64,000 nt of DNA. Origin: Bacilli bacterium (lineage in GTDB: Bacteria; Bacillota_I; Bacilli_A; RFN20; UBA1709). Positions within the stretch are counted from its first letter, which is position 1. Each line of letters begins with the position of its first letter. The notes under the pieces are model-generated. The model was not told the DNA's origin, made no database searches, and saw only the letters and a list, made by a program, of their open reading frames with translations. Both the position numbers and the translations under genes were made by a program. The stretch is taken from the NCBI GenBank assembly GCA_050949315.1, contig JBMNFL010000001.1, forward strand, positions 928,001 through 992,000, read 5' to 3'. This document shows, piece by piece, positions 1 through 64,000 of this stretch.

Positions 1-985
1 AAACATTAGTTGAACCTTTTCTAACGCCTTTCGCCTCAAAGGTTTGGGGCTCATTGACAATGATTTGCGGCAGGGCGATATAGATTTTGTTTTCATCGAA
101 GATAAGTTTTATCTCACGATTTAAATCACGGACCAGTTGGTAACGATCGTTTTCATCACAACGGGCGATTAAACGAATAAAAACACCTTTATCGGCTAAT
201 TTGCTAACACCTTTATAGAAAGGTCCTTCAACGATAGAAGGCAGCCGATTTTTAATGCGTTCTAAATTTTCCGAAATGACTTTTTCGACCCGTTCTAAAG
301 ACTCACCATATTCAATGGCCACATCGCAGATAGCAAGTGACAAATCACTGGTCATGTTGATCATTCTGCGAATGTCAGAGTTGTTGATTACTTGGATATC
401 ACCACCAACATCAATAATTTTGGTGGTTCTAACCCCGATTTCTTGAACCGTGCCTCTAAAACCATCGATAACCACAACATCACCGACATCAAAGTTTTGT
501 TCAAAGACGATGAAAAGTCCGCTGATGACATCTTCAATTAAGGGTTGGGCCCCAAGACCAATGATGAGTCCGAGAATACCAACACTAGCAATCAGCGCTG
601 CCGTATCAACGCCCCAGAGTTTAAGAATCCAAATAATTAAAACAATAACCGCCAAATATTTAATAAGACTTTTAACAAGATCCAAAACTGATTTTCGTCT
701 GGTTAGTCGTTTCTCTAAAAGACTGAGTAAGAAACGCAGTATTTTAGAAAGTCCCAAGATGACAATAATAAGAAGTAGTGTTGTTATAAGGGTGGGGAAG
801 CGGTTTTTAAAGAATAGGCCAATTGAATTTAAGGCGTCTAAACTTGCCCCTAGATAAGATGTTTCGCCAAAAATTAACGGGGCCAACAAAACAAACAAAA
901 CAAAGAGCCCACAGATGGCAAAGAAGATAGCTTTAGAGATAAAGCGTTTATCTTTGCAGCGACATGATTTTTTTTCTTTTTCCAT
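1..985 (-). CDS. mscS: Small-conductance mechanosensitive channel (MscS family), 3' end runs off the window
   Basis: Not in ORF track. Read manually from ATG at 985 with GGAGG RBS: MEKEKKSCRCKDKRF...ASVGILGLIIGLGAQPLIEDVISGLFIVFEQNFDVGDVVVIDGFRGTVQEIGVRTTKI, the MscS TM3/beta-domain signature. Confidence 0.9.
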   Translation of the reverse strand, partial: MEKEKKSCRCKDKRFISKAIFFAICGLFVLFVLLAPLIFGETSYLGASLDALNSIGLFFKNRFPTLITTLLLIIVILGLSKILRFLLSLLEKRLTRRKSVLDLVKSLIKYLAVIVLIIWILKLWGVDTAALIASVGILGLIIGLGAQPLIEDVISGLFIVFEQNFDVGDVVVIDGFRGTVQEIGVRTTKIIDVGGDIQVINNSDIRRMINMTSDLSLAICDVAIEYGESLERVEKVISENLERIKNRLPSIVEGPFYKGVSKLADKGVFIRLIARCDENDRYQLVRDLNREIKLIFDENKIYIALPQIIVNEPQTFEAKGVRKGSTNV

Positions 986-1002
986 TTTTCTAACCTCCAA
1001 TG

Positions 1003-4000
1003 TTAAAGTTCAATACTTTCTTCAAAAAGAACAGTTTCGCTGTCATCATTTTTGATACCAATAAAGCGGAATTGGTAAATATAAGGAGCGGGTGTAGGTG
1101 GGGCCGATAACACCTGCTCATCGGTTAAGATGTTGCCAACAATATTTTGGACAATAGGATTTTCAGGATCTCTAGAATCCACTAATAAAACCTTGTAACT
1201 AACATATTGTTCTTGATAGTCACTATGACTATCAACTTTATAATATTTATTAGGATCTTGAGGTTTTTCATAGATAGAGACTATAGTTATTTTTTCAGTG
1301 TGATGTTCGTTATAGTAAACAAGGCGACCATCTTTCTGAATTTCAAAACGATAGAGGCTATCTTCATTTAAAATATTGTAGTTAACTATAATTTGTACTA
1401 ACTCGCCAGATCCATCTAACATATAGGCGATATTGGCATAATCATCAGAAATTTCATTGGGGTCGCTAGTTACCGCTTCAATTGTTAGTTCACTTAAAGG
1501 TGTTGTCTCGCCAGCCGGGATTAAAAGCAGGGTGATGGGCGAGAAATTACTGGCTTCCGTTTCAATAGTGAAGTGTATTTCTTGATCACTCATTGAAATC
1601 TCGCTTTGTTGATAACTAAAGAGACTGATAGAATCTTCGTATAAGATTGCTTGTGAATTATCGTGTTTAATTCCAATTAATTCGAAAATATAGGAATCGG
1701 GGCTGTAGTCGTTGGGATTTAAGACTTTTTCGCCACTCCAGTTTTCACCTAGTTGAATTAAGGGTTCAGAAGAAGGACTGTGTTCTCCTGTTAGTCTAAC
1801 AGCATAACTCTTATACTGATCCTGATAATCGCTATGTTCAATTTGATAATAGACATTACTATCATCTTTCTTGGTTGAGAAACTGACATTGGTCACTTTT
1901 TCAGTATGGGAGTCAAAACTGATTAAGACTTCATCGTTCTCTGCCTTACTTAGTTGGAAAGATAAAGGTGTATTGGGCGGTAAGGGGTAGTAAAAGCTCA
2001 GCTGCAAGAGATTATCATCGACATTAGGAACAACGGTTACGTTACAATCACCATTTACGATAGTGTTAGACTCTGAACTATCAATATTCATTACAATCTC
2101 AGTAGCCGAAATTGTTAGAATTGATTTTAAAGGAACAAAGTCATAATAAGAGAGGTTGATAGTAAAACTAACACCATTATTGCCAACATTTAAATCATCA
2201 AGGCGATAACTATCAATATATATTGTTTCTTCATATAAAGGTATTTCAAAGCTATCTTCTCTACTGATGCCATAAAGCTTATAAACATATTGCCAAGCAG
2301 GGAAACTATCAAGTTGAATTACCTGCTCATCGCTGATCGAACCTTCTATGGATAAGGGATAGGTTTGGGGAGTAGCTCCGGCTTCATTGACTATGCTAGT
2401 CAAAGTAGCAGTGTAGCCTTGATAAGAATTATTATAATCACTGGTACTGATTTGATAATAGAAGTTTTCATTATCGCCGGTTTTACGGTAAAAAGTTGCC
2501 GTGGTGTCTTTTTCGGTTCTAAAACTCAATTCATAGAGTATAGTTGAACCTCTTTGTAAGATAAAGTTATATTCGCTATCTGCCTGTAAGTAATACTGGA
2601 ATTCTAGGGTAACAAGATCATCTTGAATATTAGGTGAGATACTCAGACGGTTATCCTCATTAAAAAGGGTATTATCTTCAGGACTATCAATGTTAAAGAC
2701 ACTTTCAAATCCTTCCCCAGTTAATCTTGCCACCATTGGTTCGAAATCTTGATAGGGCGGCACATCGATGATGAGATAAGCATCGCTTGAAGTGATACTT
2801 AGCATCTTGGCCCTTATTGGCATAAATAAAACTTGTTCAAGTAGTAGCAGTTCATCTTGTAGGTTGTCTCTTAGGCGCCCAAAGAGTTTAAAGTTGTATT
2901 GAGGGGCGTTAAAGGTTGTTAGACTCAAAGCTTGTTCAGTATGGACGTTAGAACTAGTAAGTGTGAAATTTTCAATGTAAGGTGTACCAGTTGTAACTTC
3001 GCTTATTTGTACGCGATAATCAAGAAATCTTTGCTGATAATCACTGGATTCAATTTGATAATAGAAGTTATCGTTATTGCTTGTTTTACGGTAGAATTCC
3101 ACAGAAGTTTCTTTTTCGCTTCTAAAATTCTTTTGATATAAAAGCTCGTTACCGCGTTTTAAGCGGAAAGTATAATTAGTGTCGGCAGTTAAACCAAAGA
3201 AACTGACATTTACAGTCAGAAGATTGTTTTCGCCAGGCGGATTTAGACTTATTGAAGCAAAGCTATTCGAAACTTGAGGCTGGTTAAGATTGTTAAGGGC
3301 AATCGTTTTTTCTTCGCTTCCTTTAAGCAAACTAAAAATAAGCGGGGCAAAGTTTTCCCTAGACAAATCTAGAGTTGTAGATAAGGAGAAATCATTATAA
3401 GTGAAATCTTGAGCAATTACCTTATCAATATTTACCGTTTCTCTTAGTAGTTCAAATTCATCGCCACTATCACGCAGAGTAGCATGGAGACTGATTTCAT
3501 ATTGCCAAGCATTATAGATAGTAAGGTCAATTTTTTGTTCATCAGTAATTGAACCGCTAACATCTAAATAATGTTCAGTTTGACTACTGGCAGTTTCTGT
3601 TAGTTTAACTTTATATCCCGCATATCTTTCTTGATAGTCGCTAAGGTCAAATTGATAATAGAAATAGTTATTATCACCACTTTTATGATAAAGGTTAACA
3701 CTTGTTGTTTTTTCAGTTCTGATATCCCGTTCTAGAATCACACGATTTTGTTTAGTTAATTTAAAGTGGTAGAGTGCATCAGGTGTTAAATTCTCACAAC
3801 TAAATTGGATTAAAATCTTATTTTCTTGAGTATTGACATGCAGGAAAACCCAAGAATTTTGGGTACTATATTCAGTTACATTAAGATTTTCAATGTCAAA
3901 GTGTTCATTTAAATTCTCACCACTTAAGTCAAGGCTTAAAGTTGCGAAAGTATCACAGGGAAGTTCAAAAGAAAGTTGCAAGTCTTGATCATTTATTTCT

Positions 4001-5280
4001 AAATAGACGAGTCGACCTTGATCAAAGGTTAATAGTTCTTCATAAAGGCTAATCTCACGTTCGTAAGTTTGACCAAAGCCATGCACATAACTAAGTCCAA
4101 TTAAGACAAAACGATATTGACTCTCGTCATAGTCAGCAAGCGTAATCTTTTGCTCGCTAAAGATATCGCCAACAAGAGGAAGTTCATAATCTTGTTCGTC
4201 AACCAAACTGACAAGTTTTACCTTGTAAGCATGGAAACGTTTACGATAATCACTCATTGAAATTTGGTAATATAGATCAGGGTCATTATCCTTATAATGG
4301 AACTCAACCTTTAATTGTTTTTCGGTATGGAAGGTTTCCTGATAGAATTTGCGTTTGTTTCTCTGAACTTGGAATTTATAGACGGAATCTTCTTGTAAAT
4401 TGTTATAGTAAAGATTTAAAAGCAAACGATTTTCGCTAGCTAAAGGGCAGACTTCTAGAGAACTGTTTTCTTGTGAGAAACTCTGTTCTTCATTGCTTTC
4501 AACTTGGAAAGTACTAAAGATATTACCGGCTTGATCAATTAAATCAAGACTTAAAGTTTTGAAATTTGAATTAGCAAGTTCAAAGGTGAAACTTAAATCT
4601 TTATCGGTAATTTCTAGATTACTGACGTGATAATTACCTGTTTGCACTTGCTCCTCATAGATGGTTGTGCCACCCAAATTCCCTTTGTCAATGACTTTAA
4701 AAGTATAAAGGTTGTTAGCTTCCAGCCCAGTATAAAAACAATAAAAATTAACGGTTTCTAAATCGGTTTCTGTACGCACATTATCTAAAAGAGTGTAAAA
4801 AGAATCACTGCTTTCAAAAGAAGTGATGGCCGTTTCTTTTTTGTGATAATCATTACCAAAAGAAATAAGCAAATTAGGATTCTCATAGTAATCCATTTCT
4901 AGATTAATTTGATATTCGTTAAGTGAGAGTTCACTAAAAACTTTTTTAATTTGAGGCGAGTTTAAAGCGGTAACAGCAGCTGTGGATACGACAACCGAAG
5001 CCACAGCAGCGTAGGAAACTAATTTACTGATGCCACTTGCTCCGGCTTCGTGAGCCTTGGCACCTCTTATGCCACCGCCTCTTCTATGGGTTTTCTTACT
5101 AAAAAGTTCGCTGTTTTCTTCATCTGTTTCTTTGCGATTTCGTTCATGTGAAGAACGATATTCTCTTTTCGAACGAAAATTATTTTCATCACTATAATTA
5201 TGTTCATGGTAAGGTCTATTTTCATAACCAAAGCGGCGATGGTCGGCTTCTTTTCGCTGGTAATTATTATTGTTTTCCAC
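1003..5280 (-). CDS. Large membrane-anchored protein with six ~200-aa tandem FN3/Ig-like repeats
   Basis: 1425-aa ORF, GTG start with GGAGGTG RBS, charged N-terminus, single hydrophobic segment (LVSYAAVASVVVSTAAVTAL), recurring TEK...YYQ...SDY and L..(D/N)..Y.F motifs. Confidence 0.8.
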   Translation of the reverse strand: MENNNNYQRKEADHRRFGYENRPYHEHNYSDENNFRSKREYRSSHERNRKETDEENSELFSKKTHRRGGGIRGAKAHEAGASGISKLVSYAAVASVVVSTAAVTALNSPQIKKVFSELSLNEYQINLEMDYYENPNLLISFGNDYHKKETAITSFESSDSFYTLLDNVRTETDLETVNFYCFYTGLEANNLYTFKVIDKGNLGGTTIYEEQVQTGNYHVSNLEITDKDLSFTFELANSNFKTLSLDLIDQAGNIFSTFQVESNEEQSFSQENSSLEVCPLASENRLLLNLYYNNLQEDSVYKFQVQRNKRKFYQETFHTEKQLKVEFHYKDNDPDLYYQISMSDYRKRFHAYKVKLVSLVDEQDYELPLVGDIFSEQKITLADYDESQYRFVLIGLSYVHGFGQTYEREISLYEELLTFDQGRLVYLEINDQDLQLSFELPCDTFATLSLDLSGENLNEHFDIENLNVTEYSTQNSWVFLHVNTQENKILIQFSCENLTPDALYHFKLTKQNRVILERDIRTEKTTSVNLYHKSGDNNYFYYQFDLSDYQERYAGYKVKLTETASSQTEHYLDVSGSITDEQKIDLTIYNAWQYEISLHATLRDSGDEFELLRETVNIDKVIAQDFTYNDFSLSTTLDLSRENFAPLIFSLLKGSEEKTIALNNLNQPQVSNSFASISLNPPGENNLLTVNVSFFGLTADTNYTFRLKRGNELLYQKNFRSEKETSVEFYRKTSNNDNFYYQIESSDYQQRFLDYRVQISEVTTGTPYIENFTLTSSNVHTEQALSLTTFNAPQYNFKLFGRLRDNLQDELLLLEQVLFMPIRAKMLSITSSDAYLIIDVPPYQDFEPMVARLTGEGFESVFNIDSPEDNTLFNEDNRLSISPNIQDDLVTLEFQYYLQADSEYNFILQRGSTILYELSFRTEKDTTATFYRKTGDNENFYYQISTSDYNNSYQGYTATLTSIVNEAGATPQTYPLSIEGSISDEQVIQLDSFPAWQYVYKLYGISREDSFEIPLYEETIYIDSYRLDDLNVGNNGVSFTINLSYYDFVPLKSILTISATEIVMNIDSSESNTIVNGDCNVTVVPNVDDNLLQLSFYYPLPPNTPLSFQLSKAENDEVLISFDSHTEKVTNVSFSTKKDDSNVYYQIEHSDYQDQYKSYAVRLTGEHSPSSEPLIQLGENWSGEKVLNPNDYSPDSYIFELIGIKHDNSQAILYEDSISLFSYQQSEISMSDQEIHFTIETEASNFSPITLLLIPAGETTPLSELTIEAVTSDPNEISDDYANIAYMLDGSGELVQIIVNYNILNEDSLYRFEIQKDGRLVYYNEHHTEKITIVSIYEKPQDPNKYYKVDSHSDYQEQYVSYKVLLVDSRDPENPIVQNIVGNILTDEQVLSAPPTPAPYIYQFRFIGIKNDDSETVLFEESIEL

Positions 5281-5310
5281 AACGCCACCTCCAATTATTG
5301 AATAGTGAAA

Positions 5311-5322
5311 TTATTATAGCAT
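5311..5322 (-). promoter_or_regulatory. Putative extended -10 promoter for the repeat-protein/mscS unit
   Basis: Minus strand reads ATGCTATAAT about 30 nt upstream of the GTG start. Confidence 0.55.
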
Positions 5323-5372
5323 TTAAAAAATAAACAAAGCAATTGCTTTGATACTACTTGTTAATATAAAAA

Positions 5373-5408
5373 TAAAAAAGGACCCAAGTCCTTGTAAGAC
5401 CTGGGTCA
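5373..5408 (-). terminator. Rho-independent terminator after the SPFH gene
   Basis: Minus strand hairpin GACCCAGGTC/GACTTGGGTC followed by CTTTTTTA. Confidence 0.65.
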
Positions 5409-5418
5409 ATAATTAAGA

Positions 5419-6357
5419 TTATTTCTTCTTTTCTTCTTGAGTTTTGGGCTCTTTAATAATCTCAGTAATGGAAGCAATAGTTCCGGCTAAATCTTGTAAA
5501 TTAGAGGGGATAATAAGTTTGGTTGATTTACCATCCGCAACTTTTTCTAAAGCCTTGAAGCCCTCTAGAGTCATATACTCTTTAGAAGGTTTAGCTTCAT
5601 TGATATAACGAATAGCATCAGCCTGAGCATGGAAGAGTTGTCTTAAGGCTTCTGCACGTCCTTCAGCCTCCGTGATGGTAGATTGTCTTGCGGCTTCGGC
5701 TTTAAGAATCATAGACTCTTTCTGACCTTGAGCAGTTAGAATAGCCGCGGTTTTTTCACCCTCGGCTCTAAGAATAGATTCTCTTCTTTCCCGTTCAGCC
5801 CGCATTTGTTTTTCCATGGCCTCTTGAATGTCTCTTGGTGGAAGAATGTTTTTCACCTCTACACGGTGAACCTTGATGCCCCAAGGATCGGTGGCAATAT
5901 CAAGAATAGAACGCATCTTGGAGTTAATGGTGTCCCTAGAAGTTAGGGTCTCATCAAGTTCCAATTCACCAATAATGTTTCTCAAAGTTGTGGCTGTAAG
6001 ATTTTCAATGGCGTTCATCGGCCTTTCGACCCCGTAGCAATAGAGTTTGGGATCAGTGACAGCAAAATAAACGACCGTATCAATCTGCATGGTAACGTTA
6101 TCTTTAGTGATAACAGGTTGTGGCGGGAAATCAGCGACTCTTTCTTTCAAAGAGATTTTAGCGACCACCCGGTCAAAGAAGGGCACAATAATATTGAGTC
6201 CGCTTCCACAAACCTTAAGGAATTTTCCTAATCTTTCAACAACGATGGCTTCGCTTTGGCGAACCACGCGAATGGAAAAAAGACTTAGGGCAACGACAAT
6301 AAATAGGATTACTAAAACAATAACTAAAACCGTGACATTAACTTCTGCTAAAAACAT
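5419..6357 (-). CDS. SPFH/band 7 (stomatin/prohibitin-like, QmcA/HflC family) membrane protein
   Basis: N-terminal TM; PQPVITKDNVTMQID and AMEKQMRAERERR motifs; 1-nt overlap with nfeD. Confidence 0.93.
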   Translation of the reverse strand: MFLAEVNVTVLVIVLVILFIVVALSLFSIRVVRQSEAIVVERLGKFLKVCGSGLNIIVPFFDRVVAKISLKERVADFPPQPVITKDNVTMQIDTVVYFAVTDPKLYCYGVERPMNAIENLTATTLRNIIGELELDETLTSRDTINSKMRSILDIATDPWGIKVHRVEVKNILPPRDIQEAMEKQMRAERERRESILRAEGEKTAAILTAQGQKESMILKAEAARQSTITEAEGRAEALRQLFHAQADAIRYINEAKPSKEYMTLEGFKALEKVADGKSTKLIIPSNLQDLAGTIASITEIIKEPKTQEEKKK

Positions 6358-6815
6358 TAGATTTCCTCCTTTTTAACAACATAGAATTTATTACCACTAA
6401 TTTCGGTGATAATAGCAATATCACCCACATCAACTCTTTGACCCTCGCGGCAAATCAGAGTATAGATTAAGCCAGCGTATTTCCCTTCGCCATAGTTGAG
6501 ATGATCGGCGGCTTTGATGACGACGACTTCCTGACCAATGGCGGCTTCAATATTGGTAGCAATACCGCGATTGCGAAGGACCTTGTTGGCCCAGCGTCCA
6601 ATGGTAAATAACAAAATACAGGAAACAACAAGAAAAACCACGACTTGGATAACAATAGATTCCACCCCTACTAAAGAAAGAATAAGGGCGACGAAGGCAC
6701 CAGCACTAAACCAAATACAATCTAGTTCTTGGGTGGAGAGTTCAATAACAATTGTTCCCACAATCAAAAGAATCCAAAGAATATTAATGGCTGGTAGAAT
6801 GGTTGTAAGAATCAT
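6357..6815 (-). CDS. NfeD-family membrane protein (C-terminal OB fold)
   Basis: Three to four TM segments then an OB-like domain; classic partner of SPFH genes. Start placed at ATG 6815 from RBS spacing (track start 6824). Confidence 0.85.
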   Translation of the reverse strand: MILTTILPAINILWILLIVGTIVIELSTQELDCIWFSAGAFVALILSLVGVESIVIQVVVFLVVSCILLFTIGRWANKVLRNRGIATNIEAAIGQEVVVIKAADHLNYGEGKYAGLIYTLICREGQRVDVGDIAIITEISGNKFYVVKKEEI

Positions 6816-6955
6816 ACTCATCACCTCAACTTAATTATAACAAGTCATAAAAGTGAGTTCAACAATCATTTAGAAGTTTATCTAAATGTTTTTTAAAAGT
6901 TATTCAAGTGTGAAGTTGGCCTTTTATGTTATACTAAAAAAAGGAGATGATTGCG

Positions 6956-7555
6956 ATGGATGAAATCTATAAATTCATAACCAAGGTTCAAAGTATTGCC
7001 AAGATTGGCAAAGTCTTTTCTAAAGATCCCTATGCCTTAGAAAATTATGAAGAACTAGAAAAAATAAGCCGAGAAGCTTTGGAAAATTACAGTGGTGAAA
7101 AGTTGTTGCGAGATAATATTTTTGTTCGCGATATTTATCCAACACCTAGTATTTCTTGTCGGGCGCTTATTTTGAATAGTAAGCAGGAGATTTTGCTCGT
7201 CAAGGAAGCCAAGACAAAGAACTGGTCTTTGCCAGGAGGTTGGTGCGATTTATATGAAAGTCCAAGTCAAGCCATCATCAAAGAATGCCGGCAAGAAGCC
7301 GGGGTTGATATTGAAATTTCCCGCTTATTATGTTTTACGGATCGCCGTGATTATTTGGAGCCAAATGCGGTTTCTGAGTATACTGTTTGCTTCCTTTGTC
7401 AAGTTGTTAAGGATTATCATGAGCATTGTCATGAAACCACAGATGTTAAATATTTCGCCCTAGATGCTTTGCCAGAACTTTCGCATAAGTATCGTTTAGA
7501 AGAACTTAAAAAGGCCTTAAAGGCCTATAAAACAGGGAAGGTTTATTTTAATTAA
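6956..7555 (+). CDS. NUDIX hydrolase with N-terminal helical domain (ADP-ribose pyrophosphatase-like)
   Basis: Nudix box GGWCDLYESPSQAIIKECRQEAG; YPTP motif; N-terminal SIAKIGKVFSKDPYALENYEEL. Confidence 0.88.
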   Translation: MDEIYKFITKVQSIAKIGKVFSKDPYALENYEELEKISREALENYSGEKLLRDNIFVRDIYPTPSISCRALILNSKQEILLVKEAKTKNWSLPGGWCDLYESPSQAIIKECRQEAGVDIEISRLLCFTDRRDYLEPNAVSEYTVCFLCQVVKDYHEHCHETTDVKYFALDALPELSHKYRLEELKKALKAYKTGKVYFN

Positions 7556-9102
7556 TTAGTCTTTTTATTAAATCTTAGGTATTTGAATAAAGGTCGCATA
7601 TGTTTATACATTGGTCTATAAACATTTTTAAATAATTTATCATAGAGGCGCGCATTATCAGGATTTGGTTCAAAGCGCTTGGTATAATGAATCATGTTTT
7701 GACAAGCTTCTTCATAACTTGCATATTCTTTCATGGCGACAAAGCCTACGATGGATGAACCCAAACCACAAGCTTCACTGGTTTGGATTTTTTTAATAGG
7801 GAGATTGAAAATATCACAGAGGATTTGACAGATCTCATCGCTGTTACTGCCACCCCCAGAAACCACCAACTCCTTAATTGTTTGTTTTCTAGCGATTTGA
7901 TTTAGGCCAGCCCTTAAGCCATAACCAATACCTTCAATCATGGCTCGATAAAGGTGATATTTGTTATGTGAAGAATTAAAACCGATAACACTGCCACGGG
8001 CTTCGGGAATTTTTAAGGCTGGCGCCCAGAAAGGTTGTAAAACTAAACCATTAGCGCCGGGTAAGGTGTCTTTAAGATGTTCATTAAGAATTTGTTCGGT
8101 GGGACAGCCGCGTTTCAAAGCTTCCTGTGTTTCTTCATGGGCGAACTCTTTTACAAACCATGAGAGCATCCAAAAGCCCCGGAATAGTTGGACTTCTGGG
8201 GTCCAATGATTGGGAATGCTGGCTCGATAACAAGGCAAGAAAAGTTCGGGTTCAAGATAATAATCGGTGATGATTTGAACTGAAGCTGCCGTTCCACAGG
8301 AAATAGAAGCTAAACTCTTATCTAGACCTATGGTTCCTAAAGTTTCACAGGATTTATCGGCCCCAGTAGCAATTATGGGTAGACCTTCTTTTAAACCAGT
8401 TGCTTTGGCACAGTCTTTAGAGATGTAACCCAAAACTTCGCCAGGATCTTTTAAATTATGACAGCATTGGGATTCTTTAATACCAAAAATCCCGTATTTT
8501 AAAGCTCCCGGTTTGTCCCAACGATTATTCTTATAATCATAGGAAATATGGCCGACCTGAGCCGAACTTGAATCGGTCAGTTGACCACAGAGTTTATAGA
8601 TAAGATAAGTTGAAAGTAGGACATATTTTTCAGTTTTCGCCCAAATTTCTGGTTCGTTTTCAATTAGCCAGTGTGATTTACTTTGCTTGAGTAACTCTAC
8701 GGTACAATCTTTCATACCAACAATAGAAAAAAGAAAATTTTGTTTGGCAGTTAAGGGTAGGGTTTCTAATTTAGCCGTGCGTAAATCTGACCACATAATA
8801 CAGGGTCGTAAAGGCTTATTATTGACATCAAGGTTAACCATAGAATCATGAAAACAAGTGAGAGTGACCGCGATAATATTTTCGAATAAATCCGGGTATT
8901 TTTCACTTAAATAGCGGCAAGCAGTAAACATATTATCAACAAACAAATCAGGATCTTGTTCAAACCACTCATCGTGAAGCGAGATATAGGGCGGAAGTTT
9001 TATTTGTTTAATAGCAACAATTGTACCCTTTTTATCACAAAGAAGCGCTCTTGTACTTTGGGTTCCAAGATCAAAAGTAAGAATTAAGGGGTCTTTTTTC
9101 AT
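7552..9102 (-). CDS. FGGY-family carbohydrate kinase
   Basis: DLGTQSTRA phosphate-1 motif, GADKSCE, RAMIEGIGY, VSGGGSNS. Confidence 0.9.
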   Translation of the reverse strand: MKKDPLILTFDLGTQSTRALLCDKKGTIVAIKQIKLPPYISLHDEWFEQDPDLFVDNMFTACRYLSEKYPDLFENIIAVTLTCFHDSMVNLDVNNKPLRPCIMWSDLRTAKLETLPLTAKQNFLFSIVGMKDCTVELLKQSKSHWLIENEPEIWAKTEKYVLLSTYLIYKLCGQLTDSSSAQVGHISYDYKNNRWDKPGALKYGIFGIKESQCCHNLKDPGEVLGYISKDCAKATGLKEGLPIIATGADKSCETLGTIGLDKSLASISCGTAASVQIITDYYLEPELFLPCYRASIPNHWTPEVQLFRGFWMLSWFVKEFAHEETQEALKRGCPTEQILNEHLKDTLPGANGLVLQPFWAPALKIPEARGSVIGFNSSHNKYHLYRAMIEGIGYGLRAGLNQIARKQTIKELVVSGGGSNSDEICQILCDIFNLPIKKIQTSEACGLGSSIVGFVAMKEYASYEEACQNMIHYTKRFEPNPDNARLYDKLFKNVYRPMYKHMRPLFKYLRFNKKTN

Positions 9103-9224
9103 TGCACAGGCCTCCTGCTTTTCTAAATGATAACATAAATGATTTTAAAATTGAGAGAAAAATTGACAGGAACTTGGTTAGCCCATAAAATAATAGAGTA
9201 AATAAGCGCTTGAGAGGGAAGAAA

Positions 9225-10118
9225 ATGCAATTATATGGCTGGAACTTTGAATTAGAAATATTGCGGTCTTTGGAAAATGTACGCAGTGATTTTTTTAATG
9301 GCCTTTTTGAAATGATAACAATGATAGGCGAGGAGACCATTTTTATTATAGTTGCTGCTCTCTTCTATTTTGTGATAGATAAGAAGTTTGGAGAAAAACT
9401 TCTTTACACTCTCTGTTTTGTCAATGCCTCAACGATGGTTATTAAGAATTTGACTAAAATCCCAAGACCCTTTGTTGCCGATAGTAGTTTACAACCAATA
9501 AGAGTAGAAACAGCAACAGGTTATTCTTTTCCTAGTGGCCACACAGCGATGGCCAGTGGCTGGCTATGTACAGTTGCTCGTTATTTTAAGAAAAAATATC
9601 TTCTTTCAATCGCTGTCATTATAAGTTTTCTTGTTGGGTTTTCTAGAGTCTATCTAGGAGTGCATTATCCGAGTGATGTTATTGCTGGTCTTATTATTGG
9701 TTTAGTTGGTGGTTTAGGTCTAGCATATCTTTTTGATGAAGCCAAAAACAAAGGACTTGTGGCCTTAGCTTCTACTTTGGTTTTTCTGCCTTTTATTCTG
9801 CATTTTAGTTTTAATCCTGATCCCCAATACGCGGATTTTTTTAAGACCTATGGTGTCATTCTTAGTTTTGGAACCGCCTTTTATTTTGAAGAACATTTTG
9901 TCAATTTTGATAACAAAGGGCCTTTGTTTAAGCGTTTGTTGCGATTGATTATTGGTATAGCTTTTGCCTTAGGTATAAAAATTGGGCTCAAGGCTTTATT
10001 TGACTTAATATCCGGTTCTTTGTTGGTAAACCAGTTTTTAGATCTTTTACGTTACTTCATTTTAGGTTTTGCCACCTTAGGGCTTTATCCCTGGTTTTTT
10101 AAAAAACTTGGCTTCTAG
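9225..10118 (+). CDS. PAP2-family membrane lipid phosphatase
   Basis: K...RP, SFPSGH and SRVYLGVHYPSDV motifs; multiple TMs; TTGACA-17-TAAAAT promoter at 9163-9191. Confidence 0.9.
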   Translation: MQLYGWNFELEILRSLENVRSDFFNGLFEMITMIGEETIFIIVAALFYFVIDKKFGEKLLYTLCFVNASTMVIKNLTKIPRPFVADSSLQPIRVETATGYSFPSGHTAMASGWLCTVARYFKKKYLLSIAVIISFLVGFSRVYLGVHYPSDVIAGLIIGLVGGLGLAYLFDEAKNKGLVALASTLVFLPFILHFSFNPDPQYADFFKTYGVILSFGTAFYFEEHFVNFDNKGPLFKRLLRLIIGIAFALGIKIGLKALFDLISGSLLVNQFLDLLRYFILGFATLGLYPWFFKKLGF

Positions 10119-10120
10119 AC

Positions 10121-10149
10121 TTGCCTAGCCAACTATAAGTTGGTAAAAT
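10121..10149 (+). promoter_or_regulatory. Sigma-A promoter of the cysS operon
   Basis: TTGCCT-17 nt-TAAAAT with extended TG. Confidence 0.6.
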
Positions 10150-10159
10150 CAAGTAAATC

Positions 10160-10342
10160 CTAAGTGAGAAAGAAAGGCTGATTTTATTTTAGAGAAGACT
10201 CGGTTGGTGTAAGAGTTGATAAAGAGGCCAAAGATGCACTCACTAGAGCCGCTAATAACGGACGTGGGGAGGCGTTAACTCTCAATGCCCAACTTTAGAG
10301 TGGAAACGTGCTAGTATAGACGCCTCTAGTGGCGCCTTTTTA
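10160..10342 (+). promoter_or_regulatory. Cys T-box riboswitch
   Basis: AGAGA and GGTG stem I motifs, TGC (Cys) specifier at 10235-10237, T-box TAGAGTGGAAACG at 10296-10308 pairing with CGCCTCTA, terminator-like CGCC/GGCG plus T run; directly upstream of cysS. Confidence 0.82.
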
Positions 10343-10357
10343 TATGGAGGAAGAACA

Positions 10358-11695
10358 ATGGAACTAAAATTATTCAACAGTCTAAGTAACAAGTTAGAAG
10401 TTTTTAAACCCCTAGAAGAGGGGAAGGTTTCAATGTATGTCTGTGGACCGACTGTTTATAGTTATGCCCATATTGGCAATTTACGGCCGGTAGTTACTTT
10501 TGATATTCTTCGTCGTCTTTTAGAAGCCTTGGGTTATGAGGTTACTTACATTTCTAATATTACTGATATTGATGACAAAATTATCAATGCCGCTTTAGAA
10601 GAAAACGTTAGTGAAACGGTGATTAGTCAAAGATATGAAGAAAATTTCTTTGATTGCTGTGAGAAAATTCATGCTCGCAGGCCCACCCATGTACCGCATG
10701 CCACTTTAACGATACCTAGGATGATTGAATTCATTCAAAAACTCTTAGATAAAGGTTATGCCTATCAAGCTGATGGTGATGTTTATTTCCGAGTTAATAT
10801 GATTAAAGATTATGGAAAACTAAGCCATTTTCAGGTAGAAAATTTAAAAAGCGGGGCAAGGATTGAAGAAAATGTTAAAAAAGAAAACGCCCTTGATTTT
10901 GCCTTGTGGAAAAAGACTGAAACAGGAATTAAATTCCCCGCCCCCTTTGGTGAAGGTCGCCCTGGTTGGCATACCGAGTGTGTTGTGATGATCCAAGAGT
11001 ATTATCCCAATGGTCGCATTGATATTCATGGCGGGGGCTTTGATTTAAAATTCCCCCATCATGAGAACGAAATTGCCCAAGCCGAAGCTTGCTTTTCTCA
11101 TTCTATCGCGACTTATTGGTTACATAACGGCTTTATTAATGTTGACGATGTGAAAATGTCTAAATCTTTAGGTAATGTTTTACTTGCTAAGGACTTATTG
11201 GCAAATTATGGTGGCAACACCTTAAGAATGGCCATGATTTCCTCGCATTATCGTTCACCATTAAATATTAGTGAAGAGGTGCTAATAAGCGCCGCCACCG
11301 AAGTTAACAATATTTTAAATCCCTTAAAACAAGTGGATATTCAACTACAATTAAATAAAATCAAGGTGGATAATACGCTAAATGATGAAAATATAAAAAC
11401 GAATTTTCTATCGGCTTTATGCGATGATTTAAACACCGCCAATGGCTTAAGCGTTTTATTCCAAACAATTAAAGAACTCAATCAAATTTTGCGGCGACAG
11501 GATTATAATCGAGCCCTTGTTTTACGTAATAACATTTTAGAAATGTTAGATATTTTGGGTTTAGAATATAAGGCACCAATATTAAGTGCGAGTGATATTG
11601 AACTCTTTAAGCAGTGGAAGGCTTATCGTAAGGCCAAGGATTTTACCAAGGCTGATGAGCTTAGAACTGAACTTATCAAAAGAGGTCTTATGTAA
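10358..11695 (+). CDS. cysS: Cysteine--tRNA ligase
   Basis: CGPTVY, HIGN, GRPGWHTEC and KMSKSLGN motifs. Confidence 0.97.
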   Translation: MELKLFNSLSNKLEVFKPLEEGKVSMYVCGPTVYSYAHIGNLRPVVTFDILRRLLEALGYEVTYISNITDIDDKIINAALEENVSETVISQRYEENFFDCCEKIHARRPTHVPHATLTIPRMIEFIQKLLDKGYAYQADGDVYFRVNMIKDYGKLSHFQVENLKSGARIEENVKKENALDFALWKKTETGIKFPAPFGEGRPGWHTECVVMIQEYYPNGRIDIHGGGFDLKFPHHENEIAQAEACFSHSIATYWLHNGFINVDDVKMSKSLGNVLLAKDLLANYGGNTLRMAMISSHYRSPLNISEEVLISAATEVNNILNPLKQVDIQLQLNKIKVDNTLNDENIKTNFLSALCDDLNTANGLSVLFQTIKELNQILRRQDYNRALVLRNNILEMLDILGLEYKAPILSASDIELFKQWKAYRKAKDFTKADELRTELIKRGLM

Positions 11696-12418
11696 ATGAC
11701 GCAGTATATTTACGGAAAAAATGCCGTTTTAGCCCGAATTGAAAAACAGGAAGCTATTGAAGAACTTTATGTTTATGAAGGCATGAAGGATCAGCGCTTT
11801 TTAGCACGGCTTTCTGCTCTGAAATTTAAGAAAGTATCGCGCCAACAACTAGAGCAACTCTGTGGCAATCCTAATCATCAGGGCGTGGTGGCTAAAATTC
11901 AGGAGTATAAGTATGCTCCTTTAGAAGAAGTCATCGCTTTAGCTAACACTCAAGAATACCCCTTACTAGTTATGCTAGATGGCATTGAGGATCCGCATAA
12001 TCTAGGAGCGATTTTAAGAACTTGTGAGGCCATTGGGGTTAAGGGAGTTATTGTGCATAAATACCACAGCGCCCCATTATCCTCAACGGTAGCTAAAGTC
12101 TCAACTGGGGCCATTGAATATGTAAAAGTTGCTCAGGTGGCTAATTTGACCACCACGTTAAAGCGTTTAAAAAAAGAAGGCTATTGGGTGGTTGGGGCCG
12201 AAGCTAGTGGCCCATTAGATTATCGAGCCGTTGATTACAAAACCAAAATTGTTTTAGTTATCGGCAGTGAAGGTTATGGTATTGCGCCTTTAGTCTTTAA
12301 ACAATGTGATTTTAAAGTTCATTTACCAATGGAAGGAAAGATTAACTCTCTTAACGCTTCTAATGCGACGGCAATTTTACTTTATGCCATCCATTCAAAT
12401 CGTTATCCCATCAAATAA
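11696..12418 (+). CDS. rlmB: 23S rRNA Gm2251 2'-O-methyltransferase (TrmH/SpoU family)
   Basis: NHQGVVA, DPHNLGAILRT, IGSEG and SLNAS motifs; conserved position after cysS. Confidence 0.92.
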   Translation: MTQYIYGKNAVLARIEKQEAIEELYVYEGMKDQRFLARLSALKFKKVSRQQLEQLCGNPNHQGVVAKIQEYKYAPLEEVIALANTQEYPLLVMLDGIEDPHNLGAILRTCEAIGVKGVIVHKYHSAPLSSTVAKVSTGAIEYVKVAQVANLTTTLKRLKKEGYWVVGAEASGPLDYRAVDYKTKIVLVIGSEGYGIAPLVFKQCDFKVHLPMEGKINSLNASNATAILLYAIHSNRYPIK

Positions 12419-12429
12419 ATAAAAAGGGG

Positions 12430-13011
12430 GTGAAACCTTTGACGATGTTAGTTCCTGATGATGAACTCATCGAACAAATAAGGTTTAAAAATGATTTGGC
12501 ATTGGATTTGTTGTTGACTAGGTATGAAGGTTTTATAAATAGTTGGGTTGAAAAAATTTTTCTTAAGAAGAAAGATCATTTAGAACGTGAAGATATGTTA
12601 CAGATTGCGCGCATCACACTTTGGGATTGTCTTAATTGTTATCAGGCAAATAAAGGCAATTTTTACGCCTATTCAAAACGCTGCGTTCGCAATGCTTTAG
12701 TAGCCCATTATCAAAATTATTTACAACAGACATCTTTTATTTCTTTGGATGATGACAAGACCCGTTTTTTAGCGGAAACTAGCCTAAAATTTACTTTAGA
12801 TAATCAGCCAAAAAATCAAGAAACTAAAGAGTTGCTCGCTAAATTATTAACAAACAAAAAAATGGGGTCAATAGAAAGAGAAATATTGAAATATCGCCTG
12901 TTGGGTTATAGTTATAAAGATATCGCACAAATTTTGGGAATAACTGTTAAAAAAGTTGATAATCTTTTGGTAAAGATTAAGAAATTGGCGCGTTATCCTA
13001 AAGTAAAATAA
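12430..13011 (+). CDS. Sigma-70 family alternative sigma factor (SigH-like)
   Basis: Region 2 (EDMLQIARITLWDC) and region 4 HTH (GYSYKDIAQILGITVKKVDN); occupies the conserved sigH position. Confidence 0.8.
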   Translation: MKPLTMLVPDDELIEQIRFKNDLALDLLLTRYEGFINSWVEKIFLKKKDHLEREDMLQIARITLWDCLNCYQANKGNFYAYSKRCVRNALVAHYQNYLQQTSFISLDDDKTRFLAETSLKFTLDNQPKNQETKELLAKLLTNKKMGSIEREILKYRLLGYSYKDIAQILGITVKKVDNLLVKIKKLARYPKVK

Positions 13012-13017
13012 GTTGTC

Positions 13018-13048
13018 TTGTCTTATATTTATAAAAGTGTTAAATTAT
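13018..13048 (+). promoter_or_regulatory. Putative promoter of the spt-SDR operon
   Basis: TTGTCT followed by TGTTAAATT, then GGAGG RBS; weak match in AT-rich DNA. Confidence 0.4.
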
Positions 13049-13075
13049 ATTTAACTTAAAGATGGAGGACTTTTT

Positions 13076-14266
13076 ATGGATATATTTGCTAAATGCCGTG
13101 TTCCAGAAGCCGTTCACGATACTAAGAAAGCGGGAATTTATCCTTATTTTCACTATTTGAGTTCTAAGCAAGACACTGAAGTCATTATGGAAGGTAGAAA
13201 AACCATAATGATTGGTTCTAATAATTATCTGGGTTTGACTTCCGATCCTCGCGTTATTGAAGCGGGCATGAAGGCTTTAGAAAAATATGGCACTGGTTGT
13301 TCGGGAAGTCGTTTTCTGAACGGCACTTTAGATATTCATTTAGACTTAGAACAAGCCTTAGCTAAATTCCTTCGTAAGGAAGATGTGGTAACTTTTTCAA
13401 CGGGCTTCCAATCAAATTTAGGTATTATCAGTGCGGTAGTCGGTTTTAATGATTACATTGTTTGTGATAAAGAAAATCATGCGAGTATTTATGATGGTGC
13501 GAAGTTAAGTTACGGTAGGCTTGTTCGTTATGAACATGGCGATATGGAAGATTTAGAAGCCAAGTTGGCAGGTTTAGACTTAGAAAGATTTGGGGCGATA
13601 ATTATCACGGATGGCGTTTTTAGCATGAGTGGTGATATCGCTAAGTTGCCTGATATTTGTCGCTTAGCTAAAAAATATGGCGCCCGAGTTATGGTTGATG
13701 ATGCCCATGGTCTTGGGGTGTTAGGAAAAGGAGGCCGGGGCACGGCTGAACATTTTGGCCTTGAAGAAGAAGTCGATATTATTATGGGGACTTTTTCTAA
13801 ATCGCTCGCTAGTCTTGGTGGCTATATGGCGGCTAGCAAAGAACTCTGTGATTATGTCCGTCACACCTCTCGTCCTTTTATCTTTAGTGCTAGTATAACT
13901 CCGGTTTCTGTAGCTTGTGCTCGTGAGGCCTTAAGAATTATTGAGGCTGAGCCAGAAAGAGTAAAGAGACTTTTAGATCTCAGCCAATATATGCGCGATG
14001 GTTTACGTAAAGTTGGTGTTCCTATTATTGAGGCGGAAACACCGATTGTCCCTATTTATGTTTACGATGATTTAAAGGCTTTTGAGGCTTGTAAATTGCT
14101 TTTAGAGCGTGGGGTTTATGTCAACCCTGTCGTTTCGCCAGCTACACCAGTAGGTATGGCCTTACTAAGGACCAGTTATACAGCGACTCATACCTATGAG
14201 CAATTAGACTATGCCATTAAACAAATTAAAGAAGTTCTCGTTATTTTAGGTGTTATTAATGACTAA
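13076..14266 (+). CDS. spt: PLP-dependent alpha-oxoamine synthase, most like serine palmitoyltransferase
   Basis: GIYPYF, GSNNYLGL, GTGCSGSRFLNGT, NHASIYDG, DDAHGLG, GTFSKS (PLP Lys), RPFIFSAS and RTSYTATH; pattern matches Bacteroidota SPT as I recall it better than BioF or Kbl. Confidence 0.75.
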   Translation: MDIFAKCRVPEAVHDTKKAGIYPYFHYLSSKQDTEVIMEGRKTIMIGSNNYLGLTSDPRVIEAGMKALEKYGTGCSGSRFLNGTLDIHLDLEQALAKFLRKEDVVTFSTGFQSNLGIISAVVGFNDYIVCDKENHASIYDGAKLSYGRLVRYEHGDMEDLEAKLAGLDLERFGAIIITDGVFSMSGDIAKLPDICRLAKKYGARVMVDDAHGLGVLGKGGRGTAEHFGLEEEVDIIMGTFSKSLASLGGYMAASKELCDYVRHTSRPFIFSASITPVSVACAREALRIIEAEPERVKRLLDLSQYMRDGLRKVGVPIIEAETPIVPIYVYDDLKAFEACKLLLERGVYVNPVVSPATPVGMALLRTSYTATHTYEQLDYAIKQIKEVLVILGVIND

Positions 14267-15044
14267 AGTAGTCGTAATCACAGGGGCCACCTCAGGTATT
14301 GGTGAGGCCACGGCCCTTTTCTTAAAAGATAAAGGTTACTGCGTCTATTCTTTGGCTAGACGAGTTAAAGATATCGAGGGTATCAACTATTTAAGCTGCG
14401 ATGTTACTGATAAAGAAGCCATCGCTAAGGCATTAGCAACCATTTATCAAAAAGAGGGCTCTATTTTTGCCTTGATTAATAATGCCGGTATTGGTATTGG
14501 TGGTGCTTTTGAAACGACCGATGAAGAAGAGGTTAGAAAAATTCTAGCCGTCAATCTTGAGGGGCCTTTAAATGCCAGTCAACTAGTTATCCCCTATCTT
14601 AAAAAAAGTCAGGGAAGAATTATCAATATTGGGAGTATCGCTGGTGAAATTCCCATTCCTTTTCAAACACATTACTCCTTAACAAAAGCTGGGCTTGCAA
14701 TGTTTAGTCAAACGCTAGCCTTGGAATTAAAACCATTAGGCATTAAAGTTTCCTGTGTTTTACCAGGCGATACCAAAACCTCTTTTACTAACAATCGGGT
14801 CAAACAGATGGCTAGCGAAGATTATGGGGAAAGAATAAGTCGATCTTTAAAACGGATGGAGAAAGATGAAAAAAATGGAGTCGAGCCAATAAAGGTAAGT
14901 AAAGTAATTTATAAATGTCTAACGAAGAAAAATCCTCCAGTTAAGGTGGCCGTGGGCTTTGGTTATAAATGTATTTGTCTATTAAATCGCTTATTGCCTA
15001 CTAGATTTGTTAATTGGGTTGTATATCGTTTATATGCTAAATAA
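14259..15044 (+). CDS. Short-chain dehydrogenase/reductase, putative 3-ketodihydrosphingosine reductase
   Basis: TGATSGIG, NNAGIGIGG, YSLTK catalytic motif, PGDTKTSFT; ATG at 14259 overlaps the spt stop by 8 nt. Confidence 0.7.
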   Translation: MTKVVVITGATSGIGEATALFLKDKGYCVYSLARRVKDIEGINYLSCDVTDKEAIAKALATIYQKEGSIFALINNAGIGIGGAFETTDEEEVRKILAVNLEGPLNASQLVIPYLKKSQGRIINIGSIAGEIPIPFQTHYSLTKAGLAMFSQTLALELKPLGIKVSCVLPGDTKTSFTNNRVKQMASEDYGERISRSLKRMEKDEKNGVEPIKVSKVIYKCLTKKNPPVKVAVGFGYKCICLLNRLLPTRFVNWVVYRLYAK

Positions 15045-15097
15045 GAAGCTATGCTTCTTTGCTAAATTTTAATATCTAGTTAAGCGTGCTAGATATA

Positions 15098-15127
15098 TTG
15101 ACAAAAAGCTCAATTTCATGGTAATAT
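15098..15127 (+). promoter_or_regulatory. Sigma-A promoter of rpmG-secE-nusG
   Basis: TTGACA-18 nt-TAATAT with extended TG. Confidence 0.6.
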
Positions 15128-15149
15128 TAATCAGCGAGGTGGTCTTGTC

Positions 15150-15299
15150 ATGCGCGAAAAAGTGATTTTGGTTTGTAGTCAATGTCTCTCGCGGAATTAT
15201 CGGGCGACACGCCAAAAATATGACAAGCAAAACCGTCTAGAAGTTATGAAGTTTTGTAAAAAGTGTAATGCTCACACTTTGCATAAAGAAAGCAAATAG
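15150..15299 (+). CDS. rpmG: 50S ribosomal protein L33 (zinc-binding form)
   Basis: Not in track; read manually as [49 protein letters not shown]. Confidence 0.95.
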
Positions 15300-15310
15300 G
15301 AGAAAGAAAG

Positions 15311-15496
15311 ATGCGCAGATTTAAAAAGTATTTAATTGGTGTTTGGGATGAGGGGCATCGGGTGCGTTGGGCCAAAGGCGCTGAGTTTAAGGCCGACATT
15401 GCCACCGTTTTTGGCTACTCTATTTTCTTTTCTCTTTTCCTTTTATTAGCGGATGCTTTGGTTATTAGACTTTTACAAATCTTAAAGTTTAAATAA
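15311..15496 (+). CDS. secE: Preprotein translocase subunit SecE
   Basis: E..RVRW motif plus a single TM; lies between rpmG and nusG. Confidence 0.88.
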   Translation: MRRFKKYLIGVWDEGHRVRWAKGAEFKADIATVFGYSIFFSLFLLLADALVIRLLQILKFK

Positions 15497-15504
15497 GGAG
15501 TTCG

Positions 15505-16062
15505 ATGATGGAAGAACTATACAGTGAAAAACAATGGTATGTAGTTAACAGTTATTCCGGTCACGAGAATAAGGTAAAAAACAATTTGGAAAGACGTATT
15601 GAAAGCATGAATATGCAAGAGTATATCTTTCAAGTCTTGGTGGCTGAAGAAGAGGTACCTGTGATGCGGGAAGGTATGCCGACAGGTAAGATGAGAATTA
15701 AGAATATCTATCCAGGCTATGTCTTTGTCGAGATGATTATGACTGATCAAGCTTGGTTTGTTGTACGGAATACCCCTGGGGTTACGGGCTTTGTGGGCAG
15801 TAGTGGTGGGGGAACTAAACCCATACCAGTCCCCAAAGAACAGATTGATACAGTTCTGAAGAAAGTAGGAATTGTCAATAAAGATATGTATGCTGATTAC
15901 CTAGTTGGTACGGAAGTTCGGGTATTAAGAGGACCTTTAGCTGGTAGCACGGGCGTTATTGTCAGTGTCGATGCTGAAAAAGACCTGGTGTCAGTAAACG
16001 CAACCATGTTCGGTCGAGTTACCAATGTTGAATTGGACTTTGCTGATATTGAAAAAATCTAG
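15505..16062 (+). CDS. nusG: Transcription elongation factor NusG
   Basis: WYVVNSYSGHENKVK, YPGYVFVEM and VRNTPGVTGFVG motifs, KOW domain; start may be 15508. Confidence 0.96.
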   Translation: MMEELYSEKQWYVVNSYSGHENKVKNNLERRIESMNMQEYIFQVLVAEEEVPVMREGMPTGKMRIKNIYPGYVFVEMIMTDQAWFVVRNTPGVTGFVGSSGGGTKPIPVPKEQIDTVLKKVGIVNKDMYADYLVGTEVRVLRGPLAGSTGVIVSVDAEKDLVSVNATMFGRVTNVELDFADIEKI

Positions 16063-16083
16063 TCCAGCCTAGATATTTGGATC

Positions 16084-16121
16084 GACATTCATAGTGCACG
16101 TGCTATGGATGTCTTTTCTTT
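16084..16121 (+). terminator. Rho-independent terminator after nusG
   Basis: GACATTCATAG/CTATGGATGTC hairpin followed by TTTTCTTTT. Confidence 0.7.
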
Positions 16122-16194
16122 TGTTTTTACGCGCATAAAAGACTTTAAATTTTAAAATCCACATGTATAATAGAATAAGGAAGGGAGTTGTCAG

Positions 16195-17127
16195 ATGTTT
16201 TTAGATATTAGTTCTTATATTCAAAATGAAACTGCGATGTGGGTTTTGATTGGCGTATTGGCTTTGGTTTTATTGATCTGTGTCATTAAGTGTACGGCTG
16301 ATGGCATAGTCAAATGTCTTTTCAATCTGGCTTATTTTGCCCTTTTTATTGTCATGATTGCCTTTTTAGGGCCACTGGTGGCTTCTTGGTTAAAGCCTAT
16401 TGGTTTTTGGGAGAATCTTTTATCAATCAATGCAAGTCTAGAATCGGCTCTGAGTTTTATTGATGCCGACCTAGCTTATTTTATTTGTGCTATTTTAATT
16501 ATTTTAGTGGCCTTCATGATAATCGTCTTTATTTTAAATCGTGTTTTCCGGAAGGTTAAAAATATTAAAAACAAACAAAGTCGTTTTGTCGGCTTCATCT
16601 ATGGCTTTTTCATTTTCTTTATTTTATCGGCGGCTTTTTTGGAACTTTTCACTTCGCCTTTTTTGGTAAAAGGTGGCAAACAGTTAGTTGATAAAGCCTC
16701 ATATCTTAAACTTTATCATAATCATGTAACTGAACCGGTTTTTGAAATTTTTGATAAAGAAGGTGTTCCTTTTAGCGTTGATGGGGCCTTTGTTGCTGGT
16801 TATAGCGGAGCCAAGGACAATAAGAAAGTATATTTAGAGGCATTTAAGCAATATGAAACTTATATGCTGAATTCTAACGAATATGTAAAGACCTTAAAAG
16901 ATGGTAGTAATTATAATGAAGAAAAAGTTAATAACGCGGCCTTAAATTATTGCCGAGTTGTTGATGTTGCCACTTGTTCCACTTCTTTTGGTTATGCTAA
17001 ACTGAAGGACACCCTAAAAAATTCGGCCAATGATTGGTATGCTAAAATACCTAAGGAATTATTAAGTGGCGAAACTAAAACCCAATTAGAACAAGCTTTT
17101 AATCGTTTAGGGGTTTCTTTAGAGTAA
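16195..17127 (+). CDS. Hypothetical membrane protein (CvpA-like N-terminal 4-TM region plus soluble C-terminal domain)
   Basis: Four hydrophobic segments with DGIVKCL and SRFVGFIYG resembling CvpA; own TGTATAAT -10 and GGGAG RBS. Confidence 0.6.
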   Translation: MFLDISSYIQNETAMWVLIGVLALVLLICVIKCTADGIVKCLFNLAYFALFIVMIAFLGPLVASWLKPIGFWENLLSINASLESALSFIDADLAYFICAILIILVAFMIIVFILNRVFRKVKNIKNKQSRFVGFIYGFFIFFILSAAFLELFTSPFLVKGGKQLVDKASYLKLYHNHVTEPVFEIFDKEGVPFSVDGAFVAGYSGAKDNKKVYLEAFKQYETYMLNSNEYVKTLKDGSNYNEEKVNNAALNYCRVVDVATCSTSFGYAKLKDTLKNSANDWYAKIPKELLSGETKTQLEQAFNRLGVSLE

Positions 17128-17216
17128 GAAATAAGTAGACAAATTCGGGAAAAGGACTTGCAATATTAGTCTAATATAGTATAATTCCATATGCGTCGCT
17201 AGAGGCACGCACCTGC

Positions 17217-17244
17217 GTGGGAGGGTTTGATTCGCCCGTTACCA
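17217..17244 (+). promoter_or_regulatory. L1-binding autoregulatory leader of rplK-rplA
   Basis: GTGGGAGGG...CCCGTTACCAC, the Firmicutes rplK leader pattern; TTGCAA...TATAAT promoter at 17158-17185. Confidence 0.65.
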
Positions 17245-17277
17245 CTGCACGGACAAACAAGTTAGGAGGTATGTTCC

Positions 17278-17691
17278 GTGAGTAAAAGAGTCGCAAAAGT
17301 TGTTAAACTGGAGATCTTGGGAGGACAGGCTAAGCCGGGTTCGGCTTTGGCATCCGCTGGGATTAATATGCCAAAATTTTGCTCGGCATTTAATGACCAA
17401 ACCAAAGATCGAATGGGGGAGGTTGTCCCTGTTATCATCACAGCTTATGAAGATAAGTCCTGTGATTTTGTAATTAAAACAACCCCAGCTGCCGTTTTAT
17501 TGAAAAAAGCGGCCGGTATTAAAACGGCTTCTGGCCAGCCCAATACTGTCAAGGTTGGCAGTGTCACCAAAGAACAAGTTAGAAAAATCGCCGAGTACAA
17601 AATGCCTGATTTAAATGCCAATGATATTGAGTCTGCTATCAAAATCATCGAAGGCACTGCCCGCAACATGGGAATTGAGGTCAAAGAATAG
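17278..17691 (+). CDS. rplK: 50S ribosomal protein L11
   Basis: [14 protein letters not shown] and EGTARNMG motifs. Confidence 0.97.
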
Positions 17692-17693
17692 TT

Positions 17694-18380
17694 ATGGCTA
17701 AGCAAGGAAAGAAATATCGCGAGGCTTTAGCGAAGATTGATCCTAAGAAAGTTTATACTATCAGTGAAGCAGTGGCAGCAGTTAAAGAGGCAAAATACAG
17801 TAAATTTGATGAAACCATTTGTGTTTCCTTCCGTTTAGGTCTTGACCCTAAGCAAGCGGATCAGCAAATTAGAGGAGCCATGGTTTTACCTAATGGAACA
17901 GGCAAAGATAAGATAGTTCTAGCTATTACCCAAAATGAAGCCGTGGCTAAAGAAGCCGGTGCTGATTTTGTTGGTGGCAAAGAGTTGTTAGCCAAAATCA
18001 AAAATGAAAACTGGTTTGGCTTTGATGTTATCGTGGCAACCCCAGATATGATGGGTGAGCTTGGTAAAATGGGTAAAATTTTAGGCCCTAAGGGTCTAAT
18101 GCCCAACCCTAAAACTGGAACAGTTTCCACAGATATCGCTAAGGCGATTAGCGAGCAAAAAGCGGGTAAGGTCAATTATCGTTTAGATCGGGAAGCCAAT
18201 ATGCATGTAATTTGTGGACGGACGGGTTTTGAAGATCAAAAATTAGCCGAAAACATTAAAGCAGTTTGTCAACAGATCATACGTGTTAAACCAGCAGCCT
18301 GCAAAGGCACTTATATTAAGACCTGCGTCTTATCATCAACAATGGGGCCAGCCGTAAGGATGAACCCAGAATCAGAGTAA
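17694..18380 (+). CDS. rplA: 50S ribosomal protein L1
   Basis: LGPKGLMPNPKTGTV and SSTMGP motifs. Confidence 0.97.
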   Translation: MAKQGKKYREALAKIDPKKVYTISEAVAAVKEAKYSKFDETICVSFRLGLDPKQADQQIRGAMVLPNGTGKDKIVLAITQNEAVAKEAGADFVGGKELLAKIKNENWFGFDVIVATPDMMGELGKMGKILGPKGLMPNPKTGTVSTDIAKAISEQKAGKVNYRLDREANMHVICGRTGFEDQKLAENIKAVCQQIIRVKPAACKGTYIKTCVLSSTMGPAVRMNPESE

Positions 18381-18424
18381 ACTTGAATCTTTAAGTTGAC
18401 TCTGCTAGAATTAGTTAGTCATCA

Positions 18425-18535
18425 ATATACCAAAGACAGTAACGGCCGTTTAGGCTTAATCAGGTTACCGAGGTGTGCAAGATGCGTATTTCATTTATGC
18501 GCTTAAACCCACACATCTCATGTGGGTTTTTAATT
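18425..18535 (+). promoter_or_regulatory. L10 leader (rplJ-rplL attenuator)
   Basis: CCAAAGACAGTAAC...TTAA...GTTACCGAGG core followed by AAACCCACA/TGTGGGTTTTT terminator. Confidence 0.75.
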
Positions 18536-18587
18536 AAAAGGTATATTGTTGCCTATAGATTATTGCAACAAGGAGGTGCAAAAAAGA

Positions 18588-19088
18588 ATGAACAAAGCGA
18601 TTGTTGCCGAAAAGGAAGCGACGATTCAAGAGATTGTTGAAGCCATAAAGGCTGCTAAGTCAGTCTCGATTGTCGAATATCGTGGCTTGACAGTAAACAA
18701 ACTCGAGGGATTGCGTCGCGATTTGCGCAAGGAGGAATGTGAACTAAAAGTTTACAAAAACACCCTTGTTCATAAAGCGGCCGATCAATTGGGTTATGAA
18801 GCTCTTAAAATTCACCTTGTCGGACCTAACGCCTTTGTCTTCTCTAGGAAAGACGAAGTCAGCGCGCCCAAAATTCTAGCCAAATTTGCTAGGCGCAATG
18901 AGAAATTAGTTTTAAAAGGTGGCATCATTGATGGCAAAGTTATTGATGCCAATGAATTAAAAGTCGTCTCAACCTTACCAAACAAGGAAGGAATGTTATC
19001 CATGTTGCTCAGTTGCTTAACCGCCCCAATTCGCGGTTTTGCCTGTGCTGTTAAAGCCATTGCTGACAAAATGGAAACCCAAAATTAA
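18588..19088 (+). CDS. rplJ: 50S ribosomal protein L10
   Basis: EYRGLTV and VYKNTL motifs; ATG 18588 follows AAGGAGG. Confidence 0.96.
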   Translation: MNKAIVAEKEATIQEIVEAIKAAKSVSIVEYRGLTVNKLEGLRRDLRKEECELKVYKNTLVHKAADQLGYEALKIHLVGPNAFVFSRKDEVSAPKILAKFARRNEKLVLKGGIIDGKVIDANELKVVSTLPNKEGMLSMLLSCLTAPIRGFACAVKAIADKMETQN

Positions 19089-19109
19089 TTAAAGAGGAGG
19101 AAAATTATT

Positions 19110-19487
19110 ATGGCAAAAATTGCAAATGCTGACATCATTGCCAGCCTAAAAGAAATGTCAATCTTAGAATTAAATGAATTAGTTAAAGCTATTGAAGAAG
19201 AATTCGGTGTTACAGCGGCAGCTCCCGTGGCGGTCGCAGCAGCAGCGCCTGCTGAGGAAGCCGTGGCTACTGGTCCTAGTGAGGTTGCTGTTTGGTTAAA
19301 CAATGTTGGGCAAACCAAAGTTGCCGTTATCAAGGTTGTTCAATCAGTTACCGGTTTAGGTTTATTGGATGCTAAGAAATTAGTTGACAAAGCTCCCTGC
19401 GCTATTAAAGAAAAAATTGCGCCAACCGAGGCTGATGAAATCAAGGCCAAACTTATTGATGCCGGCGCTGAAGTTGAGATTAAGTAA
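19110..19487 (+). CDS. rplL: 50S ribosomal protein L7/L12
   Basis: [12 protein letters not shown] and [12 protein letters not shown] motifs. Confidence 0.97.
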
Positions 19488-19496
19488 TTAAAAAAG

Positions 19497-19533
19497 TAGA
19501 AACCCGCGCCTTTTAATCAAGCGGGTTTTTTAC
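19497..19533 (+). terminator. Terminator after rplL
   Basis: AAACCCGC/GCGGGTTT hairpin followed by a T run. Confidence 0.7.
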
Positions 19534-19551
19534 TGATTTTAGGAGCAGGTT

Positions 19552-20151
19552 ATGGGGCAGTATTTTGATAATGATCCAAATTTAAAAAGCGAAAAATTTA
19601 ACATAAAATACTATGTTAATAATCAAGAATTGCTTTTTAAAAGCGATAGAGGTGTCTTTTCAAAAAGAACCGTAGATTTCGGTACAAAAACGATGTTGGA
19701 ATACCTGTTAAAACAGCCGCTTTCAGGTCGAGGTGTAGACCTTGGTTGTGGCTTAGGAATAATCGGTATTACGCTGTCTTTATTTAAGGATGTTACTATC
19801 GATATGGTCGACATTAATAAACGCGCGGTTTTGTTAGCGAAAGAAAATGCCAAACAATACAACATTGACAAAAGTTTGATTTTAGAGAGCGATGGTTTAA
19901 AGGCCTTAACTCAAAAAAACTATGACTTTATTTTGACCAATCCGCCGATTCGTGCCGGAAAAGCCACAGTCTATTCCTTTTTCACAGAAGCCTATGAATA
20001 CTTAAAAACTGGCGGTTTTTTACTAGTGGTCATTCAAAAGAAACAAGGAGCCCCAAGTGCCAAAAACAAAATTCTTGAACTTTTTGGCAATTGTCAAATA
20101 GTAGACCGGAAAAAAGGATATCATCTTTTAAAAGCATTTAAAGAAGTTTAA
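19552..20151 (+). CDS. Class I SAM-dependent methyltransferase (YbxB/RsmC-like)
   Basis: GVFSKRTVDFGT, DLGCGLG and NPPIRAGK motifs; conserved position before rpoB. Confidence 0.9.
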   Translation: MGQYFDNDPNLKSEKFNIKYYVNNQELLFKSDRGVFSKRTVDFGTKTMLEYLLKQPLSGRGVDLGCGLGIIGITLSLFKDVTIDMVDINKRAVLLAKENAKQYNIDKSLILESDGLKALTQKNYDFILTNPPIRAGKATVYSFFTEAYEYLKTGGFLLVVIQKKQGAPSAKNKILELFGNCQIVDRKKGYHLLKAFKEV

Positions 20152-20198
20152 AAAAGCCAGACTTTCACATCAATTATTGGAAAAGTGTAAAAAAAGAC

Positions 20199-20227
20199 TT
20201 GCAAAGCAATTGTTAAATTGCTATAAT
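20199..20227 (+). promoter_or_regulatory. Sigma-A promoter of rpoBC
   Basis: TTGCAA-17 nt-TATAAT with extended TG. Confidence 0.7.
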
Positions 20228-20312
20228 GCACAATTGCCTTTATATGCACTTTTTTCATTTAAAAAAAGATTTGCTAAAGCAAAAGAAGTCAAATTCGAAG
20301 GAGTGAAAGCTA

Positions 20313-23300
20313 GTGGTTAAAAAAAATCAGCCTATACCTAGTGAAACAAAGAGAATAGATTTCTCAAAGATTAGCGGCACTTTAGAGTTACCATATTTGG
20401 TGAGAATTCAAACTGATTCTTTCAGAAATTTTGTTGAAGAGGGAATTGTTGAGGTGTTCAACGATATTTATCCCATAGTTGCACCTAGTGGAAACATTGA
20501 ATTAAATTACTTAGACTCGCATTTTGAGGAACCAAAATATTCAATTGAAGAATGTAAAGATCGTGATATGACCTATGCCAAACCCTTAAAGGTTCGCTTA
20601 GGTCTGTTTGATAATTCTGAACACGGAGAGATTAAAGTCAGTGAAGTTTTTATGGGAGATTTTCCCTGGATGACCGATAGTGGCACTTTCATTATCAATG
20701 GTGCTGAAAGAGTCATCGTTTCACAATTAGTTAGATCACCCGGTGTTTATTTTAGCAAAGAAAGAGACAAATCTGGTAAATTCGTTTTTGGTGGCGATAT
20801 TATTCCAGGGCGTGGGACTTGGTTACAATTTGAGACCGACGCTAAAGGTTTAATCAATGTAAGAATTGATCGAAATCGTAAGGTTTCAGCAACTACTTTG
20901 TTAAGAGCTTTGGGGTTGACTGGTGATGTCAAAGATTTGTTTGGTGATTGTGAACAATTAAGACAGACGATTGAAAAAGATAATACGATGAGCGAAATGC
21001 TTGATCGTGAAGATATTATTCGGGCAGCGATGATTGAAATCTACAACCGCTTGCGCCCAGGCGAGCCCGCAACTGAGGAAGGAGCAAGAACTCTCCTTTT
21101 CCAGAAGTTTTTTGATGCTCGTCGCTATGATTTAGCTAAGGCTGGGCGCTTTAAATTCAAAAAGAAACTAGGTCTTTACAACCGTTTACTTGATCGTGTT
21201 TTGGCTGAAGACTTATGTGATGAAAATGGTGAACCTATTTATCGGGCAGGCACCCATATTGGTAAAGAAGAGTTGGCTGATTTAAGAGAGCGAAAAGTCT
21301 TCGAAAAAGGCGCACATAATCTAGAGTTACAGACTAATACAGCAATTGAAGATGGTGATACCAGTTGTCGGACCATTGTTCAAAAAATTCTAGTTTATAG
21401 CGATGAATCTCGTGAAAAAGTTCTTCCAATCATTGGAACTGATTTGACGATTGAAAAACGCTGTTTAACTATAGCAGATATCATCGCGGCTTTTTCCTAT
21501 TACGTCAACATCATTGAGGGTATTGGTGATACAGATGACATTGATCATCTTGGGAATAGACGCGTTAAGACCGTTGGTGAACTATTGCAAAATCAATTTA
21601 GAATTGGCCTTTCTCGGATGGAAAGAAGCGTTAAAGAAAGAATGACAATTGCGGAAAGTGATAAAATTACCGCTCAAAATTTAACCAACATTCGCCCTTT
21701 AACTTCCTCTATTAAGGAGTTTTTCTCTAGTTCTCAATTATCACAATTTATGGATCAGACTAATCCTTTAGCTGAACTTACTAATAAACGTCGGCTTTCG
21801 GCTCTAGGGCCTGGGGGCTTATCGCGTGAGCGCGCAGGGATGGAAGTTCGTGACGTTCACTCCAGTCACTATGGGCGGATTTGTCCAATTGAAACGCCCG
21901 ATGGTCCCAACATTGGTTTAATTAACAATCTTGCGACTTATGCTCGAGTAAATGAATATGGTTTTCTTGAAACCCCCTATCGTAAGGTCGTAAAACAAGA
22001 TGACAAATATGTGGTATTAGAAGAAGAAATAAGATATCTTTCGGCTGACGATGAATATGATAAGTATATCGCTCAAGCCAATGTGCGTTTAGATGCTGAT
22101 CATTCCATTGCTGATGAGGTAGTAGTTGTTCGTCATAAAGGCGAAAACATGATGGCGCCTAGAGAGATCGTTGATTTTGTTGACGTTTCTCCTAAGCAAA
22201 TTGTTTCTGTAGCCGCCGCTTGTATTCCCTTCTTAGAAAACGATGATGCCAAACGTGCCCTTATGGGGGCAAACATGCAGCGGCAAGCCGTTCCTTTACT
22301 GAAGCCTGAAGCGCCTTTTGTTGGTACGGGTATTGAAGCCAAGATAGCCCATGACTCGGGTTTAGCGGTGATCGCCAAAGATGATGGCTTGGTCACTTAT
22401 GTTGATTCAAAGAAAATTATCGTTCAAGAAAGTGGGGGCACACGCGAGTATCGTCTTAGCAAGTTTGCCCGCAGCAATCAAGGCACAGCCATCAACCAGA
22501 CGCCTATTGTTAAAAGAGGCCAGAAAATACGGGCTCGGGAAGTTATTGCTGATGGTCCTGCTATGGAAAATGGCGAACTAGCGCTCGGTCAAAACGTCAC
22601 CATCGCTTTTATGACTTGGGATGGTTATAACTATGAAGATGCGGTCATCATGTCTGAACGCATGGTTAAGGATGATATTTATACTTCCATCCATATTGAA
22701 GAATATGATGTCGAATGTCGTGATACTAAACTGGGACCTGAAGAAATAACTAGGGATATTCCCAATATTTCGGAAGATTCAATGACCCAACTTGATGAAC
22801 GCGGCATTGTTATTCCGGGGGCGGAAGTTAAAGAAGGCGACATTTTAGTCGGTAAGATTACCCCTAAAGGTCAAAGTGAACCGACCCCTGAAGAAAAACT
22901 TTTGATGGCTATCTTTGGTGACAAAACTAAAGATGGCAAAGATAACTCTTTGAGAGTTCCTCATGGCGGGGCGGGAATTATTTTGGATGTTAAGGTTTTC
23001 TCGCGCTCTAAAGGTGATGAGTTACCACCAGGGGTTAACGAAGTTGTTAGAGTTTTCATTGTTCAGAAAAGAAAGATTTCTGAAGGCGATAAAATGGCTG
23101 GTCGTCATGGTAACAAAGGTGTTATCAGTCGGATTTTGCCAGTTGAAGATATGCCATATCTAGCGGATGGTACGCCAATTGACATCATGCTCAATCCTTT
23201 AGGTGTCCCCAGCCGGATGAATATTGGTCAAGTTCTTGAAGTGCACTTGGGTGTTGCTGCCAAAAAACTAGGTCTAAAAGTAGCATCTTCTGTCTTTGAT

Positions 23301-23903
23301 GGTTGCACTAATGAAGAACTACTTGATTTTATGGAAAAAGCCCAACTAGAAAAAGATGGTAAAGTTGTTCTTTATGATGGACGTACAGGGGAACCTTTTG
23401 ATGAAAGGATTACCGTTGGAATCATGTATATGATTAAGCTTGCCCACATGGTTGATGATAAATTGCATGCCCGGGCTGTTGGTCCTTATTCTTTGGTAAC
23501 TCAGCAACCATTAGGAGGTAAGGCGCAAAATGGTGGTCAACGTTTTGGCGAAATGGAAGTTTGGGCCTTGGAAGCCTATGGTGCCGCCCATACATTACAA
23601 GAAATTTTAACGGTCAAATCGGATGATATGATCGGTCGTGGTAAGACCTATGAAGCGATTACTAAGGGAAACATTATTCCAGATCCTGGTATTCCCGAAT
23701 CCTTTAGAGTCTTACAAAAAGAATTACAAGCTTTAGCAATTGATGTGAAGATTTTAGATAAAGACGGTCAAGAAATTGACATGAAAGAAATGGTCAAACA
23801 TCGCGACCGCGAAGAAAGGCGCATCAGCGATTATGCGCGTGAGGTTGTCAGTGATTTCCGCTACGAGAGTAGTGAACAAGTCAATGATGACTTGGTAGAA
23901 TAG
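20313..23903 (+). CDS. rpoB: RNA polymerase beta subunit
   Basis: [21 protein letters not shown] and [17 protein letters not shown] motifs. Confidence 0.99.
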
Positions 23904-23916
23904 GGGGTGTAGGGTA

Positions 23917-26900
23917 ATGTTTGATGTTAATCGTTTCGCCGCCATTCAGGTTGGCTTAGCATCGCCAGAAAAAATCCGTGAGTGGTCCCATGGGGAAGTA
24001 ACTAAACCCGAAACCATCAATTATCGCAGCCAAAAACCCGAAAGAGATGGGTTATTCTGTGAGAGAATTTTTGGACCTAGTCGCGACTATGAATGTTACT
24101 GTGGTAAGTATAAGAAAATGTACTATCGGGGTTTTATTTGTGAAAAGTGTGGTGTGGAAATAACCACCAAGTCTGTAAGACGGGAAAGAATGGGGCATAT
24201 TGATTTAGCGGCACCAGTCGCTCATATTTGGTATTTAAAGGGCATCCCTTCTAGAATGGCTCAAGTCCTCAATGTTTCACCTAAAGATTTAGAGGAGGTC
24301 ATTTACTTTATTTCCCGCATTTGTTTAAATCCTGGAACCACCAAGTACTTATCATACCGCGAGATTTTAGATGAGCGTAAAGCTCGTGAGAGTTTTTGTA
24401 TGATTGTTGAAGAAATTCAAAACACTCTTGCCGAAGACGACCCTGATTATGCTCGTTGCAGCGAGATGATTTTAAAGATGAAAAATCTTAAAGAAACCTT
24501 TGATTTTTATAGTGTTTCCAATTTTATTAATAAATATACTGGGGCAGAATTTGGCGTTGGAGCTGAAGCGGTCCAAAGACTTTTAAGAGAAGTTGATATT
24601 GAAAAAGAATTCCAACAGGCCCAAGAAGAGTATCGAGAAACCCAAGGAACCAAGAATCCCAAAAGAGCGAAATTAATCAAAAGGCTTGAGGTTCTTGATG
24701 CTTTTAGACAGTCAGAAAACAAACCTGAATGGATGGTTCTCGATGTCTTGCCAGTTTTACCACCGGAGTTAAGACCGATGCTACCTTTGGATGGTGGACG
24801 CTTTGCTGCCTCCGATATGAATGATCTCTATCGGCGGGTAATTTCGCGTAATCTTCGTTTGAAGAAACTTTTAGAAATCAAAGCACCATCAGTCATTTTG
24901 ATGAATGAAAAGCGAATGTTACAAGAAGCCGTTGATGCCTTAATTGATAATGGGCGTAGGGCGAAGGCTGTAACTGGACCCAGTGGCCGGCAATTAAAAT
25001 CCTTGTCGCATAGTCTCAAGGGAAAACAAGGACGCTTCCGTCAAAATTTACTCGGCAAACGGGTGGATTATTCAGGACGTTCTGTCATCGTCGTTGGTCC
25101 AGATCTTAAGATGGATCAATGCGGGATTCCTCGTGAGATGGCGATTCAACTATTTAAACCTTTTATCGTCTGTAAGATGATTAAGCAGGGTTTAGCTTTG
25201 AGTAGTAAGAATGCTGATAGATTGATTGAAAGATATGATGACCGCATCTGGGGTGTTTTAGATGAGGTTATCATTGATCATCCCGTTTTACTAAACCGGG
25301 CACCAACTCTACACCGCTTAGGTATTCAAGCTTTTGAACCCAAACTAGTGGATGGTCGAGCCATTCGTTTACACCCCTTAGTCTGTGCGGCTTTCAACGC
25401 TGACTTTGATGGTGACCAGATGGCCGTCCACGTTCCCTTAAGCAACGAGGCGATTTGGGAAGCGCGTAATTTAATGCTTGGTGCTAACAATATTTTGGGT
25501 CCTAAGGATGGTAAGCCCATCGTTACCCCTTCGCAAGATATGGTTTTAGGTAACTATTACCTTACTAGTGAAGAAACCGCTGAGGGTTTTCAAAAGCAGG
25601 CGGAACAAGCGCGCAAATGGCATAATGTTAAGAAAGCCGAGAGATATGAACTTTATGCCCAATGTGAAGGCAAGGTTTTTGGTTCCCCAGAAGAAGCAAT
25701 AATGGCCTGTCAAACTAAACAAATTCATATTCAAAACCGCATTGCTATCCGTGCAAGCGCGATGCATAAAACAACTTTTAGTGAAGAGCAGAAAAAATGT
25801 TATCTTGTCACTACGGTTGGCAAGTTGATTTTTAATCAAATTTTCCCTGAAGATTTCCCTTACATCAATTGTACCGATACTGCTAATATCCAGGCGACTC
25901 CTGATTATTTCTTCCTAAGACCGGGAGAAAACATCAAGGATTGTATTGCTAAAATGCCGCTTAATAGTCCTTTCAAGAAAAAGGAACTTGGCAAGGTTAT
26001 CAATGCTTTCTTTGGTCGTTATGGAACGCAGGCAACTTCTAAGATGTTAGATATGCTTAAAGATCAAGGCTTCAAATATGCCACTTTTGCAGCAGTCACG
26101 GTTTCTTTGTCGGATATTGTTGTCATGGAAAAGAAGGAAATCTTTGATGCGGCAGAAAAAGAAATCGCTGAATACACCGAATATTACAATGATGGTTTAT
26201 TGACCGATGATGAACGCCATAATCAGGTAATTAAAATTTGGTCTCGGGTTAAAGATAATCTTACAGAAGAACTTTACGATAAGTTTGCTGAAAATAAACG
26301 CAACCCCATCTTCATGATGGCTGATTCGGGAGCGCGTGGTGACAAATCCAACTTCGCTCAATTAGCAGGTATGCGTGGCCTTATGAACAACCCGACAGGA
26401 GAAATTATTGAATTACCAATCAAATCTTCTTTCCGGGAAGGTCTTAATGTTTCAGAATACTTTATTTCAACTCACGGTGCCCGTAAGGGTGGAGCGGATA
26501 CCGCTCTTAAAACCGCGGAGTCTGGTTACTTAACTAGGCGTTTAGTCGACGTCGCTCATGATGTCATTGTCCGCGAAGAGGATTGTCATACTGATCATGG
26601 AACAATGGTTTCTAAGATTGTTGATTCCTTTGATGGTTCCATTATTGAAGAATTCCGCGATCGTTTGATTGGCCGTTATGCCATGCATGATATTATCAGT
26701 CCCAAAACCAAAGAAGTGTTGGTGGCGGCGAATGAGATGATTAACGAAGCTGAAGCCGATGCCATTATTGATTCAGGCTTAGAAAGCGTGGAGATTAGGA
26801 CGCTCTTTTCCTGCAAAACTAAAGAAGGCGTTTGTAAGATGTGTTATGGTCGCAATTTGGCGACCGGTCGTCCCGTTGAAATTGGTGAAGCGGTTGGCGT

Positions 26901-27777
26901 TATGGCGGCCCAGTCCATCGGTGAACCAGGAACTCAATTAACCTTAAGAACTTTCCACACCGGTGGTGTGGCGGGTGGTAGTGATATCACACGTGGTCTA
27001 CCAAGAGTTCAAGAACTTTTTGAAGCAAGAAATCCCAAAGGCGAAGCTTTAATCACCGAAATTAGTGGTGAAGTTGCTTCAATTGAGGAAAAAGAGCCAG
27101 GTCGCTCCGAAGTGACAATTAAGAATGATTTTGAGGAAAAGAAATATTTGACACCTTTTAATGCTAAACTGAAGGTCGCTCAAAAAGATAAGGTTCAAAG
27201 TGGTCAAATGTTGACCGAAGGAGCAATCAATCCCAAACAGTTACTGGATGTTACTGATGTTACGACCGTTGAGAATTACCTTCTCAAAGAAGTTCAAAAA
27301 GTTTATCGTCCTGTTCAGGGTATTGAAATTGCCGATAAGCATATTGAAGTTATTATTCGTCAGATGTTTAGAAAAGTTTCCATCATCGATGGAGGCGATA
27401 CCAATCTTTTGCCAGGACGTAGAGTTAGCTTAAGGAAATTTACGGAAGCGAATAGAAAGATTTTACTAGAAGGTAAAAGACCAGCAGTGGCTCGTCCCAT
27501 CATTCTTGGCATTACCAAGGCCTCATTAGAAACAGATTCCTTCCTTTCAGCGGCTTCTTTCCAAGAAACCACCAGAGTCTTAGCTGATGCTACCACGAAA
27601 GGTAAAACTGATTATCTGCATGGTCTTAAGGAAAACGTTATTATTGGTAAGTTAATTCCGGCTGGCACTGGCTTATGTCGCAACCGGCGTTTTGCCACTG
27701 AAGGCTTTGATGAAGACGGGAATCCTATCCCTGTTGTCAAAGAAAAAGTTGAGGACGAAGAAATAGAAACTGAATAG
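23917..27777 (+). CDS. rpoC: RNA polymerase beta' subunit
   Basis: [12 protein letters not shown] catalytic motif, N-terminal zinc ribbon, trigger loop. Confidence 0.99.
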
Positions 27778-27780
27778 TTA

Positions 27781-27810
27781 ATAGGGCTCACAAAAAGTGA
27801 ACCCTTTATC
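27781..27810 (+). terminator. Putative terminator after rpoC
   Basis: AGGGCTCAC/GTGAACCCT imperfect hairpin followed by TTTAT. Confidence 0.45.
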
Positions 27811-27878
27811 TTGAAATATCCTTTGATTATGGCATAAAATAAAATAAAGCATTACTATAAAAGGGGAGAAAATCAAAG

Positions 27879-29060
27879 ATGCCCAAAAAACTCAGAGTCT
27901 TAGAAGGCATGGATGTCTATTTACCAGACACTGATGGGGTAATCAACGCCTTACATAATTATAGTTTGAACCTCTATAAAAGAGTTGATTTAACTGTCAT
28001 GGCCCCTAAGCATCGCGGTCATATTGATAATCAAGCGTACAGAATTATTCGCTGTCGTTCTTTGCGTGTGCCTATTATCGATAATTATTATGGTTTACCA
28101 AGTAGAGATAGCAAGTTTAAACAAAGGCTTTTGCGAGAAGATTACGATATCATTCATATTCATTCACCTTTTGCCATGTTGCGTTTTGGACTTAAACTTG
28201 CTAGGAAAAAGGGCATTCCTATCGTCGCTACTTTTCATAGTGATATGCGCACAATTTTTAAAAGCATGTTCTTCTTTAATTGGATTGTTAATGCTTTGGT
28301 CAATAGGATAGGCAAACTTTATAATCAAGTAGATGAAGTCTTCTGTATTTCCTCTTTAGTTGAAGAGCAATTGCGCTCTTATGGCTATACAGGCAAGGTT
28401 ACTTATTTACCTTATGGTACTGATTTTGCGCGTTCAAATAAAGTAGAAGAACTTTGGGAAGAAGGCAATCAAAAATTCGATCTTGAGAATGAAGAAACGC
28501 TCTTTATTTTTGTTGGTAGAATCATGAAATTAAAAAGGATTGATTTCATCCTTGAAAGTTTAAAAATTGTCAAGGAAAATGGCTACAAATTTAAATTCAA
28601 AATTGTAGGAAAAGGCCCTGAAACTCGTATTTTAAAAAGAAAAGTTAAAGAGTTAAAATTAGAGAATGAAGTTTGCTTCCTTGGTTTCATTCCGCGTGAA
28701 GATTTTCCAGCCCTTTATGCACGCGGCGATCTACTTTTATTTCCCTCTTTATATGACAATTTCGGTCTTGTTAAAGTGGAAGCTGCCGCCTTTGCTACCG
28801 CGGGTTTATTTATTGAAAATTCCTGTGCTGGCGATGGGATAATTGATGGAGTTAATGGCTACTTAGCCGCTAACAATCCTGAGGCTTTTGCTAGTAAAAT
28901 TATAGAAGCAATTAAGGATAAAGAAAAACTTCGACAGGTGGGTTTAAAAGCCTGGGAAGATGTTTATATTTCTTGGGATGAATGTTCGCAACAATTATTA
29001 AAGCGACTTGAGGCCATTGTTTTAGATAAGAAAGCTCAAAAGGAAAAGGTGTCCGCGTGA
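27879..29060 (+). CDS. GT4 glycosyltransferase (diacylglycerol glucosyltransferase/MGS-like)
   Basis: DVYLPDTDGV, DIIHIHSPF, FVGRIMKLK and PSLYDNFGLVKVEAAA motifs. Confidence 0.85.
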   Translation: MPKKLRVLEGMDVYLPDTDGVINALHNYSLNLYKRVDLTVMAPKHRGHIDNQAYRIIRCRSLRVPIIDNYYGLPSRDSKFKQRLLREDYDIIHIHSPFAMLRFGLKLARKKGIPIVATFHSDMRTIFKSMFFFNWIVNALVNRIGKLYNQVDEVFCISSLVEEQLRSYGYTGKVTYLPYGTDFARSNKVEELWEEGNQKFDLENEETLFIFVGRIMKLKRIDFILESLKIVKENGYKFKFKIVGKGPETRILKRKVKELKLENEVCFLGFIPREDFPALYARGDLLLFPSLYDNFGLVKVEAAAFATAGLFIENSCAGDGIIDGVNGYLAANNPEAFASKIIEAIKDKEKLRQVGLKAWEDVYISWDECSQQLLKRLEAIVLDKKAQKEKVSA

Positions 29061-29068
29061 CACCTTTC

Positions 29069-29299
29069 TTATTTAACAACTTCGACTCCGCAAACGCCAG
29101 GGACTTCATCCATGAGAATCATTTCGATGCCGCCATAGACGGTACTATCTTGTAGGGGGCAATCAACACAGGCACCTTTCATTCGAATTTTAACGATGCC
29201 ATCCTGATAACTGACAAATTCACAATCGCCACCTTCCCTTTGGATAAAGGGCCGGATTTTATCTAAAACTTCCTTAATTTGTTCTTCAATATTTTCCAT
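29069..29299 (-). CDS. NifU/Nfu-type Fe-S carrier domain protein
   Basis: IRPFIQREGGD and GACVDCP motifs. Confidence 0.92.
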   Translation of the reverse strand: MENIEEQIKEVLDKIRPFIQREGGDCEFVSYQDGIVKIRMKGACVDCPLQDSTVYGGIEMILMDEVPGVCGVEVVK

Positions 29300-29390
29300 A
29301 ATACACCTCTATTAGTTTGTGTAGTCAGTATAGCATCTTGCACTAATTTCGTAAAGAAATTATAATCAAGAAAACACGATGGGGGATTCA

Positions 29391-31028
29391 ATGGCCAGAA
29401 TTTATCGAACAGGAGAAATCATTTACGGGATAGTTACCGGTTTTCAGCCTTATGGGGCTTTTGTCGAATTAAAGGATGGTGGCACGGGTTTAGTACACAT
29501 CTCTGAGATCTCGGCGGACTATGTTCGTAATATTGAGGATTATCTTAAATTAGGCGAGGAGACACTTTTTTATGTCATTGATTATGATGAAGAACGCGCC
29601 CACGCCCGTTTAAGCTTAAAGCGTTTAAGAAAAGAGGGAAGAAATAAAAGAAAGGCCGCCTTGTTTAAACGCAATAAGAAAGAACTAGATAAAAACAAGG
29701 ATCTTTTCCCCTTTATTTCCGAAATAGTAGATGAAATTTTAAAGAAAGAACAGGCTCAAAAAATGTTAAGTATTGATAAAAATTATTGTTTAAGAGATTT
29801 CGATTATCAAAATTATCAAAGTGAAATTGATAGGGTCGATGAATTAATTCGTAAGCGAACAGGACTTGGTGGGGATTTTTTAGGTTTCTTAGATTATGCC
29901 CATACTTTTGATGATAAAGAACTTTTAAGAATCCTGCGTTTAGCAGAAGAAATTCGTGGCAAATACGACACCTTTGTTGTCTGTGGTATCGGGGGTTCTT
30001 ATCTAGGGGCAAAAGCAGGCATTGAAATGCTTAAAACACCTAATTTTACTAATGATATAGAACTATTATTTTTAGGCAACACCTTTTCTTCTGACTATAC
30101 GAAAAACCTTTTAGAATATTTAGAGAGCCGTGATTTTGCTATCAATGTTATCTCTAAGAGTGGCTCAACCTTAGAAACCGCCATCGGCTTTCGTTTCCTA
30201 AGGGAGTTGCTAATCAAAAAATATGGCAAAGAAGAGAGTAGAAGACGCATTTTTATCACTACTGATAGTGAAAAAGGCGAGTTGCGAACTTTAAGCAACA
30301 GGGAAGGTTACACTTCTTTTGTAATACCCGATAATATTCAAGGTCGTTACTCGGTTTTCACTCCCGTCGGTCTTTTTCCTTTAGCAATAGCAGGTGTAGA
30401 TATCGCTAGTTTGTTACAGGGAGTAAGAAAAGCGATGCTTGATCTTGAAAGTAAAAGTGTCCAAGAAAATGCTGCTTATCAGTACGCTCTTTTAAGAAGA
30501 GAGTTAGCAAAAGAAAAAACGGTTGAACTTTTCGTCAGTTATGAACCCACTTTACTTTATTTTGCTGAATGGTGGAAACAACTATTTGGAGAGTCAGAAG
30601 GTAAAGAAGGAAAGGGTCTTTTCCCAGCCAGTGCTATCTATTCAACTGACTTACATTCTCTAGGACAATTTGTTCAAGATGGTAAAAAAACATTATTTGA
30701 AACCATGCTTTTATTTGATGAAAGCGCAGAGTTAGCTATTCCCGAACTGTCTGATGGTCAAAGTGTATTAGATAGACTTGAAGGAAGGGACTTAAGTTTT
30801 CTTAATAAAATTGTCAGCAAGGCGACTATTAAGGCCCATAATTTAGGGGGAGTTCCTATTATTTTACTGCGTTATCCCAAACGTGATGCCTTCGGCTTTG
30901 GTTACCTTTGTTATTTCTTTATGTTTAGTATTGTAGCTTCCGCTTATCTAATTGGGGTCAATCCCTGTGATCAGGAAGCGGTTGAGGTCTATAAAAAAGA
31001 AATAAAGAAGTTATTAAGTGAAGATTAA
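29391..31028 (+). CDS. pgi: S1 RNA-binding domain (YugI/GSP13/CvfD-like) fused to glucose-6-phosphate isomerase
   Basis: N-terminal GIVTGFQPYGAFV...GLVHISEIS; from Met at 29763, GIGGSYLG, SKSG, WWKQLFGESEGK and TDLHSLGQ; no stop codon between the two parts. Confidence 0.88.
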   Translation: MARIYRTGEIIYGIVTGFQPYGAFVELKDGGTGLVHISEISADYVRNIEDYLKLGEETLFYVIDYDEERAHARLSLKRLRKEGRNKRKAALFKRNKKELDKNKDLFPFISEIVDEILKKEQAQKMLSIDKNYCLRDFDYQNYQSEIDRVDELIRKRTGLGGDFLGFLDYAHTFDDKELLRILRLAEEIRGKYDTFVVCGIGGSYLGAKAGIEMLKTPNFTNDIELLFLGNTFSSDYTKNLLEYLESRDFAINVISKSGSTLETAIGFRFLRELLIKKYGKEESRRRIFITTDSEKGELRTLSNREGYTSFVIPDNIQGRYSVFTPVGLFPLAIAGVDIASLLQGVRKAMLDLESKSVQENAAYQYALLRRELAKEKTVELFVSYEPTLLYFAEWWKQLFGESEGKEGKGLFPASAIYSTDLHSLGQFVQDGKKTLFETMLLFDESAELAIPELSDGQSVLDRLEGRDLSFLNKIVSKATIKAHNLGGVPIILLRYPKRDAFGFGYLCYFFMFSIVASAYLIGVNPCDQEAVEVYKKEIKKLLSED

Positions 31029-31051
31029 AATAAAAAAAATTCCTGACTGAT

Positions 31052-31777
31052 TTAGGAATTTTTTATTTTGTCTTGAAGTTTTTTATAAGTTTTTTCATCA
31101 AACCACGAAGCTTTTAAAGGACAGATTGAGATATAACCATTGGCAAAAGCATAGACATCACTATCTTCGGGGGCATCTTTAAAATCTTCATGGCGATCGG
31201 TATAGTATTTACCATCTTTTTCCCAATAATAGAAACCATCGGCTTTTCTAAATTCTTTACAAAGCCTTAAGCCCTTAGATTTATTGAATTTTTTCAAGGG
31301 GAAATTAATATTTAGACACCAAGAAGTACTTAAAAGTTGATGTTTAAAAACATACTCTATTACGGTTTTAACTTCTTTTTTAACGATATCAAAATGCTCA
31401 TAATCGGTAGAGATAGCCATACTTGGCAGAGAGTGATTTAAACCTTCAATGGCGGCGGCGACCGTACCAGAATAAAGACTATCATAAGAAATATTAGGAC
31501 CATTATTACAACCACTGACTAGCAAGTCAAATTTCACATCAAAGATTTGGGTTGCTAATAAGATGACATCAACTGGTGTCCCATCAATAGAGTAAGTATA
31601 ATCATCGTGTTTAGTTACTGTAAAGCCCCGATTTAAAGAAAAATGGGTACCAACACCACTTTGTTGCGAAAAGGGGGCAATTAAATAGACAGTGCCAAAA
31701 TCCTTGAGTATTTCCTGTAAAATTTTAATTCCTGTGGCGTTATAACCATCATCATTTGTTAATAAGATATTCATCAT
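31052..31777 (-). CDS. surE: 5'/3'-nucleotidase SurE
   Basis: ILLTNDDG, GTPVD, SGCNNGPN and YSGTVAAA motifs. Confidence 0.95.
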   Translation of the reverse strand: MMNILLTNDDGYNATGIKILQEILKDFGTVYLIAPFSQQSGVGTHFSLNRGFTVTKHDDYTYSIDGTPVDVILLATQIFDVKFDLLVSGCNNGPNISYDSLYSGTVAAAIEGLNHSLPSMAISTDYEHFDIVKKEVKTVIEYVFKHQLLSTSWCLNINFPLKKFNKSKGLRLCKEFRKADGFYYWEKDGKYYTDRHEDFKDAPEDSDVYAFANGYISICPLKASWFDEKTYKKLQDKIKNS

Positions 31778-31797
31778 TTACTCCGTTTTTTAAAAAA

Positions 31798-31873
31798 TGG
31801 CTGGGGCACCTGGATTCGAACCGGGGAAATGGTAGAGTCAGAGTCTACTGCCTTACCGCTTGGCTATGCCCCA
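31798..31873 (-). tRNA. tRNA-Gln(CTG)
   Basis: Cloverleaf, anticodon arm GTAGA-CT-CTG-AC-TCTAC, GTTCGAATC T-loop, encoded CCA. Confidence 0.95.
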
Positions 31874-31945
31874 AAACAACAACATTATGGTAGCATAAAT
31901 AAAAGTGTTTGGAAAGATAAAACAATCTCGCTATCGAAATAACGA

Positions 31946-32989
31946 TCTTAATTGTCAAGACATATGTTACACTTTGAGAAATATTCTGTTACAACTTGAT
32001 TAGGGCTTTTAAAGTTAAGACATGTTTTAGCTGTATTGTTATATCGCTGCTCGTGTTTAGCTACTTGTTGTCTAAGTTCTTTCTCGCTAATAAAGATTTT
32101 TCGCCCATACAGAATTTTTCCATCTTCTCTATGACTTCTTTCAACTTTTCCGTTCTGCCACGGTGAATAAGGTCTCGTCCTTTTTAATTTTATTCCTAAC
32201 TTATTGGCCATCAGTTCAAATATACTCGTTTTATTAGTACGATCATCATCATTTACAAATTCGGCTCCGTTGTCCACTTGTATCATATTAATTGGAAATC
32301 CCATGGCTTTTTCTAGGCTTTTAAGATATTTTGTCGTTTCGTACGTACTCTTCTCTTTGACTATACAGAGAATTCTTTTGCGACTAAACTCATCAATTCC
32401 AGTGATTTGATAATATCTGTCTCCATATGTTGGGAATTTTATGCATTCAAGGGGAACATACTTTATATCTATCTGCACCTTGTCTCCAGGATATTTTCCG
32501 TCCAATCTTTCGTATTTTGTATAACTCTTACGATGAATTTCCGGGGTTTTATAACCCTTTTTTCGTATTTGTCGACACATACTCCCAAAACTTCTTTTAT
32601 ACCCTTTTTGACAACATCGAACATATACTTCTGCCAATCCATAAACACCATTTCTTCTTAACATTCGCTTAATTAGCGACAGCTCATCATCTGTATGAGC
32701 ATTTGGACTAGTCAGGGGTCTTCTTGAGCGTAAGGCAAGACTTCTGATGTCCCCATCATATTTGTTTAATTGCCTATAAACAAACTGACGGTTGGTGTGA
32801 TAACGCCTTGCGGCTCTTGTTACACCATTTTTGAGCGCATATTCACACATTTTCTGGCGAAAGCGCATTTCTTCGGTTATACTAGTCATGAGAGAGCTCC
32901 TTTCGGTACCTTTTTTTGGATAAACTTATTGTACCAGAGTCTCTCTCTTTTTTTATTTATTTCTGTAACATATGTTTTATCACACTACA
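31946..32989 (-). mobile_element. IS481-family insertion sequence
   Basis: Imperfect 26-bp terminal inverted repeats sharing ACATATGTTACA (31946-31971 and 32964-32989; the latter begins TGT on the minus strand) around a DDE transposase. Confidence 0.8.
31948..32889 (-). CDS. IS481-family DDE transposase
   Basis: N-terminal HTH; QIDIKY, IDEFSR, QVDNGAEF and PWQNGKVERSHR motifs. Confidence 0.92.
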   Translation of the reverse strand: MTSITEEMRFRQKMCEYALKNGVTRAARRYHTNRQFVYRQLNKYDGDIRSLALRSRRPLTSPNAHTDDELSLIKRMLRRNGVYGLAEVYVRCCQKGYKRSFGSMCRQIRKKGYKTPEIHRKSYTKYERLDGKYPGDKVQIDIKYVPLECIKFPTYGDRYYQITGIDEFSRKRILCIVKEKSTYETTKYLKSLEKAMGFPINMIQVDNGAEFVNDDDRTNKTSIFELMANKLGIKLKRTRPYSPWQNGKVERSHREDGKILYGRKIFISEKELRQQVAKHEQRYNNTAKTCLNFKSPNQVVTEYFSKCNICLDN

Positions 32990-33254
32990 ATATTGATAAA
33001 AAACACAAAGCAGGTTTTTAGTCAAAAACCTATATAATATTTTTTTAAAGAAATAATGGTGCGGAGCTTTAATCTAAGATTGGTTTATTATTAATATAAG
33101 ATTTATTTGAAGTGGTTGAGAAAATCCACTCTTAAATAGTTATTTGAATTTTGATAATATAATGTTAAAATACTAGTAGTTAGTAAAAGAGTAATAAATT
33201 CGGTGCGCTTTACAACTATGCCGACAATTACATATATAGTACATTCAAAGAAAG

Positions 33255-36200
33255 GTGAAGTTTGTGGAATACGATATTTTGATATCCGTAATATTGTATA
33301 TTTGTGGCTGTTTTTACTTGTTTTTTGGCGTGTATGCGATAATTTCTAATGTAAAAAGTTGGACCAACAGATTATTTTTATTTTTAACGCTCTCTATGAT
33401 GGTTTGGTCAATTACCTATTCCATTGTGATTTCGGCTCCAACAGAAGAATTCGGAGGTCTTTGGCAGTCCCTATCTATTTTCGGTAGAGGCACATTTTAT
33501 TGTTTGTTACTCCACTTTGTATTATTGCTGACAAAAGTTTATGACCGTTTAAAAAACAAGAGGTTTATTGTCTTCCTAATCTATTTACCAGCGGCGATAA
33601 ATATAATTCTTTTTGCCCCTTACGGGCTTATGGCAAAGGAAATATATCACTTAGTACCGAGCAAATTCGGCTGGATAAATGTAACACCAACAAATTTTGG
33701 AAGCATTTGGCTTTTTTTATACGTCCTCATTTATTCAATCATTTCTATTATATTAATTGTTCATTGGTGGAAAAGACTTGAATCTGGTACTATTCTAAAA
33801 CGAAATGCAACGTATTTTCTAATATCAATACTATTTTCTTTTTTTGTTGGAATTTTAATAGATGCTTTACCTGATATTTTTGGAGAAGCCGTTTTTCCAA
33901 AAATTTCTATTTTATTTTTTGTTGGTCCTATAATGTTGTTATTTTTATCATTGAAAAATTTTGGAATACTTCTCGAAAAAAGCAGAGCGATAGTTCTATT
34001 ACCCAAATCCAATCACGATTTAAACCAAGATAGAACGCGCCTGTTCCATGTGACTGCAATATTGTTTATGGTGGGTGGAATAGCATCCTTTTTGCTAGGA
34101 TATTTTGGCATGGGAAGACCGTTAGAACGGGAGCTTTTAATCTCCGCGCTTATTTTTTCAACGGGTATATTTTTAATGTTCTTGCCTTCTATAACGAAAA
34201 AACATTCCATACAAAATGTTATTTTCTTTTTAATATGTTCGGCAGGTATGTTGTTTTTCATGTTAGTAACCAAGGATACAGCGGCATTAACGATATGGGC
34301 GGTATATATAATCTTTCTTTTAGTTACCGTTATCTTGGGAAGCAAACGCCACGCGCTTATCTTTGCTATATTTTGCATCGCGCTTCAGATTCTTTTTTGG
34401 ATATTTATACCAGAAGTCACTGTTGTTGTTAATGTAAACGAGTATGTAACTAGAATTTTTATTATTTTCCTTTCGTTTTTCGTTGTGAGATATTTGACAA
34501 ATGAATATGCTTCAAAGATGAGCGGATATCAAAAATTTGCCGAAGAACATGAAATACTCGAAAGAATCTCCACCAACTTCATTTCGATTAACAGTGAAAA
34601 TGCCCACGAGAAAATTGATGAAATGTTTAAAATGTCGGCGGAAGTGCTTGATTTTGATCAAGGATACTTGATTGAATTTAACGCTGATTATAAAAAAGCC
34701 AATGTTTTAAATGCGTACACAAAATACGGAGCTGTTAAAACGGAGAGTAAGGAAGTTGAAACCGCAGCTTTTCCTATGGCCAAAATGATAATTAATCAAA
34801 AACAGCCCATAGGATATACGGATACTACAAGTATCTCCTTTCAGGAAAACAAAGAGGAAAGAGACTTCTTTTTATCAAGAGGAATTTTGTCTTATTATGC
34901 CTTACCAATAGCAATTGAGGATGAAGTAATCGGAATGCTGGTTGTTGAAAATCGTAAAAAAGTTGATTCAAGAGTTTGGGAGAATCAAATAAATTTTTTA
35001 GGTATAATAGCCAATATGTTGGCGGATGCAAAGAAAAAGATCATGTATGAGCAACAACTATATGATAACGCTTATTATGATGAACTCACAAAACTGCCTA
35101 ATAGAAACATGTTGATAAAGAAACTAGAACAAAGCATAAACAACAAGAAAAAATCAGAAAAAGTAGCCGTTTTATATATTGAAATTGAAAATCTAAGAAT
35201 GATAAATGATACCTTTGGTCATATAGTAGGGGATAAGATGGTAACAAAATCGGCCTCAATTCTCAAAGATTTGTTGGATGAATGTTGTTATCTCTCAAGA
35301 ATAGAAAATGGGGCTTTTGTTATTGTTGTTTCTAATATGAAAAATGTTAAACAAATAGAAGATTTTATCGAGAAAATAACAAATGCCTTCTCTGTTCCTA
35401 TCATATCTACTGGAGGAAAAGGAACATTATTTATTGCGATTGTCATCGGTGTTTCCATTTATCCTGATAACGGGAATAATGTAGACACTTTATTGCAAAA
35501 TGCGGATTTAGCAGGATATGAAGCTAGATATGCGGACCACAAAGTCGTTTTCTGTTCAGACCAATTGACAAACCGTATTGCCGAAACCACTTTATTCACG
35601 AATAAGCTTTTTACAGCGCTACAGAATGAAGAGTTTTTCTTGGAGTTTCAACCTTTGATTAGTAGTAAAACGGATAAAACAGCCGGTGTTGAAGCCCTAC
35701 TTAGATGGAATTATGATGATAACAAAAGAATACCTCCAGATGTATTTGTTCCTATTCTTGAGAAAACAGGCCTAATTCATGATGTAGGACTTTGGGTGCT
35801 TGAACAAGCGCTTAAAGAACACAAAAGGCTTGTCTCTAAGGGCTTTCCTCCTCTTCGCTTTTCTGTAAACTTGTCAATTGTTCAATTTAGAGAGGAAAAT
35901 TTTGTTCTTGAAATTACAAAAATAATAGAGGAAAGCAAAGTAGACCCGAAGTATATTGAGTTAGAAATTACTGAAAGCTTTTTGTCCATTAATTTCGCGG
36001 ATACGATTGAGAAGTTATCTAAATTGAAAGAGTTTGGTGTAAGTATTGCCATCGATGATTTTGGCAAGGGATATTCATCATTACACCGTTTAGAACTAGT
36101 GCCTTTTGATAGAATAAAGATAGATAAAAGCATTGTAGACGATATCATTTCAGAAAAGAAAAAAGCCGTTGTTGTTAAAACAATAGTTTCCCTTGCTAGA

Positions 36201-36350
36201 GCTCTTATGGCCAATATCACCGCTGAAGGAGTGGAAACAAAAGAGCAGTTAGATTTCTTGAAAGATATGGATTGTGATGAGATACAAGGATATTATTATT
36301 ATAAACCTTTACCTATAGAGGCCTTAGAAAAATTCCTTAAAAATGAATGA
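33255..36350 (+). CDS. Multi-TM sensor (HisKA_7TM-like) + GAF + degenerate GGDEF + EAL protein, probable c-di-GMP phosphodiesterase
   Basis: About 12 TMs; GAF-like segment; DELTKLPNR and INDTFGHIVGD present but GGDEF replaced by ENGAF; intact EALLR, DDFGKGYSS, AEGVE and QGYYY. Confidence 0.88.
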   Translation: MKFVEYDILISVILYICGCFYLFFGVYAIISNVKSWTNRLFLFLTLSMMVWSITYSIVISAPTEEFGGLWQSLSIFGRGTFYCLLLHFVLLLTKVYDRLKNKRFIVFLIYLPAAINIILFAPYGLMAKEIYHLVPSKFGWINVTPTNFGSIWLFLYVLIYSIISIILIVHWWKRLESGTILKRNATYFLISILFSFFVGILIDALPDIFGEAVFPKISILFFVGPIMLLFLSLKNFGILLEKSRAIVLLPKSNHDLNQDRTRLFHVTAILFMVGGIASFLLGYFGMGRPLERELLISALIFSTGIFLMFLPSITKKHSIQNVIFFLICSAGMLFFMLVTKDTAALTIWAVYIIFLLVTVILGSKRHALIFAIFCIALQILFWIFIPEVTVVVNVNEYVTRIFIIFLSFFVVRYLTNEYASKMSGYQKFAEEHEILERISTNFISINSENAHEKIDEMFKMSAEVLDFDQGYLIEFNADYKKANVLNAYTKYGAVKTESKEVETAAFPMAKMIINQKQPIGYTDTTSISFQENKEERDFFLSRGILSYYALPIAIEDEVIGMLVVENRKKVDSRVWENQINFLGIIANMLADAKKKIMYEQQLYDNAYYDELTKLPNRNMLIKKLEQSINNKKKSEKVAVLYIEIENLRMINDTFGHIVGDKMVTKSASILKDLLDECCYLSRIENGAFVIVVSNMKNVKQIEDFIEKITNAFSVPIISTGGKGTLFIAIVIGVSIYPDNGNNVDTLLQNADLAGYEARYADHKVVFCSDQLTNRIAETTLFTNKLFTALQNEEFFLEFQPLISSKTDKTAGVEALLRWNYDDNKRIPPDVFVPILEKTGLIHDVGLWVLEQALKEHKRLVSKGFPPLRFSVNLSIVQFREENFVLEITKIIEESKVDPKYIELEITESFLSINFADTIEKLSKLKEFGVSIAIDDFGKGYSSLHRLELVPFDRIKIDKSIVDDIISEKKKAVVVKTIVSLARALMANITAEGVETKEQLDFLKDMDCDEIQGYYYYKPLPIEALEKFLKNE

Positions 36351-36366
36351 TGAATAGAACGTTAAA

Positions 36367-36444
36367 TTGTTCTAAAGTGTGTTTCATAACAAAAGCTCCC
36401 TTATCATAGTACCGTTTTGGATCCAAATTGAGGGAGCAGTTTCA
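36367..36444 (-). pseudogene. Probable truncated left end of an IS3/IS150-family element
   Basis: Minus strand starts TGAAACTGCTCCCTC..., then an AAGGGAG RBS and ATG AAA CAC ACT TTA GAA CAA (MKHTLEQ), like an OrfA start; similarity then ends. Confidence 0.5.
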
Positions 36445-36451
36445 TTTTAAG

Positions 36452-36525
36452 TGGAGCATGTGACGGGAATCGAACCCGCATAACCAGCTTGGGAAGCTGG
36501 GGTTCTACCACTGAACTACACATGC
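36452..36525 (-). tRNA. tRNA-Gly(CCC)
   Basis: Anticodon arm CCAGC-TT-CCC-AA-GCTGG; encoded CCA. Confidence 0.95.
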
Positions 36526-36595
36526 ATCGCATGATTAAATTAAACTATTCCATCTAAAATGTCAATTAAGGAAAGCAGGGAAACGTTTTTTATTG

Positions 36596-36625
36596 TTGAC
36601 TAAAAAGCGTGAAAAGTGGTATATT
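36596..36625 (+). promoter_or_regulatory. Promoter of the tRNA operon
   Basis: TTGACT-18 nt-TATATT with extended TG. Confidence 0.6.
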
Positions 36626-36658
36626 TTATTAGCGTTAGTGAATGATGTGATTCTCTAG

Positions 36659-36734
36659 GGATGCTTAGCTCAGTTGGGAGAGCACTGCCCTTACAAGGCA
36701 GGGGTCGGGGGTTCAAGCCCCTCAGTATCCACCA
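36659..36734 (+). tRNA. tRNA-Val(TAC)
   Basis: Anticodon arm CTGCC-CT-TAC-AA-GGCAG; CCA end. Confidence 0.96.
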
Positions 36735-36753
36735 TTCCTAATTAGATACCTGT

Positions 36754-36838
36754 GGGGGGATAGCGAAGTGGCCAAACGCAGATGACTGTAAATCATTTCC
36801 CATCGGGTTCGGCAGTTCAAATCTGTCTCCCCCCACCA
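36754..36838 (+). tRNA. tRNA-Tyr(GTA)
   Basis: Anticodon arm GATGA-CT-GTA-AA-TCATT; long variable arm; CCA end. Confidence 0.95.
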
Positions 36839-36861
36839 TGTTTATCAATTATTGAGTCTGT

Positions 36862-36937
36862 TGGGGTGTAGCCAAGGGGTAAGGCAACAGACTTTGACTC
36901 TGTCATTCCGCTGGTTCGAATCCAGCCACCCCAGCCA
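36862..36937 (+). tRNA. tRNA-Gln(TTG)
   Basis: Anticodon arm ACAGA-CT-TTG-AC-TCTGT; CCA end. Confidence 0.95.
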
Positions 36938-36939
36938 AA

Positions 36940-37015
36940 GACCCGCTAGCTCAGTCGGTAGAGCACTTGACTTTTAATCAAGGGGTCTGGGGTTCGAATC
37001 CCCAGCGGGTCACCA
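36940..37015 (+). tRNA. tRNA-Lys(TTT)
   Basis: Anticodon arm CTTGA-CT-TTT-AA-TCAAG; CCA end. Confidence 0.96.
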
Positions 37016-37022
37016 TGTTTTT

Positions 37023-37111
37023 GCCCAGGTGGCGGAATAGGTAGACGCACAGGACTTAAAATCCTGCGGCTAGCGATAGCCATACCGGTTCGATTCCGGT
37101 TCTGGGCACCA
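37023..37111 (+). tRNA. tRNA-Leu(TAA)
   Basis: Anticodon arm CAGGA-CT-TAA-AA-TCCTG; long variable arm; CCA end. Confidence 0.95.
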
Positions 37112-37116
37112 AAAAG

Positions 37117-37156
37117 AAAAAGAGGCATTCTGATTGCAGAATGTCTTTTGTTTTTC
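37117..37156. terminator. Bidirectional terminator between the tRNA operon and the HPr-like gene
   Basis: AAAAGAGGCATTCTG/CAGAATGTCTTTTG hairpin flanked by A and T runs. Confidence 0.7.
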
Positions 37157-37183
37157 GAAGCAAAGAAAAAGTCTAGAATCGCT

Positions 37184-37447
37184 CTAGACTAATTTCATAT
37201 CTTTCAGTACATTTTTAAGACCAATCAAGGCCGCATGTTCGTCTTTTCCATCAACCACTAAACTGAAGGTTTCTTGATTACGAATTACTAAAGCCATGAC
37301 ATTCATAATTGACTTTAAGTCCACCTCTTCGCTTGAGTATTCAAGGCGAATGTTAGACTCGTATTTATTGGCTTCGTTTACCAAAGAAGCGCTGGCGCGC
37401 GATGATAAGCCGTTGATTGATTTGAGTGTGAATTCTTCTCTTTGCAT
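37184..37447 (-). CDS. HPr/Crh-family protein lacking His15
   Basis: From ATG 37447: NGLSSRAS at positions 12-19 and KSIMNV with Ser46; TTGCTT-16-TATAAT promoter at 37504-37477. Confidence 0.88.
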   Translation of the reverse strand: MQREEFTLKSINGLSSRASASLVNEANKYESNIRLEYSSEEVDLKSIMNVMALVIRNQETFSLVVDGKDEHAALIGLKNVLKDMKLV

Positions 37448-37535
37448 CGCTTCTTCATCCCTACTTTCCATCTCTAATTATAAAAGATTGGGGTGGGAAA
37501 GCAAGATAAAAGAACAAGAAAGCGTTTTCAAGTTG

Positions 37536-38915
37536 CTAAAGCAATTTTTTGAGAAGTTTTAATTTCTTTTCCGTATATTTGGGATAGCGCAATTTGATAT
37601 CCATATTGTGTTTATAGACTATTCCTTTATAGTGAGTGAAGGCATCAAAGGTGCGTTTGCCATGATAACAACCCATCCCCGAAAGACCAACCCCACCAAA
37701 GGGAAGATGTTCAGTAGCGACATGCATTAAGGTATCATTGACACAACCGCCACCAAAAGAGAGTTCTTTTAAAATATAATCGGCTTTATTCTTGTCTTGG
37801 GTAAAGATGTAACAAGCTAAGGGTTTAGCACCGCCATTGACCTTGCGAGCTAAAGCTAAACCTTCTTCAAAGTTTTTGATCCTTATAACAGGCATTACTG
37901 GTCCGAAGATTTCATCAGACATGATTTTATCATCTAGATTAACATTGTCTTCAATTGTGGGGTAGAGAAGGCGTTTATCTTCTTCTCTTTCACCACCAAA
38001 GACTACCTTTTCTTCATCGATTAAAGAGGTGACTTTTGCATAATGTCCCTTATTGATTAGATAGGGGAAATCAGGAGAAATTCTACCATCCTCCAAAAAA
38101 TAAAACTCTTTGATTTGCTTCTTACAAGCTTCAATAAACTGATCGTGTATTTCTTCTTCAACCATAACATAATCTGGGGCGACACAGGTTTGTCCAGCAT
38201 TGGTGTATTTACCCCAAATTAAACGGCGGACAGTTGTTGTGAGATTACAATCTTTACTGATAAAGACTGGCGATTTTCCACCTAGTTCTAGAATACAGGG
38301 GCAGAGATGTTCGGCGGCCTTTTTGAGGACGATTTTGCCAACGGTGACCCCACCAGTAAAGAAGATAAAGTCAAATTGAAGGTTTAAAAGTTCAGTGTTT
38401 TCTTCATGACCACCCAAGACCACACTGACATAAGCAGGATCAAAAACCTCATCACAAACCTTTTTTATGACATCGGTTGTATGGGGCGAACGGTTAGAGG
38501 GTTTAATCAAAACACAGTTACCGGCCGCTAGAGCCCCAGCCACAGGAGACAGAGTAAGCATGTAAGGATAATTCCAAGGCGCCATAACTAGCACCACCCC
38601 ATAGGGTTCAGGAATCTCTTTGCCATGGCTAGGGAAACTTGATAGACCCAGGAACTTTCTTTTCGGGCGCATCCATTTGCGCAGATTTTTAATTTTGTTT
38701 CTAATCTCTGCGTAAACTAAAGAGATTTCGGTGGCATAACTTTCAAAACGTGGCTTATTAAAATCGGCCTTCATCGCCTCCATAAATTCTTCTTCATGGG
38801 CTTTTAAAGCGGCTAGCCACTTGCGCAGATAATGTAGACGAAAATCGACATCTTTGGTCTTCCCAGTGTTAAAGTATTCTCGCATGTTTTCAACGGTTTT
38901 AGGAATATTTTGCAT
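37536..38915 (-). CDS. Aldehyde dehydrogenase, class 3/fatty-aldehyde (YwdH-like)
   Basis: PWNYP, FFTGG, ELGGKSP, NAGQTCVAPDY and EIFGP motifs; start at ATG 38915 after AGGAGG. Confidence 0.92.
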   Translation of the reverse strand: MQNIPKTVENMREYFNTGKTKDVDFRLHYLRKWLAALKAHEEEFMEAMKADFNKPRFESYATEISLVYAEIRNKIKNLRKWMRPKRKFLGLSSFPSHGKEIPEPYGVVLVMAPWNYPYMLTLSPVAGALAAGNCVLIKPSNRSPHTTDVIKKVCDEVFDPAYVSVVLGGHEENTELLNLQFDFIFFTGGVTVGKIVLKKAAEHLCPCILELGGKSPVFISKDCNLTTTVRRLIWGKYTNAGQTCVAPDYVMVEEEIHDQFIEACKKQIKEFYFLEDGRISPDFPYLINKGHYAKVTSLIDEEKVVFGGEREEDKRLLYPTIEDNVNLDDKIMSDEIFGPVMPVIRIKNFEEGLALARKVNGGAKPLACYIFTQDKNKADYILKELSFGGGCVNDTLMHVATEHLPFGGVGLSGMGCYHGKRTFDAFTHYKGIVYKHNMDIKLRYPKYTEKKLKLLKKLL

Positions 38916-39072
38916 TATTGTTTTCCTCCTAAAGAAACTTCTACTAAATATCATAAACAAACAGGAATAAATTCTCAAGAAAAAGAACTCGGAGTTTGAT
39001 AGATGTAGGGTAACTTTTTGTGATTTTTTTCTCTATTTGTCGTTTTTAAATGAAAAAACGTGCTTTTTTTGC

Positions 39073-39240
39073 TTGCGTGCGCGAGAACGTTGTGATAGAA
39101 TACCCATGCGAGTGCGTAGAAACTTGAGGTTGCTAGGTGCCGACACCTCAAAACGCTGATAGGTGTTGTCATGACGGCATTACTAGGGAATTCAAGTGGA
39201 GCACGGTCTATGCCAAGATTTTAGACAAGGAGGATTATTC
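39073..39240 (+). promoter_or_regulatory. S10 operon promoter and structured 5' leader
   Basis: TTGCGT-17-TAGAAT, then a ~135-nt leader containing TTGAGGT...ACCTCAA pairing, as in Firmicutes rpsJ leaders. Confidence 0.6.
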
Positions 39241-39552
39241 ATGGCAAAAGCAAAAAAGATTCGGATTAAACTCAAGGCTTATGATCACAAGATGATTGAT
39301 GCGTCAGCTGAGAAGATCGTGTTAGCCGCCAAAAAAACTGGTGCCCGTATCGTTGGCCCCGTTCCTCTTCCCACCGAGAAGCAGGTTTATACCTTATTAA
39401 GGGCAGTTCATAAGTATAAAGATGCCCGGGAACAATTTGAGATTAGAACTCACAAACGTTTAATTGATATCGTTGATCCCACCCCCGCGACGGTCGATAC
39501 CCTAACTAGGCTTGACCTACCCAGTGGTGTGGACATTGAGATCAAGTTATAG
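39241..39552 (+). CDS. rpsJ: 30S ribosomal protein S10
   Basis: [17 protein letters not shown] and [10 protein letters not shown] motifs. Confidence 0.98.
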
Positions 39553-39564
39553 GAGTAATTGGTT

Positions 39565-40323
39565 ATGAAATCAATACTTGGACGCAAGGTTGGTATGACC
39601 CAAGTGTTCACAACTGCCGGGGAGGTTATTCCCGTTACCGTTGTGGAGGTCTTGCCAAATGTGGTCTTACAAGTGAAGACCAAAGAAAAAGATGGTTATG
39701 AAGCCATCAAAGTCGGCTATGAGAATAAAAGAGCCGCGCTAGTCAATAAGCCAGATGCTGGTCAATTCTTAAAAGCTCAAAGCCCAACCAAACAATTTGT
39801 TAGGGAATTAAAGGGCGATGAAATGATGAAGTATGAAGTCGGCAGTGAAGTCAAAGTAGATTTATTTAAAGCCGGTGAAGTAGTTGATGTCATTGGAAAG
39901 ACCAAAGGTAAAGGTTTTACTGGTGTTGTTAAGGCTTATGGTTTCCGTAAGGGGCCCAGTGCTCATGGTTCCGGCTATCATCGTGGTGTAGGTTCTTTAG
40001 CGACCAGTGGTCGTTGGAACAACAGAATTCACCCAGGGCGTAAAATGCCAGGACATTTTGGTTTCACCACCAAGACTGTTCAAAATTTAGTTGTCATTTC
40101 AGTTGATGTTGAAAACAACGCCATGTTAATCAAAGGACCAATTCCTGGAGCCAATCGCTCCTTAGTCCTGATTCAAAGTGCGGTTAAAGCACAAAAGAAA
40201 CCCCAACCGGAGCGCATTCTAGTTAAGTATGAAAAAGAACCCGCGCCGGTTTTAGAAGAAGTAAGTCCTGCTGTTGAGGAAGTTAATGTCCCAGAAGAAG
40301 TAGTGACTGTCGAAGGCAAATAG
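39565..40323 (+). CDS. rplC: 50S ribosomal protein L3 with acidic C-terminal extension
   Basis: ILGRKVGMTQVF and KGKGFTG motifs. Confidence 0.97.
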   Translation: MKSILGRKVGMTQVFTTAGEVIPVTVVEVLPNVVLQVKTKEKDGYEAIKVGYENKRAALVNKPDAGQFLKAQSPTKQFVRELKGDEMMKYEVGSEVKVDLFKAGEVVDVIGKTKGKGFTGVVKAYGFRKGPSAHGSGYHRGVGSLATSGRWNNRIHPGRKMPGHFGFTTKTVQNLVVISVDVENNAMLIKGPIPGANRSLVLIQSAVKAQKKPQPERILVKYEKEPAPVLEEVSPAVEEVNVPEEVVTVEGK

Positions 40324-40347
40324 TAGCAAGAAAGGAGAAATCAAATT

Positions 40348-41001
40348 ATGCCAAGAGTAAATGTATTGGATCAAAATGGCGAGAAAGTAAGTACCCTTAA
40401 TCTTGCGAAAGAGGTCTTCGCTATTGAGCCCAATGAACAAGCGATGTTTGATGCCGTTCAAGTCGCTTTAAGCAATCGTCGTCAAGACACGGCCAAAACC
40501 AAGACACGGGCAGAAGTCCGTGGTGGTGGTAGGAAACCCTGGCGACAAAAAGGAACTGGTCGAGCAAGACATGGTTCCACGCGTTCTCCCCAATGGCGCC
40601 ATGGTGGTGTTGCCTTTGGGCCAACTGGAGAACAAGATCATTCAATTAAGATGAACAAAAAAGAGCGCGTTTTAGCACTGAAGTCCATCTTATCTGCGAA
40701 ATTAGCTATGAAAGAGTTAACTGTTGTTGATAAGTTCGAATTCGCTGAGCCTAAAACCAAGGCTATGGAAGCTTCTTTAAAGGCCCTTGGGCTAGAAGGC
40801 AAGAAAACACTCATAGTTATGAGTGCGGATTCAATGAATGATGAAGCCTTATTATCAGTCCTCAACTTACCTAAAGTTGGACTGCTCTATTTCTTTGAAA
40901 TTAATGTTTATGATGTGATGAATGCCGAACATTTAGTTCTAACTAAAGAGGCGGCAAAAATTCTTGGGGAGGTGCTAGGCAATGGCGCGGAAGGCAAGTA
41001 A
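40348..41001 (+). CDS. rplD: 50S ribosomal protein L4
   Basis: KPWRQKGTGRAR motif. Confidence 0.97.
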   Translation: MPRVNVLDQNGEKVSTLNLAKEVFAIEPNEQAMFDAVQVALSNRRQDTAKTKTRAEVRGGGRKPWRQKGTGRARHGSTRSPQWRHGGVAFGPTGEQDHSIKMNKKERVLALKSILSAKLAMKELTVVDKFEFAEPKTKAMEASLKALGLEGKKTLIVMSADSMNDEALLSVLNLPKVGLLYFFEINVYDVMNAEHLVLTKEAAKILGEVLGNGAEGK

Positions 41002-41326
41002 GAGTGCGGAAGTTCGTAAATTCCCACTTCCGACCGAACATGATTATGCGGTTTTAAAAACTCCGCTAGTCACGGAAAAAAGTATGAAACTGATGCAAGA
41101 TGGTCAAAGAATAGTCCTAAAAGTCGCCGTTGGCGCAACAGCACCAGAAATTAAAAAGGCTTTTGAATCGATCTTTAATCGCAAGGTTAAAAGAATCAAT
41201 ACGGCTAATGTCCGTAGCAAACCTAAAAAGATGGGAAAATTTGAAGGTACAGTTCCCGCTTATAAGAAAGCAATTATTATCTTAGCGGAAGGCGAGAGTC
41301 TTGATCTCTTCGCGGAAGAGAAGTAG
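40982..41326 (+). CDS. rplW: 50S ribosomal protein L23
   Basis: PLVTEKS and YKKAII motifs; N-terminal extension overlaps rplD. Confidence 0.93.
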   Translation: MARKASKSAEVRKFPLPTEHDYAVLKTPLVTEKSMKLMQDGQRIVLKVAVGATAPEIKKAFESIFNRKVKRINTANVRSKPKKMGKFEGTVPAYKKAIIILAEGESLDLFAEEK

Positions 41327-41336
41327 GTGAGAAAAT

Positions 41337-42170
41337 ATGGCAATTAAAAAATATAAACCAACCTCTCCTGGTCGCCGCAACATGACTATCCTCGATAATC
41401 GGGAACTCAGTAAAAAGCAACCAGAAAAGAGATTGACTGTCGGTCTTAAGAAAACCGGTGGTCGTAACAACATGGGGCTCATCACCTGTCGACATATCGG
41501 TGGTGGAGCCAAAAGAAAGTATCGTTTAATTGATTTTAAACGCAACAAAGATAACATCCCCGCTCGGGTTCAGGCCTTAGAGTATGATCCTAACCGGACT
41601 TGTAACATTGCCCTTCTGGCTTATGCTGATGGGGAAAAGCGTTACATTCTCGCGCCAAAGGATTTGAAAGTTGGCGATCAGGTCATCTCGGGTGAACAGG
41701 CGGATATTATCGTTGGTAACTGTTTACCACTAGCCAATATTCCTGAAGGTACCTTTATTCACAATATTGAATTAAAACCAGGAGCTGGTGGTCAGCTCGT
41801 GCGTAGCGCGGGCACCAGCGCCCAGCTGCTCGCGAAAGAAGAAAAATACATTACTGTGCGTTTGGCTTCGGGCGAAGTTCGTAAAATCCTAGCCACTTGT
41901 CGGGCAACGATTGGTCAAGTTGGTAATGAGGACCATGGCCTTGTTAAGCTAGGCAAAGCTGGCAAAAGTCGGCATCTAGGGATACGGCCAACCGTTCGTG
42001 GTTCGGTTATGAACCCTGTCGATCACCCACATGGTGGTGGTGAAGGTAAATCACCAATCGGTCGTGACGCACCAAGAACACCTTGGGGCAAACGGGCCCT
42101 TGGTGTTAAGACAAGAAATAAAAAGAAGGCCTCTAGTCGTTTGATAATTAGACGCCGGAATGTTAAGTAG
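41337..42170 (+). CDS. rplB: 50S ribosomal protein L2
   Basis: [18 protein letters not shown] motif. Confidence 0.98.
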
Positions 42171-42189
42171 AAAAGGAGGAAAATAAGAA

Positions 42190-42480
42190 ATGGCACGCAG
42201 TGTAAAAAAAGGACCCTTCGTTGATGCTCATCTAATGAAGAAGGTTGAAGCTTTAAACAAAGCTCATAAAAAAGAAGTTATTAAGACTTGGTCCCGCCGG
42301 TCAACTATCTTCCCCCAATTCGTCGAACATACCTTCGCCGTCTATAACGGAAGAGAGCATATTCCAGTTTATGTTACTGAGGATATGATCGGACATAAAT
42401 TAGGGGAGTTTTCTCCCACGAGGACCTACCGTGGTCACACCGGGCACACCGCTGAAGATAAGGCAGCGAAAGCCAGATAG
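42190..42480 (+). CDS. rpsS: 30S ribosomal protein S19
   Basis: [10 protein letters not shown] and [11 protein letters not shown] motifs. Confidence 0.98.
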
Positions 42481-42491
42481 GAGGAGGGCAT

Positions 42492-42833
42492 ATGGCAAGT
42501 GAAGCAAAAGCCGTCGCGCGTACCGTGAGGATGACGCCACGCAAAGCCCGCCTCGTTCTCGATTTAGTTCGCGGGAAGACTATCAAAGAGGCGCAAGCGA
42601 TTTTAGTAAATACCAATAAAGCCGCCGCATCTGTTGTTCTAAAGGTTATCAATTCTGCCGCTGCGAATGCGAGCAACAACTTTAACATGAATCCCGATAA
42701 CTTGTATGTTAAAGAAATATATGCGGATGATGGAATTCGCATGAAGCGTTATATGCCAAGAGCTAAAGGTAGCGCTAGTAGCATAATCAAAAGAACATGT
42801 CACATTACCGCCGTGGTGGCGGAGAAAGAATAA
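42492..42833 (+). CDS. rplV: 50S ribosomal protein L22
   Basis: PRKARLV and PRAKGSA motifs. Confidence 0.97.
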
Positions 42834-42846
42834 GGAGGGAGATACT

Positions 42847-43512
42847 ATGGGTCAAAAAGTTAATCCAGTTGGACTGCGCGTTGGCGTGAACCGTGATTGG
42901 GATTCCTTATGGTATGCCGATAAAGAGTACTCCAAGTTCTTACAAGAAGATATTAAGATGCGGGAATTACTGGAGAAAGAGTTAAATGATGCTGGCCTTT
43001 CTCGGACTGAAATTAGAAGAATCAAAGATAACATTGAAGTCATCGTTTGGGTGGCTAAACCTGGTGTTGTCTTAGGTCAAGACGGTAAACATGTTGAAGA
43101 AATAGTTAAGAAATTAACAAAACTTTGTAATGGCGCCAAGGTTAAAATCAGCGTTCAAGAAGTTAAAAACGTCGATCTAGATGCGACTTTAGTTGCTAGA
43201 TCTATCGCCTTACAACTTGAACAAAGAGCTTCCTTTAGAACCGCTCAAAAGAAAGCGATACAAAGAGTTATGCGGGCGGGGGCTAAGGGAGTTAGAACGA
43301 TTGTTTCTGGTCGTTTAGGTGGCGCGGAAATCGCGCGTAGTGAGGGCTACTCCGATGGTGTTGTTCCTCTTCACACCCTAAGAGCAGATATTGATTTTGC
43401 TATCGCCGAAGCGGCCACACAGTATGGCCGTTTAGGTGTCAAAGTTTGGATTTGTCGGGGCGAGATTCTCAAGAAGAAAAAAGCTCATGACTTTAATGCG
43501 AAAGGAGAGTAG
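42847..43512 (+). CDS. rpsC: 30S ribosomal protein S3
   Basis: MGQKVNPVGLR and SGRLGGAEIAR motifs. Confidence 0.98.
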   Translation: MGQKVNPVGLRVGVNRDWDSLWYADKEYSKFLQEDIKMRELLEKELNDAGLSRTEIRRIKDNIEVIVWVAKPGVVLGQDGKHVEEIVKKLTKLCNGAKVKISVQEVKNVDLDATLVARSIALQLEQRASFRTAQKKAIQRVMRAGAKGVRTIVSGRLGGAEIARSEGYSDGVVPLHTLRADIDFAIAEAATQYGRLGVKVWICRGEILKKKKAHDFNAKGE

Positions 43513-43518
43513 TTATTT

Positions 43519-43932
43519 ATGTTAATGCCTAAGAGAACTAAATACAGAAGACCCCATCGCATAAGTTATGAGGGCAAGGCTAAGGCAGGGACGACTGTTA
43601 ATTTTGGGGAGTTTGGTTTACAAGCCATTGAAGGCGGCTACGTAACCAATAACCAAATTGAAGCCGCCCGTATCGCTTTATCCCGTTATACTAGAAGAGC
43701 GGGTCAAATTTGGATTCGCATCTTCCCCCATTTATCAAAGACCAAAAAACCTTTAGAGGTTAGAATGGGTTCTGGTAAAGGTGCCCCAGATTCTTGGGTC
43801 GCTGTAGTTAAAGCTGGAAGAATTATGTTTGAAATTGGTGGCGTGTCTGAAGAACAATGCCGTGAGGCCTTGCGTTTGGCATCTCACAAGTTACCAGTCA
43901 AGACAAGAGTTGTCACTAAGGAGGGTGAGTAA
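43519..43932 (+). CDS. rplP: 50S ribosomal protein L16
   Basis: [10 protein letters not shown] and VRMGSGKG motifs. Confidence 0.98.
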
Positions 43933-43934
43933 TC

Positions 43935-44135
43935 ATGAAAAGCTCAGAAATTAGAGAAATGAAAACCCCAGATCTCAAAAAGAAAGTTTTAGATTTAAGA
44001 GAAGAATTATTTATGTTGAAGTTCCAACAAGCCACTGGTAAGACTGAGGGTGTTGAGAAATGTCGCTCAATTCGTAAAGATATCGCCCGCATTCTAACAA
44101 TCTTAAAAGAAAGGGCCACGGCTGAGGCTAAATAG
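43935..44135 (+). CDS. rpmC: 50S ribosomal protein L29
   Basis: ELFMLKFQQATG and RKDIARILT motifs. Confidence 0.95.
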   Translation: MKSSEIREMKTPDLKKKVLDLREELFMLKFQQATGKTEGVEKCRSIRKDIARILTILKERATAEAK

Positions 44136-44148
44136 GAGGTTTTGAACA

Positions 44149-44415
44149 ATGGAAGAAAGAAAAAGTCGTCGGACACTAAGTGGTGTCGTAGTTTCTGACA
44201 AAATGGCCAAAACCATTACCGTTTTAGTCGAAACAGCTAAGAAACATTCTTTGTATGGTAAAAGAGTTATCAGTACCAAGAAATACAAAGCTCATGATGA
44301 GCAAGAAAGCGCTAGAGTTGGCGACAAGGTAGAAATTATGGAATGCCGTCCGCTCTCAGCGACCAAGCATTTCCGTTTGGTTAGAATTTTAGAAAGAGCC
44401 GAACAGGTTGAATAA
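44149..44415 (+). CDS. rpsQ: 30S ribosomal protein S17
   Basis: [14 protein letters not shown] and ECRPLSATK motifs. Confidence 0.97.
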
Positions 44416-44428
44416 GGAGGATGTAGCT

Positions 44429-44803
44429 ATGATTCAAAAAGAAACAAATTTAGTCGTTGCTGACAACTCCGGAGCTCGGAGCGTCCGGGTTTTTAACCTT
44501 CACGGTGGATCTTTTCGTCGCTCCGCATCGGTTGGTGATATTGTCACTGGTTCGGTTAAGGATGCCATCCCTAATAGTGCGGTGAAAAAGGGCGAAATTG
44601 TGCGGGGCGTTATCGTTCGTACAAAAAAAGAAATTACCAGAGCAGATGGCGCAAGAATTCGCTTTGATGATAACGCAATTGTTTTGATTAAAGAAGATGG
44701 AACCCCAAGAGGTACACGGGTTTTTGGACCCGTTGCTCGGGAGTTAAGAGATAAGGGCGAGGGCTTTATGAAAATTGTGTCCTTAGCACCCGAAGTCCTA
44801 TAA
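44429..44803 (+). CDS. rplN: 50S ribosomal protein L14
   Basis: [16 protein letters not shown] and [10 protein letters not shown] motifs. Confidence 0.97.
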
Positions 44804-44817
44804 GGAGGCGATCGCAG

Positions 44818-45237
44818 ATGAAAATTAGAAAAGGCGATACCGTAAAAATTATAGCGGGTGGCAACTCAAAAAAGAATCAAGACAAGGGTAAGGTTGGCGA
44901 AGTTCTCGACGTTAATCTTAAAAAGAATACTGTCGTTGTTCAAGGAGTCAATATTGTGGTTAAACACCATAAACCCACGCAGCAACATCCAGAAGGCAAC
45001 ATTGAAACTAAGGAAGCGCCCATTGATGCTTCTAATGTCGCTTATTACGACAACAAAGAGAAAAAGATTGTAAAAATCGGCTACAAATTCGTAGAAGGCA
45101 AAAAAGTTCGAGTTGATAAAAAGACCGGCATTCCTTTAGAAAAGAAGGTTGCTAAAAAGGTCGCTAAAGCCGAAAAGAAGAAAGTCGACAAAAAGAAAAC
45201 TAGTAGTAAAAAGACTAGCAAGGTTAAGGAGGGTTAA
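44818..45237 (+). CDS. rplX: 50S ribosomal protein L24 with Lys-rich C-terminal tail
   Basis: KGDTVKIIAG and EAPIDASNV motifs. Confidence 0.96.
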   Translation: MKIRKGDTVKIIAGGNSKKNQDKGKVGEVLDVNLKKNTVVVQGVNIVVKHHKPTQQHPEGNIETKEAPIDASNVAYYDNKEKKIVKIGYKFVEGKKVRVDKKTGIPLEKKVAKKVAKAEKKKVDKKKTSSKKTSKVKEG

Positions 45238-45240
45238 ACT

Positions 45241-45780
45241 ATGAGTCGTTTATTAGATAAATATCGCAACGAAGTTGTACCTGCCCTTAACAAAAAATAT
45301 AAGTATAAGTCGGTAATGCAGACTCCGCGTTTAGTCAAAATTGTGGTTAACGTTGGAGTCGGTGATGCGACAGGTAATGCCAAGTTACTTGAAGATTCGG
45401 TTAGAGAATTAACGCAGATTACCGGTCAAAAACCCGTAATTACCAAAGCCAAGAAATCCATTGCCACTTTTAAATTAAGAACAGGCATGCAAATTGGCTG
45501 TAAAGTTACTCTAAGGGGCGAGAGAATGTATGAATTTTTAGATAAACTCATCAACATTGCCTTGCCACGAGTTCGGGACTTCAGAGGTGTTTCTAAAACC
45601 GCCTTTGATGGTCGGGGCAACTACACCTTAGGAGTTAAAGAGCAATTGATCTTCCCCGAGATTAACTATGAAGATGTTAACCGCGTGCGGGGAATGGATA
45701 TTGTTATTGTTACCAGCGCTAAGCAAGATGAGCAGGCTCGTGAGATGTTAGCTCTCATGGGTATGCCGTTTGCTCGCTAG
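45241..45780 (+). CDS. rplE: 50S ribosomal protein L5
   Basis: LPRVRDFRG and FDGRGNY motifs. Confidence 0.98.
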
Positions 45781-45795
45781 AAGGAGGAGCGATTT

Positions 45796-45981
45796 ATGGC
45801 AAAATTATCACAAAGAGTTCGTCATGCACGGCCCAAAAAGTATGCCGTTAGAGAGTATAGCCGCTGTGAACGCTGCGGTCGCCCTCGTGCTGTATTAAGT
45901 AAATTCAAGCTGTGTCGGATTTGTGTCCGTGAATTGGCCTATAAAGGTCAAATTCCTGGCATGAAGAAGTCCAGTTGGTAG
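45796..45981 (+). CDS. rpsN: 30S ribosomal protein S14, zinc-binding type Z
   Basis: RCERCGR...LCRIC, 61 aa. Confidence 0.96.
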
Positions 45982-46006
45982 AAAGGTTTAGAAGGAGGAA
46001 ATAAAC

Positions 46007-46399
46007 ATGGGAATGACAGATCCAATTGCTGATATGCTGACGAGAATTCGTAATGCCAATCAGATGAGAAACGCCACTGTTATTATGCCTCACTCCAAAG
46101 TCAAGGAAGAAATTGCCCGGATTTTGAAAGAGGAAGGCTATATTGAAGATTACTTTGCTTCAGGTGACGTTAAAAAAGAACTAACATTGACTTTAAGATA
46201 TGTTGGTAATGATCGCGTTATTACTGGTTTAAAGAGAATTTCTAAACCAGGTTTACGCGTTTATGTTAGAGCAAAACAAATGCCTAGAGTTTTGAACGGC
46301 TTAGGTATTGCTCTTATTTCTACCGCTAATGGAATGCTTACCGATAAGGAAGCTAGAAAGAATAATGTGGGCGGCGAAGTCGTCGCTTACATCTGGTAG
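46007..46399 (+). CDS. rpsH: 30S ribosomal protein S8
   Basis: [14 protein letters not shown] and SKPGLRVY motifs. Confidence 0.98.
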
Positions 46400-46411
46400 G
46401 GGAGGGGTTTT

Positions 46412-46960
46412 ATGTCACGTATAGGTAAAAAACCCATCGTCTTACCGGAAGATGTAACGGTGGAGTTAGAAGGTCAAACAATCACTGTTAAAGGGAAAAA
46501 TGGGAGCCTAAATTACACTTATCCCCAATTGATTAAAGTTGCACTTGAGGGTAATGAAATTTTAGTTAGCCGGCCTGATGATGAAAAAATATCACGGCAG
46601 TTACACGGTACAGTTCGCTCTCTTATCCAAAACATGGTTGTTGGTTGTCACCAAGGCTTTAAGAAAGTTTTGGTCTTAAAGGGTACGGGCTTTAGATCGG
46701 CAATCGAAGGAAAAGATGTAGTTTTGAATGTCGGTTACTCTCATCCCATTCGTGTAGAGATAATCCCTGGTTGCAAGGTAGAATGCAGCGGTCCTAACAA
46801 CACCATTATTACCGTTACTGGGATTGATAAACAAGCGGTAGGTCAACTGGCAGCCCAAATTCGCGGCGCTAGAAAACCCGAACCTTACTTAGGCAAAGGC
46901 GTTTCTTATCAGGATGAACGCATCCGGCGTAAGGAAGGCAAGAAAGCCGGTAAGAAGTAG
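46412..46960 (+). CDS. rplF: 50S ribosomal protein L6
   Basis: MSRIGKKPI and PEPYLGKG motifs. Confidence 0.98.
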   Translation: MSRIGKKPIVLPEDVTVELEGQTITVKGKNGSLNYTYPQLIKVALEGNEILVSRPDDEKISRQLHGTVRSLIQNMVVGCHQGFKKVLVLKGTGFRSAIEGKDVVLNVGYSHPIRVEIIPGCKVECSGPNNTIITVTGIDKQAVGQLAAQIRGARKPEPYLGKGVSYQDERIRRKEGKKAGKK

Positions 46961-46982
46961 AACTTAGGAAAGGAGAAAAAAG

Positions 46983-47339
46983 ATGATTAAATTTGTTTCA
47001 AAAAATGTTGCGCGTCAAAAACGCCATCAACGGATTCGTCATAAAGTAAGTGGTACTGCCGAATGTCCTCGCCTAAGTGTTTACCGTTCGAATTCGCACA
47101 TTCATGCCCAAATTATTGATGATAGCAAGGGTCTTACTTTAGCGGCGGCCTCTTCTGTCCAATTAAAATTAGCCAAAGGCGGAAGTATAGAGGCGGCTAC
47201 TCAGGTTGGTAGTGAATTAGCTAAAGTGGCCAAGAAAAAAGGCATCAGCCAAGTGGTCTTTGATCGCAGTGGCTATCTTTATCACGGACGTGTTAAAGCC
47301 TTAGCGGAAGCTGCCCGGGCTGGCGGCTTGGTCTTTTAG
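46983..47339 (+). CDS. rplR: 50S ribosomal protein L18
   Basis: PRLSVYRS and [12 protein letters not shown] motifs. Confidence 0.97.
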
Positions 47340-47350
47340 GAGGTTGAAGT

Positions 47351-47986
47351 ATGGAAAACGAAGAGAAAGTTATTGTTAGTGAAGAAAAAGTTAGCGAAGC
47401 AACGAAAACTCAAGAAAAACCTCGTGAAGGGCAAGGACACGCTCGTCCAGAACGTAGAGGACCTCGGCGTGAAGGCCGTGGGCGCGGAAGAAGAGGGGAT
47501 CGAGACAAGCAATTTAAAGAGCAAGTTATTGAGATCAATCGCGTCTCTAAAACTGTTAAAGGTGGCCGGAGAATCCGTTTCAATGCTTTAGTGGCGGTTG
47601 GTGATGGGAAAGGACAAGTCGGTTTTGGTACCGGCAAGGCCAATGAAGTTCCCGATGCCATTAAAAAGGCTTTAGAAGTTGCAAGAAAGAGTGTCTTTAG
47701 AGTACCGGTTGTTAAGGGTGATACCATCCCTCATGAAATCACCACTAGATATGGAGCCTGCAAGGTCTTCTTAAAACCAGCTAAGGTTGGTACTGGGGTT
47801 ATTGCTGGTGGTCCAGTAAGAGCCGTGGTTGAATTGGCAGGTATTCGCAACATCTATTCTAAAGTTTATGGCTCACGTACCGCCATCAATATGGTGCGGG
47901 CAGTCTGCGCCGGTCTTAAAGACTTAAAAACTGTTGGGAAAATTGCTGCTCTACGGGGCAAGGCACCCAAGGATATTAAATATTAG
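47351..47986 (+). CDS. rpsE: 30S ribosomal protein S5 with N-terminal extension
   Basis: [10 protein letters not shown] and GTGVIAGG motifs. Confidence 0.97.
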
Positions 47987-47999
47987 GAGGTAAAGTATT

Positions 48000-48440
48000 A
48001 TGAAGTTACATACACTTACCTATCAAGAAGGTTCCCGCAAGAAAGCGACTCGTCGGGGTCGGGGCATTGGCTCAGGGCTTGGCAAGACGTCTGGTGCGGG
48101 ACAAAAGGGACAAAAGTCGCGTAGTGGGGGTGGCGTTCGCCCTGGTTTTGAAGGTGGTCAAAACCCCATTTATCGTCGGGTTTCTAAAAGAGGTTTTACC
48201 AATGCTGCTAAAAAGCTTTACGCGATTGTCAATGTCGAAAAATTAAATGCTTTTGAGGATGGAGCAACCGTCTGTCCCACATGCATGAAAGAAAAGGGGT
48301 TAGTTAAAAAAGAATACGACGGTGTCAAGATTCTTGGTAACGGCAAACTTACGAAAAAACTAACAGTGAAAGCTCATGTTTTTTCCAAGACTGCACAAGC
48401 TGCTATTGAAAGTGCCGGCGGAACAATTGAGGTGATTTAG
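48000..48440 (+). CDS. rplO: 50S ribosomal protein L15
   Basis: [13 protein letters not shown] and GFEGGQ motifs. Confidence 0.97.
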
Positions 48441-49754
48441 GTGTTTAAAAAGATTGCTACAATCGTTAAAAACCGCGAAGTCTTCAATAGAATTATCTTC
48501 ACTTTAGTGATTCTGTTTGTCTTCAAGATTGGCTCATCTATTACCATTCCTCGTGTTGATGCCAGCAGTATCAATTATGGGGCAACAGGTGGGATCTTTG
48601 AACTACTTAATATGTTTGGTGGTGGAGCCTTATCATCTTTCTCGATCTTTGCCTTAGGTGTTTCACCTTATATTACGGCGAGCATTGTTGTTAACTTGCT
48701 TTCCAAGGGTGTTCTTCCCAAGTTAGAAGAACTTTCTAAATCAGGCGAACAGGGCAAAAGGAAAATTGATAATGTCACCCGCATGCTGACCTTGGTGTTA
48801 GCTGGTGTTCAAGCTTATGGCATCATTCTTACGATGCAGAATAACTATGGTCTAAAATCTATTTCGGGAGCAGCCTTTACGGTGCCAGATTACATTTATT
48901 TAATCATTGTCATTGTAGCAGGCACCTTCCTACTGATGTGGATGGCCGATCAAATTACTGTTAAAGGGGTGGGAAACGGCTTATCGATGATTATCTTTGC
49001 TGGTATCATCATGCAACTACCTTTCCAGATCTCCACCGCTTATCGCAGTTTTGTCACTGTTGGTGGTTCTGGCAATGCCATTTTCAATGGAATTATCAAT
49101 TTTGCCATCTATTGTCTATGTTATATTGGACTAATCATCTTTGTTATCTTTATGGAGAAGTCAGTGCGCAAAATTCCCATGCAGTATGCGGGAAGTAGCG
49201 CTCGGGCGCGGACCAAGGATGTTTCCTTCCTACCGATTAAAGTTAACTCGGCAGGAGTTATTCCGGTTATCTTTGCTTCTTCAATTTTAACAGCGCCACC
49301 CATTATTATGAGTTTCCTTGGCTACAAATCATCGCACTGGCTCTACAAGTTCTTCTCAATTGGAGCTGTGGCCAATGATGGTGTACCTTGGGGAACGATC
49401 TTCTACATTATTCTCATCTTCATCTTTGCCTACTTCTATACGATGCTGCAGATGGATCCGGAACAGATGGCGGAAAACTTCCAAAAATCTGGGGCTTATA
49501 TTCCAGGTGTGCGTCCAGGCAAAGAAACCGAGAAGTATTTAAAAAAGATTATTTACCGCGTAACCTTAATTGGTGCCATCTTCTTAGTTTTACTAGCGGG
49601 GGTACCGATGTTCCTGACAATGGTGCTAGGACTGTCTAGTGCAATCGCCTTTGGTGGCACGGGTTTAATCATCGTTGTTGGCGTTGCAACTGAAACGGCG
49701 CAACAAGTTGATGGGTTATTAGCAGGTAAAGAATATCAGGGTTTTATTGGCTGA
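48441..49754 (+). CDS. secY: Preprotein translocase subunit SecY
   Basis: SIFALGVSPYITASI, AGVIPVIFASS and IPGVRPG motifs; GTG start, TGA stop. Confidence 0.98.
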   Translation: MFKKIATIVKNREVFNRIIFTLVILFVFKIGSSITIPRVDASSINYGATGGIFELLNMFGGGALSSFSIFALGVSPYITASIVVNLLSKGVLPKLEELSKSGEQGKRKIDNVTRMLTLVLAGVQAYGIILTMQNNYGLKSISGAAFTVPDYIYLIIVIVAGTFLLMWMADQITVKGVGNGLSMIIFAGIIMQLPFQISTAYRSFVTVGGSGNAIFNGIINFAIYCLCYIGLIIFVIFMEKSVRKIPMQYAGSSARARTKDVSFLPIKVNSAGVIPVIFASSILTAPPIIMSFLGYKSSHWLYKFFSIGAVANDGVPWGTIFYIILIFIFAYFYTMLQMDPEQMAENFQKSGAYIPGVRPGKETEKYLKKIIYRVTLIGAIFLVLLAGVPMFLTMVLGLSSAIAFGGTGLIIVVGVATETAQQVDGLLAGKEYQGFIG

Positions 49755-49772
49755 AAGTAAGGAGGATTTATT

Positions 49773-50417
49773 ATGCGTATTATCTTTTTAGGGCCACCGG
49801 GCTCCGGTAAGGGTACCCAATCACTGATGATTGAAAAAGAATATAAAATCCCGCATATTTCCACTGGGGATATCTTTCGAGCGGCTATTGCTAATAAAAC
49901 TAAAGCCGGGCTTAAGGCCAAGAGTTATGTCGATCAAGGCTTACTAGTTCCCGATGCGGTGACCATCGCCGTTGTCGAGGAGAGAATTCGCCAAAAGGAT
50001 TGTGAAAAAGGCTTTCTTTTCGATGGCTTTCCCCGCACAATCGCTCAGGCTGTGGCCTTGGATAAACTCTGCTTAAAACTAGGGATTAAACTCGATGTTG
50101 TTCTTGATTTAGTCGTTGATAAGGAAGTTCTTTTAGAGCGGATTATCAATCGTCGGGTTTGTCCAAAATGTGGGGCCTCTTTCCATTTAAAGAATTTCCC
50201 ACCAAAAAACGAGGGTTTCTGTGATAACTGTGGTTCTAAACTCATCATCCGTAAAGATGATAATCCCGAAGCCATGAAGAAACGTTTAGAAACCTATGAA
50301 AAAGAAACCGCACCTTTAACAGCCTATTATGAAAAACAAGGCCTGTTAAAGAGAGTCAATGCCTTGCAAGACATTGACAAGGTTAGTCAAGACATTAGGA
50401 AATGTCTAGGGAAGTAG
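49773..50417 (+). CDS. adk: Adenylate kinase with zinc lid
   Basis: [15 protein letters not shown] and CPKC...CDNC motifs. Confidence 0.97.
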
Positions 50418-50421
50418 TTAT

Positions 50422-51171
50422 TTGATTACGCTTAGAAATGAAGACGAGCTAGCTAAGCTACGTCAAGCAGGACGCATTGTGGCTTTAACACATCAGTATT
50501 TAAAGCAACATTTAGTCCCGGGGATAACAACGAAAAAACTTGATGATCTCGCCGAAAAATTTATCCTTTCGCAAGGAGCCACCCCTTCTTTTAAAGGGCT
50601 TTATGGTTTCCCAGGCAGTGTCTGCATCTCTTTGAACGAAACTTTGGTGCATGGCATTCCCAGTAAAAAGATAGTCTTAAAAGAAGGCGATATCATTACC
50701 ATTGACATCGGAGCTTGTTGGCAGGGTTATCATGGTGATTCGGCCTGGACCTATGCTGTTGGTGAAATTTCCGAGGAAGCCCAAAAACTTTTAGATGTAA
50801 CTGAACAAGCCTTATTTGAAGGCTTGAAGATGGCAAGAGCGGGGAATCGTATTGGGGATATCTCGCATGCAATTCAAAAGTATGTTGAAAAGTTTGGTTT
50901 CTCTCTTCCTCGCGAATACACTGGTCATGGCGTTGGGCGCGAAATACATGAAGATCCCATCGTTCCTAATTATGGTAAACCACATCGTGGTCCATTACTT
51001 CGAAAAGGAATGGTCATTGCCGTCGAACCGATGGTAAATGCTGGGGTCAAAGAAACCATCACCCTTAGCGATGGTTGGACCGTAGTAACATCCGATGGTC
51101 GCTTGTGTGCCCATTATGAACACACAGTGGCAATTACCGATGGGGCCTGTGAAATTTTCACTACACTCTAA
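50422..51171 (+). CDS. map: Methionine aminopeptidase type I
   Basis: HGIP, GHGVG, HEDP and AHYEHT motifs; TTG start. Confidence 0.96.
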
Positions 51172-51188
51172 AGGAGGCAAGAGAATCA

Positions 51189-51407
51189 GTGGCAAAACAA
51201 GATGTAATTGAAGTCGAAGCAACCGTCATTGAAGCATTGCCTAATGCAATGTTTAATGTCAAATTGCAAAACGGGGTCGTGATTCTTGCTCACGTTTCTG
51301 GTAAAATCCGTATGAACTACATTCGCATTTTACCGGGAGATCGAGTCACAATCGAAATTTCCCCGTATGATTTAACACGTGGGCGTATAACATATCGCTT
51401 TAAGTAG
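51189..51407 (+). CDS. infA: Translation initiation factor IF-1
   Basis: LPNAMF and [10 protein letters not shown] motifs. Confidence 0.98.
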
Positions 51408-51422
51408 CAGGAGGTAGAAACG

Positions 51423-51536
51423 ATGAAAGTCAGACCTTCAGTCAAACCAATTTGCGATAAGTGTCGGGTTATTCGTCGCAAAGGCCGAGTTATGGTCATT
51501 TGTGAGAATCCCAAGCACAAGCAAAGACAGGGTTAA
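51423..51536 (+). CDS. rpmJ: 50S ribosomal protein L36
   Basis: Not in track; read manually as [37 protein letters not shown]. Confidence 0.97.
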
Positions 51537-51553
51537 TAGGGAGGAAGAAAAAT

Positions 51554-51931
51554 ATGGCACGTATTGCTGGAGTAGACATCCCCAATGATAAAAGGGTTGT
51601 CATCTCATTAACTTACATTTTCGGCATTGGTCAATCCAAGGCCAGCAAGATTTTAGCAGCCGCTAAAGTCGATGAAAACAAGCGGGTTAAGGATCTCACA
51701 GAAGAGGAATTAACCGCTATTCGTAGTGAAGTTTTACATCACAAAACCGAGGGAGATCTCCGTCGGGAAGTTTCTTTAAACGTTAAAAGGCTCCAAGAAA
51801 TTGGCAGTTATCGTGGTCAAAGGCATAGAAGGGGTTTACCAACACGTGGTCAACGCACCAAGACTAATGCTAGGACCTGTAAAGGTCCAAGAAAGACCAT
51901 TGCCAACAAGAAAGCAGCCTCAAAAGGTTAG
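51554..51931 (+). CDS. rpsM: 30S ribosomal protein S13
   Basis: [10 protein letters not shown] and [11 protein letters not shown] motifs. Confidence 0.98.
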
Positions 51932-51949
51932 TAGGAGGATAAGATATTT

Positions 51950-52342
51950 ATGGCACAGAAGAAAACTACGACACGGAAACGCCGTGTTAAAAAGGTTGTT
52001 GTCAAGGGTGTTGCCCATATTCATTCATCCTTCAATAATACCATTGTTACCATTTCCGATGAGGGGGGTAACGCCATTTGTTGGGCTAGTGCTGGCGGGT
52101 TAGGTTTTAAGGGAAGTAAAAAGTCGACGCCCTTTGCGGCACAAATGGCGGCTGAAGCCGCGGCTAAAGTTGCCGTTGATGCGGGAATGAAGACCATTGA
52201 TGTCAATGTCAAAGGTCCAGGTCCTGGTCGGGAAGCGGCCGTTAGAGCCTTGCAGACAGCGGGTTTACAAATTCAGACGATTGTTGATGTAACACCGATT
52301 CCTCACAACGGTTGCCGTCCGCCCAAACGGCCAAGAGGTTAA
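51950..52342 (+). CDS. rpsK: 30S ribosomal protein S11
   Basis: SFNNTIVT and [14 protein letters not shown] motifs. Confidence 0.98.
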
Positions 52343-52390
52343 TTTTTAGTTAATTAGCTAGAAAAAAAGAAAAACAAGGAGGCCAACAAA

Positions 52391-53344
52391 ATGAAAAGAT
52401 TTGAAAAACCCAATTATACCATTACTAATTTATCGGAAGCGACTAATTATGGTAGATTTGTTATCGAGCCATTAGAGCGGGGTTTTGGGACAACTTTAGG
52501 AAATGCTTTAAGAAGAGTCTTGCTTTCCTCACTACCAGGAGCTGCGATTTTCTCAGTGGAGATTGAAAAAGTTCGCCATGAATTCTCGGCTATCGATGGT
52601 ATTGAAGAAGATGTCACCGCCATTGTCTTGAATTTAAAAGATTTGGTTCTTACCATTGATGATGAGGCGGGTGTTACTAAAAAGCTAACAATTGAGGTTG
52701 AAGGACCGCATAAAGTTACGGGTGCCGATGTTGCTTGCCCGGCTGGTGTTGAGGTTGTTAATAAAGATCTCCACATCTGTAACGTGACAGAAGGCGTGCG
52801 TTTTGCGGCGGTCTTAAGTGCGCGTAATGGACGTGGTTATGTCACGGCCGAAAACAACAAAACTCAGGGGTTTAGTGTAGGAATTATTCCTACTGATAGT
52901 ATGTACACCCCAGTCACTAAAGTGGCCTATGAAATTGAACCCACCCGGGTTGGTCATGATGCCAGTTATGAAAGATTAATTATCGAAGTTTGGACCAATG
53001 GCGGTGTAGCTCCGCAAGAAGCGATGGCGATTGCTGCTCGCATCTTAATTGCTCATCTTGATCCAATTGTCGATTTGGCAAGTCAAGCACGCATGCTTGA
53101 GGTCTTGCAAGAACCGGTTTATGAAGAGGAAAATCTCTATCAAAATAAGACGATTGAAGAACTCGAATTATCGGTTCGTTCACTGAATTGCTTGAAGCGG
53201 GCGAAGATTACGACGGTTGAAGAGTTAACTCAAAAGACCGAAGAAGAAATGATGAAAATCCGTAACCTTGGGAAGAAGTCTTTAAAAGAGGTCAAGGATG
53301 TTCTCCAAAGTTTAGGCTTAAGCTTCAAGAGTTATGATGAATAG
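52391..53344 (+). CDS. rpoA: RNA polymerase alpha subunit
   Basis: [25 protein letters not shown] and [12 protein letters not shown] motifs. Confidence 0.98.
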
Positions 53345-53355
53345 GAGGAGAAAAG

Positions 53356-53751
53356 ATGGCACGAAGGAATATGCATGGTAAAGTCGGTGTTAAATTTAAA
53401 GCCGGATTTACCGCCAGCAAACAAAAGAACATGATGCGTAATTTGACCTCAGAACTCATTAAATATGGGCGCGTTGAAGTTACGGAAAAAGTCGCGGCCG
53501 ATTTAAAGGTTTCGGCGGATAAAATGGTAACCTTAGCCAAAAAAGGCGATCTCAATTCCCGTCGTCTTGCTGCTCGTTATGTTCGTGATATCTATGTAGA
53601 TAAAGAAGAAAAAACCACGGCTTTACAGAAACTGTTTAATGAGATTGGTCCTCGTTACGCCGAGCGTCAAGGCGGTTATACGCGGGCGATAAAACTCGTT
53701 AATCGTCGTGGTGATAATTCACCAATGTGTCTTGTTGAATTTGTCGAATAA
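53356..53751 (+). CDS. rplQ: 50S ribosomal protein L17 with divergent N-terminus
   Basis: RQGGYTR and RRGDNSPM motifs; follows rpoA. Confidence 0.95.
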   Translation: MARRNMHGKVGVKFKAGFTASKQKNMMRNLTSELIKYGRVEVTEKVAADLKVSADKMVTLAKKGDLNSRRLAARYVRDIYVDKEEKTTALQKLFNEIGPRYAERQGGYTRAIKLVNRRGDNSPMCLVEFVE

Positions 53752-53760
53752 AAAAAATAG

Positions 53761-53790
53761 CTAGGGGCAGGAACTATCCTGCCTTTGGCA
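53761..53790 (+). terminator. Putative terminator or processing hairpin after rplQ
   Basis: GGCAGGA/TCCTGCC hairpin with only a short T tail. Confidence 0.45.
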
Positions 53791-53809
53791 CTATCTAGGA
53801 AATTTGAAA

Positions 53810-54625
53810 ATGGAAAACGCAATTGAAATCCGGAACTTGACTTTTGCTTATCAAGCAGGTATCAAGGTAATCAAAAACATTTCATTTAATATCAAGACAG
53901 GCTCCTATACTGTCATTTTAGGCCATAATGGTTCTGGTAAGTCAACTATTGCTAGACTCATTCTTGGTCTTTTAATGGCGGATACTGGGAGTATTTTTAT
54001 CAATGGTGTCGAACTCAATCAAAAGAATGTTTATGATATTCGTAAACAAATTGGTATTGTTTTCCAAAATCCTGACAATCAGTTTATTGGCTCCACCGTT
54101 GCTGATGATATTGCCTTTGGCTTAGAAAATCGTTGTGTTGAACATGAGAAAATGCAGGCCATCATTGATGATTTTGCCGCTAAGGTTGGTATGCAAGAGT
54201 TTCTTGATAAAGAACCCTCCAATCTTTCGGGTGGTCAAAAACAAAGAGTAGCTATTGCGGGTATTTTAGCGATGGCCCCAAAGATTTTGATTTTTGATGA
54301 AGCCACTAGTATGCTAGACCCGAAGGGAAAAAGAGAAATTAAAGAACTCATTAAGAAAACCAAAGAAATCTATCCAGATATTACGGTTGTTTCAATAACA
54401 CACGATATTGATGAAGCTTATTTAGCCGATGAAGTTATTGTCTTGAACCAAGGCGAGATTTTCGCTCAGGGAAGTCCAGCCGAAATTTTTAAGGAAGAAC
54501 AAAATCTTGAGGCCATTGGTCTTGATTTCCCTTTTATATATAAACTTACTACAGCTTTAAAAGCGCAGGGTCTTGATTATAGTGGTGCGACAATTGAAGA
54601 GTTGGTGATGAAAATATGCCAATAG
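53810..54625 (+). CDS. ecfA1: ECF transporter ATPase A1
   Basis: GHNGSGKST, FQNPDNQF and LSGGQKQR motifs. Confidence 0.95.
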   Translation: MENAIEIRNLTFAYQAGIKVIKNISFNIKTGSYTVILGHNGSGKSTIARLILGLLMADTGSIFINGVELNQKNVYDIRKQIGIVFQNPDNQFIGSTVADDIAFGLENRCVEHEKMQAIIDDFAAKVGMQEFLDKEPSNLSGGQKQRVAIAGILAMAPKILIFDEATSMLDPKGKREIKELIKKTKEIYPDITVVSITHDIDEAYLADEVIVLNQGEIFAQGSPAEIFKEEQNLEAIGLDFPFIYKLTTALKAQGLDYSGATIEELVMKICQ

Positions 54626-55476
54626 AATTTAAAAATGTCAGCCATACCTATTACCCTGGGACACCTTTTGAGTATCAAGCCTTAAGAGGCATTGATCTGG
54701 TTATCAAAGATCAGTCTTTTACTGCTATCGTTGGTCATACAGGTAGTGGCAAGTCCACACTTGTTCAACACATCAATGCGCTTTTAAAACCCGATAGTGG
54801 GGAAGTACGAGTCAATGATTATGTAATTAATCACAAATCCAAGATTAAAAACATCAAAAGTTTAAGAAAACTGGCGGGAATGGTTTTTCAATTTCCAGAA
54901 TACCAACTCTTTGAAGAGACGATTTTTAAAGATATAGCTTTTGGACCCAAGAATTTTGGTCTTGAAGGCAAGGAATTAGAAGAGCGCGTTTTAAAAGCTA
55001 TAAAACTAGTGGGTTTAGATGAGACTTATCTAGAAAAGTCACCCTTTGATATCAGTGGTGGTCAAAAACGCAGGGTAGCCATTGCCGGTATTTTAGCGAT
55101 GGAGCCAGAAATTTTAATCTTAGATGAGCCAACCGCAGGACTAGATCCGCAAGGCGCTAAAGAGATGATGAATCTCTTTGCGGAAATTCATAGACAAGGT
55201 AAAACCATTATCATGATAAGTCATGAAATGGATTATGTTTTAGAATACTGTGATGAGGTTGTTGTCCTTAAAAAGGGTCTAGTTGCCGCTCAAGATAAAC
55301 CAATTAATATCTTTAGCAAGGCTGAACTTTTAAAAGGACTTCATATTACACCCCCAGCTATAATTGATTTTGCTAATCGCCTTATTGCTAATAAATTACC
55401 CATTGATATTAAAAAAGTTTTTGACATTGAATCTTTAATTAGCGAGATTGTAAGAGTTAAGGGGGGAAACAAATGA
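54616..55476 (+). CDS. ecfA2: ECF transporter ATPase A2
   Basis: GHTGSGKST, FQFPEYQLFEET and DEPTAGLDP motifs. Confidence 0.95.
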   Translation: MPIEFKNVSHTYYPGTPFEYQALRGIDLVIKDQSFTAIVGHTGSGKSTLVQHINALLKPDSGEVRVNDYVINHKSKIKNIKSLRKLAGMVFQFPEYQLFEETIFKDIAFGPKNFGLEGKELEERVLKAIKLVGLDETYLEKSPFDISGGQKRRVAIAGILAMEPEILILDEPTAGLDPQGAKEMMNLFAEIHRQGKTIIMISHEMDYVLEYCDEVVVLKKGLVAAQDKPINIFSKAELLKGLHITPPAIIDFANRLIANKLPIDIKKVFDIESLISEIVRVKGGNK

Positions 55477-56303
55477 ATATAGCTTTAGGTCGTTATATCC
55501 CCTATGACAGTATTATTCATCGTTTAGATCCTCGTACTAAATTGTTGGCCTTGATCGCTTTATTAGTGGCCATCTTCTTTAAACTTTCATTTTGGGAGTA
55601 TGCTTTTTTAATTGTTGTCTGTTTGGCTCTTATCCTTATCTCTAAAGTTAAATTTCGCTCAATTCTTCAAGCCTTTAAACCGATGTGGTTAATGATGTTG
55701 TTTTTGCTAATTATCAATGTTCTTGTTATTAAAAGAGGCGATGCTCTTTTCACAATCGCTTCCTTTACCTGCTATTCAGGTGCCATTTTTCAAACCTTAC
55801 AAATTATTATTCGTTTAGCGTTGATGATTAGTTTAACAACCATCTTAACTTCAACCACTAAACCTTTAGATTTAACTTATGCGATCGAATGGTTTTTAAG
55901 CCCCTTAAGAGTTTTACGTTTTCCAACCCATGAGATTGCGATGACTATTTCTTTAGCTCTGCGTTTTATTCCTACTCTTTTTGAAGAGACCCAGAAACTA
56001 ATAAAAGCTCAGGCAAGTCGTGGTGTTGATTTACAAAGTGGCAAGCTCAAAGAAAAAATCGGTGGTCTTGTCTCCTTAATTGTGCCTCTTTTTGTCTCGG
56101 CTTTTCAAAAATCAGAAGAATTAGCCGATGCGATGGAAGCGCGTGGTTATAATCCAGGAGCCAAAAGAACCCGTTACCGGAAACTAGATTTTGCCATTAG
56201 GGACTTAGTTGGGCTTCTTGTCTGTGCTTTAATTGTCTTTTTGAGTATTTATTCCAGTTATCATCCCGAGATTGTGAGGACTTTAGAAATATGGAAGAAC
56301 TAA
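55473..56303 (+). CDS. ecfT: ECF transporter transmembrane component T
   Basis: LDPRTK, ALRFIP, AQASRG and AMEARGY motifs. Confidence 0.95.
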   Translation: MNIALGRYIPYDSIIHRLDPRTKLLALIALLVAIFFKLSFWEYAFLIVVCLALILISKVKFRSILQAFKPMWLMMLFLLIINVLVIKRGDALFTIASFTCYSGAIFQTLQIIIRLALMISLTTILTSTTKPLDLTYAIEWFLSPLRVLRFPTHEIAMTISLALRFIPTLFEETQKLIKAQASRGVDLQSGKLKEKIGGLVSLIVPLFVSAFQKSEELADAMEARGYNPGAKRTRYRKLDFAIRDLVGLLVCALIVFLSIYSSYHPEIVRTLEIWKN

Positions 56304-57034
56304 GAAAAGTTAAATGTGTCATTAGTTATGACGGTTCTTCTTTTAATGGTTTTCAAAGTCAAAAAGATGTCCGTAACATTCAAGATGAAATTGAATTAGC
56401 CTTGACAACAATACACAAAGAGGAACAGCGTCTTGTCGCTTCTGGAAGGACTGACCGTGGGGTCCATGCCTATGGACAGGTTATTAGCTTTGTCACAAAA
56501 CTCAATTTAAGCGAAAAACAATGGTGTCGGGCTTTAAATTCACTTTTACCAAGTGACATTCATGTCTTAAAAGTTGAATTTGTGGCTACTGATTTTCATG
56601 CTCGTTTGAGTGCGAAGGCGAAAACTTATTGTTACTATTTAAACATGAAAGAATACAACCCTCTTGAACGTAACTATGTTTATCAATATAACAAGCATCT
56701 TTATTTGGAACCGATGATTAAAGCGGCTCAGTTATTCGTTGGTAAGCATGATTTTCGTAACTTCTGCTCCAATTCAGCAAGTGAAGTTATCAGTTTTGAA
56801 CGCTTCATCTATTCTTTCACCATCAGTGAGGTTGATGGACTCTTACTTTTTAGAGTTAAGGGCTCAGGCTTTTTACGTTATATGGTGCGCATGCTAGTTG
56901 GGACTTTGATTGCTATTGGGGCAAAGAAAGAAAAAGAGAAGTATATTTTAGAACGCTTAGATAAGCAAGAAAATATGGTCACTATTTACAACGCCCCAAG
57001 CATGGGACTTTATTTAGAAGAAGTAGAATACTAG
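56291..57034 (+). CDS. truA: tRNA pseudouridine(38-40) synthase
   Basis: SYDGSSFNGFQ, SGRTDRGVHA and GFLRYMVR motifs. Confidence 0.96.
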   Translation: MEELRKVKCVISYDGSSFNGFQSQKDVRNIQDEIELALTTIHKEEQRLVASGRTDRGVHAYGQVISFVTKLNLSEKQWCRALNSLLPSDIHVLKVEFVATDFHARLSAKAKTYCYYLNMKEYNPLERNYVYQYNKHLYLEPMIKAAQLFVGKHDFRNFCSNSASEVISFERFIYSFTISEVDGLLLFRVKGSGFLRYMVRMLVGTLIAIGAKKEKEKYILERLDKQENMVTIYNAPSMGLYLEEVEY

Positions 57035-57049
57035 AGTCATCTAGTATTT

Positions 57050-58759
57050 TTATTTTATATGGAAAAGGTTGACTAAAAGCCAATTCCAAATCCGACTAAA
57101 GAAACTGGCAACCGCATTACTGGCTTCACAAATCCAGTTCCAGACTAGAGTAAAGAAGCCAACTTTTTCTTTGACATCTAAATTATTGCTTGGGTTTTCT
57201 CCATGATTGACATTATCGGCTAAAACATTAATTTTTAAATCAAGATTTTGAACACTGCCGTCTTGATATTCAATATTGGCCACCAGTTTATAACTTCCTG
57301 CTTCTTTTTCGTGACCAGTGTATTCATCGTGGGTAAAGGAGCAATAGTAAAGTTTAGTCGTATCAATGGCTTTGGATCGACAAAGATATTGGATGATCTC
57401 GTTATGAGTTAAGGTATTATAATTTTCAATGTTTAAAATAACTTCACTGATATAAAATACTGGTTTGGTATCATCAATAACCGTGATAGTGACTGTAAAA
57501 ATATTGGACTTATTACCGGCAGCATCACTTACTTGATAGGTAATGGTGTAATTACCTACTTTACTTTCTTTACCAGTATAGTTGTTGCTAACTTCAGTGA
57601 TTTTTGCACTCAAATCTCCATCGTAATTATCAGTAGCGATTAGACCGCTTCTAATAGTGGCGGAGGAAAGACTGGCTTTGGTGGACTTACTATAGGTTGA
57701 ACTACCGCTGATGGTTGGCTTAATATCATCTTTCACTTGGATGGTTAAGGTTAAAAGAGTATAGTTTCCCGAACTATCTGTCACTTTAAGTACGACATTA
57801 TAACTCCCGACAATTTCGCTATTAGAACTAAACCCATCACTGTTAATTACTATTTTATTAGTGATATCCCCATCGTAGTTATCAGTAGCGCTGATATTAT
57901 TAAGAATACTGTTTAAACTTAATGGTGCCGATAAATTAGAAGTAAAATTCGCACTGTTATAGACAAAGGTAGGGGCAGTTCGGTCAATAACACTGACATT
58001 AATAGTTAGGGAAGCCGTATTGCCGGCCGTGTCACTGACTTCAAAGACAATAGGCCAAAGGCCTAGGGTATGCATGTTGGCACTATAATCGTCACTTTTG
58101 ACGACAATCCGATCCGTTATATCGCCATCGACATCATCAACCGCCGTTAAGTGGGATTTGATAATAGAGACCGAAACGGGATTATTGACATCTGTGATAT
58201 AAACACCACTATAACCATCAATGACGGGGCTGTTATCGGACAAGGGGCCAACACTGATTTCGTAATGAGTAGCATCATCATTACTGTTAGGCAAAATTAA
58301 AGCTCGAACATTTGGGTTGCTTTGTACGGCCGAAATCGTTTTACCAATTGCCGTTTTGGTATCAGTGGGGAATGCATTAGGACCATGACCAAGAATGATA
58401 AACATCTCAGGCAGGCATTCATCCCCGTATTCAAAACAGGGTTCCTGTTCATAAGAATAGAGTAGATCTTCAGCAATAGCCCGCAAGCCATCAAGTTCGT
58501 CTTCGCTAGGATCGGCACTTAAAGTATAATTATTAGGACGATAGCTCCTAGTAGCCATTACATAACCTTGATCTTCCATGGCATGAAATTCACAAAAATA
58601 GAAATAAGCGGGCAATTCATAACTAGAGCCATTAATGGTTACGGCTTTACCACCATCGGCAAAGATAGGAACGACAGGATGATAGTTTAATAAAAGGCAA
58701 AGAATAAATACGAGAATTCCAATTGGAATCATCAACAAGAAAGTCTTGTTTTTGAGCAT
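57050..58759 (-). CDS. Surface protein with three DUF5011/HYR-like Ig repeats
   Basis: N-terminal hydrophobic signal; repeats TAVDDVDGDIT, SATDNYDGDIT and IATDNYDGDLS, each followed by (S/T)D.(A/S)GN; Trp-rich C-terminal helix. Confidence 0.8.
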   Translation of the reverse strand: MLKNKTFLLMIPIGILVFILCLLLNYHPVVPIFADGGKAVTINGSSYELPAYFYFCEFHAMEDQGYVMATRSYRPNNYTLSADPSEDELDGLRAIAEDLLYSYEQEPCFEYGDECLPEMFIILGHGPNAFPTDTKTAIGKTISAVQSNPNVRALILPNSNDDATHYEISVGPLSDNSPVIDGYSGVYITDVNNPVSVSIIKSHLTAVDDVDGDITDRIVVKSDDYSANMHTLGLWPIVFEVSDTAGNTASLTINVSVIDRTAPTFVYNSANFTSNLSAPLSLNSILNNISATDNYDGDITNKIVINSDGFSSNSEIVGSYNVVLKVTDSSGNYTLLTLTIQVKDDIKPTISGSSTYSKSTKASLSSATIRSGLIATDNYDGDLSAKITEVSNNYTGKESKVGNYTITYQVSDAAGNKSNIFTVTITVIDDTKPVFYISEVILNIENYNTLTHNEIIQYLCRSKAIDTTKLYYCSFTHDEYTGHEKEAGSYKLVANIEYQDGSVQNLDLKINVLADNVNHGENPSNNLDVKEKVGFFTLVWNWICEASNAVASFFSRIWNWLLVNLFHIK

Positions 58760-58826
58760 TTTAAGCCCTCCCTTCTATAAGCAACATAGTTAGGGAAAGC
58801 GATAATTCCTAAAAATAAAAAGCCTC

Positions 58827-59945
58827 TTAGAATTTAGAGGCGATTTTTAAAGCTTCATTAACGACTTCATCAATATTGAGATATTTATAAGTGGCCAGTC
58901 GTCCAAGCAGATAAAGATTGGGGTAATCTTTAGTTAAGGCAAGATAAGCTTGATAACGTTTTAAATTATCTTGATTAGATAAGGGATAATAAAGTTTATC
59001 ATCCTCGCTTGCAAGACGGGGGAATTCTTTGACTGTGACACTATAATTTTCACAAGGTTTTTCCATGGTTATTTTATTAAATTCACTTATGCGGGTAAAT
59101 TTATAGGCATTAGGATAGTTAATGGTGGCCGCCGCTAATTTACTACCAAAAGCATATTCTTTAAATTGAAAATCTACGGTGCGGTAGGCAAGACGACCAA
59201 AGCAATAGGAAAATAAATCATCAAGACTACCAGTGTAAAAAAGAGGCTCAGTTATCTTTTTTCCATTTAGTAAAATTATCCCATCTATCAATCTTAAATT
59301 GGGCTTGATGCCTAATTTTAGTTTAATGTTTGGGTGCTTTAACATTTTTTCAAAAAGGGCGGTATAGCCGTTTCTAGGCATCATTTGATAGCGATCATCA
59401 AAGTAGCGATCATCATAACCCATAATGATAGGAACACGTTTGGCAATACTGGGATCTAGTTCTTCTAAAGCAAGACCCCACTGCTTTTGGCTGTAGTTTT
59501 TAAATACACGTTCATGAATATATTTCCCTAATTTAACTAGACTAGCATCTGAATTTTTAAGAAGTTCACCTAGAGATATGCGAGAATTATCGGGATAAAT
59601 TTTCTTTAATTTTGTAATTAATTCTTTAGCATTGCTTTGGGTTTTTTCGATAGAGGAGAAGTTAAAGGGGATGGGAACAAGTTTAGCATCAACCCTTCCT
59701 TTGACACGATGTTCATAGAAAAACCATTCATCAAAATCAATGAGAAAATCCGCTACATTTTTTAAGTTGGTATGGAAAATATGCGGCCCATATTTTTGAA
59801 TTAAAAGACCGTTTTTTCTATAGTCATAAAGATTGCCAGCTAAGGTTTTTCTTTGTTCATAGATCTCGACTTTATAACCTTTATCGGCTAAGAGATGGGC
59901 TAGACTACAACCAGCCGGCCCAGCTCCGATAATGTAAACTTTCAT
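58827..59945 (-). CDS. glf: UDP-galactopyranose mutase
   Basis: GAGPAG, YGPHIFHT, KQWG, TRISEF, YYP and GRLATYKY motifs. Confidence 0.94.
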   Translation of the reverse strand: MKVYIIGAGPAGCSLAHLLADKGYKVEIYEQRKTLAGNLYDYRKNGLLIQKYGPHIFHTNLKNVADFLIDFDEWFFYEHRVKGRVDAKLVPIPFNFSSIEKTQSNAKELITKLKKIYPDNSRISLGELLKNSDASLVKLGKYIHERVFKNYSQKQWGLALEELDPSIAKRVPIIMGYDDRYFDDRYQMMPRNGYTALFEKMLKHPNIKLKLGIKPNLRLIDGIILLNGKKITEPLFYTGSLDDLFSYCFGRLAYRTVDFQFKEYAFGSKLAAATINYPNAYKFTRISEFNKITMEKPCENYSVTVKEFPRLASEDDKLYYPLSNQDNLKRYQAYLALTKDYPNLYLLGRLATYKYLNIDEVVNEALKIASKF

Positions 59946-61075
59946 AATTTTTTACCTTCCAAGAAATCGGCAAAATCAGTGGTTGCATTAGGCTTCCGTA
60001 GTTTTTGAATATTAGCTTTCAAGGCTGTAATTTTTTCAGGATGATCAAAAAGATCGGTCAACACTTCGGGGATTTCTTCTACCTTATCTATTTTAATAAT
60101 GGCTTTTTTCTCGCTTAGATAAAGTCCGTTATCATATTCCTGAAAGGGGGCTTGACCAACGCTTATTAAAGGCAGTTCTTTGTTAAAAGCTTCAGTGACA
60201 CCAACGCCTCCAAGTTTGCCAAGCATCAGATCACTAGCGCCCATAAGTTCGTCAATATTATTGCAGTAAGCTAGATTGAGAACCGAATTAATTTTCTTTT
60301 TTGCAAGATAGTTATCAATTTTTTGTTTCATTTTTTCATTACGTCCATTAACGACAATAATTTGTAAGGGTCTTTGAACGGTCAGTAAATTTTTGACGAT
60401 TAAGTCTATTCGGCCATAACCAGCGCCACCAGAAAGACAAAGGACAGTAAAAAGTTCAGGATTAAGGCCAAATTTTAAACGCAAAGCCTTTTTGTCACTT
60501 ATGGTTGAAAATTTAGTTTGTACGGGAATACCAATGTTTAAGAATTGCTTTTTATCATAACCCAGTTTTTCTAAAGTAGAGTGAAAGTCTGAACAGGGGG
60601 TTAAGATGTAATCATTATTGGTTGTTAATTCGGTGTAGAGATGAATAACATAATCGGAGACGAGATAAAAGCATTGACAGTTAATCCGTCCTTCTTTTTT
60701 CCATTTACTCATTAAAGCGGCGGGATAACTATGGGTTGAAAAGACAACATCAGGCTTAAAATCGGCTAAGGTTTTTTCTACCAATTTAATAGACTTAGGT
60801 GAATTAAACATAAAGTTATAAGCCGAAAGACGCGGTGGCTTTTTGTTAGTGTCCCGTCTTTTTAAGCGTTCATAAGTACGATGTGAAAAGCCAGGGCAAT
60901 TACTTAAAACCCAAAAATACCAATCGTTATTAAACCATTGGCGTAAGGGTGATACTCCTTTGTGATAATCAATCATCAAAGTAGTATGACCACGTTTATT
61001 TAATTCTTCAATCAGCGCTCGGCCGATGGCGTTGTGACCATCGCCAGCTGATACGGATATAACAAGGAAACGCAA
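59942..61075 (-). CDS. GT28 glycolipid synthase (MGDG synthase/UgtP-like)
   Basis: SAGDGHNAIG, STHSYPA, SDYVIH, IGIPV, GGAGYG and KLGGVGVTEA motifs; likely TTG start at 61075; 4-nt overlap with glf. Confidence 0.88.
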   Translation of the reverse strand: MRFLVISVSAGDGHNAIGRALIEELNKRGHTTLMIDYHKGVSPLRQWFNNDWYFWVLSNCPGFSHRTYERLKRRDTNKKPPRLSAYNFMFNSPKSIKLVEKTLADFKPDVVFSTHSYPAALMSKWKKEGRINCQCFYLVSDYVIHLYTELTTNNDYILTPCSDFHSTLEKLGYDKKQFLNIGIPVQTKFSTISDKKALRLKFGLNPELFTVLCLSGGAGYGRIDLIVKNLLTVQRPLQIIVVNGRNEKMKQKIDNYLAKKKINSVLNLAYCNNIDELMGASDLMLGKLGGVGVTEAFNKELPLISVGQAPFQEYDNGLYLSEKKAIIKIDKVEEIPEVLTDLFDHPEKITALKANIQKLRKPNATTDFADFLEGKKL

Positions 61076-61161
61076 ACTATCTCTCTCTTTTCGTAGACCC
61101 ATTATATCATACTTTAAAAAAAATATGACAAGAAGCTTTTGGTGGGTTATAATAAACAAAC

Positions 61162-61252
61162 GGAGAAGTACCCAAGTGGTTGAAGGGGATGGTCTCGAAA
61201 ACCGTTAGGGGTCGCAAGGCCCGCAAGAGTTCGAATCTCTTCTTCTCCGCCA
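61162..61252 (+). tRNA. tRNA-Ser(CGA)
   Basis: Anticodon arm ATGGT-CT-CGA-AA-ACCGT; long variable arm; G discriminator plus CCA. Confidence 0.95.
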
Positions 61253-61264
61253 GATGAGAAAAAT

Positions 61265-61296
61265 AGGTATGATAAACAAAATCACACCTTTTTTTA
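61265..61296 (+). terminator. Putative terminator after tRNA-Ser
   Basis: AGGTATGAT/ATCACACCT imperfect hairpin followed by a T run. Confidence 0.5.
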
Positions 61297-61629
61297 CAAT
61301 GTTAGAAATGGTTTAAATTGTAATAGTAAACACCACAAATCATTAAAGTTGTGACTTACGAGAAGATTGTTATGGACTATAAAAAAGAATCATTGATGGC
61401 TTGTTGAATTTAAAGTTTAAGTCCTTTGATGCAATATTAATAGTGAACTTAGAATTGATAATGGTATTTAGTTGTATCTCTAGGTTGTCTAAAATCCTAA
61501 TCAAGTTGTAGTAGAATATTTCTCAAAGTATAACATGTGCCTTAGTAATTAAGGGATTAGTGCTTACAAAAAAGCAAAAGCGATAGCATATCCATAAGAA
61601 TATGCTATAATATCGCTTGAGGTGATTAA

Positions 61630-63384
61630 ATGCTTTTGTCCTTTACCTTTCAAATTACTATGCTTGGAATTTTAGGGTTAATCCTAATTCTTTTTGTTAT
61701 TTACTTTATTCTCAGCCACCGAGGAAATCGGCGTTTAAATAAATATGCAAGTATCAATCAACGAAATATTCAGTATACGGTTAGAGCGGATTTTGCAAAA
61801 CAGAAGCTCTATCTTTATTCACGGCATGGCCCAGGCAGTGGTCAAGAATATAATATTTCAGAATACATCAATCGCATGGATTTAGAAGAACAGTCCAAAT
61901 GGAAAAAGTGGATTAACGATATTTTAAATGATGAATATAATCATGACGAGGAACAATCGATTACGATTGCTTTAAATGCTCATACTGATGATCATACTAT
62001 TAGTGATAAGACTAGTGATAAATCTGTTCCTGCAAAACGATATTTTCGTTTGATTTTAACTTCCAAAAATGGAGAAAACATCTTCTTTAGCAGTATTGAA
62101 ATACCAACTAATGTTCACAGCCGTATGGAAAAAACGAAGAGTCTTGATTTAATTGATTGGGATGAATTTGCTAGTAAGGTCAGTTCTTTCGGTCGCCAAG
62201 TTCGTGGGGCGATAATTTGTTTGAATTGCAATCTTTACAATGTCGTTGATAAACATTACGGCCACTTGGTTTCTGAACAGTTAATGCATGAGATTTGGAA
62301 GGATGTTAATTCTTTTAATGGACATGAATGTATTGCCGGTCATTATCAAGATGATAGTTATCTTTTCTTTTATCCTCATATTATTAGTCAATCAGTAGCT
62401 GAGAAAAAGGCCAAAGAATTGCTTTTAGAGTTTAATCGTCCGGTCTCCTTTGATATCCACCAATTTGATTTACGTCCCAGTATTGGTATTACTTTTATGG
62501 GGGCCTATTCTCAGGATGTCATGGAGGTTTTAAAAGAAGCGAGTAAGGCGGCCGAAGCAGCGAGAACCACTTCAGATAATCAGCATATCGTTTTCTATAA
62601 TGATGAGATGGCGGCCGAAACAAGAAAACTAAAGGCTAGTTATGACGAACTTTCTACTATCATCAGTGAAAAAGGCTTTGAGCCAATGTATTATCCAGTC
62701 TTTTCTCTACATACTGGCGCTGAGGTTGGTTATTTTTGTGAGATTGATTTTAGCAAATATGAAATCAAAAATTTTGCCGAAGCCTATTGTCTTGCATTAC
62801 AAGTTGGCCTTGAAACCGAGTTTTTTAATTCAATAATGACCACTCTACTAAATCGCTTTGTTGATTTTGTTGATAAAAATTCGCGACGTCTTTTTGTATT
62901 TTGTGATTTAAAACAATTGACAGAACTCCAAGAATTGATAATCAGTGATTTACGTTACCAACGAATTGAGCTGGTGGCTATTATCACCAATTATGAAGAT
63001 TTAATTGAAATGGGCGACAAGACCTTACAACTTCTTCAGCAGTCTAGGCAGTGTCAAATGAGTTTGGGTTTAGTTGCTAATGAAGATATGCAGGCCAGCA
63101 TTATCTCGGCTTTAAATTACTTTAACTGGTTAATTATTCCTACGAGGATGACCAAGTTGTTAAGTTCAAATGAGAAGATGAAAATTGTCATTGGAAACAT
63201 CGTAGATATGATGGAACGCTTTAATCTAAATACGGTTGCTTGGCATGTAAATAATTATGCTCAGGCCGAAATTTTAAAATCTTTAGGTGTTAGTTATATT
63301 CATGGTTCAATATTAGATTCACGTCAAAATGAAGACAGCAGTTCAGTTCGGAAGGTTGCCAAACTGATTGATGAAAAGGAGTAG
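61630..63384 (+). CDS. Membrane-anchored protein with degenerate GGDEF and degenerate EAL domains
   Basis: N-terminal TM; VVDKHYGHLVSEQL, GHYQDDSY in place of GGDEF, SIGIT; EAL-like FEPMYYPVF...VAWHVNN...LGVSYIHG without the EAL or DDFG motifs. Confidence 0.72.
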   Translation: MLLSFTFQITMLGILGLILILFVIYFILSHRGNRRLNKYASINQRNIQYTVRADFAKQKLYLYSRHGPGSGQEYNISEYINRMDLEEQSKWKKWINDILNDEYNHDEEQSITIALNAHTDDHTISDKTSDKSVPAKRYFRLILTSKNGENIFFSSIEIPTNVHSRMEKTKSLDLIDWDEFASKVSSFGRQVRGAIICLNCNLYNVVDKHYGHLVSEQLMHEIWKDVNSFNGHECIAGHYQDDSYLFFYPHIISQSVAEKKAKELLLEFNRPVSFDIHQFDLRPSIGITFMGAYSQDVMEVLKEASKAAEAARTTSDNQHIVFYNDEMAAETRKLKASYDELSTIISEKGFEPMYYPVFSLHTGAEVGYFCEIDFSKYEIKNFAEAYCLALQVGLETEFFNSIMTTLLNRFVDFVDKNSRRLFVFCDLKQLTELQELIISDLRYQRIELVAIITNYEDLIEMGDKTLQLLQQSRQCQMSLGLVANEDMQASIISALNYFNWLIIPTRMTKLLSSNEKMKIVIGNIVDMMERFNLNTVAWHVNNYAQAEILKSLGVSYIHGSILDSRQNEDSSSVRKVAKLIDEKE

Positions 63385-63390
63385 TTAAAA

Positions 63391-64000
63391 ATGGATGAGA
63401 AAAAAGTTGAGAGTATTACCGCGCGGGATGTTGATTTTGCTCAGTGGTATACCGATGTGGTTAAAAAAGCTGAATTAATTGATTATAGCCCAGCCAAGGG
63501 TTTTATGATCTATCGTCCCTATGGTTATGCGATCTGGGAGCAGATTCAAGCCTATCTTGATCGCATGCTTAAAGACTCTGGTCATGAAAATGTCTATATG
63601 CCTTTGGTAATTCCTGAGTCCTTGTTTGCCAAGGAAAAGGAACATGTTGAAGGTTTTGCCCCTGAGTGCGCCATTATCACTGAGGGTGGGGGCGAGAAGC
63701 TAGAGGATCCTTTAATTATCCGTCCAACATCGGAAACTTTGTTCTGTTATCACTATAATAAAATTGTCAATTCTTATCGCGATTTACCTAAAAAATATAA
63801 TCAGTGGTGTTCAGTGGTACGCTGGGAAAAAACTACGAGACCTTTTTTAAGAGGCAAAGAATTTTTATGGCAAGAAGGGCACACCCTACATGAAAGTGAA
63901 CAAGAGGCTAGGCATGAGGCTTTAGAAATCTTAGATTACTATGTCAAAATGGGGCGTGATTTATTAGCGATACCCTTTGTCTGTGGGCAAAAAACTGAGA
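63391..64000 (+). CDS. proS: Proline--tRNA ligase, archaeal/eukaryotic-like type, runs off the window
   Basis: Not in track; read manually as [32 protein letters not shown]...[12 protein letters not shown]...IRPTSE...[29 protein letters not shown]. Confidence 0.96.

What the first reader, a model, noticed from the sequence alone, without database searches (positions are those of the whole stretch)
13076..15044. Candidate sphingolipid operon (SPT + 3-ketodihydrosphingosine reductase) in a Mollicutes-adjacent Bacillota
Seen: an alpha-oxoamine synthase with GIYPYF, GTGCSGSRFLNGT, NHASIYDG, GTFSKS and FIFSAS, overlapping an SDR by 8 nt (TGATSGIG, NNAGIGIGGAFE, IPFQTHYSLTK, PGDTKTSFTNNR). The pair has its own RBS and probable promoter and interrupts the usual sigH-rpmG adjacency. 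Known: bacterial sphingolipids are described mainly in Bacteroidota, some Proteobacteria and Myxococcota, not in Bacilli or Mollicutes. From memory, the GTGC(A/S)GSRFLNGT/YPYF pattern is that of Bacteroides/Sphingobacterium SPT; Kbl has SVRFICGT, and BioF normally sits with bio genes, which are absent from this window. The SDR also resembles the Bacteroides KDSR-type SDR as I recall it. Inference: this organism makes sphinganine by condensation then immediate reduction (the eukaryote-like order, unlike the Caulobacter Spt-bCerS-CerR acylate-first route). If the host is wall-less, sphingolipids could stabilise its membrane.
Basis: partly seen in the sequence, partly recalled or inferred. Interest (0 to 1): 0.88.

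Follow-up and report, generated by a model that had tools for sequence, protein, structure and literature searches.

The report
Sphingoid-base gene pair in a wall-less bacterium
Two overlapping genes in this small wall-less bacterium closely resemble the first two enzymes of sphingolipid synthesis in Bacteroides-type bacteria, and the same pair occurs in many Acholeplasma relatives and Clostridia, groups not usually counted as sphingolipid makers; no lipid or enzyme assay has yet been done.

Summary
Two genes overlap by 8 nt: an alpha-oxoamine synthase (13076-14266) and a classical SDR (14259-15044).

The synthase is of the Bacteroidota serine palmitoyltransferase (SPT) type. Its best family is NF047600 at 541 bits, below the 640 cut-off; the Kbl model gives 405 and BioF 376. 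Fourteen of 15 active-site residues of the S. multivorum SPT are identical. In a careful tree it belongs to a Bacillota clade that is sister to Bacteroidaceae SPT (96/93), outside Kbl and BioF.

The SDR's best family is the 3-ketodihydrosphingosine reductase KdsR (234 bits, cut-off 400). Its orthology is unresolved. It lies beside the synthase in 76 of 87 Bacillota loci.

In this genome the pair is inserted between sigH and rpmG. The genome showed no MraY, PBP, FabF, FabG or acyl-CoA synthetase, but it has ACP, PlsX and FakB, so acyl-ACP made from scavenged fatty acids is the likely donor. No ceramide synthase was found.

Reviews list Mycoplasma sphingophospholipids, and Haploplasma (Acholeplasma) axanthum carries the same pair.

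This scan has reported the same cassette on other genomes before. Function is inferred only; I give it about 0.7.

The parts
13064..13068 (+). Shine-Dalgarno-like GGAGG, 7 nt before the ATG of the synthase
   Evidence: Read directly from the sequence printed.
13076..14266 (+). Alpha-oxoamine synthase of the Bacteroidota (CFB) serine-palmitoyltransferase type, 396 aa. PLP lysine is K242. Residues that separate SPT from its relatives: G77, S78, A210, S241, A272.
   Evidence: NF047600 gives 541 bits (cut-off 640). S. multivorum SPT 3a2b/8guh gives 436 bits. Placed in the SPT-like clade (100/99).
14248..14252 (+). Shine-Dalgarno-like AGGTG inside the end of the synthase gene, 6 nt before the ATG of the SDR
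   Evidence: Read directly from the sequence printed.
14259..15044 (+). Classical SDR, 261 aa, candidate 3-ketodihydrosphingosine (3-ketosphinganine) reductase. Motifs: TGATSGIG, NNAG, S126, Y139-x3-K143. An 'ARR' follows strand 2.
   Evidence: NF049977 KdsR is the best family (234 bits, cut-off 400). It is the only SDR of the genome at E<=1e-10. Homologues lie beside the synthase in 76 of 87 loci.
15043..15059 (+). Short inverted repeat AAGAAGC-TAT-GCTTCTT overlapping the SDR stop codon; a possible weak terminator
   Evidence: Seen in the sequence printed. The terminator scan did not call it (no T run).
12430..13011 (+). Upstream flank: ECF/SigH-like sigma factor. This is the left border of the insertion site.
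   Evidence: Sigma70_r2, Sigma70_r4_2; synteny.
15150..15299 (+). Downstream flank: rpmG (ribosomal protein L33, 49 aa). This is the right border of the insertion site. A promoter-like site TTGACA-18-TAATAT with TG lies at 15098-15127.

Best explanation
The pair is a two-gene cassette for making a sphingoid base.

Step 1. The PLP enzyme, a homodimeric SPT of the Bacteroidota type, condenses L-serine with a long-chain acyl thioester. CO2 is lost and 3-ketodihydrosphingosine forms.

Step 2. The SDR, translationally coupled to the synthase, reduces the 3-keto group, probably with NADPH, to give sphinganine (dihydrosphingosine).

In this organism the acyl donor is most likely acyl-ACP. It would be made from scavenged fatty acids by way of fatty-acid kinase (FakB/DegV) and PlsX, because no fatty-acid synthase and no acyl-CoA synthetase were found.

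The cassette was inserted between sigH and rpmG in this lineage, and it moves among Bacillota as a unit.

Shown here: gene structure, family placement, active-site conservation, conserved linkage of the two genes, the insertion, and the gene content of the genome. Inferred: the substrates, the product, the cofactor, the acyl donor, and the fate of the base. No N-acyltransferase or head-group enzyme was identified.
For: Synthase family. The best NCBIfam family is the CFB-type SPT at 541 bits. The next are proteobacterial SPT 410, Kbl 405 and BioF 376. The best solved structure is S. multivorum SPT at 436 bits over residues 12-387 with one 1-residue gap. The next are about 300 bits, and the cysteate acyltransferase gives 230.

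Active site. I mapped the site described for S. multivorum SPT (PMC10196870, sections 6-7 read) onto the window protein. N49, G77, S78, F111, H135, S183, D208, A210, H211, T239, S241, K242, S271 and A272 are identical. Met271 becomes I269, but that contact is through the main chain. R365 is also conserved. Position 272 is Ala as in SPT, not the Lys that marks SulA (PMC9304779, passages read). E. coli Kbl differs at five of these positions: S, V, S, G, N.

Phylogeny. Careful tree, 44 rows chosen from the 109 rows, LG+C20+F+G4. SPT-like clade 100/99. Bacillota plus Bacteroidaceae 96/93. Kbl clade 100/97. Two Bacteroidaceae references pass the SPT cut-off (679 and 675 bits).

Linkage. The SDR lies in the same locus in 76 of 87 Bacillota loci and in 41 of 42 loci with +/-7 kb. 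Three arrangements occur: synthase then SDR, SDR then synthase, and divergent. No other gene is conserved beside them.

SDR family. KdsR is the best family for the window SDR. It is also the best for all 7 other cassette SDRs tested, with one tie.

Rivals' partner genes. No bioB in the genome and no bioD in 12 genomes. No tdh in the genome. A relative's Kbl-type paralogue sits next to a tdh-like gene.

Host. One ACP, PlsX and DegV are present. The only ketoacyl-synthase match is a thiolase. There is no second SDR, so no FabG, and no AMP-binding enzyme.

A known producer. The same pair is in Haploplasma axanthum. I recall that its ceramide phospholipids were described in the 1970s, but I could not fetch those papers.

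RNA libraries. Contigs from 4 bioreactor metatranscriptome runs match parts of both genes at 100% identity. One contig (14116-14306) spans the overlap.
Against: Both proteins score below NCBI's curated equivalog cut-offs: 541 against 640, and 234 against 400.

The SDR tree does not separate the cassette SDRs and the Bacteroidaceae KdsR-like proteins from a PRK06182-type SDR and E. coli YbbO; the base of that 77-row clade is unresolved. That non-KdsR SDR also scores 236 bits on the KdsR model.

About 12 Clostridia loci with adequate flanks have the synthase but no SDR within about 4 kb.

No ceramide synthase candidate was found. PF13480 gave only 19.5 bits, on an ordinary small GNAT. I had no model or sequence of bCerS or CerR to search with.

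No characterised SPT from Proteobacteria, B. thetaiotaomicron or S. multivorum could be put in the tree. The Bacteroidaceae references are MAG proteins labelled by HMM score.

S. multivorum SPT itself accepts Ala, Gly and homoserine at low efficiency (PMC10196870, abstract), so sequence cannot fix the amino-acid substrate.

The RNA-library contigs may come from DNA carry-over.
Confidence: 0.7

Rival explanations
1. The cassette makes a non-canonical amino-alcohol lipid base. The synthase would use another amino acid (alanine or glycine, giving 1-deoxy bases; or homoserine) or an unusual acyl chain, and the SDR would reduce that product. The chemistry would be the same as in sphingolipid synthesis, but the product would not be sphinganine.
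For: S. multivorum SPT converts Ala, Gly and homoserine as well as serine (PMC10196870, abstract). Both proteins fall below the equivalog cut-offs. The Bacillota clade is a separate sister branch to Bacteroidaceae SPT (85/89), not nested inside it. No ceramide synthase was found.
Against: Every residue that contacts the serine carboxylate or hydroxyl in the S. multivorum complex, directly or through water, is identical: N49, G77, S78, H135, S241, K242. The one exception is Met271, which becomes Ile and contacts the substrate through its main-chain carbonyl. H. axanthum, which carries the same pair, is recalled to make true ceramide phospholipids.
Confidence: 0.13
2. The synthase is a glycine C-acetyltransferase (Kbl) or a bifunctional Kbl/BioF, and the SDR is a short-chain threonine dehydrogenase. 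Together they would interconvert threonine with glycine plus acetyl-CoA.
For: The Kbl models still score 405 and 336 bits, and the BioF/Kbl-related model 398. Kbl and Tdh genes are classically adjacent, as seen for E. coli tdh-kbl.
Against: The protein lies outside the Kbl clade (100/97) and inside the SPT-like clade (100/99). It has the SPT residues G77, S78, A210, S241 and A272, where E. coli Kbl and a Kbl-scoring MAG protein have S, V, S, G, N. Identity to E. coli Kbl is 37%, against 52% to a Bacteroidaceae SPT. A true Kbl-type paralogue in relative G006 (TIGR01825 562 bits, above its cut-off) sits beside a Zn-type tdh-like gene, not beside this SDR.
Confidence: 0.03
3. The pair makes capnine-type sulfonolipids: a cysteate fatty acyltransferase (SulA/CapB) followed by a 3-ketocapnine reductase.
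For: The chemistry and gene types are the same. CFAT/SulA belongs to the SPT arm of the family (PMC13692747 and PMC9304779, passages read). A 3-ketocapnine reductase from the human microbiota has been described (PMC11211663; search listing and abstract start only).
Against: The solved CFAT scores 230 bits against 436 for SPT. The residue said to distinguish the two enzymes is Ala (A272) here, not Lys. I did not search the genome for a cysteate synthase.
Confidence: 0.03
4. The synthase is BioF (8-amino-7-oxononanoate synthase) of biotin synthesis, as several databases name its close relatives.
For: JGI and GenBank records name relatives '8-amino-7-oxononanoate synthase'. The TIGR00858 bioF model scores 376 bits.
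Against: 376 bits is below the bioF cut-off of 426. The protein lies outside the BioF rows in both trees. Identity to E. coli BioF is 29%. No bioB was found in the genome, and no bioD in it or in 11 relatives. The conserved partner is an SDR, which has no role in biotin synthesis.
Confidence: 0.02

Closest known systems
Bacteroidota (CFB-type) serine palmitoyltransferase: Sphingobacterium multivorum SPT (PDB 3A2B, 8GUH series); NCBIfam NF047600
   Same: The length is about 395 aa and the fold family is the same. It aligns over 376 residues with a single 1-residue gap at 436 bits. Fourteen of 15 described active-site residues are identical. It shares the motifs YPYF and GTGC(S/A)GSRFLNGT. It is the sister clade of Bacteroidaceae SPT, with 50-52% identity to two Bacteroidaceae SPTs that pass the cut-off.
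   Different: It scores 541 bits, below the 640 cut-off. It belongs to a separate clade that, among the rows examined, holds only proteins from Bacillota-type genomes. In Bacillota it is fused into an operon with its reductase, whereas none of the 11 Bacteroidaceae loci had the SDR within the stretch fetched. The host has no outer membrane and no fatty-acid synthase.
Bacteroides thetaiotaomicron 3-ketosphinganine reductase BT_0972 (KdsR; NCBIfam NF049977; Lee et al. 2022, PMC9278070)
   Same: It is a classical SDR of about 260 aa with the Gly motif and the Ser-Tyr-Lys catalytic residues. KdsR is its best-scoring family. Its predicted role follows directly after SPT.
   Different: It scores 234 bits against a cut-off of 400. 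Identity to KdsR-like proteins of Bacteroidaceae MAGs is only 32-36%. The tree does not resolve it from PRK06182/YbbO-type SDRs. In B. thetaiotaomicron the reductase locus tag (BT_0972) is far from that of SPT (BT_0870) (PMC10865984, passages read); here the two genes overlap.
Caulobacter-type ceramide pathway (Spt, ACP, acyl-ACP synthetase, bCerS, CerR)
   Same: The first step is the same, and an acyl-ACP donor is likely in both (PMC9386255, passages read).
   Different: The synthase scores only 335 bits on the alphaproteobacterial SPT model. No ACP or acyl-CoA/ACP synthetase gene lies beside it. The genome has no AMP-binding enzyme at all, and its single ACP lies about 52 kb away. The partner is a classical SDR of the KdsR kind. 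I recall that CerR is an epimerase/dehydratase-type reductase; I did not test that. bCerS and CerR could not be searched.
Sphingolipids of Acholeplasma (now Haploplasma) axanthum. The chemistry is recalled from Plackett, Smith and Mayberry, 1970s; those papers were not retrievable here.
   Same: H. axanthum encodes the same synthase-SDR pair. Its synthase is 60-61% identical and its SDR 46% identical to the window's. It belongs to the same class of wall-less bacteria.
   Different: It is in a different family and the pair sits at a different site. In H. axanthum the pair lies between rpoC and rpsL, followed by an FNT-type transporter and a DAGK_cat lipid kinase. No paper linking these genes to the lipid turned up in my searches.

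Membership tests
CFB-type serine palmitoyltransferase (NCBIfam NF047600) | Whole-protein score at or above the curated equivalog cut-off (640 bits) | tested here: not met
   541 bits. Two Bacteroidaceae proteins pass at 679 and 675. The H. axanthum protein scores 536.
CFB-type serine palmitoyltransferase (NCBIfam NF047600) | PLP lysine and the active-site residues described for S. multivorum SPT: Asn52, Gly80, Ser81, Phe114, His138, Ser185, Asp210, Ala212, His213, Thr241, Ser243, Lys244, Met271, Ser273, Ala274 | tested here: met
   14 of 15 are identical. Met271 becomes Ile269, a main-chain contact.
CFB-type serine palmitoyltransferase (NCBIfam NF047600) | Groups with characterised or cut-off-passing SPTs to the exclusion of Kbl and BioF | tested here: met
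   SPT-like clade 100/99. Sister to Bacteroidaceae SPT at 96/93. The same topology appears with 109 rows. No proteobacterial or experimentally characterised SPT was in the tree.
CFB-type serine palmitoyltransferase (NCBIfam NF047600) | Catalyses L-serine + long-chain acyl thioester -> 3-ketodihydrosphingosine | not testable with these tools
   Needs expression and LC-MS or an enzyme assay.
3-ketodihydrosphingosine reductase KdsR (NCBIfam NF049977) | Whole-protein score at or above the curated cut-off (400 bits) | tested here: not met
   234 bits. The best candidates in three SPT-bearing Bacteroidaceae MAGs also fail, at 292-299 bits.
3-ketodihydrosphingosine reductase KdsR (NCBIfam NF049977) | Classical SDR with the TGxxxGxG cofactor motif and the catalytic Ser-Tyr-Lys | tested here: met
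   TGATSGIG at 8, NNAG at 74, GSIAG at 125 and YSLTK at 139. adh_short E=5e-47.
3-ketodihydrosphingosine reductase KdsR (NCBIfam NF049977) | Forms a clade with Bacteroidota KdsR apart from other SDR subfamilies | tested here: inconclusive
   The 77-row clade (98) also holds a PRK06182-type SDR and E. coli YbbO, and its base is unresolved.
3-ketodihydrosphingosine reductase KdsR (NCBIfam NF049977) | Reduces 3-ketosphinganine to sphinganine | not testable with these tools
   Only linkage speaks for it: the SDR is beside the SPT-type gene in 76 of 87 loci.
Glycine C-acetyltransferase Kbl (NF005394 / TIGR01822) | Score above cut-off, Kbl-type residues (S-V in the SVRF motif, and so on), and a tdh partner | tested here: not met
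   405 bits against 460, and 336 against 493. SPT-type residues at all five discriminating positions. Outside the Kbl clade. No tdh in the genome.
8-amino-7-oxononanoate synthase BioF (TIGR00858) | Score above cut-off, and the other biotin-synthesis genes present | tested here: not met
   376 bits against 426. No bioB. No bioD.
Cysteate fatty acyltransferase SulA/CapB (CFAT) | Lys at the SulA Lys281 position (Ala in SPT) | tested here: not met
   A272. The CFAT structure scores 230 bits against 436 for SPT.
Caulobacter-type ceramide gene set | spt accompanied by a dedicated ACP and acyl-ACP synthetase, bCerS and CerR | tested here: inconclusive
   There is no adjacent ACP. No AMP-binding enzyme is in the genome, and the single ACP is about 52 kb away. 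bCerS and CerR were not searched because I had no model or sequence; PF13480 was tried on a recollection and gave 19.5 bits.

The most novel reading that the evidence does not exclude
The synthase-SDR pair is a self-contained mobile module. It would let wall-less bacteria that cannot make fatty acids, and many Clostridia, turn scavenged fatty acids (as acyl-ACP) into sphingoid bases without any canonical bacterial ceramide synthase. The end products would then be either free or phosphorylated long-chain bases, or ceramides made by an N-acyltransferase of a kind not yet described. If so, Bacillota would be a large, unrecognised source of sphingoid lipids in guts, digesters and sediments.
Probability: 0.25. 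Interest if true: 0.78.

Novelty: new member of a known kind. Interest (0 to 1): 0.6.

Why it matters
[quoted passage not shown] Gut-microbiome work credits them to Bacteroidota.

If this cassette works as predicted, the ability extends much further:
- to 21 of 30 sampled species of the family that holds H. axanthum and Mariniplasma anaerobium;
- to Izemoplasma-like lineages;
- to many uncultured Clostridia of rumen, human gut and digesters.

It would also give a genetic basis to the mollicute sphingolipids known only chemically. It offers cultured test organisms in H. axanthum and M. anaerobium. For a wall-less organism that cannot make fatty acids, it suggests a way to build a rigid, hydrogen-bonding membrane lipid from imported fatty acids.

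The cassette also occurs in Clostridia, which I did not check for a wall. So a role specific to wall-less cells is not implied.

Tried and rejected
1. Guessing neighbouring NCBIfam accessions (NF047601, NF047602) in the hope of finding ceramide-synthase models.

2. PF13480 as a stand-in for bCerS, chosen on a recollection. It gave only a 19.5-bit hit on a small ordinary GNAT. This says little either way.

3. The PAP2 membrane protein at 9210-10118 as a head-group transferase linked to the cassette. A homologue lies directly upstream of the synthase in two Acholeplasmataceae genomes. However, full-length homologues were found in 9 of 11 family relatives, most of which lack the cassette, and they sit at the same position near trmH-sigH. 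I rejected it as cassette-linked in this genome.

4. Wider neighbourhoods (+/-7 kb, 42 loci) searched for a third conserved gene. None was found.

5. An SDR phylogeny to prove KdsR orthology. It was unresolved.

6. Retrieving Plackett 1970, Mayberry 1973 and Stankeviciute 2022. None is held, so the A. axanthum chemistry and the earlier survey of Gram-positive bacteria rest on recall and on secondary passages.

7. Literature searches for sphingolipid/SPT with Firmicutes, Bacillota, Acholeplasma or axanthum found no paper describing this gene pair in Bacillota. Subscription journals and supplements were not searchable.

8. Read laying gave no RNA-library cover over sigH or the sigH-synthase junction, so co-transcription with sigH remains open.

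9. Searches failed on the accession format and were repeated correctly.
Full report
**Observation**

One search shows two same-strand ORFs: 13076-14266 (396 aa) and 14250-15044.
- Homologues of the second protein begin at the residue encoded by the ATG at 14259. The likely gene is therefore 14259-15044 (261 aa), overlapping the first gene by 8 nt.
- GGAGG lies 7 nt before the first ATG, and AGGTG 6 nt before the second.
- Base composition does not set the pair apart from its flanks.
- A separate promoter is not supported. Promoter-like sites are no more frequent than in shuffled sequence (14 against 10.2 +/- 3.5), and the nearest upstream + strand site matches only 9 of 12.

**What the synthase is**

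Pfam places it in Aminotran_1_2. The NCBIfam scores are:

| Model | Bits | Cut-off |
|---|---|---|
| CFB-type SPT (NF047600) | 541 | 640 |
| Betaproteobacterial SPT | 410 | 500 |
| Kbl (NF005394) | 405 | 460 |
| BioF/Kbl-related (TIGR01825) | 398 | 535.4 |
| BioF (TIGR00858) | 376 | 426.45 |
| Alphaproteobacterial SPT | 335 | 670 |

Against solved structures, the S. multivorum SPT stands out at 436 bits. The alignment covers residues 12-387 with a single 1-residue gap. The next group scores about 300 bits (Thermus AOS, Sphingomonas SPT, Kbl), and the cysteate fatty acyltransferase scores 230.

I read sections 6 and 7 of Ikushiro et al. 2023 (PMC10196870) and mapped the residues they describe onto the window protein.
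- Identical: Asn52/N49, Gly80/G77, Ser81/S78, Phe114/F111, His138/H135, Ser185/S183, Asp210/D208, Ala212/A210, His213/H211, Thr241/T239, Ser243/S241, Lys244/K242, Ser273/S271 and Ala274/A272.
- Changed: Met271, which contacts the substrate through its main-chain carbonyl, is I269.

Radka et al. [quoted passage not shown] The window protein has Ala.

In an alignment with E. coli Kbl and BioF (fetched), five positions separate the groups.

**Phylogeny of the synthase**

I could not fetch experimentally characterised SPTs. As references I used:
- Bacteroidaceae MAG proteins, two of which pass the SPT cut-off (679 and 675 bits);
- a MAG protein that passes the Kbl cut-offs;
- one that passes the BioF cut-off;
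- a Kbl-type paralogue from family relative G006 (TIGR01825 562 bits, above its cut-off);
- E. coli Kbl and BioF.

The first tree had 109 rows (all full-length hits held at that point, LG+G4, quick). The second had 44 rows chosen from those 109 (LG+C20+F+G4, ultrafast bootstrap/SH-aLRT). Both give the same picture, with these supports in the careful tree:
- an SPT-like clade, 100/99;
- inside it, Bacteroidaceae SPT (100/100) as sister to a clade of Bacillota proteins (85/89), with 96/93 for the union;
- a small group from other phyla (Zixibacteria, Thermodesulfobacteriota, Methylomirabilota, Trueperaceae) next to them;
- the Kbl clade (100/97) and the BioF rows outside.

**The reductase**

It is a classical SDR (adh_short E=5e-47) with the Gly motif, NNAG, and Ser-Tyr-Lys.
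- Its best NCBIfam family is KdsR at 234 bits, against 186 for the next, but the cut-off is 400.
- The cut-off seems narrow. In three of four Bacteroidaceae MAG genomes that carry an SPT locus (two of the four proteins scored, both above the cut-off), the best KdsR candidates reach only 292-299 bits. In the fourth, nothing reached E<=1e-30.
- KdsR is also the top family for all 7 other cassette SDRs I scored, with one tie.
- On the other hand, a Bacteroidaceae SDR that is clearly of another subfamily (PRK06182, 387 bits) also scores 236 bits on the KdsR model.
- In the SDR tree (81 rows), the cassette SDRs, the Bacteroidaceae KdsR-like proteins, that PRK06182 protein and E. coli YbbO fall into one clade of 77 rows whose base is unresolved.

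Orthology with KdsR is therefore open.

**Linkage of the two genes**

The case for the reductase's role rests on linkage.
- Among 87 loci with a Bacillota-clade synthase, 76 hold the SDR. Two pairs of these loci are the same genomes fetched twice.
- Most have the synthase first, with overlapping or abutting genes. Four have the SDR first. Seven are divergent.
- Three of the 11 loci without an SDR are cut by contig ends. About 12 Clostridia loci with adequate flanks lack it within about 4 kb.
- With +/-7 kb around 42 loci of the window's class, the synthase is in 42 and the SDR in 41. No other gene is shared by more than 16.
- None of the 11 Bacteroidaceae loci has the SDR nearby.

**Distribution**

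- *Database hits.* The protein search returned 8000 hits. [quoted passage not shown]
- *The window's order.* In 60 relatives, a cassette-type synthase (490 bits or more) was found in 4: G005, G007 and G010 of the same family (3 of 11), and G042.
- *The phylum.* In an even sample, 39 of 399 scored genomes (the window's own included) have a match at E<=1e-130. These are concentrated in families coded f10 (21/30), f9 (6/13), f15 (4/4), f30 (3/3) and f4 (4/42). None was found in the other 25 families.
- *Named carriers.* Exact look-ups of ten of these proteins named three f10 members: Haploplasma axanthum, Mariniplasma anaerobium and 'Tenericutes bacterium MZ-XQ'. The first two are Acholeplasmataceae.
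- *Named MAG loci* include Oscillospiraceae, Ruminococcaceae, Christensenella, Lachnospiraceae, Izemoplasmatales and Xianfuyuplasma.

**Insertion and mobility**

- In 14 of 17 relatives' loci the order is trmH-sigH-rpmG-(secE)-nusG, with only a short spacer between sigH and rpmG. This includes G005 and G010, which carry the cassette elsewhere. Only the window's genome has the pair between sigH and rpmG.
- No flank of the pair is shared with G005, G007, G010 or G042.
- In 16 loci of the Acholeplasma-type genomes the pair lies beside rpsL-rpsG-fusA. In H. axanthum it lies between rpoC and rpsL.
- The synthase tree cuts across the genome groups.

Together this suggests a two-gene unit that has moved repeatedly.

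**The host and the acyl donor**

The genome is a single contig of 1,011,443 bases, estimated 92.85% complete.

| Not found | Found |
|---|---|
| MraY | one 74-aa ACP, just beyond the window's end |
| PBP transpeptidase | PlsX |
| FabF (the only ketoacyl-synthase match is a thiolase) | DegV/FakB |
| a second SDR at E<=1e-10, hence no FabG | |
| AMP-binding enzyme | |
| bioB, bioD | |
| tdh | |

A search that finds nothing in a genome estimated at 93% complete is not proof of absence. The pattern is coherent, though: a wall-less organism that imports fatty acids and can load them on ACP through acyl-phosphate.

Acyl-ACP is then the likely donor. Radka et al. argue the same for bacterial enzymes of this arm. 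This is an inference.

**What is missing**

I found no N-acyltransferase or head-group enzyme tied to the pair.
- I had no bCerS or CerR sequence or model.
- A guess at PF13480 gave only a sub-threshold hit on a small GNAT.
- The nearby PAP2 protein is a family-wide gene that is independent of the cassette.

The product may be a free base, or the downstream enzymes may be of an unrecognised kind.

**Expression**

- All sampled words of the stretch occur in 14 DNA runs labelled landfill, digester, bioreactor or plain metagenome. Some may be the source of the assembly.
- Six bioreactor-sludge RNA runs hold 7-34% of the words.
- I laid four of the RNA runs. They gave short contigs, 100% identical, over 13229-13405, 13966-14306, 14638-14996 and over secE-nusG. 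One contig bridges the gene overlap.
- This is compatible with transcription, but DNA in the libraries cannot be excluded.

**Comparison with what is known**

The enzymes are of known kinds. What differs from the described systems is:
- the lineage;
- the fusion into one mobile operon;
- the absence of a recognisable ceramide synthase;
- a host without a fatty-acid synthase.

- A 2023 review lists 'Mycoplasma spp., sphingophospholipid', citing Olsen and Jantzen 2001 (PMC10626005, passages read).
- I recall that the organism concerned is Acholeplasma axanthum (Plackett, Smith, Mayberry, 1970s). I could not retrieve those papers.
- H. axanthum carries the pair.

My eight full-text searches on this question found no paper that assigns these genes in any Bacillota. 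Subscription journals, the 2022 survey by Stankeviciute et al. (not held) and all supplements were out of reach, and they may bear on this.

Notes from this scan show that the same cassette was reported before on other genomes, with the same reading, including the A. axanthum link. I reached that link independently. Those notes did not change my reading.

**Verdict**

It is a new member of a known kind of system rather than a new kind. The interest lies in the breadth of the Bacillota distribution and in the fact that cultured carriers make it directly testable.

Noticed in passing
window 9210-10118 (+); L166 8193-9188 (-); L197 4881-5909 (-): A PAP2-family membrane protein of about 300 aa also passes the gathering score of PAP2_C, the sphingomyelin-synthase-like C-terminal model (29.7 bits). 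Homologues lie directly upstream of the synthase in two Acholeplasmataceae genomes. In the window's own family the gene is also present in cassette-negative genomes.
   Followed up: yes
whole genome G000 (window = C1:928001-992000): The genome is a single contig of 1.01 Mb, estimated 92.85% complete. I found no MraY, no PBP transpeptidase, no FabF (only a thiolase), no SDR other than the one studied, and no AMP-binding enzyme. It does have ACP, PlsX and DegV/FakB. It therefore looks like a wall-less organism that depends on imported fatty acids.
   Followed up: partly
window 16195-17127 (+): A 310-aa multi-pass membrane protein with a weak Colicin_V/CvpA match (28.2 bits, just below the cut-off) sits between nusG and rplK, where these genes are usually adjacent. 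I did not check whether it is a second insertion.
   Followed up: no
L164 (G278, Haploplasma axanthum) 8197-11785: In H. axanthum the pair lies between rpoC (plus two ABC/FtsX genes) and rpsL-rpsG-fusA-tuf. It is followed by an FNT-type transporter and a DAGK_cat lipid kinase, the Pfam family that I recall also holds sphingosine and ceramide kinases. The kinase neighbour was seen in only 3 of 42 loci. The rpsL-rpsG-fusA neighbours were seen in 16.
   Followed up: partly
G006:C13:3142-4168 (next to L006): A tdh-like gene beside the Kbl-type paralogue of a family relative is split into two adjacent matches (3142-3636 and 3641-4168). It may be a frameshifted or broken gene.
   Followed up: no
G382:C178:9234-10394; G275:C15:137275-138186; G005:C34:38918-39639: Two cassette-type synthase genes carry an in-frame stop: one TAA in G382, and one TAG with a shortened match in G275. 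The PAP2 homologue of G005 also has an in-frame TAA. These may be pseudogenes or assembly errors.
   Followed up: no
window 13076-15044 in public runs: All sampled words of the stretch occur in 14 DNA runs labelled landfill, anaerobic digester, bioreactor or plain 'metagenome' (11 studies as coded). None of the listed runs is from a gut. This differs from the rumen and gut origin of many Clostridia carriers. Some of these runs may be the source of the assembly.
   Followed up: partly
AOS tree: The cassette's phylogeny does not follow the genomes. The window's synthase groups with G005, G007 and Clostridia MAGs. The synthase of family-mate G010 groups with Izemoplasma-like and Acholeplasmataceae proteins. 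The insertion sites also differ. This points to repeated transfer of the pair among Bacillota.
   Followed up: partly
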